The translations under genes and the position numbers were made by a program. Positions 1 to 64,000 of a DNA stretch of 64,000 nucleotides are shown here, piece after piece. The stretch comes from an uncultured Planctomycetota bacterium (lineage in GTDB: Bacteria; Planctomycetota; Planctomycetia; Isosphaerales; Isosphaeraceae), in NCBI GenBank assembly GCA_963823665.1, contig CAWGMQ010000010.1:1952001-2016000 (forward strand), read 5' to 3'. The notes beneath the pieces were generated by a model. It had not been told where the DNA came from. It saw nothing but the letters and a program-made list of their open reading frames with translations, and searched no databases. The stretch's first letter is position 1. Each line of letters starts with the position of its first letter.

Positions 1-228
1 TTTTTTCAATTGCTCTTCCGTCCAGTGCCTCGGCTTACCGCCAAGGGGGACTACAATGACCTGCATCTGCTTTCCCTTGTTCTTTATGACGTAGGTCTGG
101 GCGCCGCCCGGATCGGTTTCGACTGGTTGCAGCCAGGCAGCATCGGTTTTGACTGGTTGCTGCCTGGCAGCTACGGCTGTCAGCGTCAGAGCAGCAACGA
201 TTGCCGGTAGTAGCAGGAGTTTTTTCAT
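1..228 (-). CDS. Secreted hypothetical protein, 5' part (runs off the window edge)
   Basis: Hand translation from ATG at 228 gives MKKLLLLPAIVAALTLTAVAARQQPVKTDAAWLQPVETDPGGAQTYVIKNKGK..., open to position 1, with a Sec-type signal peptide. Not in the ORF track because it has no stop in the window. Confidence 0.65.
   Translation of the reverse strand, partial: MKKLLLLPAIVAALTLTAVAARQQPVKTDAAWLQPVETDPGGAQTYVIKNKGKQMQVIVVPLGGKPRHWTEEQLKK
112..171. repeat. 30-bp tandem duplication (2 copies) inside the edge gene
   Basis: atcggtttcgactggttgcagccaggcagc followed by atcggttttgactggttgctgcctggcagc (3 mismatches). Confidence 0.85.
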
Positions 229-620
229 GATCTCAATCTACCAAATTGGATTCTCACATGCAATTGAACGGCGCCAGGGGGAGGCCGACCTCTCCCTCGC
301 AGTCAATTCCAAAATCGAAGTATCCGTTGCACATAGTTCTTATCTGGCCGCCATTTCCACTACACGGCCCGGCGAACACGTTTGCGGTAATGGAGTAGTT
401 GAACCAATAGTATAGCCTGCGTATCATCGAGTCAACGAATAGTTCACGGGCGCTGCATCCGTTCTTCTCGGACTATTCATGAAAATCGCGCAGGTGTGCC
501 GGTTCACCGCCCCGCCCCGCGCTTTACTCACCCGCACTGCACGCCCGTCGGCAAGACAGCTTGCCCCGGGGCGCCAGGTCGGGTGTTGCCGCGCTAGAGC
601 ACCGGAGTGCGCCCGCTACA

Positions 621-1076
621 TCAGGTTTCAGGAAGCTCGCGCTTCTTCTCGGAACCGCGCCGCGAGTCGGAGCTTCCCGTGCGGCGGATCACTTCGAGCA
701 TCAGCTTGGCGTGCTCCTGCGCAAGCTCACGGCGCTGTCTTCGCGCATAGCGAAGGGTTGAAAGCGCGTCAAAAAGCGCCAGTGCAAGCAGCCCGATTAT
801 GAGCGCCGCCAAAAAGACGAGATACACCGCTTGCGCGCGCCGCGATGTTCCCGCTGAATCAACAAAGAAAATCGCGCCAGCCAAGAGCAGCATCATCACG
901 ATGCCGATCGAACGCCGCAGATCTTGGCGTTTAGAAAAAAGGCGATCCGTCGCATCTGCATCGGCGCGACGTGCCCGCTTGTCGTACCACTGCCACAAGC
1001 CGAGGAATGCCGCTACCGCCACCGTCCCGATCGCGAAGATCGTGCTCGGCTGCAAGCCAAGCATAAACTCAAGCAT
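621..1076 (-). CDS. Hypothetical membrane protein (about 3 TM helices)
   Basis: ORF 621..1148, probable start MLEFMLG at 1076; three hydrophobic segments and a charged tail. Confidence 0.7.
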   Translation of the reverse strand: MLEFMLGLQPSTIFAIGTVAVAAFLGLWQWYDKRARRADADATDRLFSKRQDLRRSIGIVMMLLLAGAIFFVDSAGTSRRAQAVYLVFLAALIIGLLALALFDALSTLRYARRQRRELAQEHAKLMLEVIRRTGSSDSRRGSEKKRELPET

Positions 1077-1209
1077 ATTATAACGCTCCCTGAGTCCCTG
1101 GGCCGCGGGCAAAATTGTAACGCACGTGTCACAAGAACGTGACAACATTTCCGCTCGAAATGTCAGGAATTCTCTCCACCACGGCCTGCATCCAAGAGTG
1201 CGCGAGTGA

Positions 1210-2571
1210 TCAATACTGGTCCTCGCGCGTCAGTTGCTTCTCGACAGAATCCGCTCTTCGAGCGATCTCGATCATCGCATCGCGCAGCTCTTCGGGGCGG
1301 ACCGTATTGCGCAGGAACGTTCGCGACATCACGAACATCTGTTTGCCCAGCACGTCGTGAATCGAGATGCTGCCGAAGGTCAAGTGGGCATTCAGCAGAA
1401 GTGCATACCGGAAGTGCTTCGGCTCGGCCGGGCCGCATACGGAAAAAACGGACAGGTACTGTTCATCATTCTTTCCTGTGCTCACTTCGATGATGACTTC
1501 CTGCAGCCGCTCGCCCGGCTGGGGCATGATCACCCGAAATGTGTCACGGGCCCCTTGAATGAAGCAGTCCAGGCCTCTGGCGCTCTCACGTACCAGGCTT
1601 TCCGTGTCCCGCAGGCCGTGCAGCACGAGCTGGAACGAATCGGCAAGTTCCCGCGCACTTCCATACCGGTCTGCCGGCGACTTGGCCAGGCACCGCTTGA
1701 GGATCGCATCCAGAGAATCCGGCACCGGCACGATCTCGGTGATCTCCGGAATCGGTTGATGCTGGTGTAATTGAATGACCTGGTGAATATTGTCGCCGAT
1801 GAAGGGGAGCCTGCCGCTCAAGGTGTGGTAGAGCATCACGCCCAGGGCGTAGATGTCCGACTGGGCGCTCGCCGGCGTTCCGCGGAAGAGCTCAGGCGCC
1901 ATGAACGTCGGCGTGCCGGCCAGGGGAGCGCTCCCTTGCGCCAGGTCATCGAGTCGGCGCACCAGCCCGAAGTCGGTGAGCTTGGCGCGCCCGTCCGGGG
2001 TAAGGAGCACGTTGGCCGGCTTGACGTCCCGATGCACAAGCCCCGCATCGTGCGCGGCCTGGAGCGCCAGCCCCACCTGCCTGGCAAGCATGGTGGCACG
2101 CAGCGGCTCGAGCGGGCCCTCCCGCACCAGCGATTCACGCAGCGTCAGTCCCCCCGGAACGTACTCCATCTCGATGAAATGAAGCCCGTGCAGACTGCCA
2201 AGGTTATGAATCGTCACGATATGCGGGTGTATCAGGTTCGCCGCGGCCCTCGCCTCGGCCCAGAACTGTTCCCGAACCCCCGGCTGTTGCACATCCAGGG
2301 CCGGGTCCATGATCTTGAGCGCGCAGTGCCGCCCCAGCTCGAGATGACGCGCTTTGTAAACTCGCGCCATCGATCCCCGGCCGACCATCGACTCGATCTG
2401 ATACTGCCCGAGCTTGCGTCCCAGCAACGAATCGTCGAGAACGACACTCTCCCCCATGGCTGGAGCCTTCGGCACCCGCTGCCGCGCTCCCGGCGAAGCG
2501 TGCACAACCGTCTCCTCGAGCTTGCTTCCAGGTGCTCTGACGACAGTTCGAGGTGGTGTGTTTTTCTTCAT
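1210..2571 (-). CDS. Ser/Thr protein kinase with C-terminal YbjN/T3SS-chaperone-like domain
   Basis: GRGSMARVY, ALK, HRDVKPAN, DFG and GTPTFMAPE motifs. The C-terminal ~130 aa (LSVFSVCGPA...IARRADSVEKQLTREDQY) resembles the YbjN family. Start codon uncertain. Confidence 0.85.
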   Translation of the reverse strand: MKKNTPPRTVVRAPGSKLEETVVHASPGARQRVPKAPAMGESVVLDDSLLGRKLGQYQIESMVGRGSMARVYKARHLELGRHCALKIMDPALDVQQPGVREQFWAEARAAANLIHPHIVTIHNLGSLHGLHFIEMEYVPGGLTLRESLVREGPLEPLRATMLARQVGLALQAAHDAGLVHRDVKPANVLLTPDGRAKLTDFGLVRRLDDLAQGSAPLAGTPTFMAPELFRGTPASAQSDIYALGVMLYHTLSGRLPFIGDNIHQVIQLHQHQPIPEITEIVPVPDSLDAILKRCLAKSPADRYGSARELADSFQLVLHGLRDTESLVRESARGLDCFIQGARDTFRVIMPQPGERLQEVIIEVSTGKNDEQYLSVFSVCGPAEPKHFRYALLLNAHLTFGSISIHDVLGKQMFVMSRTFLRNTVRPEELRDAMIEIARRADSVEKQLTREDQY

Positions 2572-2893
2572 CAGACTTGAATGAACCGACAAAACAAACT
2601 CCGCGTTAATAGTATGCGAGTACCAATGATTGCATGACCTCAAAGGTCCGCGCGTATCACCACACTTATTCAGCCACGATATTATTCGGCTGTGAAGAGA
2701 GAAAGTCGACCGCGAATCCCCCACATTTTTCAGAACCATCAGGCCGGTAACCCTTTACAAAACACGATTCCTACATAAACTCACAACGCCCCGGCTCCGC
2801 ACTGTCGGAGGAATTCCGTGAAATCGCCACGCCGCTCCATCGCGGTCGTGATGGCGCTGATCGCCCGGGTGGCGCTTGACCTGGCCGCGCTTC

Positions 2894-4358
2894 TCACGCG
2901 TTGTACGATGACGAAGCGGTCATCCCGCCGCGCCCCGTCCAGTTCGTGTGGAAAAACTCCCCCCGGGGGCGGTCGACGCGTTCGTATTGATGGGCCCCGA
3001 AGTAGTCGCGCTGGGCTTGCAGCAGGTTCGCGGGTAGGGACGCGCAGCGGTAGCCGTCGAAATAGGAGAGCGCGGCCGTCATGGATGGCGCGGGAATCCC
3101 CCCGCCAGCCGCCGCCATCACCGTGCGCCGCCAGCCAAGCTGAGAGCGCTCGAGCTCGTCGCGAAAATACGGGTCGAGCATGAGGTTTGCCAGCTTCGTG
3201 TTCTGCTCGAACGCGGTCTTGATCTTGCCCAGGAACACGCTCCGGATGATGCATCCGCCGCGCCACATCAGTGCCACACCGCCGCGGTTGATCTCCCAGT
3301 TCGATTCCCTCGCCTGCGCGTCCATGAGCGCGAAACCCTGTGCGTAGGAGACCATCTTGCTGGCGTAAAGCGCCTGTTCAATGTCGTCGACAGACGCCCG
3401 AACCGCTTCTGGTCCGGAAAGCGTCGAGCCGTTGAGCAGCTTCGCCGCCGCCACTCGCTCCTCTTTCTGGGCCGAAAGGCAGCGTGCGAAGACCGCCTCG
3501 GCAATGAGCGTCAGCGGCACGCCCTGGTCCGCGGCCGAAACCACCGTCCACTTTCCCGTCCCTTTCTGGCCGGCGGCGTCGAGTATCAGGTCGACCATGG
3601 GCTTCTTTGTCTCGGGATCGATGTAGGCCAGGATATCGCGGGTGATCTCGATCAGGTAGCTGTCGAGCAGCGCCCTCGTTCCAGCGTGCGAAGACGTCAT
3701 GAATCTGGGCCGGCTCCATACCAAGCGACTGCCGCAGCAGGAAATAGGCCTCGCAGATGAGCTGCATGTCGCCATATTCGATGCCGTTGTGCACCATCTT
3801 GACGAAATGCCCCGCGCCCTCGGGCCCGACCCAGTCGCAGCAGGGTGTTCCATCCTCGACCTTGGCGGCAATCGCCTGAAAGATCGGCTTGACGTGCGGC
3901 CATGCCGCCGGATCGCCGCCGGGCATGATCGAAGGTCCCTTGAGCGCCCCCTCTTCGCCGCCGGACACGCCTGTTCCAATAAAATGCAGCCCCTTGGCCT
4001 TGAGCGCCTTGGTGCGCCGGGTCGAATCCGGGAAATGTGAATTGCCGCCGTCGATCAGGATGTCCCCAGGCGAAAGCAACGGGACGAACTCATCGATCAC
4101 CTGGTCCACCGCGTCGGCCTTGACCATGATCATGATCTTGCGAGGCGCCTTGAGCGCGGCGACCAGTTCCTGCGGCGATCGTGTGCCGACGATCTTCTTC
4201 CCCTTGGCTCGCCCCTCGACAAACGCGTCGACCCGAGAAGTCGTCCGGTTGAACACCGCGACGGTGAAACCGTGGCTCTCCATGTTCAGGACGAGGTTCT
4301 CACCCATCACCGCCAGGCCGACCAGCCCGATGTCGGCGGTTTGCGCACTGGATGCCAT
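2894..4358 (-). CDS. gnd: 6-phosphogluconate dehydrogenase, NADP-dependent, decarboxylating (one apparent frameshift near 3675)
   Basis: ORF 3378..4373 has IGLVGLAVMGENL, DGGNS and VKMVHNGIEYGDMQ. ORF 2894..3979 has LDSYLIEIT, GQKGTGKWT, WRGGCIIRS and QAQRDYFGAH. Confidence 0.95.
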
Positions 4359-4472
4359 GCTTTCGGCCCTCACTGGGTCATCGCTTGCCGGAATTGTCTC
4401 GATCGCGCAGATTGTACCAACCTGCGTACGACAATTCGACGATCCTCGGCCGGCAGCCTCGCTGTGCCCCGT

Positions 4473-5372
4473 TCAGTCGTGCTTCCACGGCGGCCGTTCC
4501 GGCAGCAGCTTGAAGAATCGGGCGAGCTGGGCCTCCATGTACTGACCCGCATATTCCCCGGCAAAGAACCGCGGCAGCGCTTCCTCGAAGAAGCGTTGCC
4601 ACGCCTCTTCCTCGGCACCGGGGTCAATCGGGTAGAAGAGCACGCCATTGCTCCGCGCCGCCTCGTAGTCGCCGAGCGCGTCGCCGACCATGAGGATCTT
4701 CTCGGGCTCATATCGGCCGCCGGCGGCAAGCGCCAGGTGCTCTTTCTTGCTCCCCAGCTCCTGGCCTGCCAGAAGCCCCACGTGCTCGAAAAGCCCGTGC
4801 TCGCGCCATTCCCGCTCGAGCGCTTCGCCCGGCGTCGCCGAGACCACCATCACGTCCGCCTTGCCCGCCATGCTCTCGAGCGACTCCCGGACCAGCGGAA
4901 ACGGAGGAACCTCGACCACGATTTCACTGATCGATCGGTTGACCGCCTCGCTCCATCGCAGTGCCCGCTCGAGGTCGGCGTCACCCGTCTCTTTCACCTT
5001 CAAGGCCAGCGCCGGGTTCGCCAGCTTCGTCTCCTCGAGGATCCAGGCCCGCACGCTCTGAAGCTCCGGAAGCTGCGGCCGCCTCCGTGAGACTTCCACG
5101 CGGTCCGCAAGCACATCCATCAGCAGCACCAGCCCCGGAAACCGGTTGATCCCCCGCCACTTTGAATAGAGATTAAGGAATTCGGCCGCCTCCCGCGCAT
5201 ACTTCGAGATCGACGCCAGGCGGTAAAACTTGATGATGTTCGGTATGAAGCATTCTTTATGCTTCACCTCCATCGTGTCGAAAGCGCATCCGTCGCTGTC
5301 GATCCCGATGAAGAAATCATGCAGCTTCGCGAATTCACGGAGGTGATGCTGTTGATTTACAGACACACTCAT
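4473..5372 (-). CDS. HAD-family hydrolase/phosphatase
   Basis: Motif I DSDGC, motif II VVS, motif IV MVGDALGD. Confidence 0.85.
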   Translation of the reverse strand: MSVSVNQQHHLREFAKLHDFFIGIDSDGCAFDTMEVKHKECFIPNIIKFYRLASISKYAREAAEFLNLYSKWRGINRFPGLVLLMDVLADRVEVSRRRPQLPELQSVRAWILEETKLANPALALKVKETGDADLERALRWSEAVNRSISEIVVEVPPFPLVRESLESMAGKADVMVVSATPGEALEREWREHGLFEHVGLLAGQELGSKKEHLALAAGGRYEPEKILMVGDALGDYEAARSNGVLFYPIDPGAEEEAWQRFFEEALPRFFAGEYAGQYMEAQLARFFKLLPERPPWKHD

Positions 5373-5620
5373 GCATGTGGATGAAGGAACGCACGTGCCA
5401 CGGTTCCGCCAGCGGGCTTGAACGAAATCGTATGGGGTGGAGAAGGGGTTGTCCAGTGACTTCGCCCGCGACCGTTCCGATTTGTTCGTCTCATGCAATT
5501 GGTGCAAGCATTTTGGATTCAGCTACCTGTTTCTGGTTCGTGAATTGAGGAGTGAGATTCGATCTGGTAACGTCAAGGTCACGATAAGGGTCTCTGCGCG
5601 TAGAATTTGGGGATGCCGCG

Positions 5621-7043
5621 GTGCGCCGTGAGGCATCAACTGCAACCCTGGCGCCTGGAGGCTCGGACGTGCCGCGGTCAGCAATAACCGGGAGGGCCGA
5701 TTTGGCGAGCTCCGAGAAACCCAAGGAAGCGCAGAGCGTTCCACGAGATTTACTGCCGGTCATGCGCGCCTCGGGCGTGATTTCCGAGCGCCAGCTCGCG
5801 GAGATTCAGCGCCAAGATCCTGCACGGCGACTTTCCTCAGGATTCCGTCGAGCTGGCCGAGGCCTTGGTGCGCGACAAGATCATCACGCCCTTCCAGGCC
5901 CGGCGGTTCCTGTCGAATCGGCCCAATGGCTTGATCGTGGGCCGCTACGTGATCCTCGACCGGATCGGCTCCGGCTCGATGGGGCGAGTCTACAAGGCCC
6001 ATCACCCGATGATGGACCGCACCGTCGCACTCAAGATCATCGCCCCGGAAATCGCCGCCAACGAGCGGGTCGTCGCCCGGTTTCAGCGCGAGATGCGGCT
6101 CGTCGGCCGGCTCGATCATCCCAACGTTGTCCGCGCCTTTGATGCTGACCAAATTCATAAAATCTTATATATCGTAATGGAGTATGTGACTGGCCAGACA
6201 CTGGGCGAGCTTGTCAAGAAGAAGCCCCTTCCGCCCCTCGATATGGCCGATTTCGGGTTTCAAGCGGCCCTTGGCCTGGCGCATGCTCACGACCAGGGTA
6301 TCGTCCATCGCGACGTCAAGCCGTCCAACATCCTCTTGACCGAAGACCGCAAGATCAAGGTCCTCGACCTGGGCCTGGGCGTGCTCATGGAAGCCGACAA
6401 CGCCGCAACGTTCGCCACGGCCGACGGCATTGCGGTCGGAACCGTCGACTACATGTCTCCCGAGCAAGCCTGCGGCAGAGAAGTGGATGGCCGCAGCGAT
6501 CTGTACGGCCTGGGCTGCTCGATGTACTACCTCCTGACGGGCAATCTTCCGTTCCCCGGCAGCTCACCCATCGAGCGGCTCGGCAAGCGGATCAGCGGCC
6601 GCCATGTTCCGATCACGGAGCACCTCCCGGATCTTTCCCCGAATTTTGTAAAAGTGATCGACCGGCTGCTTGCCCCCAAGCCGCACGAGCGATTCGCAAC
6701 CGCCGCCGATGCGGCCGACGCCCTGCAGAGCCTGTTGAAGCCCAGGACCAGGCCGTCTCCCGCTCAGCAGGCGCAAGCACCGGCCCCCGCGAGCGCCGCG
6801 CCGGTTGCGGGTCCGCCCGATGCGAAACCAGCCATTGCCGCCAAGCCGCAGGCCGCTCCGGCCCCGGCCGACGGCCCGATGGTCGTGAAGATTCGGCCCA
6901 AGTATCCCTCCTGGTTCGAGCCCGCCGCCCGCCTCGCCGAAACCCGCCCAAAGTACGCGCTCGCGACCACGGTCTCGATTCTAGTGGTCGTCTTTACGGC
7001 AGGAATCGTTGCTGGGTTGATCTTGAAGGCTTTCTTGGGCTAA
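5621..7043 (+). CDS. Ser/Thr protein kinase with Pro/Ala-rich linker and C-terminal TM helix (apparent frameshift near 5810)
   Basis: ORF 5865..7043 has GSGSMGRVY, HRDVKPSN, DLG and GTVDYMSPE. The N-terminal part lies in ORF 5621..6142. Start uncertain. Confidence 0.85.
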
Positions 7044-8059
7044 TGGTGCGCCCCCGCGTGAACTGGCTCCGGCTCTACACTCTTCGCCGGAACATGCTCG
7101 ATCACCGCTCGAAGCGCATCGACCAGGTGCGGATACTTGAACACATACCCGAGCTCGAGCGCCTTCTTCGGCAAAACTCGCTGCCCCGTCGTGATCACGC
7201 TCGCCGCCTCACCCAGAACAAGCCGCAGCAGACCGTCCGGCGGTCCGAACGGCAGATAAACCCTCCAGGGCGTATAAGGCTTGCGTAAAACAGCCGAGAA
7301 CGTCCGTGCGAACTCAGAATTGCGCACCGGCTCAGGCGCCGTCCCGTTGAGTGGCCCCTTGGCCGCGCCGTTCTCAATCGCCAGCCGGAAAAGACCGACG
7401 ATGTCGTCGATGTGAATCCAGCTCATCCACTGATTCCCCTCGGCAATCAGCTTGCCTGCCGCACCAATCGGCGCTCCCGGCCCGATCTTGAAGATCGGCG
7501 TCATGATCTTGAGCGCGCCCCCGCCGGGAGCCAGCACGATTCCGGTCCGTAGCATCACCCGCCGGACACCCAGTCCCTCGAGCCCCGCCGAGGCTTCCTC
7601 GGCCTCCCGGCAGATCACGGCGAGCAGGTCCGAGCCGGACCCGGCCGACTCATCGAATTCCTGATCGCCCTGCGCGCCGTAAAAGCCGATGGCAGAACCG
7701 TGAATAAACACCGGCGGGCGCTCTCGCGCCTGCTTGATCGCGGCGGCCAGTTGCTCCGCGCTGTGCACGCGGCTGTCGCGCAGCTTGCGCTTGATCTCGG
7801 TGTTCCAGCGATTGGCGAAGATGTTGTGACCGGCAAGATTCACGACCGCATCGCAGCCGTCCAGCTCGTCCTGCCATCGCCCGGGCGCTACCGGGTCGCC
7901 TTGAACGATCCGGAAGGGCCACATTTCTCGACGGCGACGAATTAGATCCGCGTGTCGCGACAGGATGATCGGCTCATGCCCGTCTTCCTGAAGCGACTGC
8001 GCCAGACGCACTCCGATCAGCCCCGACCCGCCCGCAAGAAAAACGCGCAGCTTCGACAT
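7040..8059 (-). CDS. TIGR01777/YfcH-like NAD-dependent epimerase family protein
   Basis: MSKLRVFLAGGSGLIG, AVVNLAG, SAIGFYG, LRTGIVL, MSWIHIDD and GQRVLPKKALELGY motifs. Confidence 0.9.
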   Translation of the reverse strand: MSKLRVFLAGGSGLIGVRLAQSLQEDGHEPIILSRHADLIRRRREMWPFRIVQGDPVAPGRWQDELDGCDAVVNLAGHNIFANRWNTEIKRKLRDSRVHSAEQLAAAIKQARERPPVFIHGSAIGFYGAQGDQEFDESAGSGSDLLAVICREAEEASAGLEGLGVRRVMLRTGIVLAPGGGALKIMTPIFKIGPGAPIGAAGKLIAEGNQWMSWIHIDDIVGLFRLAIENGAAKGPLNGTAPEPVRNSEFARTFSAVLRKPYTPWRVYLPFGPPDGLLRLVLGEAASVITTGQRVLPKKALELGYVFKYPHLVDALRAVIEHVPAKSVEPEPVHAGAHH

Positions 8060-8306
8060 CCCCGCCGATCCCTCCTGATCTCGCTGTTTTCCCCGAATGT
8101 ACACAGAGTTGCCATCTTCGGGTGTCAACGAATCGCCGTCAAGCATGGTGAGCGTGCTCCGTCGCAAAGGAGATGTGGAATCGGTGTGAACTCGCGGTGA
8201 AGTTCGCTCCAGCCGGTTGGCTGCCGCCTCGGGCCTTGATAACATTCGATCGTCGTTCCTCGAGGGAAGTCGAAGATCCGGCTCCGACATGGGAGGAAAA
8301 GAGCCA

Positions 8307-9200
8307 ATGACGACGCGCGTGAGCAAGTGGTTCGATCTGACCGATCTCGTGCCCGCTTACGAGCCGCGGATGCCGGTCGTGCTGGTCAATGGTCTCGCGG
8401 AGCAATCCGAGAGCTGGTTCGCCAACCGATCGGCGCTGTCACGACACTTCGACCTGAAGGTGCCCGAGATCCTGGTTTACGATGGCGATTCGCTCCATCG
8501 GCGGATCGAGTCCGGCGGCGAGATCAACGTCGAGTACCTTGCCGATCGCCTTTGCCTGTATCTGGACGAGTTTGTTCAACGATCGCCGAGCCATCTGGTG
8601 GCTTCGAGTCTCGGCTGCCAGGTCGCGCTTTCCGTCGCCGTACGGCGCCCGGAACACATTGCCAAGCTGGTGCTGATCGCCCCGTCCGGATTTCACGGAG
8701 GCGAGAGCCTGCCCATGATCGACGGCGTGCGCCGCAGCGCCACGGCGGGGCTGGTTCGCGCGGTCTTTCATGGCGGCCGGTTCGCAACCAAGGAGCTGGT
8801 TGCCGATGTGCACAGCAAGCTGCAGGATCGCCGATGGAAAAAGGGCGTTCTGCGCACGCTCAGGGGCACGGTCGGGAATTCCGTCGCTCCGCTCCTGCCG
8901 CTCGTTTCGCAGAATGTTCTCGTGATCTGGGGCGCCGAGGATCGAGTGCTCACGGATCTCCCCGGCGCGATTCTCGCCGGCGAGCGAATCCGCCGTGCGC
9001 GCCAGGTTGTCATTCCCAGGTGCGGCCACGCTCCTCAGATCGAGCGAGCCGGCCTGGTCAATCGGCTCATCTCCCAGTTCCTCCGCGACCAGCTCAAGTC
9101 GATTCCGCTCGATCTCGCGCCGCAGAGGTTCCTGTCGCGCATTGCCGAGCCTTCCGGCGCCGGCCGTTCGATCGAAGCACCTGCCCATTCTGTTTCATGA
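8307..9200 (+). CDS. Alpha/beta-fold hydrolase or acyltransferase
   Basis: Nucleophile elbow ASSLG, acid in WGAED, His in CGHAPQIE; GGGAGG just upstream; stop overlaps the next start (ATGA). Confidence 0.85.
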   Translation: MTTRVSKWFDLTDLVPAYEPRMPVVLVNGLAEQSESWFANRSALSRHFDLKVPEILVYDGDSLHRRIESGGEINVEYLADRLCLYLDEFVQRSPSHLVASSLGCQVALSVAVRRPEHIAKLVLIAPSGFHGGESLPMIDGVRRSATAGLVRAVFHGGRFATKELVADVHSKLQDRRWKKGVLRTLRGTVGNSVAPLLPLVSQNVLVIWGAEDRVLTDLPGAILAGERIRRARQVVIPRCGHAPQIERAGLVNRLISQFLRDQLKSIPLDLAPQRFLSRIAEPSGAGRSIEAPAHSVS

Positions 9201-9787
9201 ATGCTACAGTCCGCGATTTCACCCTGTTCCTGGGCAAGTTCTTGAGGCATGGAACGGCGATCGCCAGCATCGCCCCCAGCAGCCGCTGGCTCTCGCGCTT
9301 GACTGTGCGAAACGTTGAATGGGCCCGTGCCAGGGCGATCGTTGAGTTGGGCGCCGGCACAGGGCCGATCACACGCGTGATCGCCGAGCGGGCGCACCCC
9401 GAATGCCGTGTCCTGGTCGTCGAGCGCGACCCCGATTTCGCTCGCCTGCTCCGGGACCGGTTCGCTGCCTTGCCGAATTTTGAAATCATCAGCGAAGACG
9501 TCGCCGATTTGAGCGCGATCCTCCTCGACCGGGGAATCAGGTCGGTCGACCACGTCATATCGGGTCTGCCGGTTCCCTCGTTCCCACGCGTCTTGCAGCG
9601 ATCGCTGTTCCGGGCCGTCAGCCGTGTGCTCGGCCCGGAAGGAACGTTTAATCAGCTCACCGAGATCCCCTGGCTTTACCGCCGGCTTTACCAGCGGCAG
9701 TTCGAGGAAGTGCAGTTCGTGCTCGAGCCGCGCAACTTACCCCCGGCCGGCACTTATTTTTGCCGCCGGCCTCGCCCGCTCGAATAG
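9197..9787 (+). CDS. olsG: Lipid N-methyltransferase, PmtA/OlsG-like class I SAM-dependent
   Basis: 3' part of ORF 8327..9787 from MNATVRDF, with IASIAPSSRWL, VELGAGTG, VISGLP and RNLPPA motifs. OlsG of Singulisphaera acidiphila is the characterised planctomycete member; orthology is not verified. Confidence 0.6.
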   Translation: MNATVRDFTLFLGKFLRHGTAIASIAPSSRWLSRLTVRNVEWARARAIVELGAGTGPITRVIAERAHPECRVLVVERDPDFARLLRDRFAALPNFEIISEDVADLSAILLDRGIRSVDHVISGLPVPSFPRVLQRSLFRAVSRVLGPEGTFNQLTEIPWLYRRLYQRQFEEVQFVLEPRNLPPAGTYFCRRPRPLE

Positions 9788-9802
9788 GCAAATCACGGGC
9801 AG

Positions 9803-11419
9803 ATGAACGCGCAGACGCAGAATCTGACTCAGGCTCCTTTGACCGATGCACCCGGGCGCAGGGCGCTTCCCGGCGCGTTCGAGCGCCGGCTCGTCAATGC
9901 CGGATTTCGCTTGACGAGTGCGCTCAGGCGTCGCGCACTGGAGCGTGCCGATCCCGTTCGAGCCCAGCAGATCGAACTGCGCCGGCTGTTGAAGAAGGCG
10001 CGAGCGACGAAGTTCGGCCGCGAGCATCGATTCGACAGAATCGATTCGGTGCCGGCGTTCCAGCGCGCGGTCCCGATCCGGACATACGAAGCGCTTTGGA
10101 ATGAGTTCTTGCGCGCAGCTACCCCGTCTTCGAGAACCTCACGTGGCCGGGCGCATTCCCTACATCGCGCTCTCCAGCGGCACGAGCCAGGGTCCGACCA
10201 AGTTCATTCCGGTTTCCTGGGAGATGCTGCGATCGAACCGGCGGGCGAGCCAGCACGATGCTCGCCTGGCACATCGGCTCCCGGCCGGGCTCGCGAGTCT
10301 TCGACGGCCGGATCTGCGTGCTGGGAGGCTCGACGAATCTTGAAAGCGTAGCTCCGGGCGTATTCCAGGGCGACCTGAGCGGAATCGCGGCCGTCGAGGT
10401 GCCGCGGCTGCTAAAGCCCTATGCGTTTCCGCCACTCGAGCTGGCACTCGAATCAGACTGGGACAAGAAGATCTCTCGACTCGCCGAGGCGGCCGTTCAT
10501 GAGCACATCACACTCCTCTCCGGCGTGCCGAGCTGGCTGATCGAGTTCCTGGAGCGCGTGCTCGATCACACCGGCAAGTCCCGGATCGTCGATGTCTGGC
10601 CGCAGCTCGAGCTGATCGTCCACGGCGGCGTGAAGTTTGATCCGTATCGCCAATCATTCCGGTCGCTGGTTGGCTCCGCCGACGTCGTGTTCCAGGAGGT
10701 CTATCCCAGCTCGGAAGGGTTCATCGCCTACGGCGACCCCGCCACGGGCCTGCTTCGACTGGTATTTGACCACGGCATCTTTTTTGAATTCATCCCGGTG
10801 GATGAGCTCGATTCGCCGCACCCTGTCCGGCACTGGCTCGGAACCGCCCAGCCGGGTGTAAATTACGCGATCGTCGTATCAACCTGCGCGGGCATGTGGG
10901 CCCATCTGATCGGCGACACCATTCGCTTCGAGTCGCTTGCCCCTCCGCTCCTCACGTTCACCGGACGCACCGGCAACTGGCTTTCAGCCTTTGGCGAGCA
11001 TCTCATCAACGAGGAGGTCGAGGAAGCAATCGCCCATTCCCTTCTGGTCACCGGGGCAGCCTTGCGCGACTGGCACATCGGGCCGGTGTTCCATTCCGCA
11101 GGAATGGGGCATCACCTCCTCGTTGTCGAGTTCGACGCCGAGCCGCACGATCCCGCCCGGTTCCGTGACGAGTTTGACGGGCAGCTCTGTCGCCGCAACG
11201 CCGACTACCAGGCCCATCGCACCGGCGGCGCAGGGCTGCCGCCCCCGGCGTTGATCATCGCCCGCCGTGGCGCGTTTCGAAGGCTGGATGCGCTCGCGAG
11301 GCAAGCTCGGCGGCCAGCATAAGGTTCCCAGAATGGATAGCGGCGGCGCCTTGACGGGCGAGCTCATTCAGTTCTTGCGCGCGACGGCCAACGTCCGCGT
11401 GGAGCTATCGGAAGTCTGA
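9803..11419 (+). CDS. GH3-family acyl-acid amido synthetase (several apparent frameshifts near 10115-10255 and 11278)
   Basis: Joined ORFs 9803, 10101 and 10258 plus a hand-read tail give ATKFGREHRF, ALSSGTS, IVHGGV, YPSSEG, IGDTIRF, FGEHLI and WMRSRGKLGGQHKVPRM, ending at TGA 11417-11419. Confidence 0.88.
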
Positions 11420-11449
11420 GGCCAGACACCAGCCAGCAATTCAATCCGA

Positions 11450-11704
11450 TCAGGCCGCAGCTCGCTTCTTTTCAACAAGCGCGGCAATCTGGCCGATGGA
11501 ATCGAGGTGCTCGACGCCCGCTTCGTACGCCTCAACCCTGATGTGGAAATGTTCCTCGAGAAAGACCACCAGCTTCAGGGTGCGTATCGAGTCGAGAATG
11601 CCTCCGGTGATGAGCGGTGTGCCCTCCGTGAGCTCACCAGGATCTTCACCGGGAAGGAATTCCTGCAAGATGAAATGATGCACGACCTTCGCCGTTTCTT
11701 CCAT
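11450..11704 (-). CDS. Acyl/aminoacyl carrier protein
   Basis: 84-aa acidic protein with GILDSI phosphopantetheinylation motif followed by LVVFLEEHF. Confidence 0.85.
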   Translation of the reverse strand: MEETAKVVHHFILQEFLPGEDPGELTEGTPLITGGILDSIRTLKLVVFLEEHFHIRVEAYEAGVEHLDSIGQIAALVEKKRAAA

Positions 11705-11960
11705 GATGGCCTCGAGCCGCTCAAGCACACCGAAGAATTTCGTTCGATCACCATGGCTATCCGGCGCCGCTCAAATCAATCGCGCACCGGATCAACATGG
11801 CTCATTCGCAATGACTTGGCAGGCTACACTTTCACCCGCATCCGGTCAATCTCGAGTTTTTCTCAAGGACACGCCCCCGGCATGTCGAACATGGATCTGG
11901 GAGACTCCCTGCGCAGAGACGGCAATTCACGCCGAACTTGTTGAAACAGAATTAGTTAAG

Positions 11961-11989
11961 TTGACAGTTCGGCGTCAATCGAGTAGAGA
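11961..11989 (+). promoter_or_regulatory. Putative sigma70 promoter overlapped by an inverted repeat
   Basis: TTGACA-17 bp-TAGAGA about 100 bp upstream of the export gene; TTGAC-N8-GTCAA palindrome at 11961-11978. Confidence 0.4.
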
Positions 11990-12088
11990 GCAGGAGCACA
12001 GTCTGCTCTGTTCTATCCCGCGCGCCAGACCGCATGGCTCGCAAGTGCCCTTCGCGAGCGCGGCAAGCCCGGGTTTATTCAAGGTGGA

Positions 12089-12826
12089 ATGCTGATGACA
12101 GCAAGGATGGTCATTCACCCTTGCCGCCCTCTCTTACTGGCTGCCGCCCTGGCGCTCGTGGCGTCAGCGGGTTGTCACGGATTCGCTCGCCAGCATGAAG
12201 CCAACAAGATCCCCCAGCTTGGAACGATTGATCCCAGCCAGCCGGCCGAGCTGCGAAAGGTGTCGCAGTCGCCTTACGTGATCGAGCCGCCGGACGAGCT
12301 GGAGATTTCCACCAAGCCGCCTCTGCCGACGTCGATGACAACACCCTTCATCGTTCGCGGCGATGGCTTCGTCGATCTTGGCCTCTTCGGTGAGGCCTTC
12401 GTCTACGGCTTGACGCTGTCGGAAGCCGAGGAACGGATCGCCGTCCAGTTGAACGACGCGGCCCGAAGACTGACTCCAGAGGTGAAGGACAAGTACCAGG
12501 TTGCGGTGCGCCTGGCGAACAATCAAAGCAAGTACTATTACGTGCTGGGAACGGTGGGCAACCCCGGCCGATTCAAGTCGGGCGGCAACGACACCGTTCT
12601 GGACGCCATCTTGCAAGCCGGCTTGAAACCGAACAGCCTCCCCGAAAAGGCCTACCTCGTGCGCCCGCATCCCCCCGGCGGCGAGGACCAGGTCTACAAG
12701 GTTGATTGGGTCGGCATCAAAGACCGCGGCGACACCCTGACAAACTACCAGCTTTTCCCGGGCGACCGAGTGGTCGTTCCAGGCACCAAGCCGCCGGGGT
12801 TGATCCGTAGCTTGCTCGGCAACTGA
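12089..12826 (+). CDS. Polysaccharide biosynthesis/export (Wza-like, SLBB) lipoprotein
   Basis: Lipobox-like SAGC, YVIEPPDELEI, VRGDGFVDLG, TVLDAILQAG and NYQLFPGDRVVV. Confidence 0.85.
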   Translation: MLMTARMVIHPCRPLLLAAALALVASAGCHGFARQHEANKIPQLGTIDPSQPAELRKVSQSPYVIEPPDELEISTKPPLPTSMTTPFIVRGDGFVDLGLFGEAFVYGLTLSEAEERIAVQLNDAARRLTPEVKDKYQVAVRLANNQSKYYYVLGTVGNPGRFKSGGNDTVLDAILQAGLKPNSLPEKAYLVRPHPPGGEDQVYKVDWVGIKDRGDTLTNYQLFPGDRVVVPGTKPPGLIRSLLGN

Positions 12827-13113
12827 ACGCACCAATTTCCCTCCCCCCTTGTTCGTGCCCACTCCGATTGATATTCTAAGTAAATAAACAACCTTTTACC
12901 TCGTCTCTCGACTCAACCGCCAAGGCGCGGCAGGTTCGCACATGGACTTGTCTCGCCGGAACTCCCCTCGCAGCATCGAGGTGACACACGGATCGCGCGC
13001 ACGGCTTGCAACTCCCTGGCGATGGACTGGCACGGCAACGAATCAGATCGACTGTTCGGCACAGCGTTTTGACTGGCGCGCGGTCACTCCGGTCGCCGCG
13101 GAGGAGCGCCATC

Positions 13114-14571
13114 ATGACTGGAGGGAACCAGGCGTTTAGCGCAACAAACGCGGTCCTTCTCGGGCTGGTCCTGGTCTGTTCCGGTACGGGCTTCACGGCA
13201 ACGGCGCTGGGCCAGCAGCCGGCTCTCGGAAAGGCGACCTCCCCGTCCGAAACGGCTGCCAGCAACGAGAGGACAGCACCCGCGCAGAGGACCGCGCCGG
13301 TGGTTAAGGACGCTCCAACCTACACGAAGGATATCGCCGCGATCCTCCAGGCGAAGTGCCAGAGCTGCCATCGCCGCCACCAGGTTGGGCCGTTCGCACT
13401 CGAGACGTACGAGCAGGCGCGCAAGCGTTCCCATGATATCGCCGCAGTGACCGAAGAGCGTTCGATGCCGCCGTGGAAGCCTACCCGCGGGTTCGGCCCG
13501 AAGCTCAAGCACGACCAGTCGCTGACCTCCAAGGAGATCAGCGTTCTTGCTGCCTGGGCGGAGGCAGGTTCCCCACACGGAGACCCCAAAGATCTTCCGC
13601 CGCCACGCACGTTCGCCGAGGGCTGGAAGCTCGGGCCTCCGGACTTGATCCTCGAGCCAGGCGAAGACTTCGCCGTGGCAGCGTCCGGGCCCGATGTCTA
13701 CCGGTGCTTCGTTTTGCCGACCAACCTCGCGAAGGACTGTTACGTCGAAGCCGTCGACTACGCCCCAACCGCACGAAGCACCGTCCATCATCTCATCGCC
13801 TACATCGATACCCTGGGGCGGGGGCGCATGCTCGACGAGGATTCCCCGGGGTCCGGCTATGCCGCACAGAATGGCCCTGGGTTTGAAGCCGACGAATTGA
13901 GCTTCTGGACCGCCGGCCTCGAGCCCCATCGCCTGCCGGAGGGCGTCGGAATCCGCCTGCCCGCCCAGGCCGACATCGTCGTTCAGGTCCACTATCATTC
14001 CGACGGCAAGGCCAGGACCGACCGCACACGCGTCGGCCTGTACCTCTCGCGCAAGCCCGTCAAGCAAGCTCTGCACTGGAACAACGCCTCGAGCTATGAC
14101 TTCAAGATCCCCGCCGGCCAGAACAATGTCGAGGTCAAGGCGAGCTGGATGATCCCGGTCGCCGTCCAGGCGGTCGCCGTCTCGCCCCACATGCACCTTC
14201 TCGGCCACGACATGCACATGTCCGTCCGCTTGCCCAGCGGGCGAGTCGAAAACCTGATCCATATCGCCAACTGGGATCCCTCCTGGCAGAGCGCTTACTA
14301 CTTCCAGACGCCGATCACGATACCTGCCGGGTCAATCCTCAACGTCGTCGCGCACTTCGACAACTCAGCCCATTCACGAAACCCCAACCGGCCTCCCAAG
14401 ATGGTCAAGGTCGGCCAGAAATTCGACGACGAGATGTGCGTCGGCTACATTGCCGTCGTGAAAAAAGACCAGGATTTGACCAACCCAGGCGCCCGCGACG
14501 ACCTGTTCGAGATCTTCTCAAAGCAGCGCGAGCGGTTGATTCGCCAGCAAATGGGCAAGAAAAAGCGCTGA
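13114..14571 (+). CDS. Secreted c-type haem plus copper type II (PHM/DBH-like) monooxygenase-domain protein
   Basis: RBS GAGGAG, signal peptide, CQSCH, SMPPW, VHHLI, QVHYH, PHMHLLG and DDEMC. Confidence 0.8.
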   Translation: MTGGNQAFSATNAVLLGLVLVCSGTGFTATALGQQPALGKATSPSETAASNERTAPAQRTAPVVKDAPTYTKDIAAILQAKCQSCHRRHQVGPFALETYEQARKRSHDIAAVTEERSMPPWKPTRGFGPKLKHDQSLTSKEISVLAAWAEAGSPHGDPKDLPPPRTFAEGWKLGPPDLILEPGEDFAVAASGPDVYRCFVLPTNLAKDCYVEAVDYAPTARSTVHHLIAYIDTLGRGRMLDEDSPGSGYAAQNGPGFEADELSFWTAGLEPHRLPEGVGIRLPAQADIVVQVHYHSDGKARTDRTRVGLYLSRKPVKQALHWNNASSYDFKIPAGQNNVEVKASWMIPVAVQAVAVSPHMHLLGHDMHMSVRLPSGRVENLIHIANWDPSWQSAYYFQTPITIPAGSILNVVAHFDNSAHSRNPNRPPKMVKVGQKFDDEMCVGYIAVVKKDQDLTNPGARDDLFEIFSKQRERLIRQQMGKKKR

Positions 14572-14736
14572 ACAGGTCCCACATCTTTCGAGCCTGACGT
14601 CACTTCCGTCCTCCGTCTGCCGTCCTTCGCACAGCTTCCTCCAAAATGAATGGAACGATCCGGTCTCCCCATCCCATGATACTTATGAGCCCCGGATTGA
14701 GCGGGGCGGAGAGCGTATCAGGGCGGGAGAACGATC

Positions 14737-16706
14737 GTGACCGTCAGTCAATCCACAGCGGCGCAGCGATTCCTCCGCGTTCTCTTCGATGCCGGGGCCG
14801 CGGGCGGGCTGACCGATGCGGAGTTGCTCGAGCGATTCCTGGCAAGAGATCCCGGCACCGCCGAGCTGGCCTTCGCCGTGCTTGTCGAGCGCCATGGCCC
14901 GCTCGTCCAGCGCGTTTGCCGTGGTGTCCTGCGCGATCAGCACCTCGCCGAGGATGCATTTCAGTCGACGTTTCTCGTACTCGTGCAGAAAGCTTCGTCG
15001 CTTCGGGTCGAGAAGACGCTCGCGCCCTGGCTGCACTCCGTGGCTATTCGCGTCTCCCGCGACGCCCGCGCAACGGCTGCGCGCCGCGCGAAGCACGAGC
15101 GCAAGGCCGCCGAGCTCGCGACCGAATCGCGGTTGACCGAGACCGATCCCCGCGAGAACCTGGAGCGGCAGCTCCAGGATGAGCTGGCAAAGCTGGCGGA
15201 ACGCCATCGCCGGCCGATCGTGCTCTGCGACCTCCAGGGCTTGACCCACGAGCAAGCCGCCAGGTTGCTGGGCACGCCCGTGGGCACGATCAAGAGCCGG
15301 CTCGCCCGCGGACGCGAGCACCTTCGCAGTCGCCTGGCCCGCCGCGGCCTGGTGCACTCAGGCAGTGCCATGCCCGCGATTCTCGCGTTCGACGCCTTCA
15401 AACCTGAACTCCCGACCGTGCTCGTCGATCGTACGGCCCGCCTCGCCTTGCTGGCCGCACAGCACGAGGCTTTGACCGCCGCGGCAATTCCGTCATCAGT
15501 CGCAATCCTCGCGCAGGGAGCCCTCAAATCCATGTCGATTTCCAGATTGAAGATCGCCGCAGCGGCGGTTCTGATCGCAGCCTCCTTTGTAATTGGCATC
15601 GGCTATACCGCCAGTGCCTTACTCGCGCAGGATGGGCCGGCGCGAAAGCCCGCCCCCCGGCCGCCCTCTCGGCCGCTGGATTCCGTCGTCCAGGACCTAT
15701 TCGAATCGGCGGGCCTCGTTCGTTCCGTCGCGTTCACCGGCGACGGCAAGTTCCTGATCGCCTCCACCACGGGGCGGGATAATGACAAGGACGAAGGTGC
15801 GATCCATCTCTGGGATATCAAGGGCGCGACGACCCTCCCGTCGATCCCCCTCGATGGCGACCCGTTCGCGATGGCCGTTGCGCCGGACGGCCAGAGCCTT
15901 GCCGTGGCCGTCGCGCGCAACCCAAAGGCAGCACGCACCATGTATATCCGCGTCGTCAGCGTGCCTTCAGGAAGGACGACGAGCACCTGGACGCTCAAAC
16001 AAGGCGTCGACGTCTGGGCACTGGCCTTCACACCCGATGGAAAGGCCCTCGCCGGCGGAATCGGCGGGCTGCGAGACTCGATCTTCTATGGCGAAATCGA
16101 CGTCTGGAACTTAAAGACGGGCCAGGAAATCCGATCGTTCAAAGGCCATCCCAATCCCGTCATGTCGCTCGCGTTCTCTCACAACGGCCACGTGCTCGCC
16201 AGTGCCAGCGGCACCTACGGCGCCCCGACCGGGGGAGTGCGCCTCTGGGAATTCGAATCCGGCCGGTTGCTGCACACGCTGGTCGAGCCCGATCTCGCGA
16301 TTGTCACGGTTGCGTTCTCGCCCGATGACAAAACCATCGCCAGCGGCGGAACAAGCTGGCGTGAATCGGGAGCCACCGGCGGGTTGGTCACGCTCTGGGA
16401 TGTGCAGACCGGCAAAAAACGGCTCGCACTCCCGGCATTCCCCTCCTACGTTCACGCGGTGTCGTTTGCTCCTACCGGCGCCCGCCTCGCCACCGCCAGC
16501 GTCTCGTCGGATAACGATGCCAAGGTGACGATCTGGAACAGCGACACCGGCACCCAGCTTCAGACGCTGCCGCCAGGCAAAACGGCGCCGGAATCATCGC
16601 CGTGAAATGCCTGGCAATCTCACTCGACGGCCGGACCTTGGCCGCCGGCGGTGCCTCGGGAATGCTCCGGCTCTGGTCGGTCCCTCCAGCGATTGGCGCA
16701 CCTTAG
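14737..16706 (+). CDS. ECF sigma factor fused to a TM helix and WD40 beta-propeller (apparent frameshift near 16600)
   Basis: LTDAELLERF, LVERHGPLV, AEDAFQSTF and GTIKSRLARGR motifs; hydrophobic segment; about 7 WD repeats, with the last continuing in another frame to TAG 16704-16706. Confidence 0.88.
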
Positions 16707-17320
16707 AAAGGCATTCCGCGCGTCCTGGCGATGGCCTCTCGGTACTCCTTCGTGAAGACCTTTCCGCTCGGAGGGCTGATCAGCACGGTCAGCACGACGC
16801 CGCACAGCCCGCCCGTGAGAACCATCACCGCGATATCTCCTATGGTCGGTTTGGCGAGGCCTATGATCTGTCCATAGGCCGTAAAGCACACTCCAAATAA
16901 GACAAGCACATCCAGTCCGACCATGGTCCAGCGCGCCCACGATTGCAGCGACCGCAGCCCGATGAAGAGGGCAATCCAGAAGCTCAACAGGCACACGTTG
17001 GCTAGCGCGACGAGCCCCATAACGCCGCCAAAGGGCGCCGGCGGCGGCAGATCGAACGATGGAGCAATGTCGGCGTTCATCGCGCGAAGCCCAATGAGCA
17101 AGACAACGATCAGTGATCCCGCGGTCGGAAACACCCAGATGATCGCACAAACCAGATTGATCCACGCGACTCGCCTGATGGCCTTCTCGCGACCAAGATA
17201 TGCCAGCCGAAGTGCTCGCGCGCTCTCGTCCGAAAGTTCGCTGCTCGTGAGTCTAGCTGCGGGCGGAGCGTATGGATTCTCGCGCGACTCGATCTCGGCG
17301 CTCTCCGGGTCGGATGTCAT
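16703..17320 (-). CDS. Hypothetical membrane protein (about 4 TM) with N-terminal NPY motif
   Basis: ENPYAPP motif and hydrophobic segments; start overlaps the stop of the upstream giant gene (ATGA). Confidence 0.75.
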   Translation of the reverse strand: MTSDPESAEIESRENPYAPPAARLTSSELSDESARALRLAYLGREKAIRRVAWINLVCAIIWVFPTAGSLIVVLLIGLRAMNADIAPSFDLPPPAPFGGVMGLVALANVCLLSFWIALFIGLRSLQSWARWTMVGLDVLVLFGVCFTAYGQIIGLAKPTIGDIAVMVLTGGLCGVVLTVLISPPSGKVFTKEYREAIARTRGMPF

Positions 17321-20300
17321 TCTTGTTTCCGTCGTAAAGTTCGCACAGGAACTCGTATCGTCGCACCTTGCAAATGGCTCGTGCGCAGCTTGATGAAGTG
17401 TTCGCGCTTAGCGGCCACGGCCTCGATTGTGCGCCGATCACGCTTGGCTTTCAACTGATCAACCGCCAGCGCCGTCACGACGGGGTCATCCTGCACACCC
17501 GGCGCCGCCGGCGCCGAAACGAGTGATAGGCTGGCCAGCTTCACGACGGGCGTCGAAACCGCCGGCGCCGTGGCTTTCGTCACTGTCACGTCGTTAGAAA
17601 AAGCCGACGTGTTGTTCGCTGGGCTCGTCGCCGTCGCACTCACCACTTCACCCGTGGCAAGCGCAGGCTTGACCGTGAAGCTGATGCTGGCCACTCCACC
17701 GCCGTTGGCCGTCACCGTCTCGGTCCCCAGATAAGTCTGGCCCTGTCCAAAGCCCGACGGATCGGCGGCCGGGTTGGCGAAAAACTGAATCTCGTAGGTC
17801 GCGTTGGGCGAAGCGGTGAGCGTCCCCTGCACGACGGTGCTCGAGCCGCTGCTCACCGCCGAGGTGAGCACCGGCGCAACCTGAAGCGCATTCCCGTTCC
17901 CGGAGAGCACGATGCCTTGATTGCTGTTGGCGAAGATCGAGTTGGTCAGAATCGGGTTGCTGACCGCACTGGCGGTGACTGAGACCCCGGTCCCGCCGTT
18001 ATAGGCGATGATGTTGCCGTCCTTTGCCGCCGAGCCGCCGATGGTGTTGCTGACCGCATTGTCCTGGATGTGAACACCGTCCGAGCCATTGCCCAGCGGC
18101 TGTTTGCCGGTTGCGTCGGTGCCGATGTCATTCCCCTCGACCAGAATGCCTTCGGAGCTGCGCTCGATGACCAGCCCATACTGGTTGTTCCCGGAGATCA
18201 CGTTCGCCGAGGCGGCCGTCGTGCCGCCGACGACATCTCCCAGGGTTCCCAGCTCGATTCCATCCTGATTGTTAGCCAAGGCGACAGTGCCGCTGCTATC
18301 GGTGCCGATGTCAGTTGCCTTCGATCGTGTTGAAACCGACCGAGCCCGAATAGACGCCGTCCGAGATGCCGTCCCGTCCGTTGCCCGAGATGACGTTGCC
18401 GTCGCCCGCGGCCGTCCCGCCGACGGTGTTGTCCGCGCCGCTCAAGAGCACGCCGTCATACTGATTGCCGATGGCCTTGAAACCGCGGGCGTCGGTGCCG
18501 ATGTAATTCCCTTCGATGGCAACGCCCATGGCCGAGTTCTGGAGGTAGACGCCGGCCTGGTTGCCCGAGATGACGTTGGCATCGGCCGGCTTTCGGTCCG
18601 CCGATCAAAGTGCCATAGCCGAAGTCAACCTCGACGCCGTTGTTGCTGTTGCCCAGGGCCAGGATGCCCGTCGGCATTGACGCCGATCATGTTTCCCTGG
18701 ATGACGGTGGAGAGCGAGCCGGGTCCGTTGTCGGAAGAGGAGACCTGGATGCCGTCGTTGCCGTTGCCCGAGATCAGGTTGCCTGCTCCGGAAGCACTGC
18801 CGCCAATCGTGTTCTGGGGCGCGTCGTAGAGGACCACGCCGCCGCCATTGTTGCCCAGGCGGTTGTTGCCGGTGATGTCGGTGCCGATGTAGTTGCCCTC
18901 GACGAGGTTGCCGGAAGCCCCGTCGTCGAGCAGTACGCCCTGGTTGTTGTTGCCCGAGATCACATTCCGCAAGGCGGCCTTGGTGCCGCCGATCGACGTT
19001 GCCCGAGGTCTGGACCTCGATGCCGATCTGATTGTTGTAGCCGCTCGCGGTACCCGTTGGGTTGGTGCCCAGGAAATTGCCGGTGATCGTGTTGGCCCCA
19101 GCGCCCGAAATCAAAATGCCGTCATTGAAGTGCGTGATCGAGAGTCCCTCGACCGTGCTGCCGCCTCCCTCGAGGACCAGCCCGCTCGGCCCCTCCGGAG
19201 CTCGAGCCGTCAATCTGGATCTCGATGATCGCGTTGTCGCCGGTCGAAAGCGAGTTGGTGTGGGCGCCGGGCTGGCTGTAACCGTTGATGATCGTGGCGT
19301 GCGTGACCGGCGGCAGCGCCGAGGCCGGCGAGATGACGAATGGCCCGGTGCCGGGGATCTTGAAGTCAATCGTGTCTGGCCCCGGGCTGTTCGAGCTGTC
19401 CGCGATCCAGGATCGCCTGCGCGCAGCGATCCGGGCCCGCTGTCGTTCGTGTTCGTCACGTACGAGCGTCTTGGGGTTGACCGAGATCGTGACCGTGGCG
19501 ACGTTCGAGGTCTGCCCGTCGAGCTGGTCGTCATAGGTAAACGAGTCAGTGCCCGTATAGTTCTTCGCGGGAACATAGGTAAACGAGCCATCGGCATTGA
19601 ACGTCAGAGTGCCGTGCGACGTCGTCGAAACCAGCACCGAGGTGAACGGGCCCCGAGTAGACCGAGAAATCGTTGGCCTGAACGCCCGGCGCGGCAACGG
19701 CGAGCGTGGTGTTCACGTCGGTGTTGTAGCTGTCGTTGACCGCCACGAGCGGAGCATCCTGCCCGACGGCCGCGAAGTCTTGCGAGAACTCCGAGGTATC
19801 ACCCGAGGAGTCCGTCGCCGTCGCCGAGATGGCATCTCCCGGATTGACCGCCACGCTCGAATGAGCGGTGAAACTGGCATTGCCGATGGCGTCCGTCGTC
19901 ACGGTCGTGGTGCCAAGCAGCGTCTCTCCCTGGCCGTACCCTGGAAGGTCGGCCGTCGGGTTGTCAAAAAACTGAAGAGTGAACGTCGTGTTCGGTGCGC
20001 TGTTGAGCGTGCCCGTCACCACCGTCCCCACGCCGCTGATGGTATAGACCTCTGTGAGAACCGGGTAATTCTGAAGGTCGTTCGGGCCCTGGAAGGGGCC
20101 GCCGGGCATGTTCTGGTTGGGCGTGGAGTTGAAGCCGAGGTTGATACCCAGCATCCGCGTTGTTATAGATGGAATTCGAGAGGATCTCGTTGCCGGGGCA
20201 GTCGTCGGAATCGTCCACGCCGATGTTGACGCCGGGCCGGGTCTGGTTGTTGGCGATGACGTTGGCCGCTCCGGCGGCAGTGCCGCCGATGGTGTTGTAC

Positions 20301-22353
20301 GTGGCACCGTAGAAGGCAGAGACCCCGCCGCCGCCGTTGCCCAGCGGCTCGGTCCCATTGGCCCCGACGCCGATCAGGTTGCCTTCGAGCAGGTTGTCGG
20401 AGGTTCCGACGATGTCGACGCCGTCCGACCCGTTGCCCGAGATCACATTGCCGGCCCCGGTGGTCGTTCCGCCGATCGTATTTGAATTGCTGAATATATC
20501 GATCCCGCCGACATAGTAATAACTGAGGAACCCATTGGGGATGCTGACGCTCCCCGTCACGTCGGTCCCGATGTCGTTCCCCTGGACCAGGTTATCACCG
20601 CCGTTCAGGATCAGACCGCCCCAGGTATTGCCCGAGATGAGGTTGCCCGCCCCGGCTTCTGTGCCGCCGATCGTGTTGCCCGAGCTTTGGACCACAACGC
20701 CCTGGTAGTTAGCCAGGGCCGCGTTCCCGGCGGCGCTGGTGCCGATGATGTTCCCCTGGAGCAGGTTGTTGTTGCTGGAGACGACGATTCCGGCGCTGTT
20801 GCTGCTGCTGCTGCCCGAAACGACGTTGCCCGCGCCGGCCGTGGTGCCCCCGATCGTGTTAGACGACGATGCGACGACGATCCCCTCAATATTGGGAATG
20901 CTCTGCGTCCCGGTAATATCGGTGCCGATCAGGTTCCCCTGCACGAGGTTGTTGCCGTTCGCGGAGAGGTAGAGCGCGCAGCTATCGATGCCCGATGAGC
21001 TGCCGTTGCCCGAGATGACATTGCCCGCCCCGGCCTCTGTGCCACCGATCGTGTTGTAGCCGGCACCCCCGGACAACCCAATGCCCTCGTTGCCATTGGG
21101 CAGGCTCTGCGTCCCGGTAATATCCGTTCCAATCATGTTGCCTTGAACGAGGTTGTCCGAACCACCCGACGGCCCCATTGGCGATGTAGGAACCGTTGGT
21201 GATGTCGATGCCGTCGTTGATGTTGCCGGAGATCAGGTTGCCGGAGCCGGGAGTGGTCCCGCCGATCGTGTTGCCCGATGTCTCGACCGACACGCCGGGA
21301 GCGATGCACGAAGCCGGGGCTGCCCGCGTTTCCCGTACCGTTGGGCAAGGCGACGGTTCCGGTAACGTCGGTTCCAATGTAGTTGCCCTGGACCACGGTG
21401 CCGCTACCGCCGCCGCTCATGATGATCCCCGCGTCGATGCTCCCTGAGATGATGTTCCCGGCGCCCGCGACGCTTCCTCCGATGGTGTTACCCGTGCCGG
21501 TCTGGTAGAGCGAGATGCCTTGCCAGTTGCCCAGGCTTTCGGTCCCGGTGGCGTCGGTTCCGACGTAGTTGCCCTCGATGACGTTGCCGTACGCATCGGC
21601 CCCGGTGAGCCAGATGCCGTAGCTCAGAGCACCCGTGGCACCCGTGGAGATGATGTTGCGGTCGGCCGGAGTGGTGCCGCCGATCGTGTTGCTGGAAACC
21701 TCGACTTCGATTCCGGTTCCCTCCTTTTGGTCGGGTACGGCTTGCTCGCCGGTCGCGTCGGTCCCGAGGAAGCAGCCTGTCACCGTGTATCCGCCGTAGG
21801 GGCCGGTTACAGGACCCGACGAGCCGGGGGGGAAATAGAAGCTGTCGAGCTGGAGATCGGTCTGGCAATCGTTGATGGCCAGGCCCTCGACTGTACTGTT
21901 GGTTCCCCCCAGAGAGAGGCCGTTGCCGAGCGAACCGCCTCCGCTGAGCACGATTTCGATGACGGCATTGTCTCCCTGGGCCAGCGTGTTTGGGCTCGAG
22001 CCCGGCTGGCTGTATCCGTTGACGATGACCGGATTGAAGATGCCGCCGTCCGGCCCAAGCATCGTGAACGGGCCCGTGCCCGGAATGTCGAAGTCGATGA
22101 CGTCGGGTGAGCTGCTCGAGTCGGTTGTGTCCGAGCTGACTTGCTGGACGGCCCAGTCGAGCGATCCCGTGCTGCCGTCGTTCACCGGATCGGTGACCGT
22201 GAACGTCTGCGACAGCAATCGCCGGCTCTCGAGGCTGTACACCGGCCCGAGGATCACAGCGCGACGGTGCCGCTTGCCACGTCCAAGCCTGCCACTCTCA
22301 ATTCGCCCTTCGTCCCACCGTGGCTCGACGTGCGTCTGCGATGTCATGATCAA
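17317..22353 (-). CDS. Large secreted parallel beta-helix repeat protein with Ig-like/cadherin-like domain, paralog A (multiple apparent frameshifts)
   Basis: Chain of ORFs 21133, 19964, 19546, 19122, 18605, 18625, 18311 and 17317; LESRRLLS N-terminal motif; many GNxIGTDxTG and NTIGGTxAGAGNVISGN repeats; AVNDSYNT Ig module; SATATxxxxxTSEFS module ends. Confidence 0.85.
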
Positions 22354-25300
22354 GACTCCGAAAAAAAGCGGATAATGCAGTGATGAATAAAAATATATTA
22401 GTCAACAGTCATGTCACTTCCGGAGCGTGCTCGGGCTCGCCAAACACAGCCACGCACGGCGGACCACGAGCTCGCCCCGGAAAGTGGTTTCATCGAGGCT
22501 CTTCTGTTCGCTCTGTCACAAACGCGAGGCTCCGACTCGCGCTTCTGCCCGCGACACTTGCGCGACGACCTCGGCAAGCACCATGCTCAGCTCACGCCGC
22601 GCAGCCGCCGGCAAACGAACGTCGTGTTTCACGATGTTTCGCAGCGAGAGCCGCACCCTGGACGCGACTACAAGCTTCTGCGCCACCCCTTTGGCGGCGC
22701 GGAGCTCGCGTTTGGCTTGCACCTGTTCGACCGCCAGCGCCGTCAAGACCGAGTCGTCCTGCGTGCTCGGCGCAGCCGGCGCCGCGACGAGGGACAAGCC
22801 GGTCGACTTGACCACAACCGTCGCAGCCGCTCGCGCCGGTGGATCCGTCACGGTCACATCGTTTGAAAAAGCCGACGTGTTGTTGGATGGACTCGTCGCC
22901 GTCGCACTCACGACTTCTCCCGCGGCAAGCAGCAGGCTTGACCGTGAAGCGTGATGCTCGCCACTCCACTGCCGTTGGCCGTCACCGTCTCGGTCCCCAG
23001 ATAAGTCTGCCCCTGGCCGGATCCCGACGGATCGGCGGCCGGGTTGGCGAAAAACTGGATTTCGTAGGTCGCGCTCGGCGATGCGGTGAGCGTCCCCTGC
23101 ACGGCGGTGCTCGAGCTGCTGCTCACCGCCGAGGTAAGCACCGGCGCAACCTGAAGATCGTTCCCGTTGCCGGAAAGCACGATTCCTTGATTGGCGTTGG
23201 CGAAGATCGAGTTGGTCAGGATCGGGTTGCTGACCGCACTGGCGGTAACCGAGACGCCGGTGCCGCCGTTGTAGGCGATGATGTTGCCGTCCTTCGCAAT
23301 CGAGCCGCCGACGCTGTTGCTGACCGCATTATCCTGGATGTGAACACCGTCAGAGCCATTGCCCAGCGGCAGTTTGCCGGTCGCGTCGGTGCCGATGTCA
23401 TTCCCCTCGACCAGGATGCCCTCGGAGCTGCGCTCGATGACCAGGCCATACTGGTTGTTCCCGGAGATCACGTTCGCGCGCCGCGGCCGTCGTGCCGCCG
23501 ACGATGTCTCCCAGAGTGCCCAGCTCGATTCCGTCCTGATTGTTCGACAGGGCAACCGTGCCGGTGCTGTCCGTGCCGATGTCATTGCCTTCGATCGTGT
23601 TGAAACCGACCGAGCCGGAATAGACGCCGTCCGAGATGCCGTCGCGGCCGTTGCCGGAGATCACGTTGCCGTCGCCCGCGGCCGTCCCGCCCACGGTGTT
23701 GTCCGCCCCGCCCAGGACGACGCCGTCGAATTGATTGCCGATCGCCTTGAAGCCACGCGGATCGGTGCCGATGTAGTTGCCTTGGATCGCCACGCCCATG
23801 GCCGAGTTCTGGAGGTAGACGCCGGCCTGGTTGCCCGAGATGACGTTGGCGTCGGCGGCTTTGGGGCCGCCGATAAGTGTGCCGGAACCGTAGTCAACCT
23901 CGACGCCGTTGTTGCTGTTGCCCAGCGCGACGATACCGGTGGCATCGACGCCGATGAAGTTCCCCTGGATGACGGTGGAGAGCGATCCCGGTCCGTTGTC
24001 GGAAGAGGAGACCTGGACGCCGTCGTTGCCGTTGCCCGAGATCAGGTTGCCTGCGCCGGAAGCGCTGCCGCCGATCGTGTTCTGGGGTGCGTCGTCGAGG
24101 ACCACACCACCGCCATTGTTGCCGAGGCGGTTGCTGCCGGTGATGTCGGTGCCGATGTAGTTGCCGTCGACGAGGTTGCCCGAAGCCCCGTCGTCGAGCA
24201 GTACGCCCTGGTTGTTGTTGCCGGAGATCACGTTCCGCAGCGCAGGCTTGGCGCCGCCGATCACGTTGCCGGAGGTCTGGACCTCGATGCCGGTCTGATT
24301 GTTGTAGCCCTGCGCGGTTCCCGTCGGGTTGGTGCCCAGGAAGTTGCCGGTGATCGGTGTTGGCGCCCGGCGCCGGAGATCAGGATGCCGTCGTTGAAGT
24401 GCGTGATCGAAAGGCCCTCGACGGTGCTGCCGCCGCCGGTGAGGACCAGCCCGTCGGCTCCGCTTGCACTCGACCCGTCAATCTGGATCTCGATGACGGC
24501 GTTGTCGCCGGTCGAGAGGGAGTTGGTGTGTGCGCCGGGCTGGCTGTAGCCGTTGATGATCGTCGCATGCGCGACGGCCGGAAGCGGCGAGGCCGGGACG
24601 ATATCGAACGGCCCGGTGCCGGGAATCTTGAAGAGGATGGTGTCCGGGCCCCGCGCTGTTGGAAGCGGCGGCCAACTGCGAGCGCCGGCTCGCAGCGATC
24701 CGGGCCCGCTGTCGTTGGTGTTGGTGACATAGAGTGTCGTGGGATTGACCGAGATCGACACCGTGGCGACGTTCGAGGTCACGCTTCCTTGCACGTCCTC
24801 GTACGTGAACGAATCGGGTCCGAGGTAGTTCGCCGTCGGGTACATACGTGAATGACCCGTCCGATTTCAAGGTCAGTGTACCGTGTGCCGGCGATGACTC
24901 GACCACCGACGTGAACGGCTGGCCGTTGGCCGCGATGTCATTGGCCTGGACGCCCGGCGCCGCGACGGTGAGCGTCGTGTTCTCGTCGGTGTTGTAGCTG
25001 TCATTCACTGCTTCCAGTGGCGAGGTCAAAGCGATGACCGTGACATCCTGTGCAAATTCCGAGGTGTCGCCGGTGGAATCCGTCGCCGTGGCCGAGATCG
25101 CGTCGCCTGCGTTGATCACGGTGCTCGACGCTCGACGAGAAGCTCGCGTTTCCGCTGCGCGTCTGTCGTCACCGATATCGTCCCGATCAGCGTTTTTCCT
25201 GGGCCGTATCCGGTCGGGTCGGCCGTCGGGTTGTCGAACAACTGAATCGTGTATGTCGAGTTGGCCGCGCTGTTGAGCGTGCCGGTGATGACAGTCGAGC

Positions 25301-25430
25301 CCCCGAAAGTCAGAGCGTGAGCGAGCACCGGGAAGTTCTGGTAATTGTTCGGTCCCGAGATCGGCCCGCCGGGATGATTGAGCGTCACGCCGTTGTTGCC
25401 GAGGTCGATGCCGATCCCGCCGTTGGAGAA
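17460..25430. repeat. Long direct repeat of about 2.7 kb: ~17460-20160 versus ~22730-25430
   Basis: Colinear high nucleotide identity at an offset of about 5270 bp; for example, lines 18721-18900 match 23990-24170 almost base for base. Confidence 0.9.
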
Positions 25431-26676
25431 GATCGAGTTGCTGAGGATGGTCACGCCCGTCGAGCCGTTCTCGACGATGACGCCGGGCTGGCCCGACAGA
25501 TCCGTTGAACGCGATCACGTTGCTCTGCCCGGCGCCGGTGCCGCCGATCTCGACTCCGCTGCTGTTGGCATCAATGCCCGGTCCGCGATTGCCCAGCGCC
25601 AGCGTGCCGGTCACGTCGGTGCCGATGTCGTTTCCTTGAATGACGATGCCCGTGTCCTGCGGATGCACGCCTCCGGCGCCGTTGTCCGAGATGACGTTAT
25701 TGAGAATCAACGTTCCGGACGAGTCGGTCTCGATCCCCCAGCCGCTATTACCCATCGCGACCGTGCCCGTGGCATCGGTCCCGATAAAGTTTCCCTCGAT
25801 GACGTTGTCCGGCGACGCATCGTCAAAGATCTCGATGCCCTGTCCGTTGTTGTTGGCGATCACATTGCCGGCGCCGGCGGCCGTGCCGCCGATCGTGTTG
25901 TCCGACGCGTTGGCGAAGATGTCGATGCCGTTGGCGTTGTTGCCCAGGCTCTGCGTGCCGGTGACATCCGTGCCGATGTAATTGCCCTCGACCAGAACGC
26001 CCGTGTTCGTGCCGAAAATGAAGTGAATGCCCTTGGCGCCATTGGCCGAGATGATGTTCCGCGTCTGGGCCGTCGTTCCGCCGATCGTGTCGTTCGACGT
26101 CGTGCCCAGCGTGATCCCGTCGCCGTTGTTCCCCTCGGCCTGCGTGCCCGTGCTGTCGGTCCCGATGTAGTTGCCGTCGATCAGGTCGTCATTCCCCTGG
26201 TCGATCTGGATGCCGTTGCCGTTGAACTGGTCGATGATCAGGCCCTGGATCGTCACGTTGCCGACCTCGAGCTGGAGGCCATTGCTGCCGCCGCCGGCTT
26301 GGCTGCCGTTCAGCTCGACGAGCGGTTGGCCCGAGTAGCCCGGCTGGCTCGTGCCGTCGATGGTCACCGAGTTCGTGATCTCCGGCAGTGCCGACGTGGG
26401 CTGAATGACGTAGGGCGCAGTTCCCGGCAGATCGAAGTCGATCACGTCCGGCGTCGTGTCATTGTCGACCTGCTGGATGATCGAGCGCAACGTCCCCGAA
26501 CCGCCGTCGTCGCTCGGGTCGGTGACCGTGTAGACCGAGAGCAGACATCGCTCCTCGAGCATCGTGAAGCCGGTCGCAGCAAACCGTCGCCGCCGCCGAA
26601 GGAGACCACGTCTGGTCCTGCTGCTGCCGTTCCACTCTGCCCGCGGCGCACAATCCCCACGAGGTGTCATCGACAT
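22516..26676 (-). CDS. Large secreted parallel beta-helix repeat protein with Ig-like domain, paralog B (multiple apparent frameshifts)
   Basis: ORFs 24478, 25116, 24261, 23398, 22908 and 22516; LEERCLLS motif; same repeat types as paralog A. Confidence 0.85.
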
Positions 26677-27105
26677 GGTGCCAATCTCCCAAGATAGTAA
26701 TAATAAAAGCGTGATGTAACCACACTCAAATGCGTACTTGCATTGAGTGTTCGCAGCTTCCTCGGGCCGAGGGGTTTGCTGCGCGATGCATTCTCGATCG
26801 CCTGGGTCAGTGTTCCCCGCCGGTCAATCTCGGGGAGCGTGATAAAAAAGCAGAATGAAAGAGAATAGATTCTGAGCCGATCGAGTGCCCGGTGCGTTTC
26901 TCGACGTTTTCCTGGAAAAACACCGCGTAGCCGTGCTGTCATGCGGCACGTTCGCCGTGCTTCTGTGTTGATAGGCGCCGAACCGGTGAGAAATGGCGCG
27001 AACGGATTTCTCGCTCAACACCATCTGAGAGCGGGGAGAGCTTCGGCACCGTTCTGCCGCGGGAACACACACCTCCCGTCGTCGCGAGGCCGGAAACGAA
27101 TGCCG

Positions 27106-27492
27106 TTACGTCTCTTCCCCGCAAGCCCGCCGCGCATCCCGCTCGAAATGATTGTCCAGATAGTAATCCCCACCGCGCCACCAAGCCATCACGCTCGCGA
27201 GCAAATACGCTGGAATAAAAAGGACCCCCCAGCGTTCGACCTGCCGCACGTGCGCTTGCTCGTGATCGCGGCATTCCTCGAGGCAGCAAGGGTCCTGGCC
27301 GATGATCACGTGTCCCAGCGTCATTGCCGAGAAACGGCAGAGCTTGCCTAACCAACGCGCGAATCCGCCATGGAATTCAACCGCCCCGCGGCGAACCTGC
27401 ACCCGGCCGCCCGTGCATAAGGTCAGCACTCCGGCGAGCACCCCGACGAACGTGGTGGGAGCGGCCCAGATATAACGAAGGAACGTCAGCAC
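27106..27492 (-). CDS. Small HExxH-containing hypothetical (zincin-like) protein
   Basis: AGGAG then GTG at 27492; YIWAAPTT...AMTLGHVIIG...HEQAHVRQVERWG...DNHFERDA. Confidence 0.75.
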   Translation of the reverse strand: MLTFLRYIWAAPTTFVGVLAGVLTLCTGGRVQVRRGAVEFHGGFARWLGKLCRFSAMTLGHVIIGQDPCCLEECRDHEQAHVRQVERWGVLFIPAYLLASVMAWWRGGDYYLDNHFERDARRACGEET

Positions 27493-27676
27493 AAGCGAGG
27501 CTCCTGGCGCGGTAACGAACAAAACGGGCATGCACAACCGGAAACTCGCTTGCAACGGTGGATGACTGCCCTCTGGCTTTGTCGCGACCGCTCGGGTATC
27601 TAAAAGCAATTCTATTCTAGCGAGGCTGGATACTTCCTCTATTGGCGGCGACGTTGTCGCGCCGGAGACCGAGCGC

Positions 27677-29140
27677 ATGAATCCGCGTCGATTGTTCGTG
27701 GCCAGTTGCATTGCCCTCGTCGCCTCGGCGTTTTCGTTTGTGACCCGTGGCGACATCCTTCCGGCGCTGGGTTCTACTTTCGCGCTTAACCAGGAGAGCC
27801 GCGGCGCCATCTCGGGGGCGGCATTCCTGGGAATGGCCATCTCGATGCTCATCGGCGCACCGATTTGTGACGCCCTTGGGCTCAAGCGGATGCTGGGGCT
27901 CGCGTTCCTTTGCCACATCGGCGGCAGTATCTTGACCGTTGGGTCACCTTACTTCGTCCCGAGCGGGGGCTCTTCGATCGCGTTCTACGTGCTGTGGGCA
28001 GCGATGTTTCTGGTTGGTTGCGCGAACGGCTTCGTCGAGATCGGCATCAATCCGCTCACGACGACAATCTACTCCACGGAAAAGACGCATATGCTCAACG
28101 TCCTCCATGCATGGTGGCCGGGAGGACTGTTCCTGGGCGGGTTCCTGGCATCGATCCTGATTAACAAGATCATGGGATTGCCCGCGGACGGGATCGCCTT
28201 GGTCGGCGACAAGACGGACGCAGTCGACGCCGGCAAAACCCTGTTCGGCTGGCAGCTCAAGGCGGGCTTGGTGTTCATTCCCACGCTGATCTACGGCGCG
28301 ATGTTCATCTTCGAGAAGTTTCCAGCCACAGAGCGGGTGCAGGCTGGCATCTCGTCGCGGTCGATGTACATGGAGATCTTCCGTCCCATGTTCATCCTCT
28401 GGGCGATCTGCATGCTCATGACGGCCTCCGTGGAGCTCGGGCCGCAGCAGTGGCAGAACTCGGTGCTCACAAAGACCTCCGGTGTCAGCGGAACATTCAT
28501 CCTCATGTATACGAGCGCGATCATGTTCACGCTCCGGCATTTCGCGGGTCCGATCGCGCACAAGCTCTCGCCCGTGGGAATGCTCACCGTCTCGGCTGCA
28601 TTGACGGCGGTTGGACTGTACTTGCTCAGCTTCGCCGACAGTACCGTGACGGCCTTCGCCTATGCCACGATCTATGGTCTCGGCATCGTTTATTTCTGGC
28701 CAACAATGCTGGGCGTGACCGCGGAGCGGTTCCCGAAGGGCGGAGCATTCTTGCTGGGACTCATGGGCTGTGTGGGCAACCTGGCGGTCGCCCTCATCCT
28801 GCCGGTGATGGGCGGATTTTACGACAAGGGCACGCTCGAATCACTTCCCAACGATCTGCGCGGCCAGGTACTCGCCACGTCAGCGCAGGTGCCGCCGCCG
28901 CCGCTGAGACACTCGACGCGTCGAAACTCGAGAAACTCGAGAAGGCGCATCCGCAGGAGGTGAAGGTCGCCGTGATCGAAGGGGCGCGATGAAGCGTTCC
29001 GGAAAGTGTCCGTGCTCGCGGTGATTCTCATTGTGATCTTCGCCGCGATCGCGACCTCCGATCGGTTGCGCGGCGGCTATCAGCCCGAAAAACTTCCCGA
29101 GAAGGAATTCACAGCCTCTGAGCTCGCGTCGGATTTCTAG
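27677..29140 (+). CDS. MFS transporter (apparent frameshifts near 28900-28990)
   Basis: About 12 hydrophobic segments, LHAWWPGG and FWPTMLGVTAERFPKGG; last TM helix in another frame ending at TAG 29138-29140. Confidence 0.85.
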
Positions 29141-29198
29141 CTGTTGTCACAATCTCCGGACAGACACGAACGGCCTTGTCCCAGCACGACCCAGTCCC

Positions 29199-30693
29199 TT
29201 GATCGACTCAGGTGAGCCCAATCCCCACGCCGTCAATTCCTTGCCGCCGATTGTCGCGCGCGCTCGGAGCGAGCCTCCGCCCCCGCCGATGCCCTGGTAC
29301 CGCGGTATTGCGCCGGCCTACCTGACCCTGTTCATCTGGGCCCCGTTCTTCGATCAACTCTGGGCCGCCGATGTGCACCGCGCCGGGCCGCTCTTGCTCT
29401 CTGGCACGCGCGATTCTCGGAGCGATTCTTTGTTTCGGAATGTACTTCCTGGCCGCATCGTGGGGGTGGCTTGCCCGTCGCCCGCTCGTGGTGGTCGCTT
29501 CCTCGACCTTCGGGGCAGCCGGATCCGAATGGATCTGTGGGCTCGCCGTTGCCTTCGCCGGTCTGGTCTGGTACGCCCTCGCGATCAACTTCGCCGTCGA
29601 TTCCACGCTCTTGGGCTTGCGGGCCTGTACCCTGCTCGCGCCATCCGGCGTCGCCCATTGGACGGTCGGACCGCTCGATATCAAGAGCCCGGTCTTCCTC
29701 GCCACGGCCGTATTCTGGATCTACATCACCCGCCAAGCCATCCGGATGCGGCTTCCCGGCGTCGTGGTTGGCTTGATGAAAGTGTATTCACCCATTGCCG
29801 TGATATTACTCATCGCCACTACGGCGTGGCGCTTGCCCACTCTCTGGGCGGGCGATGGCGGCCCGGGAACCGCTGCCCTGCTCATCTCGCCGCCGGTCCA
29901 AACGCAACCGGAGTTCGGTGCCCTCTCGATCATGCTCGGCTTCTTCGCGATGAGCGCGCTCCTGAGCGTCGACTGGGGCGCGGCTGTAAAGAACCGAGCC
30001 GACATCTTGCGGGCGGGCCTTCCGTGTGTTCTCGTTACCGCCGCGTCAAGCTCGATCATGTCGCTCCTGGTCGTCCTGCAAACGGTGAGGTCGTTGTCGG
30101 CGCGCGGCACATCCCTTTCGACGAGCCCGCTCGACCCGATGCCGTTTTCCTTTCGCTGGGCCCTGTTCGAGGGCCGGGAGACTTTCCCGCCCGGCGCGGC
30201 CGCGGCCATCCTCATCCTGTTCGGCCTCGCCGCGCTCGCGGCTGCTGTTTCCTCGTTGAACAAGCTCAGCGAAGGGGTTTCAACTCACTGGCCGGTTTGG
30301 ACCCCGCGCCTGGCCACAATCCCCGCCGGTGTGGCCGCCCTGTGCTTGATGGCGACCGGCCTGGTTGACCGCCTCGGTCCGATCTTCATCGCCATGGGAT
30401 CGCTCTTCGCTCCCGCACTCGGAGCGCTTGCCGGCGACCTGGCGGCAAAGACCAAGCACGGATTTGCACTCCGCACCGGATTCAATCCCGCCGGCGTTCT
30501 CGCCTGGGCCGCCGGATGCGCGGTAGCCTTCGGCATGAGCGCCGTTGCCTGGCGTCAAAGCGATCACTCGTTCTGGCTCGAGCAAGGGTCGCTCTGCGGG
30601 TTCCTTGTCGCGGCGATCGTCTACCGGCTGCTTGCCGCAATGGCCTTCGAGCGTCCCGCAGTCTCGGAAGGCGCGAACGAGATCGTCCGCTAG
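29199..30693 (+). CDS. Purine-cytosine permease-like (NCS1) membrane protein (apparent frameshift near 29405)
   Basis: PWYRGIAPAY N-terminus in ORF 29199; SSTFGAAGSEW, multi-TM body and GFNPAGVLAWAAG in ORF 29371. Confidence 0.65.
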
Positions 30694-30742
30694 ATCACGA
30701 TCGCAATCGGACGCACCGGCGCGTGAGAATGCCCGCTCGCGC

Positions 30743-32104
30743 TCAACCCGCGGATTCGACGCCCGGGATCCACGCGCCTGAGCTTCGGGCATGGCGGAGC
30801 ACCGGCTCTGGGCTCTTGAAACCCATGAGCGCCGCGCGGTCCCAGTTGATCAGCAGCCGTCGCGCGACGATGCGCGCCGACAGGTCCGATCCCAGCGGCG
30901 AGAAATGGCGGTCGCCCATCAAGTGCAGATTGAAGAGAGGATCGCGCATCGGTTCGCGCTTGCGTTCTGCTTCGTTCTGAAGCCGCAGCAGCGTGTCTGT
31001 AAACGCCGGCACCAGGTCCACGTAACTCGGCGCGCCGTAGTGCACAATTCGACTGAATTGACCCTGGAATCGGTCGCCACTCTTCGGCCCCAGAATCGCA
31101 AACTCGTCAGCGCAAGGCACAACCAGAAACTGCCAGGCCCGCGACCGGCAAAGATCCGCGATCCGAGTCAGCCAGTATTCGCCCTCCCGCCAGCTTGCTG
31201 GGTCGTCCAGGTCGGCGAAGTCGTTCTGGCTCACGCTGATGACGACGTACTGTGGCTGAAACCGGTCGCCAACCGCGCGGAGGGTTTGATCGTACTGCTC
31301 GAGGGAATAGCCGATGTGGCCCGTGTTGAGAACCGAGACCCGAGTCTCGAGCGCCCGCGCGAGATATGCTTCCAGCTTCGCCGGCGGGGCATCCTGATCG
31401 CCGATCAGGGCACCCTGCATCATCGAGTCGCCCAGCACCACCACACGCACCAGTGCGGTTTGATCAGGCTCGGGCCCACGACAACCCCATGAGTTGGTGG
31501 TTTGCAGCGATTCGGGCACGATCAAGCCACCGGCGACCTTGGCCCGGTCGCGGACTTCGGGAGTGTCGGGCACGAGGAACATTGCGAGACTTGTGGAGAG
31601 CGAGATCCCGATCACCCAGACTGAGCGGACGCCAGGCTTGAGCCGGTACGCCCGGTCGTCGTCCGGCTCGAAGACGGCCGACGAGAGCACGATCGAGCGA
31701 TTGACGTTTCCCCAGCGAATAACGGCCGAGCTTGCGTCCATTCCCGCGGCTTGCAGGAACTGTTCCATAGCCGACCCGGGCGTCGTCATCTTTGCAAGTG
31801 TCTGCCTTGCGCTGGCTGCATTTCGGAGCCGTTCCGCAAGCACTTGCTCACGGCTGGACACGGGATCATAAGGCACTCCGGCGATTCGATCGAGCAGCGC
31901 CCGCGCTCGCCGCTTCGAGGCCAGTGCAGCTTCGCGTCCCGAGGGCGTGCCGGCGATGAGCCCGATGAGCAAGAGCGCGGTGGTCGCGGCGATCACTCGC
32001 TTGAACGCTCGCTCGTTCCGCTCGGCTTTGAGCGCAAACGCCAGTTTTCCTTGAACGGCCGATTGCCTCCCTGAGGGGCCTCTCCACTTCAGGCGTCGTC
32101 GCAT
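30743..32104 (-). CDS. SGNH/GDSL hydrolase family protein with N-terminal membrane anchor
   Basis: TNSWGCRG, VLGDSM, LNTGHIGYS, QND and DRHFSPLG blocks. Confidence 0.85.
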   Translation of the reverse strand: MRRRLKWRGPSGRQSAVQGKLAFALKAERNERAFKRVIAATTALLLIGLIAGTPSGREAALASKRRARALLDRIAGVPYDPVSSREQVLAERLRNAASARQTLAKMTTPGSAMEQFLQAAGMDASSAVIRWGNVNRSIVLSSAVFEPDDDRAYRLKPGVRSVWVIGISLSTSLAMFLVPDTPEVRDRAKVAGGLIVPESLQTTNSWGCRGPEPDQTALVRVVVLGDSMMQGALIGDQDAPPAKLEAYLARALETRVSVLNTGHIGYSLEQYDQTLRAVGDRFQPQYVVISVSQNDFADLDDPASWREGEYWLTRIADLCRSRAWQFLVVPCADEFAILGPKSGDRFQGQFSRIVHYGAPSYVDLVPAFTDTLLRLQNEAERKREPMRDPLFNLHLMGDRHFSPLGSDLSARIVARRLLINWDRAALMGFKSPEPVLRHARSSGAWIPGVESAG

Positions 32105-32377
32105 ACGCGGCTCCGGAGTCGAAACGAGAACGGTCTTCGGACGATCGGTACAGAAGCGGGGGCAAGAGGCTGTCGCGATCGCGGGCGGGCCAGTGATGCT
32201 TGAGCCGGATCATCCGCTCTGGTGGGCCAATTCCATGTTATCCTGAATTGAGCTATACCGCCCCGCGAACAGATGCGAGATATTATGAAGGCCCTGGCGA
32301 CCAGGCGTCTGCGCGGAGTCGCCGGGTCAGAGCGCCACGCTCGAGCGGAGATCGACACGAAGGCCCGAGGGAACCTG

Positions 32378-33724
32378 ATGGCGGATCGCCCCACTTCCAC
32401 GAGCGCATTTCATGCGGTGCGCTCGCCCACCTTCGCGGCGCTCGCGCATCCTGATTTTCGCCGGTTCTACATCGGGCAGGGCATCAGCCTCGTGGGAAGC
32501 TGGCTCCAGGCCGCCGCGGTGCGCTGGCTCGTTTTCGAACAGACCCGCTCGGAGTTTATGCTCGGCATCGTCGAAATGGCATCGCTCCTGCCCGGCATCC
32601 TTGTGGGCTTGTACGCCGGCGCCCTGGCCGATCGCGTGCCGCCGCTGCGGATGGTCCTGCTCATGGAATGCGCCCAGATGGCGCTGGCCTTTGCCCTGAC
32701 TGCCTTGGTCGGTTTTCAGATCGTGCATATCTGGCAGATGGCGCTGATTCTGGCTCTCACGCGAATCTGCGTCACCTTTGAAATACCCAGCCGTCAGGTA
32801 CTGTTCTTCGAGCTGGTCGGCTCCGAAGTGCTGTCGAACGCGATCGCGCTCAACACTGGTCTCTTCAACGCCACGCGGGTGCTCGGCCCGGCGCTCGCCG
32901 GTGTTGGCCTCACGCTCTTCGGTGCAACCGGCTGTTTTGCGCTCAACGGCGTCAGCTTCATCGCCGCCATTGCCGCCGTGCTCTCGATCAAGCTCGTTCA
33001 TCAGCCGCGGCCCCATCATCGCGAATCGTTCAGCGTCGGCGTCGTCCTTGGCGGTCTGCGCTACCTGCGTCACGACCGAAGGCTGTTCGCCCAGTTCGCG
33101 CTCGTCGCCTTTTTCGGGGTGGTCGGCATGGGCTATGAAGCGATGATCCCCGCCTATGCCGCACGAGTGGTTTATACCGGCGTGCGCGGATACAGTTTGC
33201 TGCTCGCCTGCAGCGGAATCGGCGCCACACTGGGCGCGCTCGTCGTCGCTTCGCTCTCCGGAATGCGCCGCAAAGAGCGGCTCACGCTCGCCGGTATGGC
33301 CATCTTCGGAGTCGCCCTGGCCGCGGCGGCACTCCTGCCGGGCTGGCTCTCGTCGGACACGGGCCAGTTCCTGAGGCTCGCTTGCGGTGCGTTCTGCCTG
33401 CTTTCAGCCGGCTTCGGAGCCGTGCTTTTCTATTCGTCGTCGATGATGATCATCCAGACCCCGGTTCCGGATCAGTTGCGCGGGCGGATGATGGGAATCT
33501 GGATGATCGTCTATTCGGGCTCGGTGCCGCTGGGCGCGCTCTGGACCGGCATCGCCGCTCAGGCGTGGAGCGTCGCGCTCGTGATGGGACTTTCCGCAGC
33601 GGTCTGCGTGATCACGGCGGTGCTCGTGCTGCTCTCGGGCGTCCTCGCGGGGCCCATCCACGCCGCGGCAACCGCGGCGTCGCTCAAAGGGACTGACGCG
33701 ATTGATCGGAGCTCAGCAACCTGA
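32378..33724 (+). CDS. MFS transporter (MFS_3 / H+ antiporter-like)
   Basis: FAALAHPDFRRFYIGQGISLVGSWLQ, NAIALN, RVLGPALAG and VPDQLRGRMM; 12 TM helices. Confidence 0.9.
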   Translation: MADRPTSTSAFHAVRSPTFAALAHPDFRRFYIGQGISLVGSWLQAAAVRWLVFEQTRSEFMLGIVEMASLLPGILVGLYAGALADRVPPLRMVLLMECAQMALAFALTALVGFQIVHIWQMALILALTRICVTFEIPSRQVLFFELVGSEVLSNAIALNTGLFNATRVLGPALAGVGLTLFGATGCFALNGVSFIAAIAAVLSIKLVHQPRPHHRESFSVGVVLGGLRYLRHDRRLFAQFALVAFFGVVGMGYEAMIPAYAARVVYTGVRGYSLLLACSGIGATLGALVVASLSGMRRKERLTLAGMAIFGVALAAAALLPGWLSSDTGQFLRLACGAFCLLSAGFGAVLFYSSSMMIIQTPVPDQLRGRMMGIWMIVYSGSVPLGALWTGIAAQAWSVALVMGLSAAVCVITAVLVLLSGVLAGPIHAAATAASLKGTDAIDRSSAT

Positions 33725-33769
33725 TCGGTGGTGCAGCGGGCAGACCACCGCGGCCCCGAAGCTTCGCGC

Positions 33770-33915
33770 CCTGCGGCGAAGCGCGACGGCGAGGTCGTCA
33801 AGTTTCATGCGGAGTGGATTCGGCATGAGGAGGAGCTATTTCGGAAGTATCGCTTCGCGGCGTTCCTTTCCCTGGCTGCCGGTCGCCCCGGACCCGCCCG
33901 CGCGACCCGATCCGC
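33770..33915 (+). pseudogene. Remnant of a planctomycete small-protein family with PWLPVxPDPP C-terminus
   Basis: Two frames give ...FHAEWIRHEEELFRKYRFAAFL and PWLPVAPDPPARPDP; no N-terminal part is present. Confidence 0.45.
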
Positions 33916-34023
33916 TGTGCGATGATACTATCCCCACGATGCGGACGGGTCGTCAGGACGCCGCTCGCGCGCCAGTGCCTCGCGTGCGGCCTTGACTGGC
34001 ACTCGTGAACTATAATCCGGGCT

Positions 34024-35598
34024 TTACTGGCAGTCGGGCGATAGAAAACTCGAATTGCAGGAAACCTGGCCGAGAGTTGTGCGACGCCACCGCCGGTGAC
34101 CCCGGTCCCTTGCACTGAGAGATACCAACAGTTGCTCAAACCGCCCAGTGAGGCCAGGCCCGTATCGGTGACGCGAGTGCCGGACAAATTGAGATGTTCG
34201 AGCTTTGAGAGGTCCCCGAGGCAGGCCAAGCCAGCGTCTCCAACCCGGGTATGCGATAAGTCGAGATGGAAGAGCCCTTTCGATCGTGCCAGGATCACCA
34301 TGTCGGCGTCCCCCACCGCCGTCCCGTTCAGACCGACCCACTTCAGCTCGGTCAAGTGGCCCAGGGGAAGCAGGGAATCCAGCCTGGGGGAATTGAGCAC
34401 CAGGCACCAGAGATCGGTCATGCCGCCGACGTGGCGAAGTCCCGCGCCCGAAATCCAAGGAGATTCGAGGCGAAGCTGGCGGAGCTTCAATCCCGACAGA
34501 TGGGCGAGACCGGCGTCGGTTATGCCGCTGCTGGAGAGCGTCAGGACCTCCAGAGACGTGAGCCCCCCGAGGTGAATCAGGTCCTCGTCTTTGAGCGGCA
34601 ATTCCAGGAGTTCGAGCCGCTTGAGTTGATTCATGTCCCGGAGGTGGGCCACCCCCGGACCGCGAACGCCGGTCCGGCTCAGGTTGAGCCGTTGCAGTCG
34701 GGGGAGGCCGCGCAGGTAGGCCAGGCCCGCGTCGGACACCGAGGGATGAGAGGCCGGGCTGAAATCGAGTTCTTCGAGGTCCTCGAGGCGGGCGATGTGG
34801 GCCATCACACCGTCGTCGGGTTCGCCGATCGGACTGCCGTTGAAGCCGACCCAGACGACCCTCCCGAAGTGATCGGGGCCGAGGCGAGCCATGGTCGATT
34901 CCCACCACGTCGGGTTGACGGGGCGCCCCGCCACGCGACCCTCCGGCTCCCAGTGGTACCGCACCGAACCGCCGGCCCGCTTGATCGCGCTCACGGCCTC
35001 GCGCTGGAGCCGGGCCCGGTGGAGGTGCAGCCCGAGCAGGCCCCCGAGGACGAGCACGGCGACTATGAGGCCCCGGACGCTCATGCGGGGTCTCCAACCC
35101 CAGCGGGCGCGCCGCTTGGGGACCGCTCCAGCCGCCGGGACGATCGGCCTGATGTAGAGATAGCGGTCCCGCCAGCGCGTGGCACACGCGACCCTCGCGA
35201 CGAGGGGCGAGAGGCCCAGCAGGAGCGTGCCGAGGAAAAGGCCCCCGGGCCAGAAGAAGCGCGCCGCCAGGTTTCCGAATGGGGCCCCGAGCACGACGAT
35301 CGTCGTCAGGAAGAGCCAGGCCATCAAGGTGAGGCCGATCGCGAGCAGAGGGGGATTCCTCAAGATCGTCCCGACCTCGACGCGATGATCCCCTTCCGGG
35401 GCGATGTCGAGTCGGACCGGTTTGCTGCTCAATGACGGGTTCATCGTCGCAGTGATCTCGTGGAGACCGGTGCGCGACCTCAATCTCGACGGTCTTCTCG
35501 CTGCCGATCGAGGCGACCGGGGTGCCGTCCAGGTGGATCTCATAGGACTGACGGACATCGGGCCACTGATGCAATCGTCTAAGGATGAGCTTCGCCAT
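34024..35598 (-). CDS. Membrane-anchored leucine-rich-repeat protein with an extra N-terminal beta domain (apparent frameshift near 35470; 3' end uncertain)
   Basis: MAKLILRR...YEIHLDG start in ORF 34024; TM segments, RMSVRGLIVAV, QREAVSAIKRAGG and about 10 LxxLxLxxTxVxDAGL repeats in ORF 33798. Confidence 0.75.
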   Translation of the reverse strand: MAKLILRRLHQWPDVRQSYEIHLDGTPVASIGSEKTVEIEVAHRSPRDHCDDEPVIEQQTGPTRHRPGRGSSRRGRDDLEESPSARDRPHLDGLALPDDDRRARGPIRKPGGALLLARGPFPRHAPAGPLAPRREGRVCHALAGPLSLHQADRPGGWSGPQAARPLGLETPHERPGPHSRRARPRGPARAAPPPGPAPARGRERDQAGRRFGAVPLGAGGSRGGAPRQPDVVGIDHGSPRPRSLREGRLGRLQRQSDRRTRRRCDGPHRPPRGPRRTRFQPGLSSLGVRRGPGLPARPPPTATAQPEPDRRSRSGGGPPPGHESTQAARTPGIAAQRRGPDSPRGAHVSGGPDALQQRHNRRRSRPSVGIEAPPASPRISLDFGRGTSPRRRHDRSLVPGAQFPQAGFPASPGPLDRAEVGRSERDGGGGRRHGDPGTIERALPSRLIAYPGWRRWLGLPRGPLKARTSQFVRHSRHRYGPGLTGRFEQLLVSLSARDRGHRRWRRTTLGQVSCNSSFLSPDCQ

Positions 35599-35726
35599 GC
35601 CTCATCTCCCCTCGGGCTTCTCGCCGACCACCGTCGAGAATCCTGTGTTCGGCCCACCCGTGCCAGGTCGCGGTATCGTCCCGCACCCGACTGTCCGCGC
35701 CAACTAGAATTCAAGCGTTACGGCTG

Positions 35727-36275
35727 TCACTCAGCTTCGAGATCATGAGCGAGCCACTTGTCTTTCGTGACTTCCCCTAACTCGACGCCCAGCGCGTCGG
35801 AAACGTCACGCTGGAAAAGCGGCCAGAGGATATCGGCGTCCGCGTCGAGATCGAGAACTCCGGCCTCGGGAACCTGCCCGCGAACGAAGTCAAACAACTC
35901 TCCGACTCTGATGTCCGGTGGCTCATTCTTGATCCACATCTTGCGGAGCTGATCTCTGGTGAGCTTTACGCCGAAATGCCGCTCAAGCCGAAATGCCAGA
36001 TCGATCAGGTCGATTCCCATGGAACCTTCCGCCAGTCGTCGCTTCTGCCCGTTGACCCACACAGCGCCCGCTTTGTCAATCTTGACCTTGTCGCCGGTCC
36101 GCACCGAGCCATAAGCCCTATCATCGACCCCGGGGATGCCGTCCTTGAAGCGGAACTCCGACCTTTCATTCGACCTCGAGGTGTCGACAACCTGCACGGC
36201 CTTCTGTGATTTGGAGCATCCCACGCATGAGATCGTCAGGGCGATCGGAATCACCGCGGAAACCATCCGCTTCAT
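35727..36275 (-). CDS. Chimeric ORF: lipoprotein-like N-terminus fused to an ACP-like domain lacking the conserved Ser
   Basis: Strong RBS AGGAGGAGG, signal peptide ending VGC; from 36020 MGIDLIDLAFRLERHFGV...IRVGELFDFV...DALGVELGEV. Confidence 0.55.
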   Translation of the reverse strand: MKRMVSAVIPIALTISCVGCSKSQKAVQVVDTSRSNERSEFRFKDGIPGVDDRAYGSVRTGDKVKIDKAGAVWVNGQKRRLAEGSMGIDLIDLAFRLERHFGVKLTRDQLRKMWIKNEPPDIRVGELFDFVRGQVPEAGVLDLDADADILWPLFQRDVSDALGVELGEVTKDKWLAHDLEAE

Positions 36276-36546
36276 GAGTCGCCTCCTCCTGTGCCTGTCA
36301 ACTCTCGCTACTAAACGACCCTTTACACCGGCAGTTCGACGTAACTCGTTGAACGACGTCTCGGATTTCGTCGATGCAACGGGGATATTCACCCTTTACA
36401 CATCGGACATTTGTAAATCGCCCATCTGGTGATTAACAGACGTCCACGATTCGGATGCTCGCCAGCTTCCAATGATACCGCGCTGCGACGTTTGTCGCAG
36501 CAGGGTCGAAAAGGTGAACCCTCGCCGGTTCATGGTCAGTCGGGCC

Positions 36547-37715
36547 TTATCTCGCGCTCTTGGCGAGCGTGAAATCGGCAATCCACACGGTCCCCGTCTG
36601 ATCCCCGACGTTGAATTGGATCATGTTCTCGGCGGCAAGGTCCTTGGCCTGGAACTTATATTGATAGTCCTGCCACGCTTGGGTCAGGCGGACCTCCTGG
36701 AGCAGGCCAATGCCATGGTAATCGGGCTCATCGATCGATCCAACGAGAAAGATCCGGCGCGGGGCGTCCGCCTTGGCGCGGAACCGGACCGTGTAGGTCG
36801 CGCCAGCCTGGGGATCGTCGAACATCCTGATGATTCTTACATGCCAATTGTTTCCATCCACGGCGGCGACGGCGATCCGGCAAACGTTTTCTTCGATGGC
36901 CAGGGTTGCCTTGGCGGTGCCGAAGAGCTCCAGCGCGCACAATCGGGCAGGCTCGACCGGCATCGGCTTACTTCCCGACTCATCCTGCTCGGGATGCGCC
37001 GCATGCGCCGGCGAGTCTTGCCAGTCCAGTCCGATCTCGGCGAGCTGCGCGCGGATGCGGGGGATGTTCCAGATCACCAGGCTGCCGTCGGAAAAGCCGA
37101 CAGCCAGCAGCTCGCGATTGGGGCCCCACGCCAGGCCCCAGTTGGTGCCATACTCCTCGGGCAAGGCCAGCAGGAGTTTCTTCCGGTGCAGGTCCCAGAC
37201 GGTGATCGCTCCGGCGCCGCCTGCGCCGCCAGCAGTGCGTCGTCGGAGCTCAGGGTGACCCCACCGGCGAGACCGCGATCCCTTGCTCCCTCGAAGTCGT
37301 CCGGACCGGAGTATTTGACCGTCCGAACTGAAAGCGACGGCGGGAACTCCGCCGACGTGCGCGCCCACGACGAGCTTCTCGCGGGCCCCAGCGAGGTGCC
37401 AGATTTGAACTGCGTTGTGCTGCCAGTTCCCACGACCGACAAGAGACTTGCCGTCCTGGCTGAAACGGACAGCCCAGGCACTGGCCTGTTTCAATGTGGC
37501 GACTTCCCGGTTCGTTACCATCTCCCAGAGACGAATGAGCCCGGATTGGTGATCCGCAAATGCCACCAGCTTTTCGTCCGGGCTGAAGCGGACCGAACGA
37601 CATTCCCCGAAGCGCGCGACAGTCAGCTGCTCGAACTGAGGTCCCTCAAGCACAGCAACCCCCGAATTGCCGGCATAGGCCAGATAATGGCCGGTGCTGC
37701 TGAAGACGAGCTCGG
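36547..37715 (-). pseudogene. C-terminal fragment of a WD40 plus CBM4/9-like carbohydrate-binding-domain kinase gene
   Basis: WD repeats (FSPDEKLVAF, FSQDGKSL, WGPNRELLAVG), IRAQLAEIGLDW, then GATYTVRFRAKAD...QFNVGDQTGTVWIADF. No start of its own; joined out of frame to the kinase fragment. Confidence 0.7.
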
Positions 37716-38485
37716 GACGACAGCGTGAAGGAATCCGACACCGCCGGCCGATCGCGGGCGTCGGCCGTCTTGTCCTGCGGGCATACGACATCCTTCTGCA
37801 CCGCTGTAGCGTCCTCACCGTCTTCGTCATTCGTCCTGTGGAACTCGCCCGTCAAGAGCGAGCGGGCCACCTGCGCAGCCGGGATTTCCGGGCGCGAGCG
37901 GCGCGGTTGGCCTAGAGTGAGCGTGCTGCCAGCCCGGGCCCCGCCGGACTGCAAGTGCTTCAACTCGTCCAGCACCTCATCCAGCCCCAGGCCCTGGATG
38001 AACTGCATGACGTAATACGGCAGGCCATCGTGCTCGCCGACGCCGAAGACAGGGACGATATTGGTGTGGTGCAGCCGGGCGGCCGCTCTCGCTTCGCGCT
38101 CGAACCGCCGCTTGGCCTGCGCCTCCAGCAGCATACTATTTGGCAGCACCTTGAGCGCGACGGGCCGCCCCAGCGAGACCTGCTCGGCCTCGTAGACAAT
38201 GCCCATGCCGCCCTTGCCGACTTCGCGGATGATGCGATAATCCCCAAGTTGCTGCAGGGCGGGAGACGGCGGTGCGGCTGCGTGCTCGTCCGCTTCGAGG
38301 TGATCTTCCTTGACCTGCTCGATCTCCACCATGGCCGGGAACAGCTCGCGGATGTCGTCAGCCAGCTCGGGATTGCGGTCGATGTATTCCTGGAGCGGAG
38401 GCCGTTCGCCGGCCCGGTACCGCGCGGCGAACTCGTCGGCAAGCCGTGTGAGCAGGATGTAGTTGGCGGAGCTGGAGGTGGACGT
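37715..38485 (-). pseudogene. Truncated paralog of the kinase at 39046-42936 (N-lobe only; start ACG)
   Basis: AAGGAG RBS then in-frame ACG TCC ACC...SANYILLTRLADEFAARY...GKGGMGIVY...HTNIVPVF...DSFTLSS; homology stops before HRD/DFG. Confidence 0.85.
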
Positions 38486-38532
38486 AGCGTGTCTCCTTTT
38501 TGCTTTGCTACTTTGCCCGGATTCGCCTTGAG

Positions 38533-38631
38533 CTGCGGTGGCGCCTCCGCCAATCGAGACACGAGACGCATGTACTCGATCCCGGCCTTCCGCTGCACGA
38601 TTGAGACCATGTCCGTATCAAGGATTAGCAC
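38533..38631 (-). pseudogene. Truncated VapC/PIN-like toxin (first ~33 codons)
   Basis: MLILDTDMVSIVQRK PIN N-terminal motif overlapping the antitoxin stop; it then runs into the kinase fragment's upstream region. Confidence 0.65.
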
Positions 38632-38842
38632 GTTTCAATTTTCCTCCTCGCGGCCGCAACGATTCGCGGTATTCTCTGCCCAAACGAACAATCTCCTCGA
38701 ACACCGGATCATCCTTGAAGCGCCCGGCGTCCTCCAGCCACCACGGTCGATTGGGATCGGCCGGCCGCGAAATCTTTGCGTCCAGCCGTCGGACCACTTT
38801 TTCCAGGGCATCGAGCCTGTCAGCGAGTTGGGCGATTGTCAT
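38618..38842 (-). CDS. Putative type II antitoxin
   Basis: AGGAG RBS; 74 aa, MTIAQLADRLDALEK...PWWLEDAGRFKDDPVFEEIVRLGREYRES, directly upstream of the PIN fragment. Confidence 0.7.
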   Translation of the reverse strand: MTIAQLADRLDALEKVVRRLDAKISRPADPNRPWWLEDAGRFKDDPVFEEIVRLGREYRESLRPRGGKLKRANP

Positions 38843-39045
38843 CGACTGGTCTCCTGGCCTTTTGGCCACAGTTCCACTCAGTCCTTCCGTTCTTCAGATC
38901 GAATAGACACCATAGTCGTTCGCCGGCCCGGTACCGCGCGGCGAACTCGTCGGCGAGCCGAGTCAGCAGGACGTAGTTGGCGGAGTTGTCGGCTGCCAAG
39001 AATTATGAACTCCTGTGTCACGCAAAAAAAGCTGGGGCAACCACG

Positions 39046-42000
39046 TCACCGCACCGGCGGCCCGCCGAGCGTATCCAGCCGTTCCCGCAACTGGTGCCAT
39101 GTGTCGCCGTCCAGCACTTGAATGACACCCTCGGAATCAAGTTTCATCCCGGTGACGACCTGTGCCCAGAGCTCGATCCGCTCCAGGCCGCCCTGGACAG
39201 GAGCGGGCAATTCCCATAGCCGCGCGGTGTTATCTCCACATGCGGTCACGATCCTTTTGCCTTCGGGGCTAAAGACGACGGCCCGCACACGTCCCGGGTG
39301 TTGCAGAGGTGTACCAATCGGCTTCGCTGTGGCCGCATCCCACAGGCGGGCCGTGCCGTCCACGCTCCCTGTAAGGAGCATTTTGCCATCGGGACTGAAA
39401 GCAACCGTCCAAACTTTCCCCTGGTGCCGCATGGGCCCGCCGATGGGGGCGCCGGTCGTTGCATCCCACAGATGGGCGATTTCATCCTCGCCTGCGGTTG
39501 CCACCGTCTTGCTATCCGGGGTGAAGGCGGCGGCGAAGAAGCTAGTTTCGGCGACGCGATGCTGCATGGGCTGTCCAATGGCTTTGCCGGTTGCAGTTTC
39601 CCAAAGTTTCACGGTCTGAACAGCGAAGCTTGCGGTCAAGCATGTTCTCCCGTCGGGGCTAAAAGCGACTGCGTCGACCGGGCCATCGTGAGGCGGGGTT
39701 AGGATCCTGAGCAATCCACCGGTGGCCGAATCCAGGAGCCAGGCCGTGCCGGTCCGGCTTCCCGTCAGTAGCAGACTTCCGTCTGGACTAAACGCCATAG
39801 TTAAGGATGGTCCCTCCAGATGGGGTGGGCCGATCGGTTGGCCTGTGGCGGCATCCCAAAGGTGGACCTCTTCCCTTGTTGCTGTCGCCACGATCTTACC
39901 GTTCGGGTTGAACGCCGCGATGTTCCAGCCACGATTGATGCCGTCACTATTGCATTGCAGGGCACGGTGAATCGGCTCACCCGTGTCCACATTCCAAAGC
40001 TGTGCTGTCCCGTCACTGCTGGCGGTCAGAATCGTTTTGCCGTCGGGACTGTAGGCGACAGCCCAGACGCCGCCCCGATGACCCCTGAATTGTCTCAGTT
40101 CTTTTCCGGTCGTTGCATCCCAGAGGCGCGCGGTCTTGTCGATGCTTCCCGTCAGTACGGTTTTTCCACCTGGGCTGAAGGCCACGGCCATCAGAATGCC
40201 CTGATGTCGCAACGGCGTGCCGAAGGGGTCGCCGGTGCCGACCTCCCAGAGCCGGACGGTCTGATCCGCGCTCGCCGTGAGGACCGATTTACCGTCTGGG
40301 GTGAAGGCAACGGCTGTGACGGGGCCACCGTGCGACAACACAGGCAGCAGCGGCTTGCCGTTGTCAGCCTGCCAGAGGCGGAGCGTTTTGTCCTTGCTCC
40401 CGGTGGCGATGATTTTTCCGTCCGGGCTGAATGCCACGGAATACACGTCGTCCTGATGCACGAGCGGCTCGCCGATCGGCTGGTGCGTGGCCACATCCCA
40501 GCGCTGCGCTACGTTGACAGTGACACAGGTTACGATCGTTTTGCCGTCTGGGGAAAAAGCCAGGCCGTGTACCCCACCTTGATGCATAAGAGGGGCGCCA
40601 ATGGGCTTGCCGGTACCGGCCTCCCATAGCCGGGCTGTTTGGTCCCCGCTCCCGGTCAGGATGAGCTTGCCGTCCGGGCTAAAAGCGATCGCCCAAACCC
40701 CGCCTTGGTGGTGCATTACTGTTCCGAGGGGCGAGCGCGCAGCAGCGTCCCAAACACGAGCTGTTCCGTCGTCGCTTCCTGTCAGGATCGTCTTCCCATC
40801 CGGACTGAAAGCCACAGCACGAACCGCACCTTGGTGTTCGAGCGGCGGCCCGAGCGGCTTGCGGCTGGCCACGTCCCAGAGGTGTGCCTTGAAACCGTCG
40901 CCTCCTGTCAGCACGGTCTTCCCATCAGGGCTGAAAACACCGGGTATCGCGACTCGAGGCCCGATGCCCGAGGCCTCGCATTGATGGTGAGGCAGCTCCA
41001 GAACGAGCCTGCCGGTAGGCGTCTCCCACAAGCGCGGTCTCCCGTCGGTGCCGCCCGTGAGGAAGAGCTTGCCGTCGGGACTGGCTGCCAACGCCTCCAG
41101 CGGGCATGGCGTGTGCCAGACGGCTTGTAGACGATGCAAGGAAGCCCGCCAGCGCGCGATATTGGTCCGAATGTCTCGCTCCAGGTCCGGATCACCCGCC
41201 GGAGCAAGTTCCAGGCTTCGTGCCATCCAGATCAATCCTTGCCCCGTATTCCCTTGCTGGCAGAGGCTCAAACCTCGTTCCAGGGCCAGGCGGGCCGAGA
41301 GTCGATGGCTTTGGTGCTGCGCTTCCGCGGTCAGCGCGCGTTGGTTCGTCGCGTCCTCCAAAGCCAGATGGGTGCGCTCCTGTTCTCGGCGAAGTTGCAG
41401 CACGAAGGAATAACCAACCGCCAAGGTTGCCAGGGCCGCCAGGACCAAAAGGGCCAGGAGTGAGGCTGCGGCTCCAGCCGGATGTCGCCGGCACCAGCGC
41501 CACAACCGCTCCGCTGGGCTTACCCGCCGGGCCTTGATCGGTTCATCCTCGATGAACCGCTGCAAGTCCTCGGCCAGCGCTGCGGCTGAGCCGTAACGCT
41601 GTCTGGGGTCCTTGTCGATTGCCTTGTGAACGATCGTCTGGAGATCCCGGGGCACGTGCCGGTTCAGCTCGCCCAAGCGCGCGGGCTCTTCTTGCGTCAC
41701 CTGCCTGATCAGCCGGTTCCGCTCCCTCTCATCAAACGCCGGCCGAAACGCCAACATTTCGTACAGCGAGAGACCCAGGGAGTACACGTCGCTGCGGGCA
41801 TCGGTCTTGCCCTCGAACGCTTCCGGCGGCATGTAGCGCAGCGTGCCGAGGATGTCGCCGGTGTGCGTCAGATTCTGCTGATCGTCCGCCTTGGCGAGCC
41901 CGAAATCCGTGACCCACACCGTCCCCTGCGTGTCCAGGAGCAAATTTGACGGCTTGATGTCCCGGTGATTGATCCCTTGCTTGTGCGCGTACTCGAGCGC

Positions 42001-42936
42001 GTGGGACACCTGGACGCCGATGGATGCCACGCTCTCCCAGTAGGTCTGTTTCTTGTTCCTGGACTCGCCGCCGCTTGGGCTTCGCCCCGGCAGCACTACG
42101 GATGAGGACGAAAGCGTGAATGAATCGGCTGGTGGCCCAGAGCCCGGTGCGTCTCCACTCTTGTCCTTTGCGCCGGCTACTCCCTCCGGCTCCGGTTTGC
42201 CGCTGGTACAATCCACCGTCTTGCCGAACTCCCCTGTCATCAGCAAACGAGCAACACTCACGGCCGAGAGTGCGCCGTGCGATCGGGTCTCGACCTGTCG
42301 CTCTTCCCCCGGCAAGCTGGAGGCCTGCGCCCCGGTCCGCGACACGCGCAGCTCGCCGGCGAAGTTTGTACCGGCCTTGGCGTTGCCTTGCTGCATTTTC
42401 TTTAGCTCTTCAAGCACTGCATCCAGCCCAAGGCCCTGGATGAACTGCATCACGTAGTACGGAAGGCCATCCTGCTCGCCGACGCCAAACACGGGGACGA
42501 TGTTGGTGTGGTGGAGCTTGGCGGCCGACTTCGCTTCGCGCTCGAAGCGCCGCTTGGCCCTGACATCGAACAGCGTGCTCCTGGGCAGCACCTTCAGGGC
42601 CACGTGCCGCCCCAGCGAGACCTGCTCGGCCTCGTAGACAATGCCCATGCCGCCCTTGCCCACTTCGCGGAGGATGCGATAATCCCCGAGTTGCTGCATG
42701 GCGGGAGAAGGCGGCGCGGCCGCGTGCTCGTCCGATTCCTGGTGATCTTCCTTGACCTGCTCGATCTCGACCATGGCCGGGAACAGCTCGCGGATGTCGT
42801 CAGCGAGCTCGGGATAGCGGTCGATGTACTCCTGGAGCGGAGGCCGCCCGCCGGCCCGATACCGCGCGGCGAACTCGTCGGCGAGCCGGGTCAGCAGGAT
42901 GTAGTTCGCGGAGCTCTCCGAGGTCTTGTCAGACAT
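39046..42936 (-). CDS. Ser/Thr protein kinase with TM helix and about 14 WD40 repeats
   Basis: Intact 1296-aa ORF with GKGGMGIVY, HRDIKPSN, DFG, GTLRYMPPE, WCRRHP-TM and repeated AVAFSPDGK...D.TARLWD. Confidence 0.95.
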   Translation of the reverse strand: MSDKTSESSANYILLTRLADEFAARYRAGGRPPLQEYIDRYPELADDIRELFPAMVEIEQVKEDHQESDEHAAAPPSPAMQQLGDYRILREVGKGGMGIVYEAEQVSLGRHVALKVLPRSTLFDVRAKRRFEREAKSAAKLHHTNIVPVFGVGEQDGLPYYVMQFIQGLGLDAVLEELKKMQQGNAKAGTNFAGELRVSRTGAQASSLPGEERQVETRSHGALSAVSVARLLMTGEFGKTVDCTSGKPEPEGVAGAKDKSGDAPGSGPPADSFTLSSSSVVLPGRSPSGGESRNKKQTYWESVASIGVQVSHALEYAHKQGINHRDIKPSNLLLDTQGTVWVTDFGLAKADDQQNLTHTGDILGTLRYMPPEAFEGKTDARSDVYSLGLSLYEMLAFRPAFDERERNRLIRQVTQEEPARLGELNRHVPRDLQTIVHKAIDKDPRQRYGSAAALAEDLQRFIEDEPIKARRVSPAERLWRWCRRHPAGAAASLLALLVLAALATLAVGYSFVLQLRREQERTHLALEDATNQRALTAEAQHQSHRLSARLALERGLSLCQQGNTGQGLIWMARSLELAPAGDPDLERDIRTNIARWRASLHRLQAVWHTPCPLEALAASPDGKLFLTGGTDGRPRLWETPTGRLVLELPHHQCEASGIGPRVAIPGVFSPDGKTVLTGGDGFKAHLWDVASRKPLGPPLEHQGAVRAVAFSPDGKTILTGSDDGTARVWDAAARSPLGTVMHHQGGVWAIAFSPDGKLILTGSGDQTARLWEAGTGKPIGAPLMHQGGVHGLAFSPDGKTIVTCVTVNVAQRWDVATHQPIGEPLVHQDDVYSVAFSPDGKIIATGSKDKTLRLWQADNGKPLLPVLSHGGPVTAVAFTPDGKSVLTASADQTVRLWEVGTGDPFGTPLRHQGILMAVAFSPGGKTVLTGSIDKTARLWDATTGKELRQFRGHRGGVWAVAYSPDGKTILTASSDGTAQLWNVDTGEPIHRALQCNSDGINRGWNIAAFNPNGKIVATATREEVHLWDAATGQPIGPPHLEGPSLTMAFSPDGSLLLTGSRTGTAWLLDSATGGLLRILTPPHDGPVDAVAFSPDGRTCLTASFAVQTVKLWETATGKAIGQPMQHRVAETSFFAAAFTPDSKTVATAGEDEIAHLWDATTGAPIGGPMRHQGKVWTVAFSPDGKMLLTGSVDGTARLWDAATAKPIGTPLQHPGRVRAVVFSPEGKRIVTACGDNTARLWELPAPVQGGLERIELWAQVVTGMKLDSEGVIQVLDGDTWHQLRERLDTLGGPPVR

Positions 42937-43063
42937 TGTCGAGTCCTCCGGGCATGGTGGCGAGGATCAACTTGAGTCGCTTCAGCGCGTCGTTCCAAGC
43001 CGCCTGGTCCCCGGCACGGACCTGTTCCAGAAGGCGGGCCGTCTCGGCGGAGTTGTTGTCCAT
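42929..43063 (-). pseudogene. 44-aa internally deleted planctomycete-type ECF sigma factor
   Basis: Hand translation gives MDNNSAETARLLEQVRAGDQAAWND joined to ALKRLKLILATMPGGLDNV*, the N- and C-terminal ends typical of kinase-associated ECF sigmas. The stop overlaps the kinase start (ATGTCTGA). Confidence 0.7.
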
Positions 43064-43151
43064 CAGCGTTTCCCTGAGCTATTAACTCCGGAGCAAGCGG
43101 TTTACTGGACAGGTTGAGGGAGAGTTTTTCGGAGATTGTAGCAGAGCTGTG

Positions 43152-43210
43152 CCGGTTCCCGTCCAGTTGCGCGGACGAATGATGGGAATCTCGATGATCG
43201 TTTATTCGGG
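43152..43210 (+). repeat. Diverged 59-bp direct copy of MFS gene segment 33461-33519
   Basis: 52 of 59 bases identical; PVPVQLRGRMMGISMIVYSG versus PVPDQLRGRMMGIWMIVYSG. Confidence 0.9.
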
Positions 43211-43611
43211 TTATGACCTGCCGGCTGCGGGCGCGCAGGAAATGTGTCGGAAGAACGAGGCGCTCCGCGAGCTGGTCGCCACGTGGCACGGCCTGACGCC
43301 AGCCGTCAGGAAGGCTATCATGGACTTGGCACGGGCCACAATCTGACAGAGCGCGTCGGGGATCGAGTGGTCCCCGGTCACCTCAGAACCACCAGCCAGT
43401 GTCCGCAGATAATCTCGTATGGTGCCTCCGGAAACCTGTACATTTATTCCCAGCCCATGGTATGGGCGGATCCGTGCCGGCGGCTCGAACGGTGCAGATA
43501 AGCCACCGCGGAAACCCGACTCGACCAACCAGCACCAAGCGGGAATTGAGTCCGCTCCGGCGACCGAAGAAGGCGATCAAGGCAAGTCTCAGTAAATGAC
43601 GAGCCAATCTC

Positions 43612-44349
43612 ATGGCGGACTCAATGGCTCCCAGGCCCTCCGATCGCTTCCCCACGACGCACTGGAGCCGGGTTGTCCAGGCCGGGAACCCGTCTTCGCC
43701 CGAGGTCCGAGCAGCGATCGAAGCGCTTTGCAGCGCCTACTGGTATCCGCTTTACGCGTTCATCCGGCGCCGTGGCCCTGATCCCGATGCTGCTGCGGAC
43801 CTCGCACAGGGCCTCTTCGCGCACCTTCTGGAGCGCGACGCGTTTGCCAGGGCCGACCCGCGCCGGGGCCGGTTCCGGACGTATCTGCTGGCCGTCTGCC
43901 GCAACTTCCTCAGCGACCAGGGTGAGCAACGCCAGGCCCAAAAGCGGGGACGCGGCTTGGCGATCGTGTCGATCGACCAATCGGCCGCCGAGGGGCGTTA
44001 TCGCGTCGAGCCAGCCGACACATTAACACCAGAGCGGCTTTTCGAGCGCGCCTGGGCACTGGCTTTACTGGAGCGAGTCCTCGGACAACTGAGGCATGAG
44101 TACACCGTCGCCGGAAAGGCGGCGCTCTTCGAGCGTTTGGAGCCGACGCTGGCCGCGGGAATTGACGCCGAACCGCTGGCGGCGATCGCTGCCGCGCTCG
44201 GCGCTACCGAGGGCGCCATTCAAGTGGCTGCTCACCGGCTTCGACGTCGGTACCGCGGGCTGTTCCGCGCGGAAATCGCTGCCACGATCAATGACCGAGC
44301 CGAAATCGACGATGAGATCCGCGCGCTGTTCAGCGCGCTTGCGACGTGA
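43612..44349 (+). CDS. ECF sigma factor (kinase-associated, FPTTHWS type)
   Basis: FPTTHWSRV, YWYPLYAFIRR, RGRFRTYLL, PERLFERAWA and AHRLRRRY; directly upstream of a kinase. Confidence 0.9.
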   Translation: MADSMAPRPSDRFPTTHWSRVVQAGNPSSPEVRAAIEALCSAYWYPLYAFIRRRGPDPDAAADLAQGLFAHLLERDAFARADPRRGRFRTYLLAVCRNFLSDQGEQRQAQKRGRGLAIVSIDQSAAEGRYRVEPADTLTPERLFERAWALALLERVLGQLRHEYTVAGKAALFERLEPTLAAGIDAEPLAAIAAALGATEGAIQVAAHRLRRRYRGLFRAEIAATINDRAEIDDEIRALFSALAT

Positions 44350-44459
44350 CTGGAAAAAAATCCGGCGCGTTTCTGTAAGCTGATCCCACATTTCACGTAA
44401 GTATGAGACAGTAGGCGAAACGACCGATCGCATCGATTGTCGACACGGAGAACTGTCCC

Positions 44460-47400
44460 ATGGGCGACCACCTGCGTCGCTGCCCGTCATGCGGTGAAGT
44501 TCTTCCCGCGAACGCTCCCGACGGGATTTGTCCCCGCTGTCTGCTCCGGAACGCCCTCGAGGGCGATGGCACCGAAACATTTTCGCACCCGATGAGTGTC
44601 TAGTCGGAGCCCGGCCGAGTTAGCAGTCTGGCGTCGTTGGCCGAGTCGATCGGGGGCGTTGCGAAGATCTTCTTGCGCGATCCTGAATCTGGCGATGGCC
44701 CGTCGCCTCTGGTCAAGCCGGCCTCACTTGAGATGCCTGCACCCGGCGACCGGCCGGGGCGGTTGCAACTGCTCGGGGAAATCGCCCGCGGCGGCATGGG
44801 AGCCGTGCTCAAGGGGCGAGATCCCGACCTCGGCCGCGACCTGGCCGTGAAGGTCTTGCTCGAATCCCACCGTGATCGGCCCGACCTGATTCGGCGTTTC
44901 ATCGAGGAAGCCCAGATCGGCGGCCAGTTACAGCATCCGGGCATCGTCCCGATTTACGAGCTAGGCGCCTTCGCCGACCGGCGCCCGTATTTCGCCATGA
45001 AGCTGGTCAAGGGCCGCACTCTGTCGGGCCTGCTAGTCGAGCGAGGGGACGGCGCGCACGATCTACCTCGATTTCTCTCGATCTTTGAGTCAGTCTGCCA
45101 GACGATCGCCTACGCGCATGCCCAGGGCGTGATTCACCGCGACTTGAAGCCTTCGAACATCATGGTCGGGTCGTTCGGTGAAGTGCAGGTGATGGACTGG
45201 GGCCTGGCGAAGGTCTTGCCGCAAGGCGGCGCGGCCGACGACGCCTCGGCCGGCAAGACGCGCGAACGTGACACCGTGATCGCCACGGCCCGCAGTGGCG
45301 GCGATTGCGATTCCGACCTCTCGAGGGACGGCAGCGTGATGGGCACGCCGTCGTACATGGCACCCGAACAGGCCCGCGGCGAAGTCGAGCGGCTCGATGA
45401 GCGCTGCGATGTCTTTGCCCTGGGCTCGATCCTTTGCGAAATCCTTACCGGCGACCCGGCCTTCGTCGGACGGTCTTCGGGAGAGATCCAGCGCAAGGCG
45501 TCACGCAGCGAATTGCAGGGTGCGGTTAATCGATTAGAGGCAAGCGGCTGCGACGGCGACCTGATCGCCCTGGCGAAGGACTGTCTTTGCGGCGAGCTCG
45601 AAGACCGCCCGCGCCACGCGGGCGAGGTGGCTGCGCGGATCAATGCGTACCGAACGGGCGTGGATGAGCGATTGCGATTGGCTGAAATTGCGCGCGCCGA
45701 GGAGACGGCGCGGGCGGAGGAGGCCAGTAAGCGCGCCCGCCTCGAGCGCGATCGGCTGCGCTTAACGATCACGCTCGCGGCGTCGATCTTGGCCGTGGTG
45801 GCGCTCGGTGGCTCCGGCGCGGCCTGGCCATTGCAGCAACGTCAGGCTCGTTTGTCTGGCGTTGAGGCGACCTTGGCCCGGATTCAGGCGATCCGGGACC
45901 AAGCAGCAGCCAGTGCTGCCGACCCGACCCGCTGGGGGGAAGTGCTGGCTGCCGCCGACGAAGCGCTGGGTTCGCTCGGCGATCTGGCGGCCTCCGAACC
46001 TGGCCGCCGGTTAGACGCACTTCGCAATACGATCGCGGAGGACCGGAAGCAGGCAGAGCGTGACCAGAAACTGGTCGACCGGCTGAACAGCATCCGCTCA
46101 TCAGCCGCGAAGGTTTTTGGGGGGAGCTGACCGTGAGGGCGTGGATCGGCGCTTTCGATTCGCTTTCAAACGCTACGAGCTGGATTTGGAGACAACCCAA
46201 TTAAAGGATGCGATCACTCGGCTCGGTTCGCGGCCCGAAGTGTTCGTGCGCGACGTGGTCGCTGGCCTTGAGCACTGGCTATTAGTGCGAGAAATGAACG
46301 GACAACCCGACCAAGTGCAAAGAATCGTCGATTTGCTGAGAGGTCTGGATCCCGAGCCGGCGCGCAACCGGTTGCGCGCCTGTTGGCGCAATCGGACCTG
46401 ACATCGCACCGTCAAGCTCTGATCAAGATGGCAAACGAAGCGGGCCTGGTCGAATATGGCCCCTCGACGGCCCTGCTGCTCGCGAGTTCGTTGGATCGCG
46501 CCGGGGAAGGGAACAATGCGATCGCCATCCTGCGAACTGCCGTTGCGCGATATCCCGGCGACGTCTGGACCAACCTCGAACTGGCAAAGCTGCTCAGAAA
46601 CGCGAAGCCGCCGCACCGCGAGGACGCCATTCGTTACTACACGGCCGCACGCGCCCTCCGGCCGGAAACCGGGTTCGAGCTCGCCGAGGTGCTGAACGAA
46701 CAAGGCCGAAGCGATGACGCCGAGACGATCTACCAGGAACTGGTCCGTCGCAATCCCGAGAGTTTCCTGGTTCAGTTCCGGCTCCTGAAAGTGCTTCAGA
46801 AAGTCGGAAAGTCGGACGAGGCACGCTCGATGGCGGAGCGCATCACTGCCCATTTTCGCGATAAACTGCGGCGCCAGTCGAACAGCCCCCTCGCGCACGA
46901 GAGGTTTATCGAGTCGTTATGGGTGACCGGCAACTGCGCCGAAGCAGTTGCGGCAATGCGTGACGCGACCTCGTATTTTGAGAGAGAATGCGGTTTCTAT
47001 CACACGCTTGGGCACATGCTGCTGGCTCTTGACGACTACCAGGGTGCCATTGCTGCGTACCGTGATGCAATCCGAATCGATCCCTCGAACGTGGATTGCC
47101 ACCTGGTTCTCGCGTGGGCGCTCGGACGTGTTGGCGATCGGAAAGCCGAGATCCTGGAGTTGTTTACCATCCGATCTGCCTTGCGACAACAGGCGGAGGC
47201 CGCTCCGATCCAGTCTGGGTCGCGAGTTCGATATAGTTGGCTAAGGGGTGTCTCGCCTGACTTTTCTTTGGGCCAGGACCCCAGGGTCCCGCGGAATCAG
47301 ACACTCATCGTCAAGGACCAGATGGGACCCGTTGACGATTTTGTTGATTATGGGCAAATGGATGCATATCGTGCTGGGGTTAATTCGGGACTCAGCCTGT

Positions 47401-48488
47401 TTAAGGATGAGGAAAGGGAGCCTCTTGATTACATACCGCTGGAATTGCTCAATGAGATGTATCTTGAGGCATATTTTCTCGGGTCGTTTTGGTTCGTGGT
47501 TCCTCACCTGGCCCTCGAGCAGGGCCACCTTGCCCTTGGAGCAGTACTGGCGGAATCCGGCGATCTGCCCGGCGCGATTTCCGCGTACAGCGAGGCAATC
47601 CGCCTCGGCGAGGGTGATACCAAAGCAAAAGCGACCGCTCACGACTCTCTGGGCAGCGCCCGCTGGCTAACAGGCGCACGATCAGCAGCCATCGATGCCT
47701 TCCGCGGGTCGATCCATGTCAATCCCGATGAGCCTAACGAAGGCCCCTACAACCTCAGCGTTGCGCTGGCCGAATCGGGAGACGTATCCGGAGCGATCGC
47801 TGCACTCCACGAGGCCGTTCAGCGGCAGCAACCACGCCAAGCAGGGTCGTTTCGTCTGCTGCGTGCGATCGTAATGTCACCGCTTCCCAAAGATGCCGTC
47901 GAGGCGCTGAAACGCGTGCGCGACGAGGCGCGCGACGACGGCACCGTTCGCAAGGCGATCGAGGTCTCCCTCAGCCAGTTCGAGCGACTTTCGAAGCTGG
48001 GTGTCCCGATTCCGAGGACGTTTCGTCTCTCGCCTCAAGGCAACAATTATCCCGACCACTGCTACAGTTTGCGCTTGTTCGCAGCCTCGGCAGCGATCTG
48101 GGCAGCCGGCTTCGCCGCAGACCCGACACTTGCGCAGGACATGCAGGCCCAAAACCGCTACCTCGCCGCGAGTGCCGCCGCCTTGGCTGCCGCCGGCAAA
48201 GGGATCGATCAGCCGCCACTCGACGAACTGGCCAGGTCTCGCTGGCGAAAGCAAGCGCTCGACTGGCTCAACGCCGACCTCGCGTACTGGGCAAAGCAAG
48301 CCGAGACTGGCGTGCCGCAGTCCACGGCTCTCGTGCAGAAGACTCTCGAGAACTGGAGGGTTGACAGAGATTTCGCGAGTGTCCGCGATGAGTCCCACCT
48401 GAAGCGACTTCCTCAAGATGAACAGAAGGCCTGGCAAGCATTTTGGTCCCGCGTCTCCGCGCTTCTCAAAAGCGCGAGTCAATACTGA
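44460..48488 (+). CDS. Zinc-ribbon plus Ser/Thr kinase plus TM plus TPR protein (in-frame TAG at 44601; apparent frameshifts near 46120 and 46385)
   Basis: MGDHLRRCPSCG...CPRCLL is in frame with ORF 44637 (ARGGMG, HRDLKPSN, DWG, YMAPE). TPR repeats and the RYLAASAAALAA...WRKQALDWL...AWQAFW tail lie in ORF 46383. Confidence 0.8.
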
Positions 48489-48530
48489 GCCGGGCAAACC
48501 GAGCTCCGCCCCCAGAAGCAAAGCTCCCGC

Positions 48531-48917
48531 TTACGGTTCCCAGGTCAACATTTCTTCTTGGCCGCCGGGCTGGAACAGTCGAATACCCACGTGGCTGACT
48601 CGCATCACTCGGCCGAGTCGTTTGGCCTGCGTGTCGAAGGACGGATGTCGTAAGAAGCGACGGACAAAGCTGGCCGCCTCGTCCGGCACGACCGCAAGAC
48701 AGACTATGCCGTACCTGGCGTGAGAGAGTTTCGCGTCCAAAAAACCCAGGTCGCGCGTAAAGAAAGTTGGTCGGCGCAGCCTGAGAAGCAACGGGATGAT
48801 TTGCTCATCCTTGATTCAGGCTCGGCCAACGTCTCGACCGACTTGATGCGCCCGGATTCGCCAGCTTCTCAAGAGCAGGCGTTGATCTTCGGGAATGTTC
48901 TCATCAAGTACGATCAT
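48531..48917 (-). pseudogene. DUF5615-like PIN-domain toxin with an internal TGA
   Basis: Hand translation gives MIVLDENIPEDQRLLLRSWRIRAHQVGRDVGRA*IKDEQIIPLLLRLRRPTFFTRDLGF...; stop at 48816-48818. Confidence 0.7.
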
Positions 48918-49165
48918 CAGCGGGCAGTGTCAGTGACCAGTTCGTCCGCGTGGTTGATCAACGCCTCGCGAGCCAGGCGAACCGCCTCGGCGATCGCGTC
49001 CCTGGAGATCGACCCATGCCACCGCTCGGTAATGGCCTCCCAGGCCATCCCGCGCACAACGTCATCCAAGACGTCACTGACAAAAACTCGAGTTCCGCGG
49101 AACGTGGGCCGACCGTGACACACCGCGGGATCGGAGACGACAAACCGCCCCAAAAACTTGCTCAT
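48917..49165 (-). CDS. DUF433-family antitoxin
   Basis: VVSDPAVCHGRPTFRGTRVFV...ISRDAIAEA; TGATG overlap with the PIN gene. Confidence 0.9.
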   Translation of the reverse strand: MSKFLGRFVVSDPAVCHGRPTFRGTRVFVSDVLDDVVRGMAWEAITERWHGSISRDAIAEAVRLAREALINHADELVTDTAR

Positions 49166-49240
49166 TGCGGCTCCCGGCTGAGTCTGCGTGCTCTCTCACC
49201 GTGACGATACCCATCTTACGCACTCCGTTGCGAGAACAAC

Positions 49241-49263
49241 CACGTCAACTTCTGTTTGACGTG
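49241..49263. promoter_or_regulatory. Perfect inverted repeat, possible operator of the DUF433 TA operon
   Basis: CACGTCAA-N7-TTGACGTG about 75 bp upstream of the start at 49165. Confidence 0.4.
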
Positions 49264-49389
49264 CAGACCATGAAGCCATGGACGCTGCGCGGCACACAAG
49301 CGAACAACATCGGTCGAGTGTCGGCCGCTCCTCTCTTACCTCAGCGGCCCCGACAGATCACTCAGGATGCCGGGCCTGCGATGAGCGCC

Positions 49390-49440
49390 GGAGACCTTCG
49401 GTCGCAACCAGGGCGGGGTCAGAGACCCTCGCCGAACATC
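49390..49440. repeat. REP-like intergenic element
   Basis: ggagaccttcggtcg...ggggtcagagaccc, short GACC/GGTC hairpins. It resembles dispersed repeats I recall from planctomycete genomes; only one copy is in this window. Confidence 0.35.
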
Positions 49441-49891
49441 GCGCCGAAAGGTTCCGTAGGTACTTGCCCCAAATGTGCTTATGGCATGAATTCTGGTGGT
49501 TGGCCAGAAAAGTGCCATCGGACTTACCGCGAAATCCTGTCGAAATTAGCCGAAGGTTTCTCGAATGCCGATACTTGGGCTAGGACCCCGGTAAGGGATT
49601 CTGGTAGAAAGCCCACATAGCCGATGGAGGCTGCGGAAAGGCCCGGAGAAATGGCTGCGCCGGATCTGGCGAGCCTGGCATCCACCTTTTGTCAGAAATC
49701 TGACTGGCACTGACAGCCGGTCCACGAAAACCGCCAGAGGGCAAGTCTGTTGTCCACATCAAGGGTTAAGAGATTAACCCTGTGTGAATTTTTTCGCGAA
49801 TCTTTCCGACGTCCGGTGTCAGAAAACAGAGAGCACTCGAGCTCCCTTGGCAAGGTTTCGACCTTCGCTGCCCTTACGCAGGAGTGTGCCC

Positions 49892-52800
49892 GTGTCGTTC
49901 ACCATTTCGGTTGAGAACACCAGGCAGACCGTGCGCAGCGCGCGGTGGAACCGATTGCACTCGCCCGATCGGGCCATCCGTTCGAGACGGCTATCGTGGG
50001 AAGCGATCGAGGATCGCATCCTGCTGGCCGGGTTAACCGCGTTTGTCGATCCCGACCCTGCGCCGGGCAATCAATTTGGCGCGGCGGTGGTCGTGCTCAG
50101 CACGGGCAACGTGGTCGTCACAGCGCCGGACGACAACGCGGGTGGCACGGGTGCGGGGGCCGTTTATCTGTTCAATGGCACGACCGGCGCGCTGATCAGC
50201 ACTCTCATCGGTTCGCACGCCGGCGACAACATCGGCAGCGGCGGCGTGACGGCCCTCGCCGACGGCAACTACGTTGTGGAGAGCCCCAACTGGACCAACG
50301 GTGCGGCCGCCGATCTTGGCGCGGTCACGTGGGGCAGCGGCACGGCCGGCGCGAGCGGTCCCGTCAGTGCCACGAACAGCCTGGTCGGCAGTACGGCGAA
50401 TGACTCTGTCGGCTCCAGCGGCGTGGCGGCCCTGCCCGACGGCAACTACGTGGTGGACAGCCCCACCTGGAGCAACGGCGCGGCCGCCAATGCCGGAGCG
50501 GTCACGTGGGGCAGCGGCACGGCCGGCGTCAGCGGCCCCGTCAGTGCCACGAACAGTCTGGTCGGGAGTACGGCGGGTGACTCTGTCGGCGGCAACGGCG
50601 TGACGGCCCTGAGCAACGGCAACTACGTCGTAGACAGCCCCACCTGGACCAACGGCGCGGCCGCCTCTGCGGGCGCGGTCACGTGGGGCAGCGGCACGGC
50701 CGGCATCAGCGGTCCCATCAGCGCCACGAACAGCCTGGTCGGCAGTACGGCAAACGATCAGGTCGGCGGCGACGGCGGCAGCGGCGACAGCGGTGACGGC
50801 GTGACGGCCCTGAGCAACGGCAACTACGTGGTGAACAGCCCCGACTGGACCGACGCCGCGGCCGCCGTTGTGGGCGCGGTCACGTGGGGCAGCGGCACGG
50901 CCGGCGTCAGCGGTCCCGTCAGCGCCACGAACAGCCTGGTCGGCAGTACGGATGGTGACTCTGTCGGCTTCGGCGTGACGGCCCTGAGCAACGGCAACTA
51001 TGTGGTAAGCAGCCCCTTCTGGACCAACGGCGCGGCCGCCTCTGCCGGCGCGGTCACGTGGGGCAGCGGTACGGCCGGCGTCAGCGGCGCCGTCAGTGCC
51101 GAGAACAGCCTGGTCGGCAGTACGGCGAATGACGATGTCGGCGGCGGTGCCGGCGACGGTGTGACGGCCCTGACCAACGGCAACTACGTGGTGACCAGCC
51201 CCGGCTGGACCAACGGCGCGGCCGCCTCTGCGGGCGCGGTCACGTGGGGCAGCGGCACGGCCGGCGTCAGCGGTCCCGTCAGTGCCACGAATAGCCTGGT
51301 TGGCAGTACGGCGAATGACTCTGTCGGCACCAGCGTGATGCCCCTGAGCAACGGCAGCTACGTGGTGAGCAGCCTCTACTGGAACAACGCCGCAGGCGCG
51401 GCCACGTGGGGCAGCGGCACGGCCGGCGTCAGCGGTCCCGTCAGTGTCACGAACAGCCTGGTCGGCAGTTCGGCGAATGACTCTGTCGGCAACGGCGGCG
51501 TGACCCCCCTGAGCAACGGCAACTACGTGGTGGACAGCCCCACCTGGACCAACGGCGCGGCCGCCAATGCCGGCGCGGTCACGTGGGGCAGCGGCACGGC
51601 CGGCGTCAGCGGTCCCGTCAGCGCCACGAACAGCCTGGTCGGCAGTACGGCGAATGACTCCGTCGGCTTCGACATCGGCTTCGTAACGGCCCTGAGCAAC
51701 GGCAACTACGTGGTGGACAGCCCCGGCTGGACCAACGGCGCGGCCGCCTCTGTGGGCGCGGTCACGTGGGGCAGCGGCACGGCCGGCGTCAGCGGTCCCG
51801 TCAGTGCCACGAACAGTCTGGTCGGCACTACGGCGAATGACCAGGTTGGCTTCGGCGGCGTGACGCCCCTGAGCAACGGCAACTACGTGGTGACCAGCCC
51901 TGACTGGAACAACGGCCCGGCCGGCGAAGCGGGCGCGGTCACGTGGGGCAGCGGCACGGCCGGCGTCAGCGGCCCCGTCAGTGCCACGAACAGCCTGGTC
52001 GACAGTACGGCGAATGACGATGTCGGCAACAGCGTGATCGCCCTGAGCAATGGCAACTACGTGGTGGACAGCTCCACCTGGGCCAACGGCACGGCTGCCG
52101 ATGCAGGCGCGGTCACGTGGGGCAGCGGCACGGCCGGCATCAGCGGTCCCATCAGCGCCACGAACAGCCTGGTCGGCAGTACGGCGAATGAATATGTCGG
52201 CGGTACGGCGAATGACAATATCGGCAGCGGCAACGCCGCCGTCAACTACGGCGGCGTGACGGCCTTGAGCAACGGCAACTACGTGGTGAGCAGCCCCAAC
52301 TGGAACAACGGCGCGTGGCGCGGTCACGTGGGGCAGCGGCACGGCCGGCGTCAGCGGCACCATTTCCACCACGAATAGCGCCATCGGGTCGGTCGCCAAC
52401 AGCGGGCTGGGAACGCTCGTATTGGACAATGTGGACGGCACATTCTTCGCCCCGTTCGTGACCGATGGGGGCGGCCAGGTGAGCGTCGGGTCGCAGGGCA
52501 CGGGCATTGCGGCCGCCCCTACGCCTACGCCGACGCCGACCCCGAAGCCGACGCCGAAGCCGACCCCGACACTTCCGCAAGTGCTTGCAATAGCCGGGGT
52601 GTCCTCCAAGAAAGGCCTGACCTCGTTCACCGTCAGCTACAACGAGCCACTGAGCTCGAGCGCGGCGAGCAGTTCTGGCCTGTACCAGGTCTTCGCGGTC
52701 GTGACGAAGATCGTGAAGAAGCATAAGGAGCCGCTCTTCACCAAAACGCTGGCGATCCGGAGCGTCAGTCTCAATAGTACCAGCAGCACGGTGACGATCA

Positions 52801-52928
52801 ACCTGGCCAAGCCATTCAAGGGCCGGGTCCAGGTGCTGGTCCAGGGAAACATCACCGCCGGCAACGGAGCCGCGAACAGCGTTCATTTCACGCAGGATCT
52901 TCGATCGAGCATGCGTCGCGATCATTGA
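49892..52928 (+). CDS. Secreted DUF5650-like tandem-repeat protein with PT linker and C-terminal beta domain (apparent frameshift near 52315)
   Basis: EAIEDRILLA motif; 12 copies of VTALSNGNYVV.SP.W.NG...GAVTWGSGTAGVSGPVSATNSLVGS; C-terminus in ORF 52422..52928. Confidence 0.85.
50240..52390 (+). repeat. Coding tandem repeat, 12 units of about 160-210 bp
   Basis: Recurring cacgtggggcagcgg(c/t)acggccggc and caacggcaactacgtggtg blocks. Confidence 0.95.
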
Positions 52929-54375
52929 CGGGAGAGGAAACTGGGACGCAGCTAGTATTGCGACGGAGAGGAGAAGTGACAGCTTGAACGCGGCGAGCGA
53001 CCGCGGCGATGATCGCCTCCTCGACTTCCGGCGACCAGCTTGCCGGCAACCCGTAGTAGAGCATGGCCCCTCCGCCTTCGTATCCTCCTTCGTCGAGGAC
53101 GCGTTTTGACGGGATGTAAGCCATCACGTCGTTGCAATACGCGGAAACCCAGGTCGATGAGGAACCCAGGTTGCGTTTGATTCTGAGCGTGTAGTCCACG
53201 ACCACCTCGCCTCCCAGGAATATCCAGGTCAGATCGCCCAACCGCCAGGCCTGGACCGGGTAGGGATAGGTTTTTTCCAGCGACCCGCGCCGATTGATCG
53301 TCTCGAGCAAGAGCCGCGCACGGCTGGCGGTGTAGAAGTTCGAGGATTTCGTGTCACGCTCAATATCATCGCGGGAGGGCAGGGGACCGAACGCGAGTGG
53401 AAGCTCCTCGTAGGTGGTGCTCAAACCCCCCGTCACGCTCCGCAGCGGCCCGGCCAGCACCGCGTTTGTGCTTGCGGCAAGCTGCTTCCCGTACCGGGCC
53501 GCCAGCTCCAGCGACCGTCTCGGAATCGGGTTCTGATCGCCGCCGCAGCCCGCGACGAACATCGCCTGGGCTCCGTGATGAGCCGACTCAAGTTCCAATT
53601 GCGCGAATCCCGCGTAGTCTCCACAGAACTCATAACCGTCGAGCACCGTGCAATGACACGCATATCCGAAAACGGCGGCTAGCAGGCTTCCGTCAACCCG
53701 ATCCACGCGCAGCACCGGCACATCGTGATCGACAGGTCCCCGCAGCTCCAGCCGATCGCGCAGCGCGGGAACCTCGGCTTCCTTGTTGGTTCGCCGATTG
53801 ACCGCGAAATCCGAGCGGCCGTTGCCATAGCACAGCCGCGCCTCCGCCAGGCGGCTGCTCGCCTGCTCGCTGATTCGCACGAGCGTTTCTTCGAGCGATG
53901 CGGCGAATTGCTTTACCAGCTCGATCCCCCGTGGATCGAGCTGGTACATGGACATCAGGTTATTGCCGACGACGGGGCCCGAATGCGTGTGCGAGCAGGC
54001 GATCACGATCTTGTCGCGCTCGAGCCCAAGACGCTTTTCGATGGAGTCTCGAACGCGATTCGAGAGATCGCGGCCGATCCCGCAAACGTCTAGCGTGATC
54101 AGAACCACACGATGTCCGTTCGGGTCCTCGAGTGCGAGTGCCTTGGCCCAGAGGTCGTGCACCACCCCTTGCGACGGCTTGTTCCGCGCAGCGTAGCCCG
54201 ACATCCACATGGGCGACTTGGGTGTGATGACGGCCCGCGCGGTTCCGGCCTTCCACGAGGGCTCGGCCGCATCGGCGGCGGTTGAGTCGGGCTGCAGAGT
54301 CGCGCCCGCCGCTGTCATTGCGAGCGCCGTGATCCATATCCGGCGGAATCGCCCGATGGATAATCGCCAGCTCAA
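52888..54375 (-). CDS. Neutral/alkaline ceramidase N-terminal-domain family secreted protein
   Basis: GGAG plus TTG start at 54375, signal peptide, WKAGTARAVITP, MSGYAAR, SHTHSGP, GYACHCT, GGDQNP and EGGYEG. Confidence 0.85.
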   Translation of the reverse strand: MSWRLSIGRFRRIWITALAMTAAGATLQPDSTAADAAEPSWKAGTARAVITPKSPMWMSGYAARNKPSQGVVHDLWAKALALEDPNGHRVVLITLDVCGIGRDLSNRVRDSIEKRLGLERDKIVIACSHTHSGPVVGNNLMSMYQLDPRGIELVKQFAASLEETLVRISEQASSRLAEARLCYGNGRSDFAVNRRTNKEAEVPALRDRLELRGPVDHDVPVLRVDRVDGSLLAAVFGYACHCTVLDGYEFCGDYAGFAQLELESAHHGAQAMFVAGCGGDQNPIPRRSLELAARYGKQLAASTNAVLAGPLRSVTGGLSTTYEELPLAFGPLPSRDDIERDTKSSNFYTASRARLLLETINRRGSLEKTYPYPVQAWRLGDLTWIFLGGEVVVDYTLRIKRNLGSSSTWVSAYCNDVMAYIPSKRVLDEGGYEGGGAMLYYGLPASWSPEVEEAIIAAVARRVQAVTSPLRRNTSCVPVSSPVNDRDACSIEDPA

Positions 54376-55121
54376 GTGCGTCTCCAAGATTCTGTTTATC
54401 GAATGGCAGGAAATGCTCGGCGCCTGCCGTTGGAGTGAGCGAGGCAATCGTACCGCCCTTGATTTCGTTGGTAAAGTACTTCGAGAGCTGCGCAGGCTCC
54501 GCCAAGCCTCAGCAAAGTTCATAGTCGCACAAACACGCCTCAACGTGATTGCGCGGCTGCGTCGGGCCATTGTCCCGCGGTTCGTACCGCCGATTCGGCA
54601 TCTTACTGAACATCGGTGCCGATCGAAAAATGTCGGTTTTTTCTCCGATTCGATTGGAACCCTCACTTGCAAGATTCAAAAGACTCAAGTACCATGCCCC
54701 CGCGCTTTGCCAGGCGCCCACACGGATGAAACCACGGATGAACACCAATCAACAGGGATGGGAAATGCTCATGAGAATCCGGCACTAGCGGGACGACACC
54801 GTCTGTCCTCTGCAACCCGCGCCCGTCCCAGGTTCCTGGGTCAACCCGAAGTTCGCGCCGGCGTTTCCTCCCTCTCGCGCCGGGACAGGGGAGAGCGGTC
54901 TTTCCCGTAGCGTCCAACCGCGCAGCGAAGCAATTCACCGCCCAGCGAGTCGGAGCGAACTGCTCATGGAACTTATTGCGCGATCGGAGGCTGGTATGAT
55001 AGTGCTCCGATCCTTTGTATTGGCGGTCAGTGTCGTCTTCACAGCAGCCATTGCGTATTAACCTACGCGTTCAGTCATGTTTTTCGTGGTCCCCGAAGAA
55101 GATCAGAACGGAGTCTGAACC

Positions 55122-56054
55122 ATGGCGAAGGTGCTCATTACCGGCGGCGCGGGCTATATCGGATCTGTCCTGGCGCCGCTGCTTCTCGCGGAAGGCCACC
55201 GCGTCGTCATCTTCGACGCGCTCATGTACGGCGCGCAGCCCCTGCTCGGATTCTCCACGCACCCGCGCGTCGAGATCGTAAAGGGCGACATTCGCGACCC
55301 GGCAGCCGTGGCCAAAGTGATGCGGGACCCCGATTGGATTCTGCATCTGGCCGCGATCGTCGGCTACCCTGCCTGCGCTGCGGATCCCCAGCTCAGCACC
55401 GCGACCAACGTCGACGGAACTCGCAATATCCTCGCGGCCATGGGGCGCGGCCAGCGTCTGATCTTCGCCTCGACCGGCTCCACGTACGGCAAGGTCGAAG
55501 GCGTCGCGACCGAGGAAACCCCGATCGCACCGCTGACGCTCTACGGGCGCACCAAGCGCGATGCTGAAATGCTCATTCGCGACGCCGATCGCGAGCACAT
55601 CATCCTTCGGTTCGCGACCGTGTTCGGCAGCTCGCCCCGGTTGCGGCTTGACCTCCTGGTCAATGACTTCGTCTACCAGGCACTGCACAACCGGCAGATC
55701 GTCCTCTTCGAGGGCTTCTTCCGCCGGACGTTCCTGCACTCGGCCGACGCTGCCGCGATTTATCCGTTTGCCATGTCGCACTTCGACGCGATGCGCGGCA
55801 AGGTCTTTAACGTCGGCGACGAATCAATGAACTACACGAAGCGCGAGATCACGCTGAAGATCAAGGAATATGTCGACTTTTATCTTCACGAAGCCGCGAT
55901 CGGCAGCGACCCCGACCAGCGTGACTACGAAGTCGATTACAACCGGCTCAAATCGGTGGGGTTCCGCGCCAACGTCGGCCTCGATGAAGGGATCCTCGAG
56001 CTGGTGAAAATCCTGCGTGTGCTCTCGATCTCGAACCCTCTTCGGAACGCTTGA
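55122..56054 (+). CDS. NAD-dependent nucleotide-sugar epimerase/dehydratase
   Basis: TGGAGYIGS, HLAAIVG, YGRTK and RLRLDLLVNDF. Confidence 0.9.
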   Translation: MAKVLITGGAGYIGSVLAPLLLAEGHRVVIFDALMYGAQPLLGFSTHPRVEIVKGDIRDPAAVAKVMRDPDWILHLAAIVGYPACAADPQLSTATNVDGTRNILAAMGRGQRLIFASTGSTYGKVEGVATEETPIAPLTLYGRTKRDAEMLIRDADREHIILRFATVFGSSPRLRLDLLVNDFVYQALHNRQIVLFEGFFRRTFLHSADAAAIYPFAMSHFDAMRGKVFNVGDESMNYTKREITLKIKEYVDFYLHEAAIGSDPDQRDYEVDYNRLKSVGFRANVGLDEGILELVKILRVLSISNPLRNA

Positions 56055-56074
56055 TTCTTCGAGGAAACATCACC

Positions 56075-57010
56075 ATGGAACGCGTTCTCCTGACGGGCGG
56101 CAGCGGTTTCTTCGGCCGGCGGATTGCCGAGGCCCTGCGCCGGCACGGTTTCGAAGTCGCCACTCCCGGCCGTCCCGATTTCAACCTACTCGACTCATCC
56201 AGCACGATCCGCACGCTCGAGGCGGTGCGCCCCGGGATCGTCGTGCACTCGGCCGCCTATTACGGTGGCCTTGGCATCTGCATGGCCGAGCCCGCGCAGA
56301 TCTTCCATCACAATGTGCTGATGGGTGTGAACCTGTTCGATGCCGCCGCCCGCACCGGCGTGCGCAAGATCATGGCCATCGGCTCGGCGTGCTCGTATCC
56401 CGGCGGCGTGGCCGGCAACATGAGGGAAGACGACTTCTGGTCGGGGCCGCTCCACCCATCGGTCGAAGCTTATGGCTTCACCAAGAAGGTGCTGGAAGTC
56501 GGTCTCCGCGCGTACGGCCGCGGCAACGGCTTGATCGGCCAGATGCCGGTCGTCACCAATCTGTACGGCGAGTACGACGTTTTCGGTGAATACCGTTCCC
56601 ATGTCGCGGCGGCCCTTATCAAGAAGTTTGCCGATGCGGCGATTTCGCGGGCAGATCACGTCGTTTGCTGGGGTACAGGCGCGCCGGTGCGCGAGTTCAT
56701 CTATTCCGGCGACGCCGCCGAGGCCGTCGCGCGGCTGCTCGAGTGCGGCTACACCGAGCCGCTCAATATCGGCACCGGCATCGGCACCACGATCAAGGAG
56801 CTTGCCGAGATGGTCGCCCGCTTGACGGGCTTCCGCGGCAAGATCGTGTGGGATACGTCGAAAGCCGACGGCGTCCTGCGCAAGGTGCTCGACGTCTCGC
56901 GAATGGAGAGCATCCTGGGCTGGAAGCCCCCAACCAGCCTCGAAGCTGGTTTGACCAGGACGATCCGGTGGTACATGGAGCACAAGGCCGAAGCAGATGC
57001 GCGGCAGTGA
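56075..57010 (+). CDS. fcl: GDP-L-fucose synthase-like epimerase/reductase
   Basis: TGGSGFFG, GSACSYP, YGFTK, NLYG, SHVAAALIKKF, WGTGAPVREFIY and WDTSKADG. Confidence 0.7.
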   Translation: MERVLLTGGSGFFGRRIAEALRRHGFEVATPGRPDFNLLDSSSTIRTLEAVRPGIVVHSAAYYGGLGICMAEPAQIFHHNVLMGVNLFDAAARTGVRKIMAIGSACSYPGGVAGNMREDDFWSGPLHPSVEAYGFTKKVLEVGLRAYGRGNGLIGQMPVVTNLYGEYDVFGEYRSHVAAALIKKFADAAISRADHVVCWGTGAPVREFIYSGDAAEAVARLLECGYTEPLNIGTGIGTTIKELAEMVARLTGFRGKIVWDTSKADGVLRKVLDVSRMESILGWKPPTSLEAGLTRTIRWYMEHKAEADARQ

Positions 57011-57086
57011 ACGGACGCTCAGTTTGCGAAGCCTGGCCGTTCGATCTGCCGTCGGGCCTTCTCGCGCTCGCCGGGCAGCGCGTATT

Positions 57087-57650
57087 CTACCTCCAGACAT
57101 TAACGATCATGTGCGTGCACCATGCGATGATCCAGACGCCGCCGAGCAGCCGCGCTGAAGACTCGACCCAATCATGACTGCGCCGCCACCCTCCCTGCAG
57201 ACCGACGATCACCCAGGCCACCAGGATCACCGGGGCGAGCCGATACGGCGCGCTGATTGCAATCATGTTGTTGTGCAGCCACGCTGGGCTCCTATTGCTG
57301 CCGCCTGCCATGTACGGCATGAAGTTCGCGGCGGCTTGCAGGACGTTTGTGGCGACGGTTGACGCGACTGCAACCCCAGCGAGGAATCCGGGCTGCCGTG
57401 CCAGCCGGCGCAGTCGCGGCCGGGGCGCGACCAAGCTGAGGCCGAGAAGTCCAATTTGCACGGGCATCAACACCAGGCACGCGGCCAGGGCCCAGCTCCA
57501 CCAAGTGCGCGCGACGCCCATCGTGCTGAACACGGTCTGCTCATTGAACAGGTAGCTGCGACCCAGCCAAAGGCCCACACCCGTCGAGGCGACAAGAACT
57601 GCGGTGTCGCTCAAAGTAAATCGGCGCCGGGTTGTGTCTCGTTGCCCCAT
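57087..57650 (-). CDS. Planctomycete-type hypothetical membrane protein
   Basis: RRFTLSDTAVLVA N-terminus, PRPRLRRLARQPG, DWVESSARLLG; about 5 TM helices. Confidence 0.75.
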   Translation of the reverse strand: MGQRDTTRRRFTLSDTAVLVASTGVGLWLGRSYLFNEQTVFSTMGVARTWWSWALAACLVLMPVQIGLLGLSLVAPRPRLRRLARQPGFLAGVAVASTVATNVLQAAANFMPYMAGGSNRSPAWLHNNMIAISAPYRLAPVILVAWVIVGLQGGWRRSHDWVESSARLLGGVWIIAWCTHMIVNVWR

Positions 57651-57713
57651 CGGATCGTCGCCTCCCTGCGCCGCTGAGCGCTCAAGGCTCTAGCCGGCAA
57701 CTGCCGCGACGCC

Positions 57714-57959
57714 TCACGCCCTCGGCCGCTTGCGGCCCGACCCGTTCGTTCGCGGCGGGATCTCCAGGTCGGTCACCAGCAGCAAATCGATGATATTCAA
57801 GGTGTCGTCCGGCTGGCAAACCACAATCGTCCGCCCGCTCGGTACCGTCATCATAAACTCGCGATGTCGGACGGGAACCTCGCGTCCATCAGCCAAATGG
57901 ATGACGAAAGGCCGAAATGGCTCGGCGTTGTACGCGTTTCGAAGCTGCTCGACGGTTAT
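57714..57959 (-). CDS. Small conserved hypothetical protein (PFRPFxIHLADG family); start reads ATA
   Basis: (I)TVEQLRNAYNAEPFRPFVIHLADGREVPVRHREF...IIDLLLVTDLE; the reading frame extends beyond ORF-track start 57896. Confidence 0.7.
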   Translation of the reverse strand: MTVEQLRNAYNAEPFRPFVIHLADGREVPVRHREFMMTVPSGRTIVVCQPDDTLNIIDLLLVTDLEIPPRTNGSGRKRPRA

Positions 57960-57975
57960 CGCGGAATCCCTTCGA

Positions 57976-59296
57976 TCAAGGTCCGGCCAAGCTTGTTATC
58001 AGTTGAATGATCGGCATGTACACCGCGAGGATGATGAAGAATACAATCCCGCCTAAGAGCACCATCATGATCGGCTGAATCAGGTGCCCCAGGCTGGCGA
58101 CCATGACTTCGACCTGTTCGTCGTAATCATCGGCCAGGTGCACAAGGGCCTCGGGCAGCTTGCCGGTTTCTTCGCCCGAAGTGATCACCGCGATGACGTC
58201 GTAGCTGAATTGCTTCGGAACGGGCCAGCGTCGTACTCAACTCGCTGCCCGAGACGATCTCTTGCCGAGAAGCTCGCACCGCGTTTTGGATGGGGCTCAT
58301 CCTCAAAACATCCGCTGTCAGGTCGATGGAGCTGCCGATGTCGACGCCGGCGTCGAGCAAGACCGACAGAGTGCGTGCGAACCGCGTGGTGTCGAGCATC
58401 CGGCACAGTTTGCCGAAGACGGGCAGCCTGAGTGCAATCCGGTCCATCAGCGACTTTCCGCTGCTCGTCTTATAAGCTCGCACCAACAGAATCGGCGTCG
58501 CAATCATCACCACTGGAATGAGCCACCAGCCGATCACGCCGACAAACGAGCTGATCGCCATCAAGACCCGGCTGGCCAAAGGCAGTTGAATATTGCCGGC
58601 GATATCCTTGAGAATCGCCGCGAATTTGGGGAGCAGGAAGATCGTCACAAGAGCCACCACGACCGACGCGATGCCCAGCACGATCACCGGGTAGATCATG
58701 GCCGATCGTGCCTGGCGGATCAGTCGCTGCCGCGATTCATAATGCTGCGCCAGCATCCGCAGCGTTTCCGGAACACCGCCGCGCGTCTCGGCCACCTTGA
58801 TCATGTTCAGGAACATGGGCCCGAACGCCTGCGGTTCCCTGGCCATGGCTTCTTCAAGCGTCGACCCGCGCTGGATTGCCAGGTGCACACGCCCCAAGAT
58901 CGGCCCGAATGCGGTCCCCGTGAATTGGCGCTGCAGGCTCGATAGGGACCGGTTGAAATCGACGCCGGCGCCCAGATACGCGGCAAATTGCCGGCAGAAC
59001 TGCGCGAGCTGCCCTGTGCTGACTCGACCGAAGAGGATTCGCTCCCAGAGCGTCGGGCCCTTGGCGGGAGTCTCGAACTTGCCGCCGTAACTCACGTACG
59101 GCTTTTCCTCTGAGGGCTTCGAGACGGTTGCCTTCGCACGCTTCGGGTTTCGCGTCGCCGGCTCTCCGAGCGGGCTCGGCCGGAACGTCGATTGCCCTTC
59201 AAATTCCTCACCGGATCTCGCACCCTCGCCCGGCTCGGGCCGGGGACGCTGCCGCCTGGGCTTGGGAGGATCGAATTCGTCCCGGTCGACTGCCAT
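57976..59296 (-). CDS. pilC: Type II secretion system F / type IV pilus PilC family protein (apparent frameshift near 58210)
   Basis: FCRQFAAYLGAGV, AETRGG, SAMIYP, RFARTLSVLLDAGV and GEETGKLPE. Confidence 0.85.
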
Positions 59297-59580
59297 GGCA
59301 ACTCCCTTTGGACGAGCGCGCCCGGCCCACTTCAAAGAATCAGCGCAACCGCGAGCCACGCGCTTCGTTCACCTTATCGTCGCTCGTAAGGCGCCTACGG
59401 TCAAGCAAAGTCGTTCGACATTTGTCGAAGCGAGACGAACGCGAGAGTGCGGTCGACCATCCGTTCGCTGCCAGATCTAGCAGCTCGTCAATTCCGTGTT
59501 CGGCGAGCGAGCGTTCTTCGCGCAACCTTGCGGCGTACTCACGCTCACCACGTTGGACCACATGTCATTCTCGCTGCATC

Positions 59581-61038
59581 TCACCTCGCGGTCCACTTGA
59601 GCACCGGGCTCTTCGCCGCCTTCACCTCGTCCGGCCGGCTGATCGGCGTGCTGTGGGGGGCATCGTGGAGCATTTGCGGATCTTCCTGGGCGATCTGCCT
59701 GAGCACTTTCGCGAAGGCTTCGAGTGTCTCGCGACTCTCGGTCTCGGTGGGCTCGACCATCATCGCCTCGGGCACGATCAGCGGGAAATACACGGTCGGT
59801 GCGTGGAAGTTGAAATCGATCAGTCGCTTGGCAATATCCATCGCGCGGATGCCGCGCTCCTTGGCCAGGCTCCGCGCTGATGCCACGAACTCGTGCATAC
59901 ACGAATCGCCAAATTGCACCGGATAGACATCGCGCACAAGCGACATCAGGTAGTTCGCGTTCAACACCGCGTTCTGGGCGATGCCTTTGAGCCCCTCGGG
60001 CCCGTGGGTTTTGATATAGCAGTAGGCGCGGAACAGGATGCCCGTGTTGCCGAAGAACGACCGGACCCGCCCGATCGCCTTGGTGCGGTTGTAATCCAGC
60101 AGGTACGTGCCGTCGGACCGCCGGGCGACCATCGGCGACGGAAGATAAGGCGCCAGGTGCTGCCGCACAGCGATCGGACCGGCTCCCGGCCCACCTCCGC
60201 CGTGTGGCCCGGAGAAGGTTTTGTGGCAGTTGTAGTGCATCAGGTCGACGCCCATGTCACCCGGGCGCACGACTCCCAGGATCGCGTTCATGTTTGCGCC
60301 GTCCAGATAGAGCAACGCGCCCCGGTCGTGAAGCAACCTGGCAATCTCGCCGATCTGCGGGTCGAAGAGCCCCACCGTGTTGGGGTTCGTGATCATGAAC
60401 ACAGCCGTCTCGTCGGAGAGCTTGGCCTTGAAGTCGGCGAGATCGACCAGCCCGCGAGCATCGCTCTTGATCGTCACGCACTCAAATCCGGCCAGATGCG
60501 CCGATGCGGGATTGGTGCCATGGGCGCTGTCCGGAATCAGCACCTGCGTCCGCTTTTTTCCGAGGTCCCAGAAATAGGCTGCGGCCACGAAGAGCGCCGT
60601 CAGCTCGCCCTGCGCGCCCGCCGCGGGCTGCAAGCTCACGGCGTGCAAGCCGGCGATTTCCGCCAGCATCTCCTGTAGCTCGAACAGAATCGCCAGCAAG
60701 CCCTGGAGCGTGCGCTCGTCCTGCATCGGGTGCTGCGCCGCCAGCCCGGGCAGAGCTCCCAGCCGCTCGTTGCGCTTGGGGTTGTACTTCATCGTGCACG
60801 AGCCGAGCGGATAGAAGTTCGAATCAATCGACATGTTCGTAGTCGAGAGATTCGTGTAGTGCCGTACCACGTCCAGCTCGGAAAGCTCCGGCAGAGGGGG
60901 CGGTGCAGCGCTCAAGTGGGCATCGGGAATGAGCGACGAAATCGGCTTCTCGGGCACGTCAGACCCTGGCAGAATCGCCGTGAAGCGTCCCGCACGACTC
61001 GACTCGAAGAGCAGGGGGGGCTGATCCAGTTTGTACAC
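59581..61038 (-). CDS. gcvPB: Glycine dehydrogenase (decarboxylating) subunit 2
   Basis: YPLGSCTMKYNP, QPAAGAQGE, SAHGTNPAS, HKTFSGPHGGGGPG and MVEPTETES. Confidence 0.97.
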   Translation of the reverse strand: MYKLDQPPLLFESSRAGRFTAILPGSDVPEKPISSLIPDAHLSAAPPPLPELSELDVVRHYTNLSTTNMSIDSNFYPLGSCTMKYNPKRNERLGALPGLAAQHPMQDERTLQGLLAILFELQEMLAEIAGLHAVSLQPAAGAQGELTALFVAAAYFWDLGKKRTQVLIPDSAHGTNPASAHLAGFECVTIKSDARGLVDLADFKAKLSDETAVFMITNPNTVGLFDPQIGEIARLLHDRGALLYLDGANMNAILGVVRPGDMGVDLMHYNCHKTFSGPHGGGGPGAGPIAVRQHLAPYLPSPMVARRSDGTYLLDYNRTKAIGRVRSFFGNTGILFRAYCYIKTHGPEGLKGIAQNAVLNANYLMSLVRDVYPVQFGDSCMHEFVASARSLAKERGIRAMDIAKRLIDFNFHAPTVYFPLIVPEAMMVEPTETESRETLEAFAKVLRQIAQEDPQMLHDAPHSTPISRPDEVKAAKSPVLKWTAR

Positions 61039-61056
61039 AGTCGGGCTCCAAAACCA

Positions 61057-62409
61057 TTATCTCACTGATGCGGCCGCCGCGAATGCCTCGGCCAGTCCGT
61101 CAATTTCCTGCCTGGTTCTTTTCTCGGTGACGGCGACCAGGATGCAGTCGGCAAGCTTGGGATAAAATCGGCCGAGATCGATTCCGGCGTGGTATCCACT
61201 TTCGAGCATCCGGTCGAGCACCTGAGAGACCGGCTTCTTCGAGCGCACCACGAATTCCTTGAAGAACGGTCCTGAGAAAGCCAGTGAGAGGCCCGGCACC
61301 GCTCCGAGCTTTTCGGCCGCGTAGTGCGCCTTGCGAGCCGAGAGCTCCGCTGCACGCTGCAACCCGCTCGGGCCCATCACAGCGAGGTACATACTGGCTC
61401 GAAGCGCAAGCAGTCCTTGATTGGTACAGATATTGGACGTTGCCTTCTCGCGACGGATGTGCTGCTCTCGCGTTTGTAGCGTCAGCACCCAGCAGCGTTT
61501 ACCGGTCCGGTCCGTCGTCTCGCCGACGATCCGGCCCGGCATCTTCCGCACGTATTCCTCGCGGCAGACCATGATTCCCAGGTACGGGCCGCCGTAACAA
61601 AGGTGGTTGCCCAGCGACTGGCCTTCGGCCACGGCAATATCGGCGCCGTAGTCGATCGGGCGCTTGAGCAGCCCGACGCTGATCGGGTCAAACACGACGA
61701 TTGCCAGCGCGCCGCGGTCGTGCGCTGCCTTCACGATTGCCTGCACGTCCTCGAGCCCGCCGAGGAAATTCGGGTACTGAAAAACCACCGCGGCAGTTTG
61801 ATCGGAAATCGCTCGCGCGATCGAGTCGCTCGTAACCTGCCCGTCGTGGGCCGGCACGGTCACCAGCTCGGGCTCGAGGTGTTCCAGAAAGGTTGCCAGC
61901 ACCTGGCGGTATTCCGGATGAACCGTCTCGGCGACAAGCACCTGGCCGAACCGCCGCGTGATCGAGAGCGCCATGAGCACGGCCTCGGCCGTCGCCGAGC
62001 CGCCGTCGTAAAGGCTTGAGTTCGAAACATCGAGCCCGGTGAGCTGCGTCATCATGGTTTGATATTCAAACGTCGCCTGCAGCGTTCCCTGGCTCGCCTC
62101 CGCCTGGTAGGGTGTGTAGGCGGTGTAGAACTCTCCGCGTCCCGCCAGGTTGTCAACGACGGCCGGTATGAAATGGTCATAAGCGCCGCCGCCCAGGAAG
62201 CAGACTTTCTGGTCCGCACCCTGGTTCTTCAGGAGCGCCTCGCTCACGCTTTGCGTCAGCTCGAGCTCGCTCAGGGCTGGCGGAATGGCGAGCGGCCCCT
62301 TGGTTCGCAGCTCCTCGGGAATCGTCTTGAATAGATCATCCAGCGAGCGCATGCCGATCGCCTCGAGCATGACCCGCCCGTCTTCCGGCGTATTCGCTTC
62401 GTAAACCAT
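61057..62409 (-). CDS. gcvPA: Glycine dehydrogenase (decarboxylating) subunit 1
   Basis: FYTAYTPYQAEASQG and LQTREQHIRREKATSNICTNQ. Confidence 0.97.
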   Translation of the reverse strand: MVYEANTPEDGRVMLEAIGMRSLDDLFKTIPEELRTKGPLAIPPALSELELTQSVSEALLKNQGADQKVCFLGGGAYDHFIPAVVDNLAGRGEFYTAYTPYQAEASQGTLQATFEYQTMMTQLTGLDVSNSSLYDGGSATAEAVLMALSITRRFGQVLVAETVHPEYRQVLATFLEHLEPELVTVPAHDGQVTSDSIARAISDQTAAVVFQYPNFLGGLEDVQAIVKAAHDRGALAIVVFDPISVGLLKRPIDYGADIAVAEGQSLGNHLCYGGPYLGIMVCREEYVRKMPGRIVGETTDRTGKRCWVLTLQTREQHIRREKATSNICTNQGLLALRASMYLAVMGPSGLQRAAELSARKAHYAAEKLGAVPGLSLAFSGPFFKEFVVRSKKPVSQVLDRMLESGYHAGIDLGRFYPKLADCILVAVTEKRTRQEIDGLAEAFAAAASVR

Positions 62410-62448
62410 CGACGTGTCGGTTCCGGTAACAGCAAGAGAAATGGTGAA

Positions 62449-62835
62449 TCAGTGCGCTTCTTCGGCGACCTTCTTCTCGTACGAGTCCAGATCAAGCAGC
62501 TCCGCCGTCTGAGGTGGCTGGGCGAGCCGCACCTTGATGAGCCAGCCCTTCTCGAAAGGGTCTTCGGCAAGGAGCTGCACGTTCGCGGTGACAGCCTCAT
62601 TCACCGCAGTCACTTCGCCGCTCACCGGCGCATAAAGATCGCTCACCGCCTTCACGCTTTCGATCTCTCCGAACGACTTGCCGGCCGTCACCTTGGTTCC
62701 CACGGCGGGAAGCTCGATCATGATCAGGTCGGTCAATTGCTCAACAGCAAACTGTGTGATCCCGATCGTCGCATTGGCCCCTTCAATATACACCCACTCG
62801 TGAGAGGCCAGGTATCCCAGCGATTTGCGATCCAT
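62449..62835 (-). CDS. gcvH: Glycine cleavage system H protein
   Basis: SHEW, IESVKAVSDLYAP (lipoyl-Lys) and GWL. Confidence 0.97.
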   Translation of the reverse strand: MDRKSLGYLASHEWVYIEGANATIGITQFAVEQLTDLIMIELPAVGTKVTAGKSFGEIESVKAVSDLYAPVSGEVTAVNEAVTANVQLLAEDPFEKGWLIKVRLAQPPQTAELLDLDSYEKKVAEEAH

Positions 62836-62902
62836 GAATCAAAATCCTCGTGAAGTGCTCAGTCAGGTCTTGGATCCAGAGTGAACAGGAGGCCTGCGAA
62901 GG

Positions 62903-64000
62903 TCAGGTTTCTGATGCCGTTTTTCCCGCGCGTTTGTAGAACGGCAGCTTGACGACTCGTGCCGGCTCACGATGCCCGCGCACGTCCACCGCGAGCTTCG
63001 TGCCGGTCTTTTGCGCGGCCCGATCGACGTAGGCCATCGCCAGGCTGACCTGAAGTGTCGGCGAAAAGGTGCCCGATGTGACCTCGCCGACTTGCGTCTC
63101 TCCGGAATACACGGCCGAGCCCTGCCGGGCAATCCGTTTCCCTTCCAGCACGAGCCCCACCCTCGCCCGGGGAGGTTGCGTCTTGAACCGTTCGAGCGCC
63201 TGACGCCCCACGAAATCTCCCTTGTCGAGCTTGACCGCCCACGCCAGCCCCGCCGAGAAAGGGTCGATCGTCTCGGATAGCTCGTGCCCATAGAGAGGCA
63301 TGCCGGCCTCGAGCCGCAGCGTGTCTCTGGCGCCGAGCCCGCAGGCCGTCACTCCTTGTGACTTGCCGGATTCCAGAAGCGCCTCCCAGAGAGGAAGTGC
63401 GGCCGAATTCCCCACAATCAACTCGAAACCGTCTTCGCCCGTGTAGCCGGTGCGGCTGACGACCGTGTTGATGCTCCCGAGCAGTCTGCCCATCGTCAAA
63501 TGATAGTAGGGAACACTCGCCAGGGGCTGGTCGAAGAGCGGCTGCACGGTGTCCAGCGCACGCGGGCCTTGCACAGCGATCATCGCCGTGGCCGTCGTGC
63601 GATCGACGAAGTTGCCGACCGCCCCGGTTCGCTGGCTCTCGAGCTGGCTGACGACCTGCGCTCGATTCGACGCATTGCAAACGACCAGATACGCGAATGG
63701 CTGGCGGTAAACCAGGATGTCGTCGATCACCCCTCCGTCTGCGGTCGCGACCAGGCTGTACTGGATCTGGTTGTCGGCAAGGGACGCGACGCGGTTGGTG
63801 GTCACTCGCTCGAGCCAGTCGAGAACGCCGGGCCCGTCAAACGTCAGCCGCCCCATGTGGCCGATGTCGAAGAGACCCACCCGCTTCCTGACTGCCTCGT
63901 GCTCTTCGCCGATGGTCGTGTACTGGACGGGCATCGACCACCCGCCGAACTCGACGAGCCGGCCGCCGTGGCTCTTGTGCCAGTCATGAAGCGACGTCTG
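62903..64000 (-). CDS. gcvT: Glycine cleavage aminomethyltransferase T (5' end outside the window)
   Basis: FGGWSMPVQY, GLFDIGHMG, SRTGYTGEDGFE and GARDTLRLEAG. Confidence 0.97.
   Translation of the reverse strand, partial: QTSLHDWHKSHGGRLVEFGGWSMPVQYTTIGEEHEAVRKRVGLFDIGHMGRLTFDGPGVLDWLERVTTNRVASLADNQIQYSLVATADGGVIDDILVYRQPFAYLVVCNASNRAQVVSQLESQRTGAVGNFVDRTTATAMIAVQGPRALDTVQPLFDQPLASVPYYHLTMGRLLGSINTVVSRTGYTGEDGFELIVGNSAALPLWEALLESGKSQGVTACGLGARDTLRLEAGMPLYGHELSETIDPFSAGLAWAVKLDKGDFVGRQALERFKTQPPRARVGLVLEGKRIARQGSAVYSGETQVGEVTSGTFSPTLQVSLAMAYVDRAAQKTGTKLAVDVRGHREPARVVKLPFYKRAGKTASET

Follow-up and report, generated by a model that had tools for sequence, protein, structure and literature searches.

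Does a small carrier protein gene that ends convergently beside a lipid operon belong to that operon? The question is raised by a locus in the window, i.e., the whole stretch of 64,000 nucleotides analyzed here, which comes from an uncultured Isosphaeraceae planctomycete (contig CAWGMQ010000010.1; assembly of 16.5 Mb in 12 contigs, 92% complete). The original prediction had read three tightly coupled genes at this locus as a candidate amino-lipid pathway and had linked the carrier to them by adjacency only. The layout of the four genes was confirmed, including their coordinates (Table 1), the ATGA overlap of olsI and olsG at 9197–9200, the 15-bp gap between olsG and olsH and the 30-bp gap between the olsH stop codon and the end of the carrier gene. 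A promoter and terminator scan of 8000–12200 gave 0 promoters and 2 terminators, which is no more than in shuffled sequences. As set out below, it is highly likely that the trio is olsI-olsG-olsH and that the carrier beside it is an unrelated component of a proline/pyrrole relay. The operon is ordinary, and the carrier is the lead.

Table 1. Genes of the locus and the two unlinked genes assigned to the carrier. Positions are those of the window, except for the last two rows (genome:contig:position).
Feature	Position	Strand	Description
olsI	8307..9200	+	297 aa; GGAGG upstream; ornithine-lipid O-acyltransferase, alpha/beta hydrolase fold
olsG orthologue (putative)	9197..9787	+	196 aa; ornithine-lipid N-methyltransferase; SAM motif ELGAGTG
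olsH	9803..11419	+	ATG 9803, TGA 11419; GH3 acyl-acid amido synthetase; ~538 aa when frame-corrected
Carrier protein	11704..11450	-	84 aa; convergent with olsH; Ser39 in GILDS; PltL/PigG type II peptidyl-carrier type
Polysaccharide export lipoprotein (Wza-like)	12089..12826	+	PF02563; divergent from carrier
yfcH/TIGR01777 oxidoreductase	7040..8056	-	TIGR01777 283 bits, cut-off 207; divergent neighbour, synteny marker
Proline ligase (stand-alone adenylation enzyme)	G000:C5:312305-313906		PltF best match over pocket region
Flavin prolyl-carrier dehydrogenase	G000:C10:36850-38014		Acyl-CoA dehydrogenase homologue; split in two frames here

The NCBIfam models for OlsI, OlsH, and OlsG were the top matches for the three genes of the trio. 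OlsI passed the cut-off of NF052614 (395 bits; cut-off 385), and the residues of its putative triad Ser101-Asp212-His241, with roles as usual in alpha/beta hydrolases, were invariant in all 26 syntenic loci. The olsH product showed three Pfam GH3 domains, and all three nucleotide-binding motifs printed for OlsH were found to be kept (SSGTSQGPTK, VYPSSE, and GMWAHLIGD), as is the motif I serine on which activity depends. The methyltransferase scored 332 bits against the OlsG model NF041658, which is 18 bits below the cut-off of 350, and merely 50 bits against the PmtA model. However, the OlsG cut-off was reached in just 8 of 41 genomes, and many syntenic olsG copies scored lower. The gene is located between olsI and olsH, like Sinac_1600, and contains a SAM-binding motif; filed by position and motif and not by score, it is a putative OlsG orthologue that would work like OlsG. 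The order olsI-olsG-olsH was found in 18 out of 19 OlsH loci compared with 5-kb flanks, the exception being the additional olsH copy of G006. In another comparison of 16 loci, each of the eight with olsH showed the same order. Since this order recurs across OlsH loci, the arrangement of the trio is not due to chance, and the trio is kept together as the original prediction had expected. A search for related loci with the GH3 core found two loci, labelled Planctomycetota, neither of them a named S. acidiphila record.

The trio is the published GH3-dependent ornithine-lipid operon of planctomycetes and is already known. In Singulisphaera acidiphila, olsG likewise lies between olsI and olsH (Sinac_1601-1600-1599), and this operon was characterized in 2025 with a knockout (PMC12493201), so that the trio is no longer a mere candidate pathway. 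OlsH is described there as forming N-acyl-ornithine from free fatty acid, ATP, Mg, and ornithine, its preferred substrate, as had been supposed for the GH3 protein, and as requiring neither ACP nor CoA; Ser115, the essential serine of motif I, is reported to be required, as its mutation abolished the activity (PMC12493201). According to the same account, ornithine lipid was formed in E. coli extracts with OlsH and OlsI only, the acyl donor of OlsI being given as "X" and left unnamed, and the trimethyl-ornithine lipid was lost in the olsH knockout (PMC12493201). The alpha/beta enzyme had been suggested to release or transfer an acyl chain, and of these two activities the transfer of the second chain agrees with the published description, whereas release does not (PMC12493201). 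Methylation of the head group was correctly foreseen, as OlsG is reported to N-methylate it (PMC12493201; PMC12971839). The pathway and OlsG are described as common to Isosphaeraceae and Gemmatales/Gemmataceae (PMC12971839; PMC5352709).

By orthology to S. acidiphila, in which the order OlsH, OlsI, OlsG was shown, OlsI of the window would esterify the product of OlsH with a second fatty acid, and OlsG would then methylate the delta-amino group, giving methylated ornithine lipid up to the trimethyl form. The genes, their order and orientation, the family models and the essential Ser of motif I are the same in both. The window differs in that it comes from another, uncultured genus, in four frameshifts in olsH that are attributed to the assembly (see below), and in motif II, which is printed as TYPCSE for S. 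acidiphila OlsH (PMC12493201). Compared to OlsBA and OlsF, the product class is the same, but those are unrelated enzymes that use acyl-AcpP (PMC12971839). A single weak match to PF13444 was obtained in this genome (24.8 bits; a 219-aa protein with no NCBIfam match), which is at most a candidate OlsB. The operon is one more member of the pathway characterized in 2025, and planctomycete membranes are known to contain trimethyl-ornithine lipids.

The carrier passed the cut-off of NF052616, "ACP_for_OlsHI" (142 bits; cut-off 130), by which NCBI curators assigned it to OlsHI. Going by the NCBIfam name "ornithine lipid biosynthesis acyl carrier protein", it would be dedicated to supplying OlsI with fatty-acyl groups. 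We consider this improbable. Among 60 genomes of the family, each with a completeness of 90% or more, the carrier was present in 59 and olsH in 55. Among the 54 genomes with both, the two genes were less than 500 bp apart in 34 and 0.5–5 kb apart in another seven (41 within 5 kb), far off in two and on different contigs in 11. This proximity supports the curated assignment, as does the donor "X" left unnamed in the published account (PMC12493201). However, not one of the 41 close pairs was co-oriented, carrier and olsH being on opposite strands in all of them, and the carrier was kept in all five family genomes without olsH. Besides, no match to the carrier was found in any of three genomes of family f5 (97–99% complete) that have olsIGH. 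Co-inheritance and co-transcription with olsHI, as the name of NF052616 implies, were therefore not found. OlsI was also reported to be active in E. coli extracts without the carrier (PMC12493201).

In four of the five genomes without olsH, yfcH directly abuts the carrier, so that the operon is neatly absent there. Neither olsI nor olsG was found genome-wide in two of these genomes (G013 and G024), and in the other three (G048, G054, and G058) the two genes were looked for at the locus alone. On a tree of a PF01663 phosphodiesterase-family gene obtained by a quick search, which is no proof of independent olsIGH losses, the five olsH-less genomes need three changes, and one origin remains compatible. 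An export lipoprotein gene was found beside the carrier in most loci compared and is a conserved neighbour with a candidate role only. Since the positions of yfcH and the export gene near the carrier are conserved as well, proximity as such carries little weight, and this counts against the donor role; the place of the carrier beside olsH is probably inherited synteny. The ornithine-lipid pathway probably does not include the carrier. The PF01663 gene was also considered as a partner of the carrier and was rejected: it is located directly upstream in 35 of 59 genomes and absent upstream of the other 24 carriers. As this genome also gave no orthologue, only a paralogue as the best match (43%), the PF01663 gene would be at most accessory.

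The sequence of the carrier is of the peptidyl-carrier type, which likewise argues against the role of OlsI donor. There was no Pfam match for the carrier; its best PDB matches were peptidyl carriers, followed by PltL, a D-alanyl carrier and PigG. The phosphopantetheine Ser39 was kept in 15 of 15. A homologue search gave 2279 proteins, and an Isosphaeraceae carrier with 79% identity was among the matches listed (best 120 of 2279). PltL and PigG belong to the type II NRPS pyrrole modules PltF/PltL/PltE and PigI/PigG/PigA, which consist of a proline ligase, a carrier and a dehydrogenase.

A proline ligase was found as a single copy in all 60 family genomes. Its pocket, with positions that we chose by GrsA numbering, reads DLFYLALVC in 19 out of 20 genomes and DLLYLALVC in one, the latter being the reading of the PltF alignment. 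The dehydrogenase was found in 58 of the 60 genomes, and in 15 out of 57 it is no more than 15 kb away from the carrier. Its best matches were prolyl-carrier dehydrogenases (E 5e-124, compared to 5e-77 for the best ordinary acyl-CoA dehydrogenase), with scores below the cut-offs of the PigA (440 vs. 500) and RedW (393 vs. 650) models. All five olsH-less genomes keep the carrier, the ligase and the dehydrogenase. In the three f5 genomes with olsIGH, searches for the ligase and for the dehydrogenase found neither. The ligase and the dehydrogenase share the distribution of the carrier.

The phosphopantetheine Ser, a cognate ligase and a dehydrogenase, which together define a type II prolyl/pyrrolyl module, are thus all encoded in this genome. 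Judged from its sequence, the carrier is probably the type II peptidyl carrier of a dispersed proline/pyrrole envelope relay, and co-occurrence, sequence type and operon context point to this relay instead of the ornithine-lipid operon to which the carrier had originally been linked. The relay shares with the Plt and Pig modules the stand-alone proline ligase and its pocket code, a small carrier and a prolyl-carrier dehydrogenase. It differs from them in being single-copy and dispersed in nearly all family genomes, and in that its genes are associated with genes for MBOAT, SGNH and lipid A acyltransferase-like proteins and not with PKS or halogenase genes.

The surroundings of the ligase were compared in 20 genomes. 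The ligase was found in a conserved run consisting, in this order, of genes for an MBOAT-like membrane protein (19/20), one or more SGNH proteins (20/20) and the ligase, followed by a PF03279 gene encoding a lipid A acyltransferase-like protein (19/20; in the twentieth genome the contig ends). The MBOAT protein showed no Pfam match, and a PDB sequence-profile search was empty. It resembles MBOAT clusters in an atlas (0.93), and DltB was the best fold match of its predicted model (pLDDT 85; E 7e-7). DltABCD and AlgIJ are envelope acylation relays, and as in a Dlt/AlgIJ-like relay an MBOAT protein and an SGNH partner are encoded here together with the ligase.

Among 150 genomes of the phylum that do not belong to the family, a search for the dehydrogenase found it in two (G226 and G140). 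In the distant planctomycete G226, genes for the dehydrogenase, MBOAT protein, carrier, ligase, SGNH protein and a polysaccharide flippase are grouped in a single run with the same orientation. The carrier of G226 showed 61% identity to that of the window, and no GH3 match was found in this genome; a carrier placed in a proline-ligase operon without GH3 is difficult to reconcile with a dedicated donor of OlsI. The same applies to the extra carrier copies, which were located upstream of SGNH genes in three out of six second-copy loci examined (G012, G051, and G053). In G140, the ligase and dehydrogenase genes belong to a PKS cluster, the carriers of which are more distant.

Sequence, fold and gene context suggest the following steps. 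The stand-alone ligase would load proline onto the carrier, the flavin dehydrogenase would convert the bound proline by oxidation into a pyrrole- or pyrroline-carboxyl group, and the MBOAT and SGNH relay and/or the PF03279 enzyme would hand this group to an envelope glycan or lipid. An adenylating ligase, a carrier, an MBOAT protein with a DltB-like fold and an SGNH-fold partner are shared with DltABCD and AlgIJ. The cargo is D-alanine or acetate in those systems, whereas oxidized proline is predicted here; the host here is a diderm planctomycete, and the predicted acceptor is an envelope glycan or lipid. Possible hints at the acceptor are the export lipoprotein beside the carrier, the flippase in G226 and the PF03279 gene beside the ligase.

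CloN7 and CouN7 are alpha/beta-fold transferases that put the pyrrole-carboxyl ester on aminocoumarins. A pyrrolyl carrier could by analogy be used by OlsI as well, for a pyrrole-carboxyl ester on lyso-ornithine lipid. Such shared use would account for the lasting adjacency of carrier and olsH, and a second, unidentified lipid was reported to be lost in the olsH mutant along with the ornithine lipid (PMC12493201). However, ornithine did not label this second lipid according to the same source (PMC12493201), the relay has transferases of its own beside the ligase in 19 out of 20 genomes, and OlsI is retained in the three f5 genomes, in which none of the three pyrrole genes was found. Shared use is considered very improbable.

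In its widest form, this reading is considered slightly more likely than not. Nearly all Isosphaeraceae-type planctomycetes would then possess a housekeeping, dispersed Dlt-like relay in which proline is converted to a pyrrole- or pyrroline-carboxyl group on the carrier and esterified onto an envelope polysaccharide or glycolipid, and the label "ACP_for_OlsHI" would be wrong. If so, pyrrole chemistry of the antibiotic type would serve as a family-wide surface modification, and this bacterial family would modify its envelope in a way so far undescribed, for which every gene is listed. It would be testable in S. acidiphila, which is reported to be genetically tractable now (PMC12493201). If the carrier belongs to the proline/pyrrole relay, the curated name "ACP_for_OlsHI" is misleading, and the question of the acyl donor of OlsI is not answered by the carrier. 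The relay is apparently undescribed, as no description of a proline/pyrrole envelope relay was found in the literature searched, the coverage of which excluded subscription journals.

The state of olsH also bears on the operon itself. As assembled, olsH spans several frames, and its pieces match positions 14–96, 92–139, 87–480, and 477–522 of the 524-position OlsH model. Compared to NF052613, of which the cut-off of 620 bits applies to the whole protein, the split pieces scored 559.6 and 86.7 bits and together cover positions 14–522; an intact olsH of the same genus scored 843 bits and a paralogous GH3 91 bits. Alignment to the open olsH copy of the same-genus genome G001 showed four one-base indels near 10116, 10148, 10246, and 11275. 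All four were absent from short-read contigs of a near-identical strain (run X1; depth low, 2.7–4.4; possibly the assembly's own source sample), which showed 0, 1, and 0 substitutions over 183, 276, and 337 bp, and each of these indel differences restores the frame. Because the contigs of this near-identical strain lack all four indels, the frameshifts are very probably assembly errors, and olsH is very probably intact and encodes about 538 aa. That olsH is a true pseudogene of a decaying operon, as four frameshifts inside 1.6 kb might suggest, is hardly credible in view of these X1 contigs, of the open olsH in G001, which has one-base breaks of its own in olsG and yfcH, and of the 6PGD and dehydrogenase genes, which are also split in the present assembly. 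Runs X2–X6 contained small shares only.

The source genome of the window (G000) was found to carry a GH3 paralogue of 563 aa, which scores 91 bits to OlsH, the GH3 acyl-acid amido synthetase of the ornithine-lipid operon. This paralogue is the last gene of a co-oriented run; ahead of it lie a pair of FabZ-like genes, a gene for a long ACP, a pair of ketosynthase genes and one for an alpha/beta hydrolase. Fourteen further loci with a GH3 paralogue were checked, and the same run recurs at 10 of them (at one of the 10 with one ketosynthase instead of two). These 10 include loci from two genomes that lack olsH and extend to four other families. The run probably represents a second pathway to acyl-amide lipids.

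In some genomes (locus L040; genomes G055, G056, and G057), an additional full-length olsH scores above the cut-off. For the one second copy examined, in G006, olsG and olsI were absent from the 1.6 kb upstream, where the contig ends.

Features outside the window (L, fetched loci; G037 and G140, compared genomes)
Feature	Locus	Genome:contig	Remarks
GH3 paralogue run	L050:537-8921 + L106:7698-9498	G000:C10, about 1,617,700-1,626,900	gene content, co-orientation
MBOAT-SGNH-proline ligase-PF03279 operon	L138:1084-7913	G000:C5:308084-314913	conserved
Prolyl-carrier dehydrogenase gene	L103:8845-10060	G000:C10:36850-38014	broken into two frames
CADD-like redox gene + 219-aa GNAT-type acyltransferase	L137:2330-3717	G000:C5	coupled; PF13444 match weak
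PF01663 phosphodiesterase-family gene	L032:1729-3360		same orientation as carrier, directly upstream
Distant carrier homologue	L098:2455-8423	G037	
Proline ligase + dehydrogenase + two carriers	L170:7413-15336	G140:C50	cluster with PKS

The split in the dehydrogenase gene of G000 is probably another assembly error, and of one SGNH gene in the proline-ligase operon of G000 the assembly contains no more than a 163-aa fragment. The 6-phosphogluconate dehydrogenase gene (window 2894-4373) is spread across two frames, a further sign of indel errors in the assembly. The CADD-like and GNAT-type genes are possibly an N-acyl amino-acid synthase pair.

The PF01663 gene lies immediately 5′ of the carrier, co-oriented, in 35 of the 59 carrier-containing family genomes; no orthologue was found in G000. 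In G037, the distant carrier homologue has an asparagine synthase-like gene on one side and a gene for an exosortase-type acyl ligase on the other, at a locus also containing NAD synthase-like and polysaccharide deacetylase genes. The G140 cluster, from another planctomycete family, is a conventional pyrrole-type natural-product cluster, which also holds a carrier-fused aminotransferase and methyltransferases beside the PKS.
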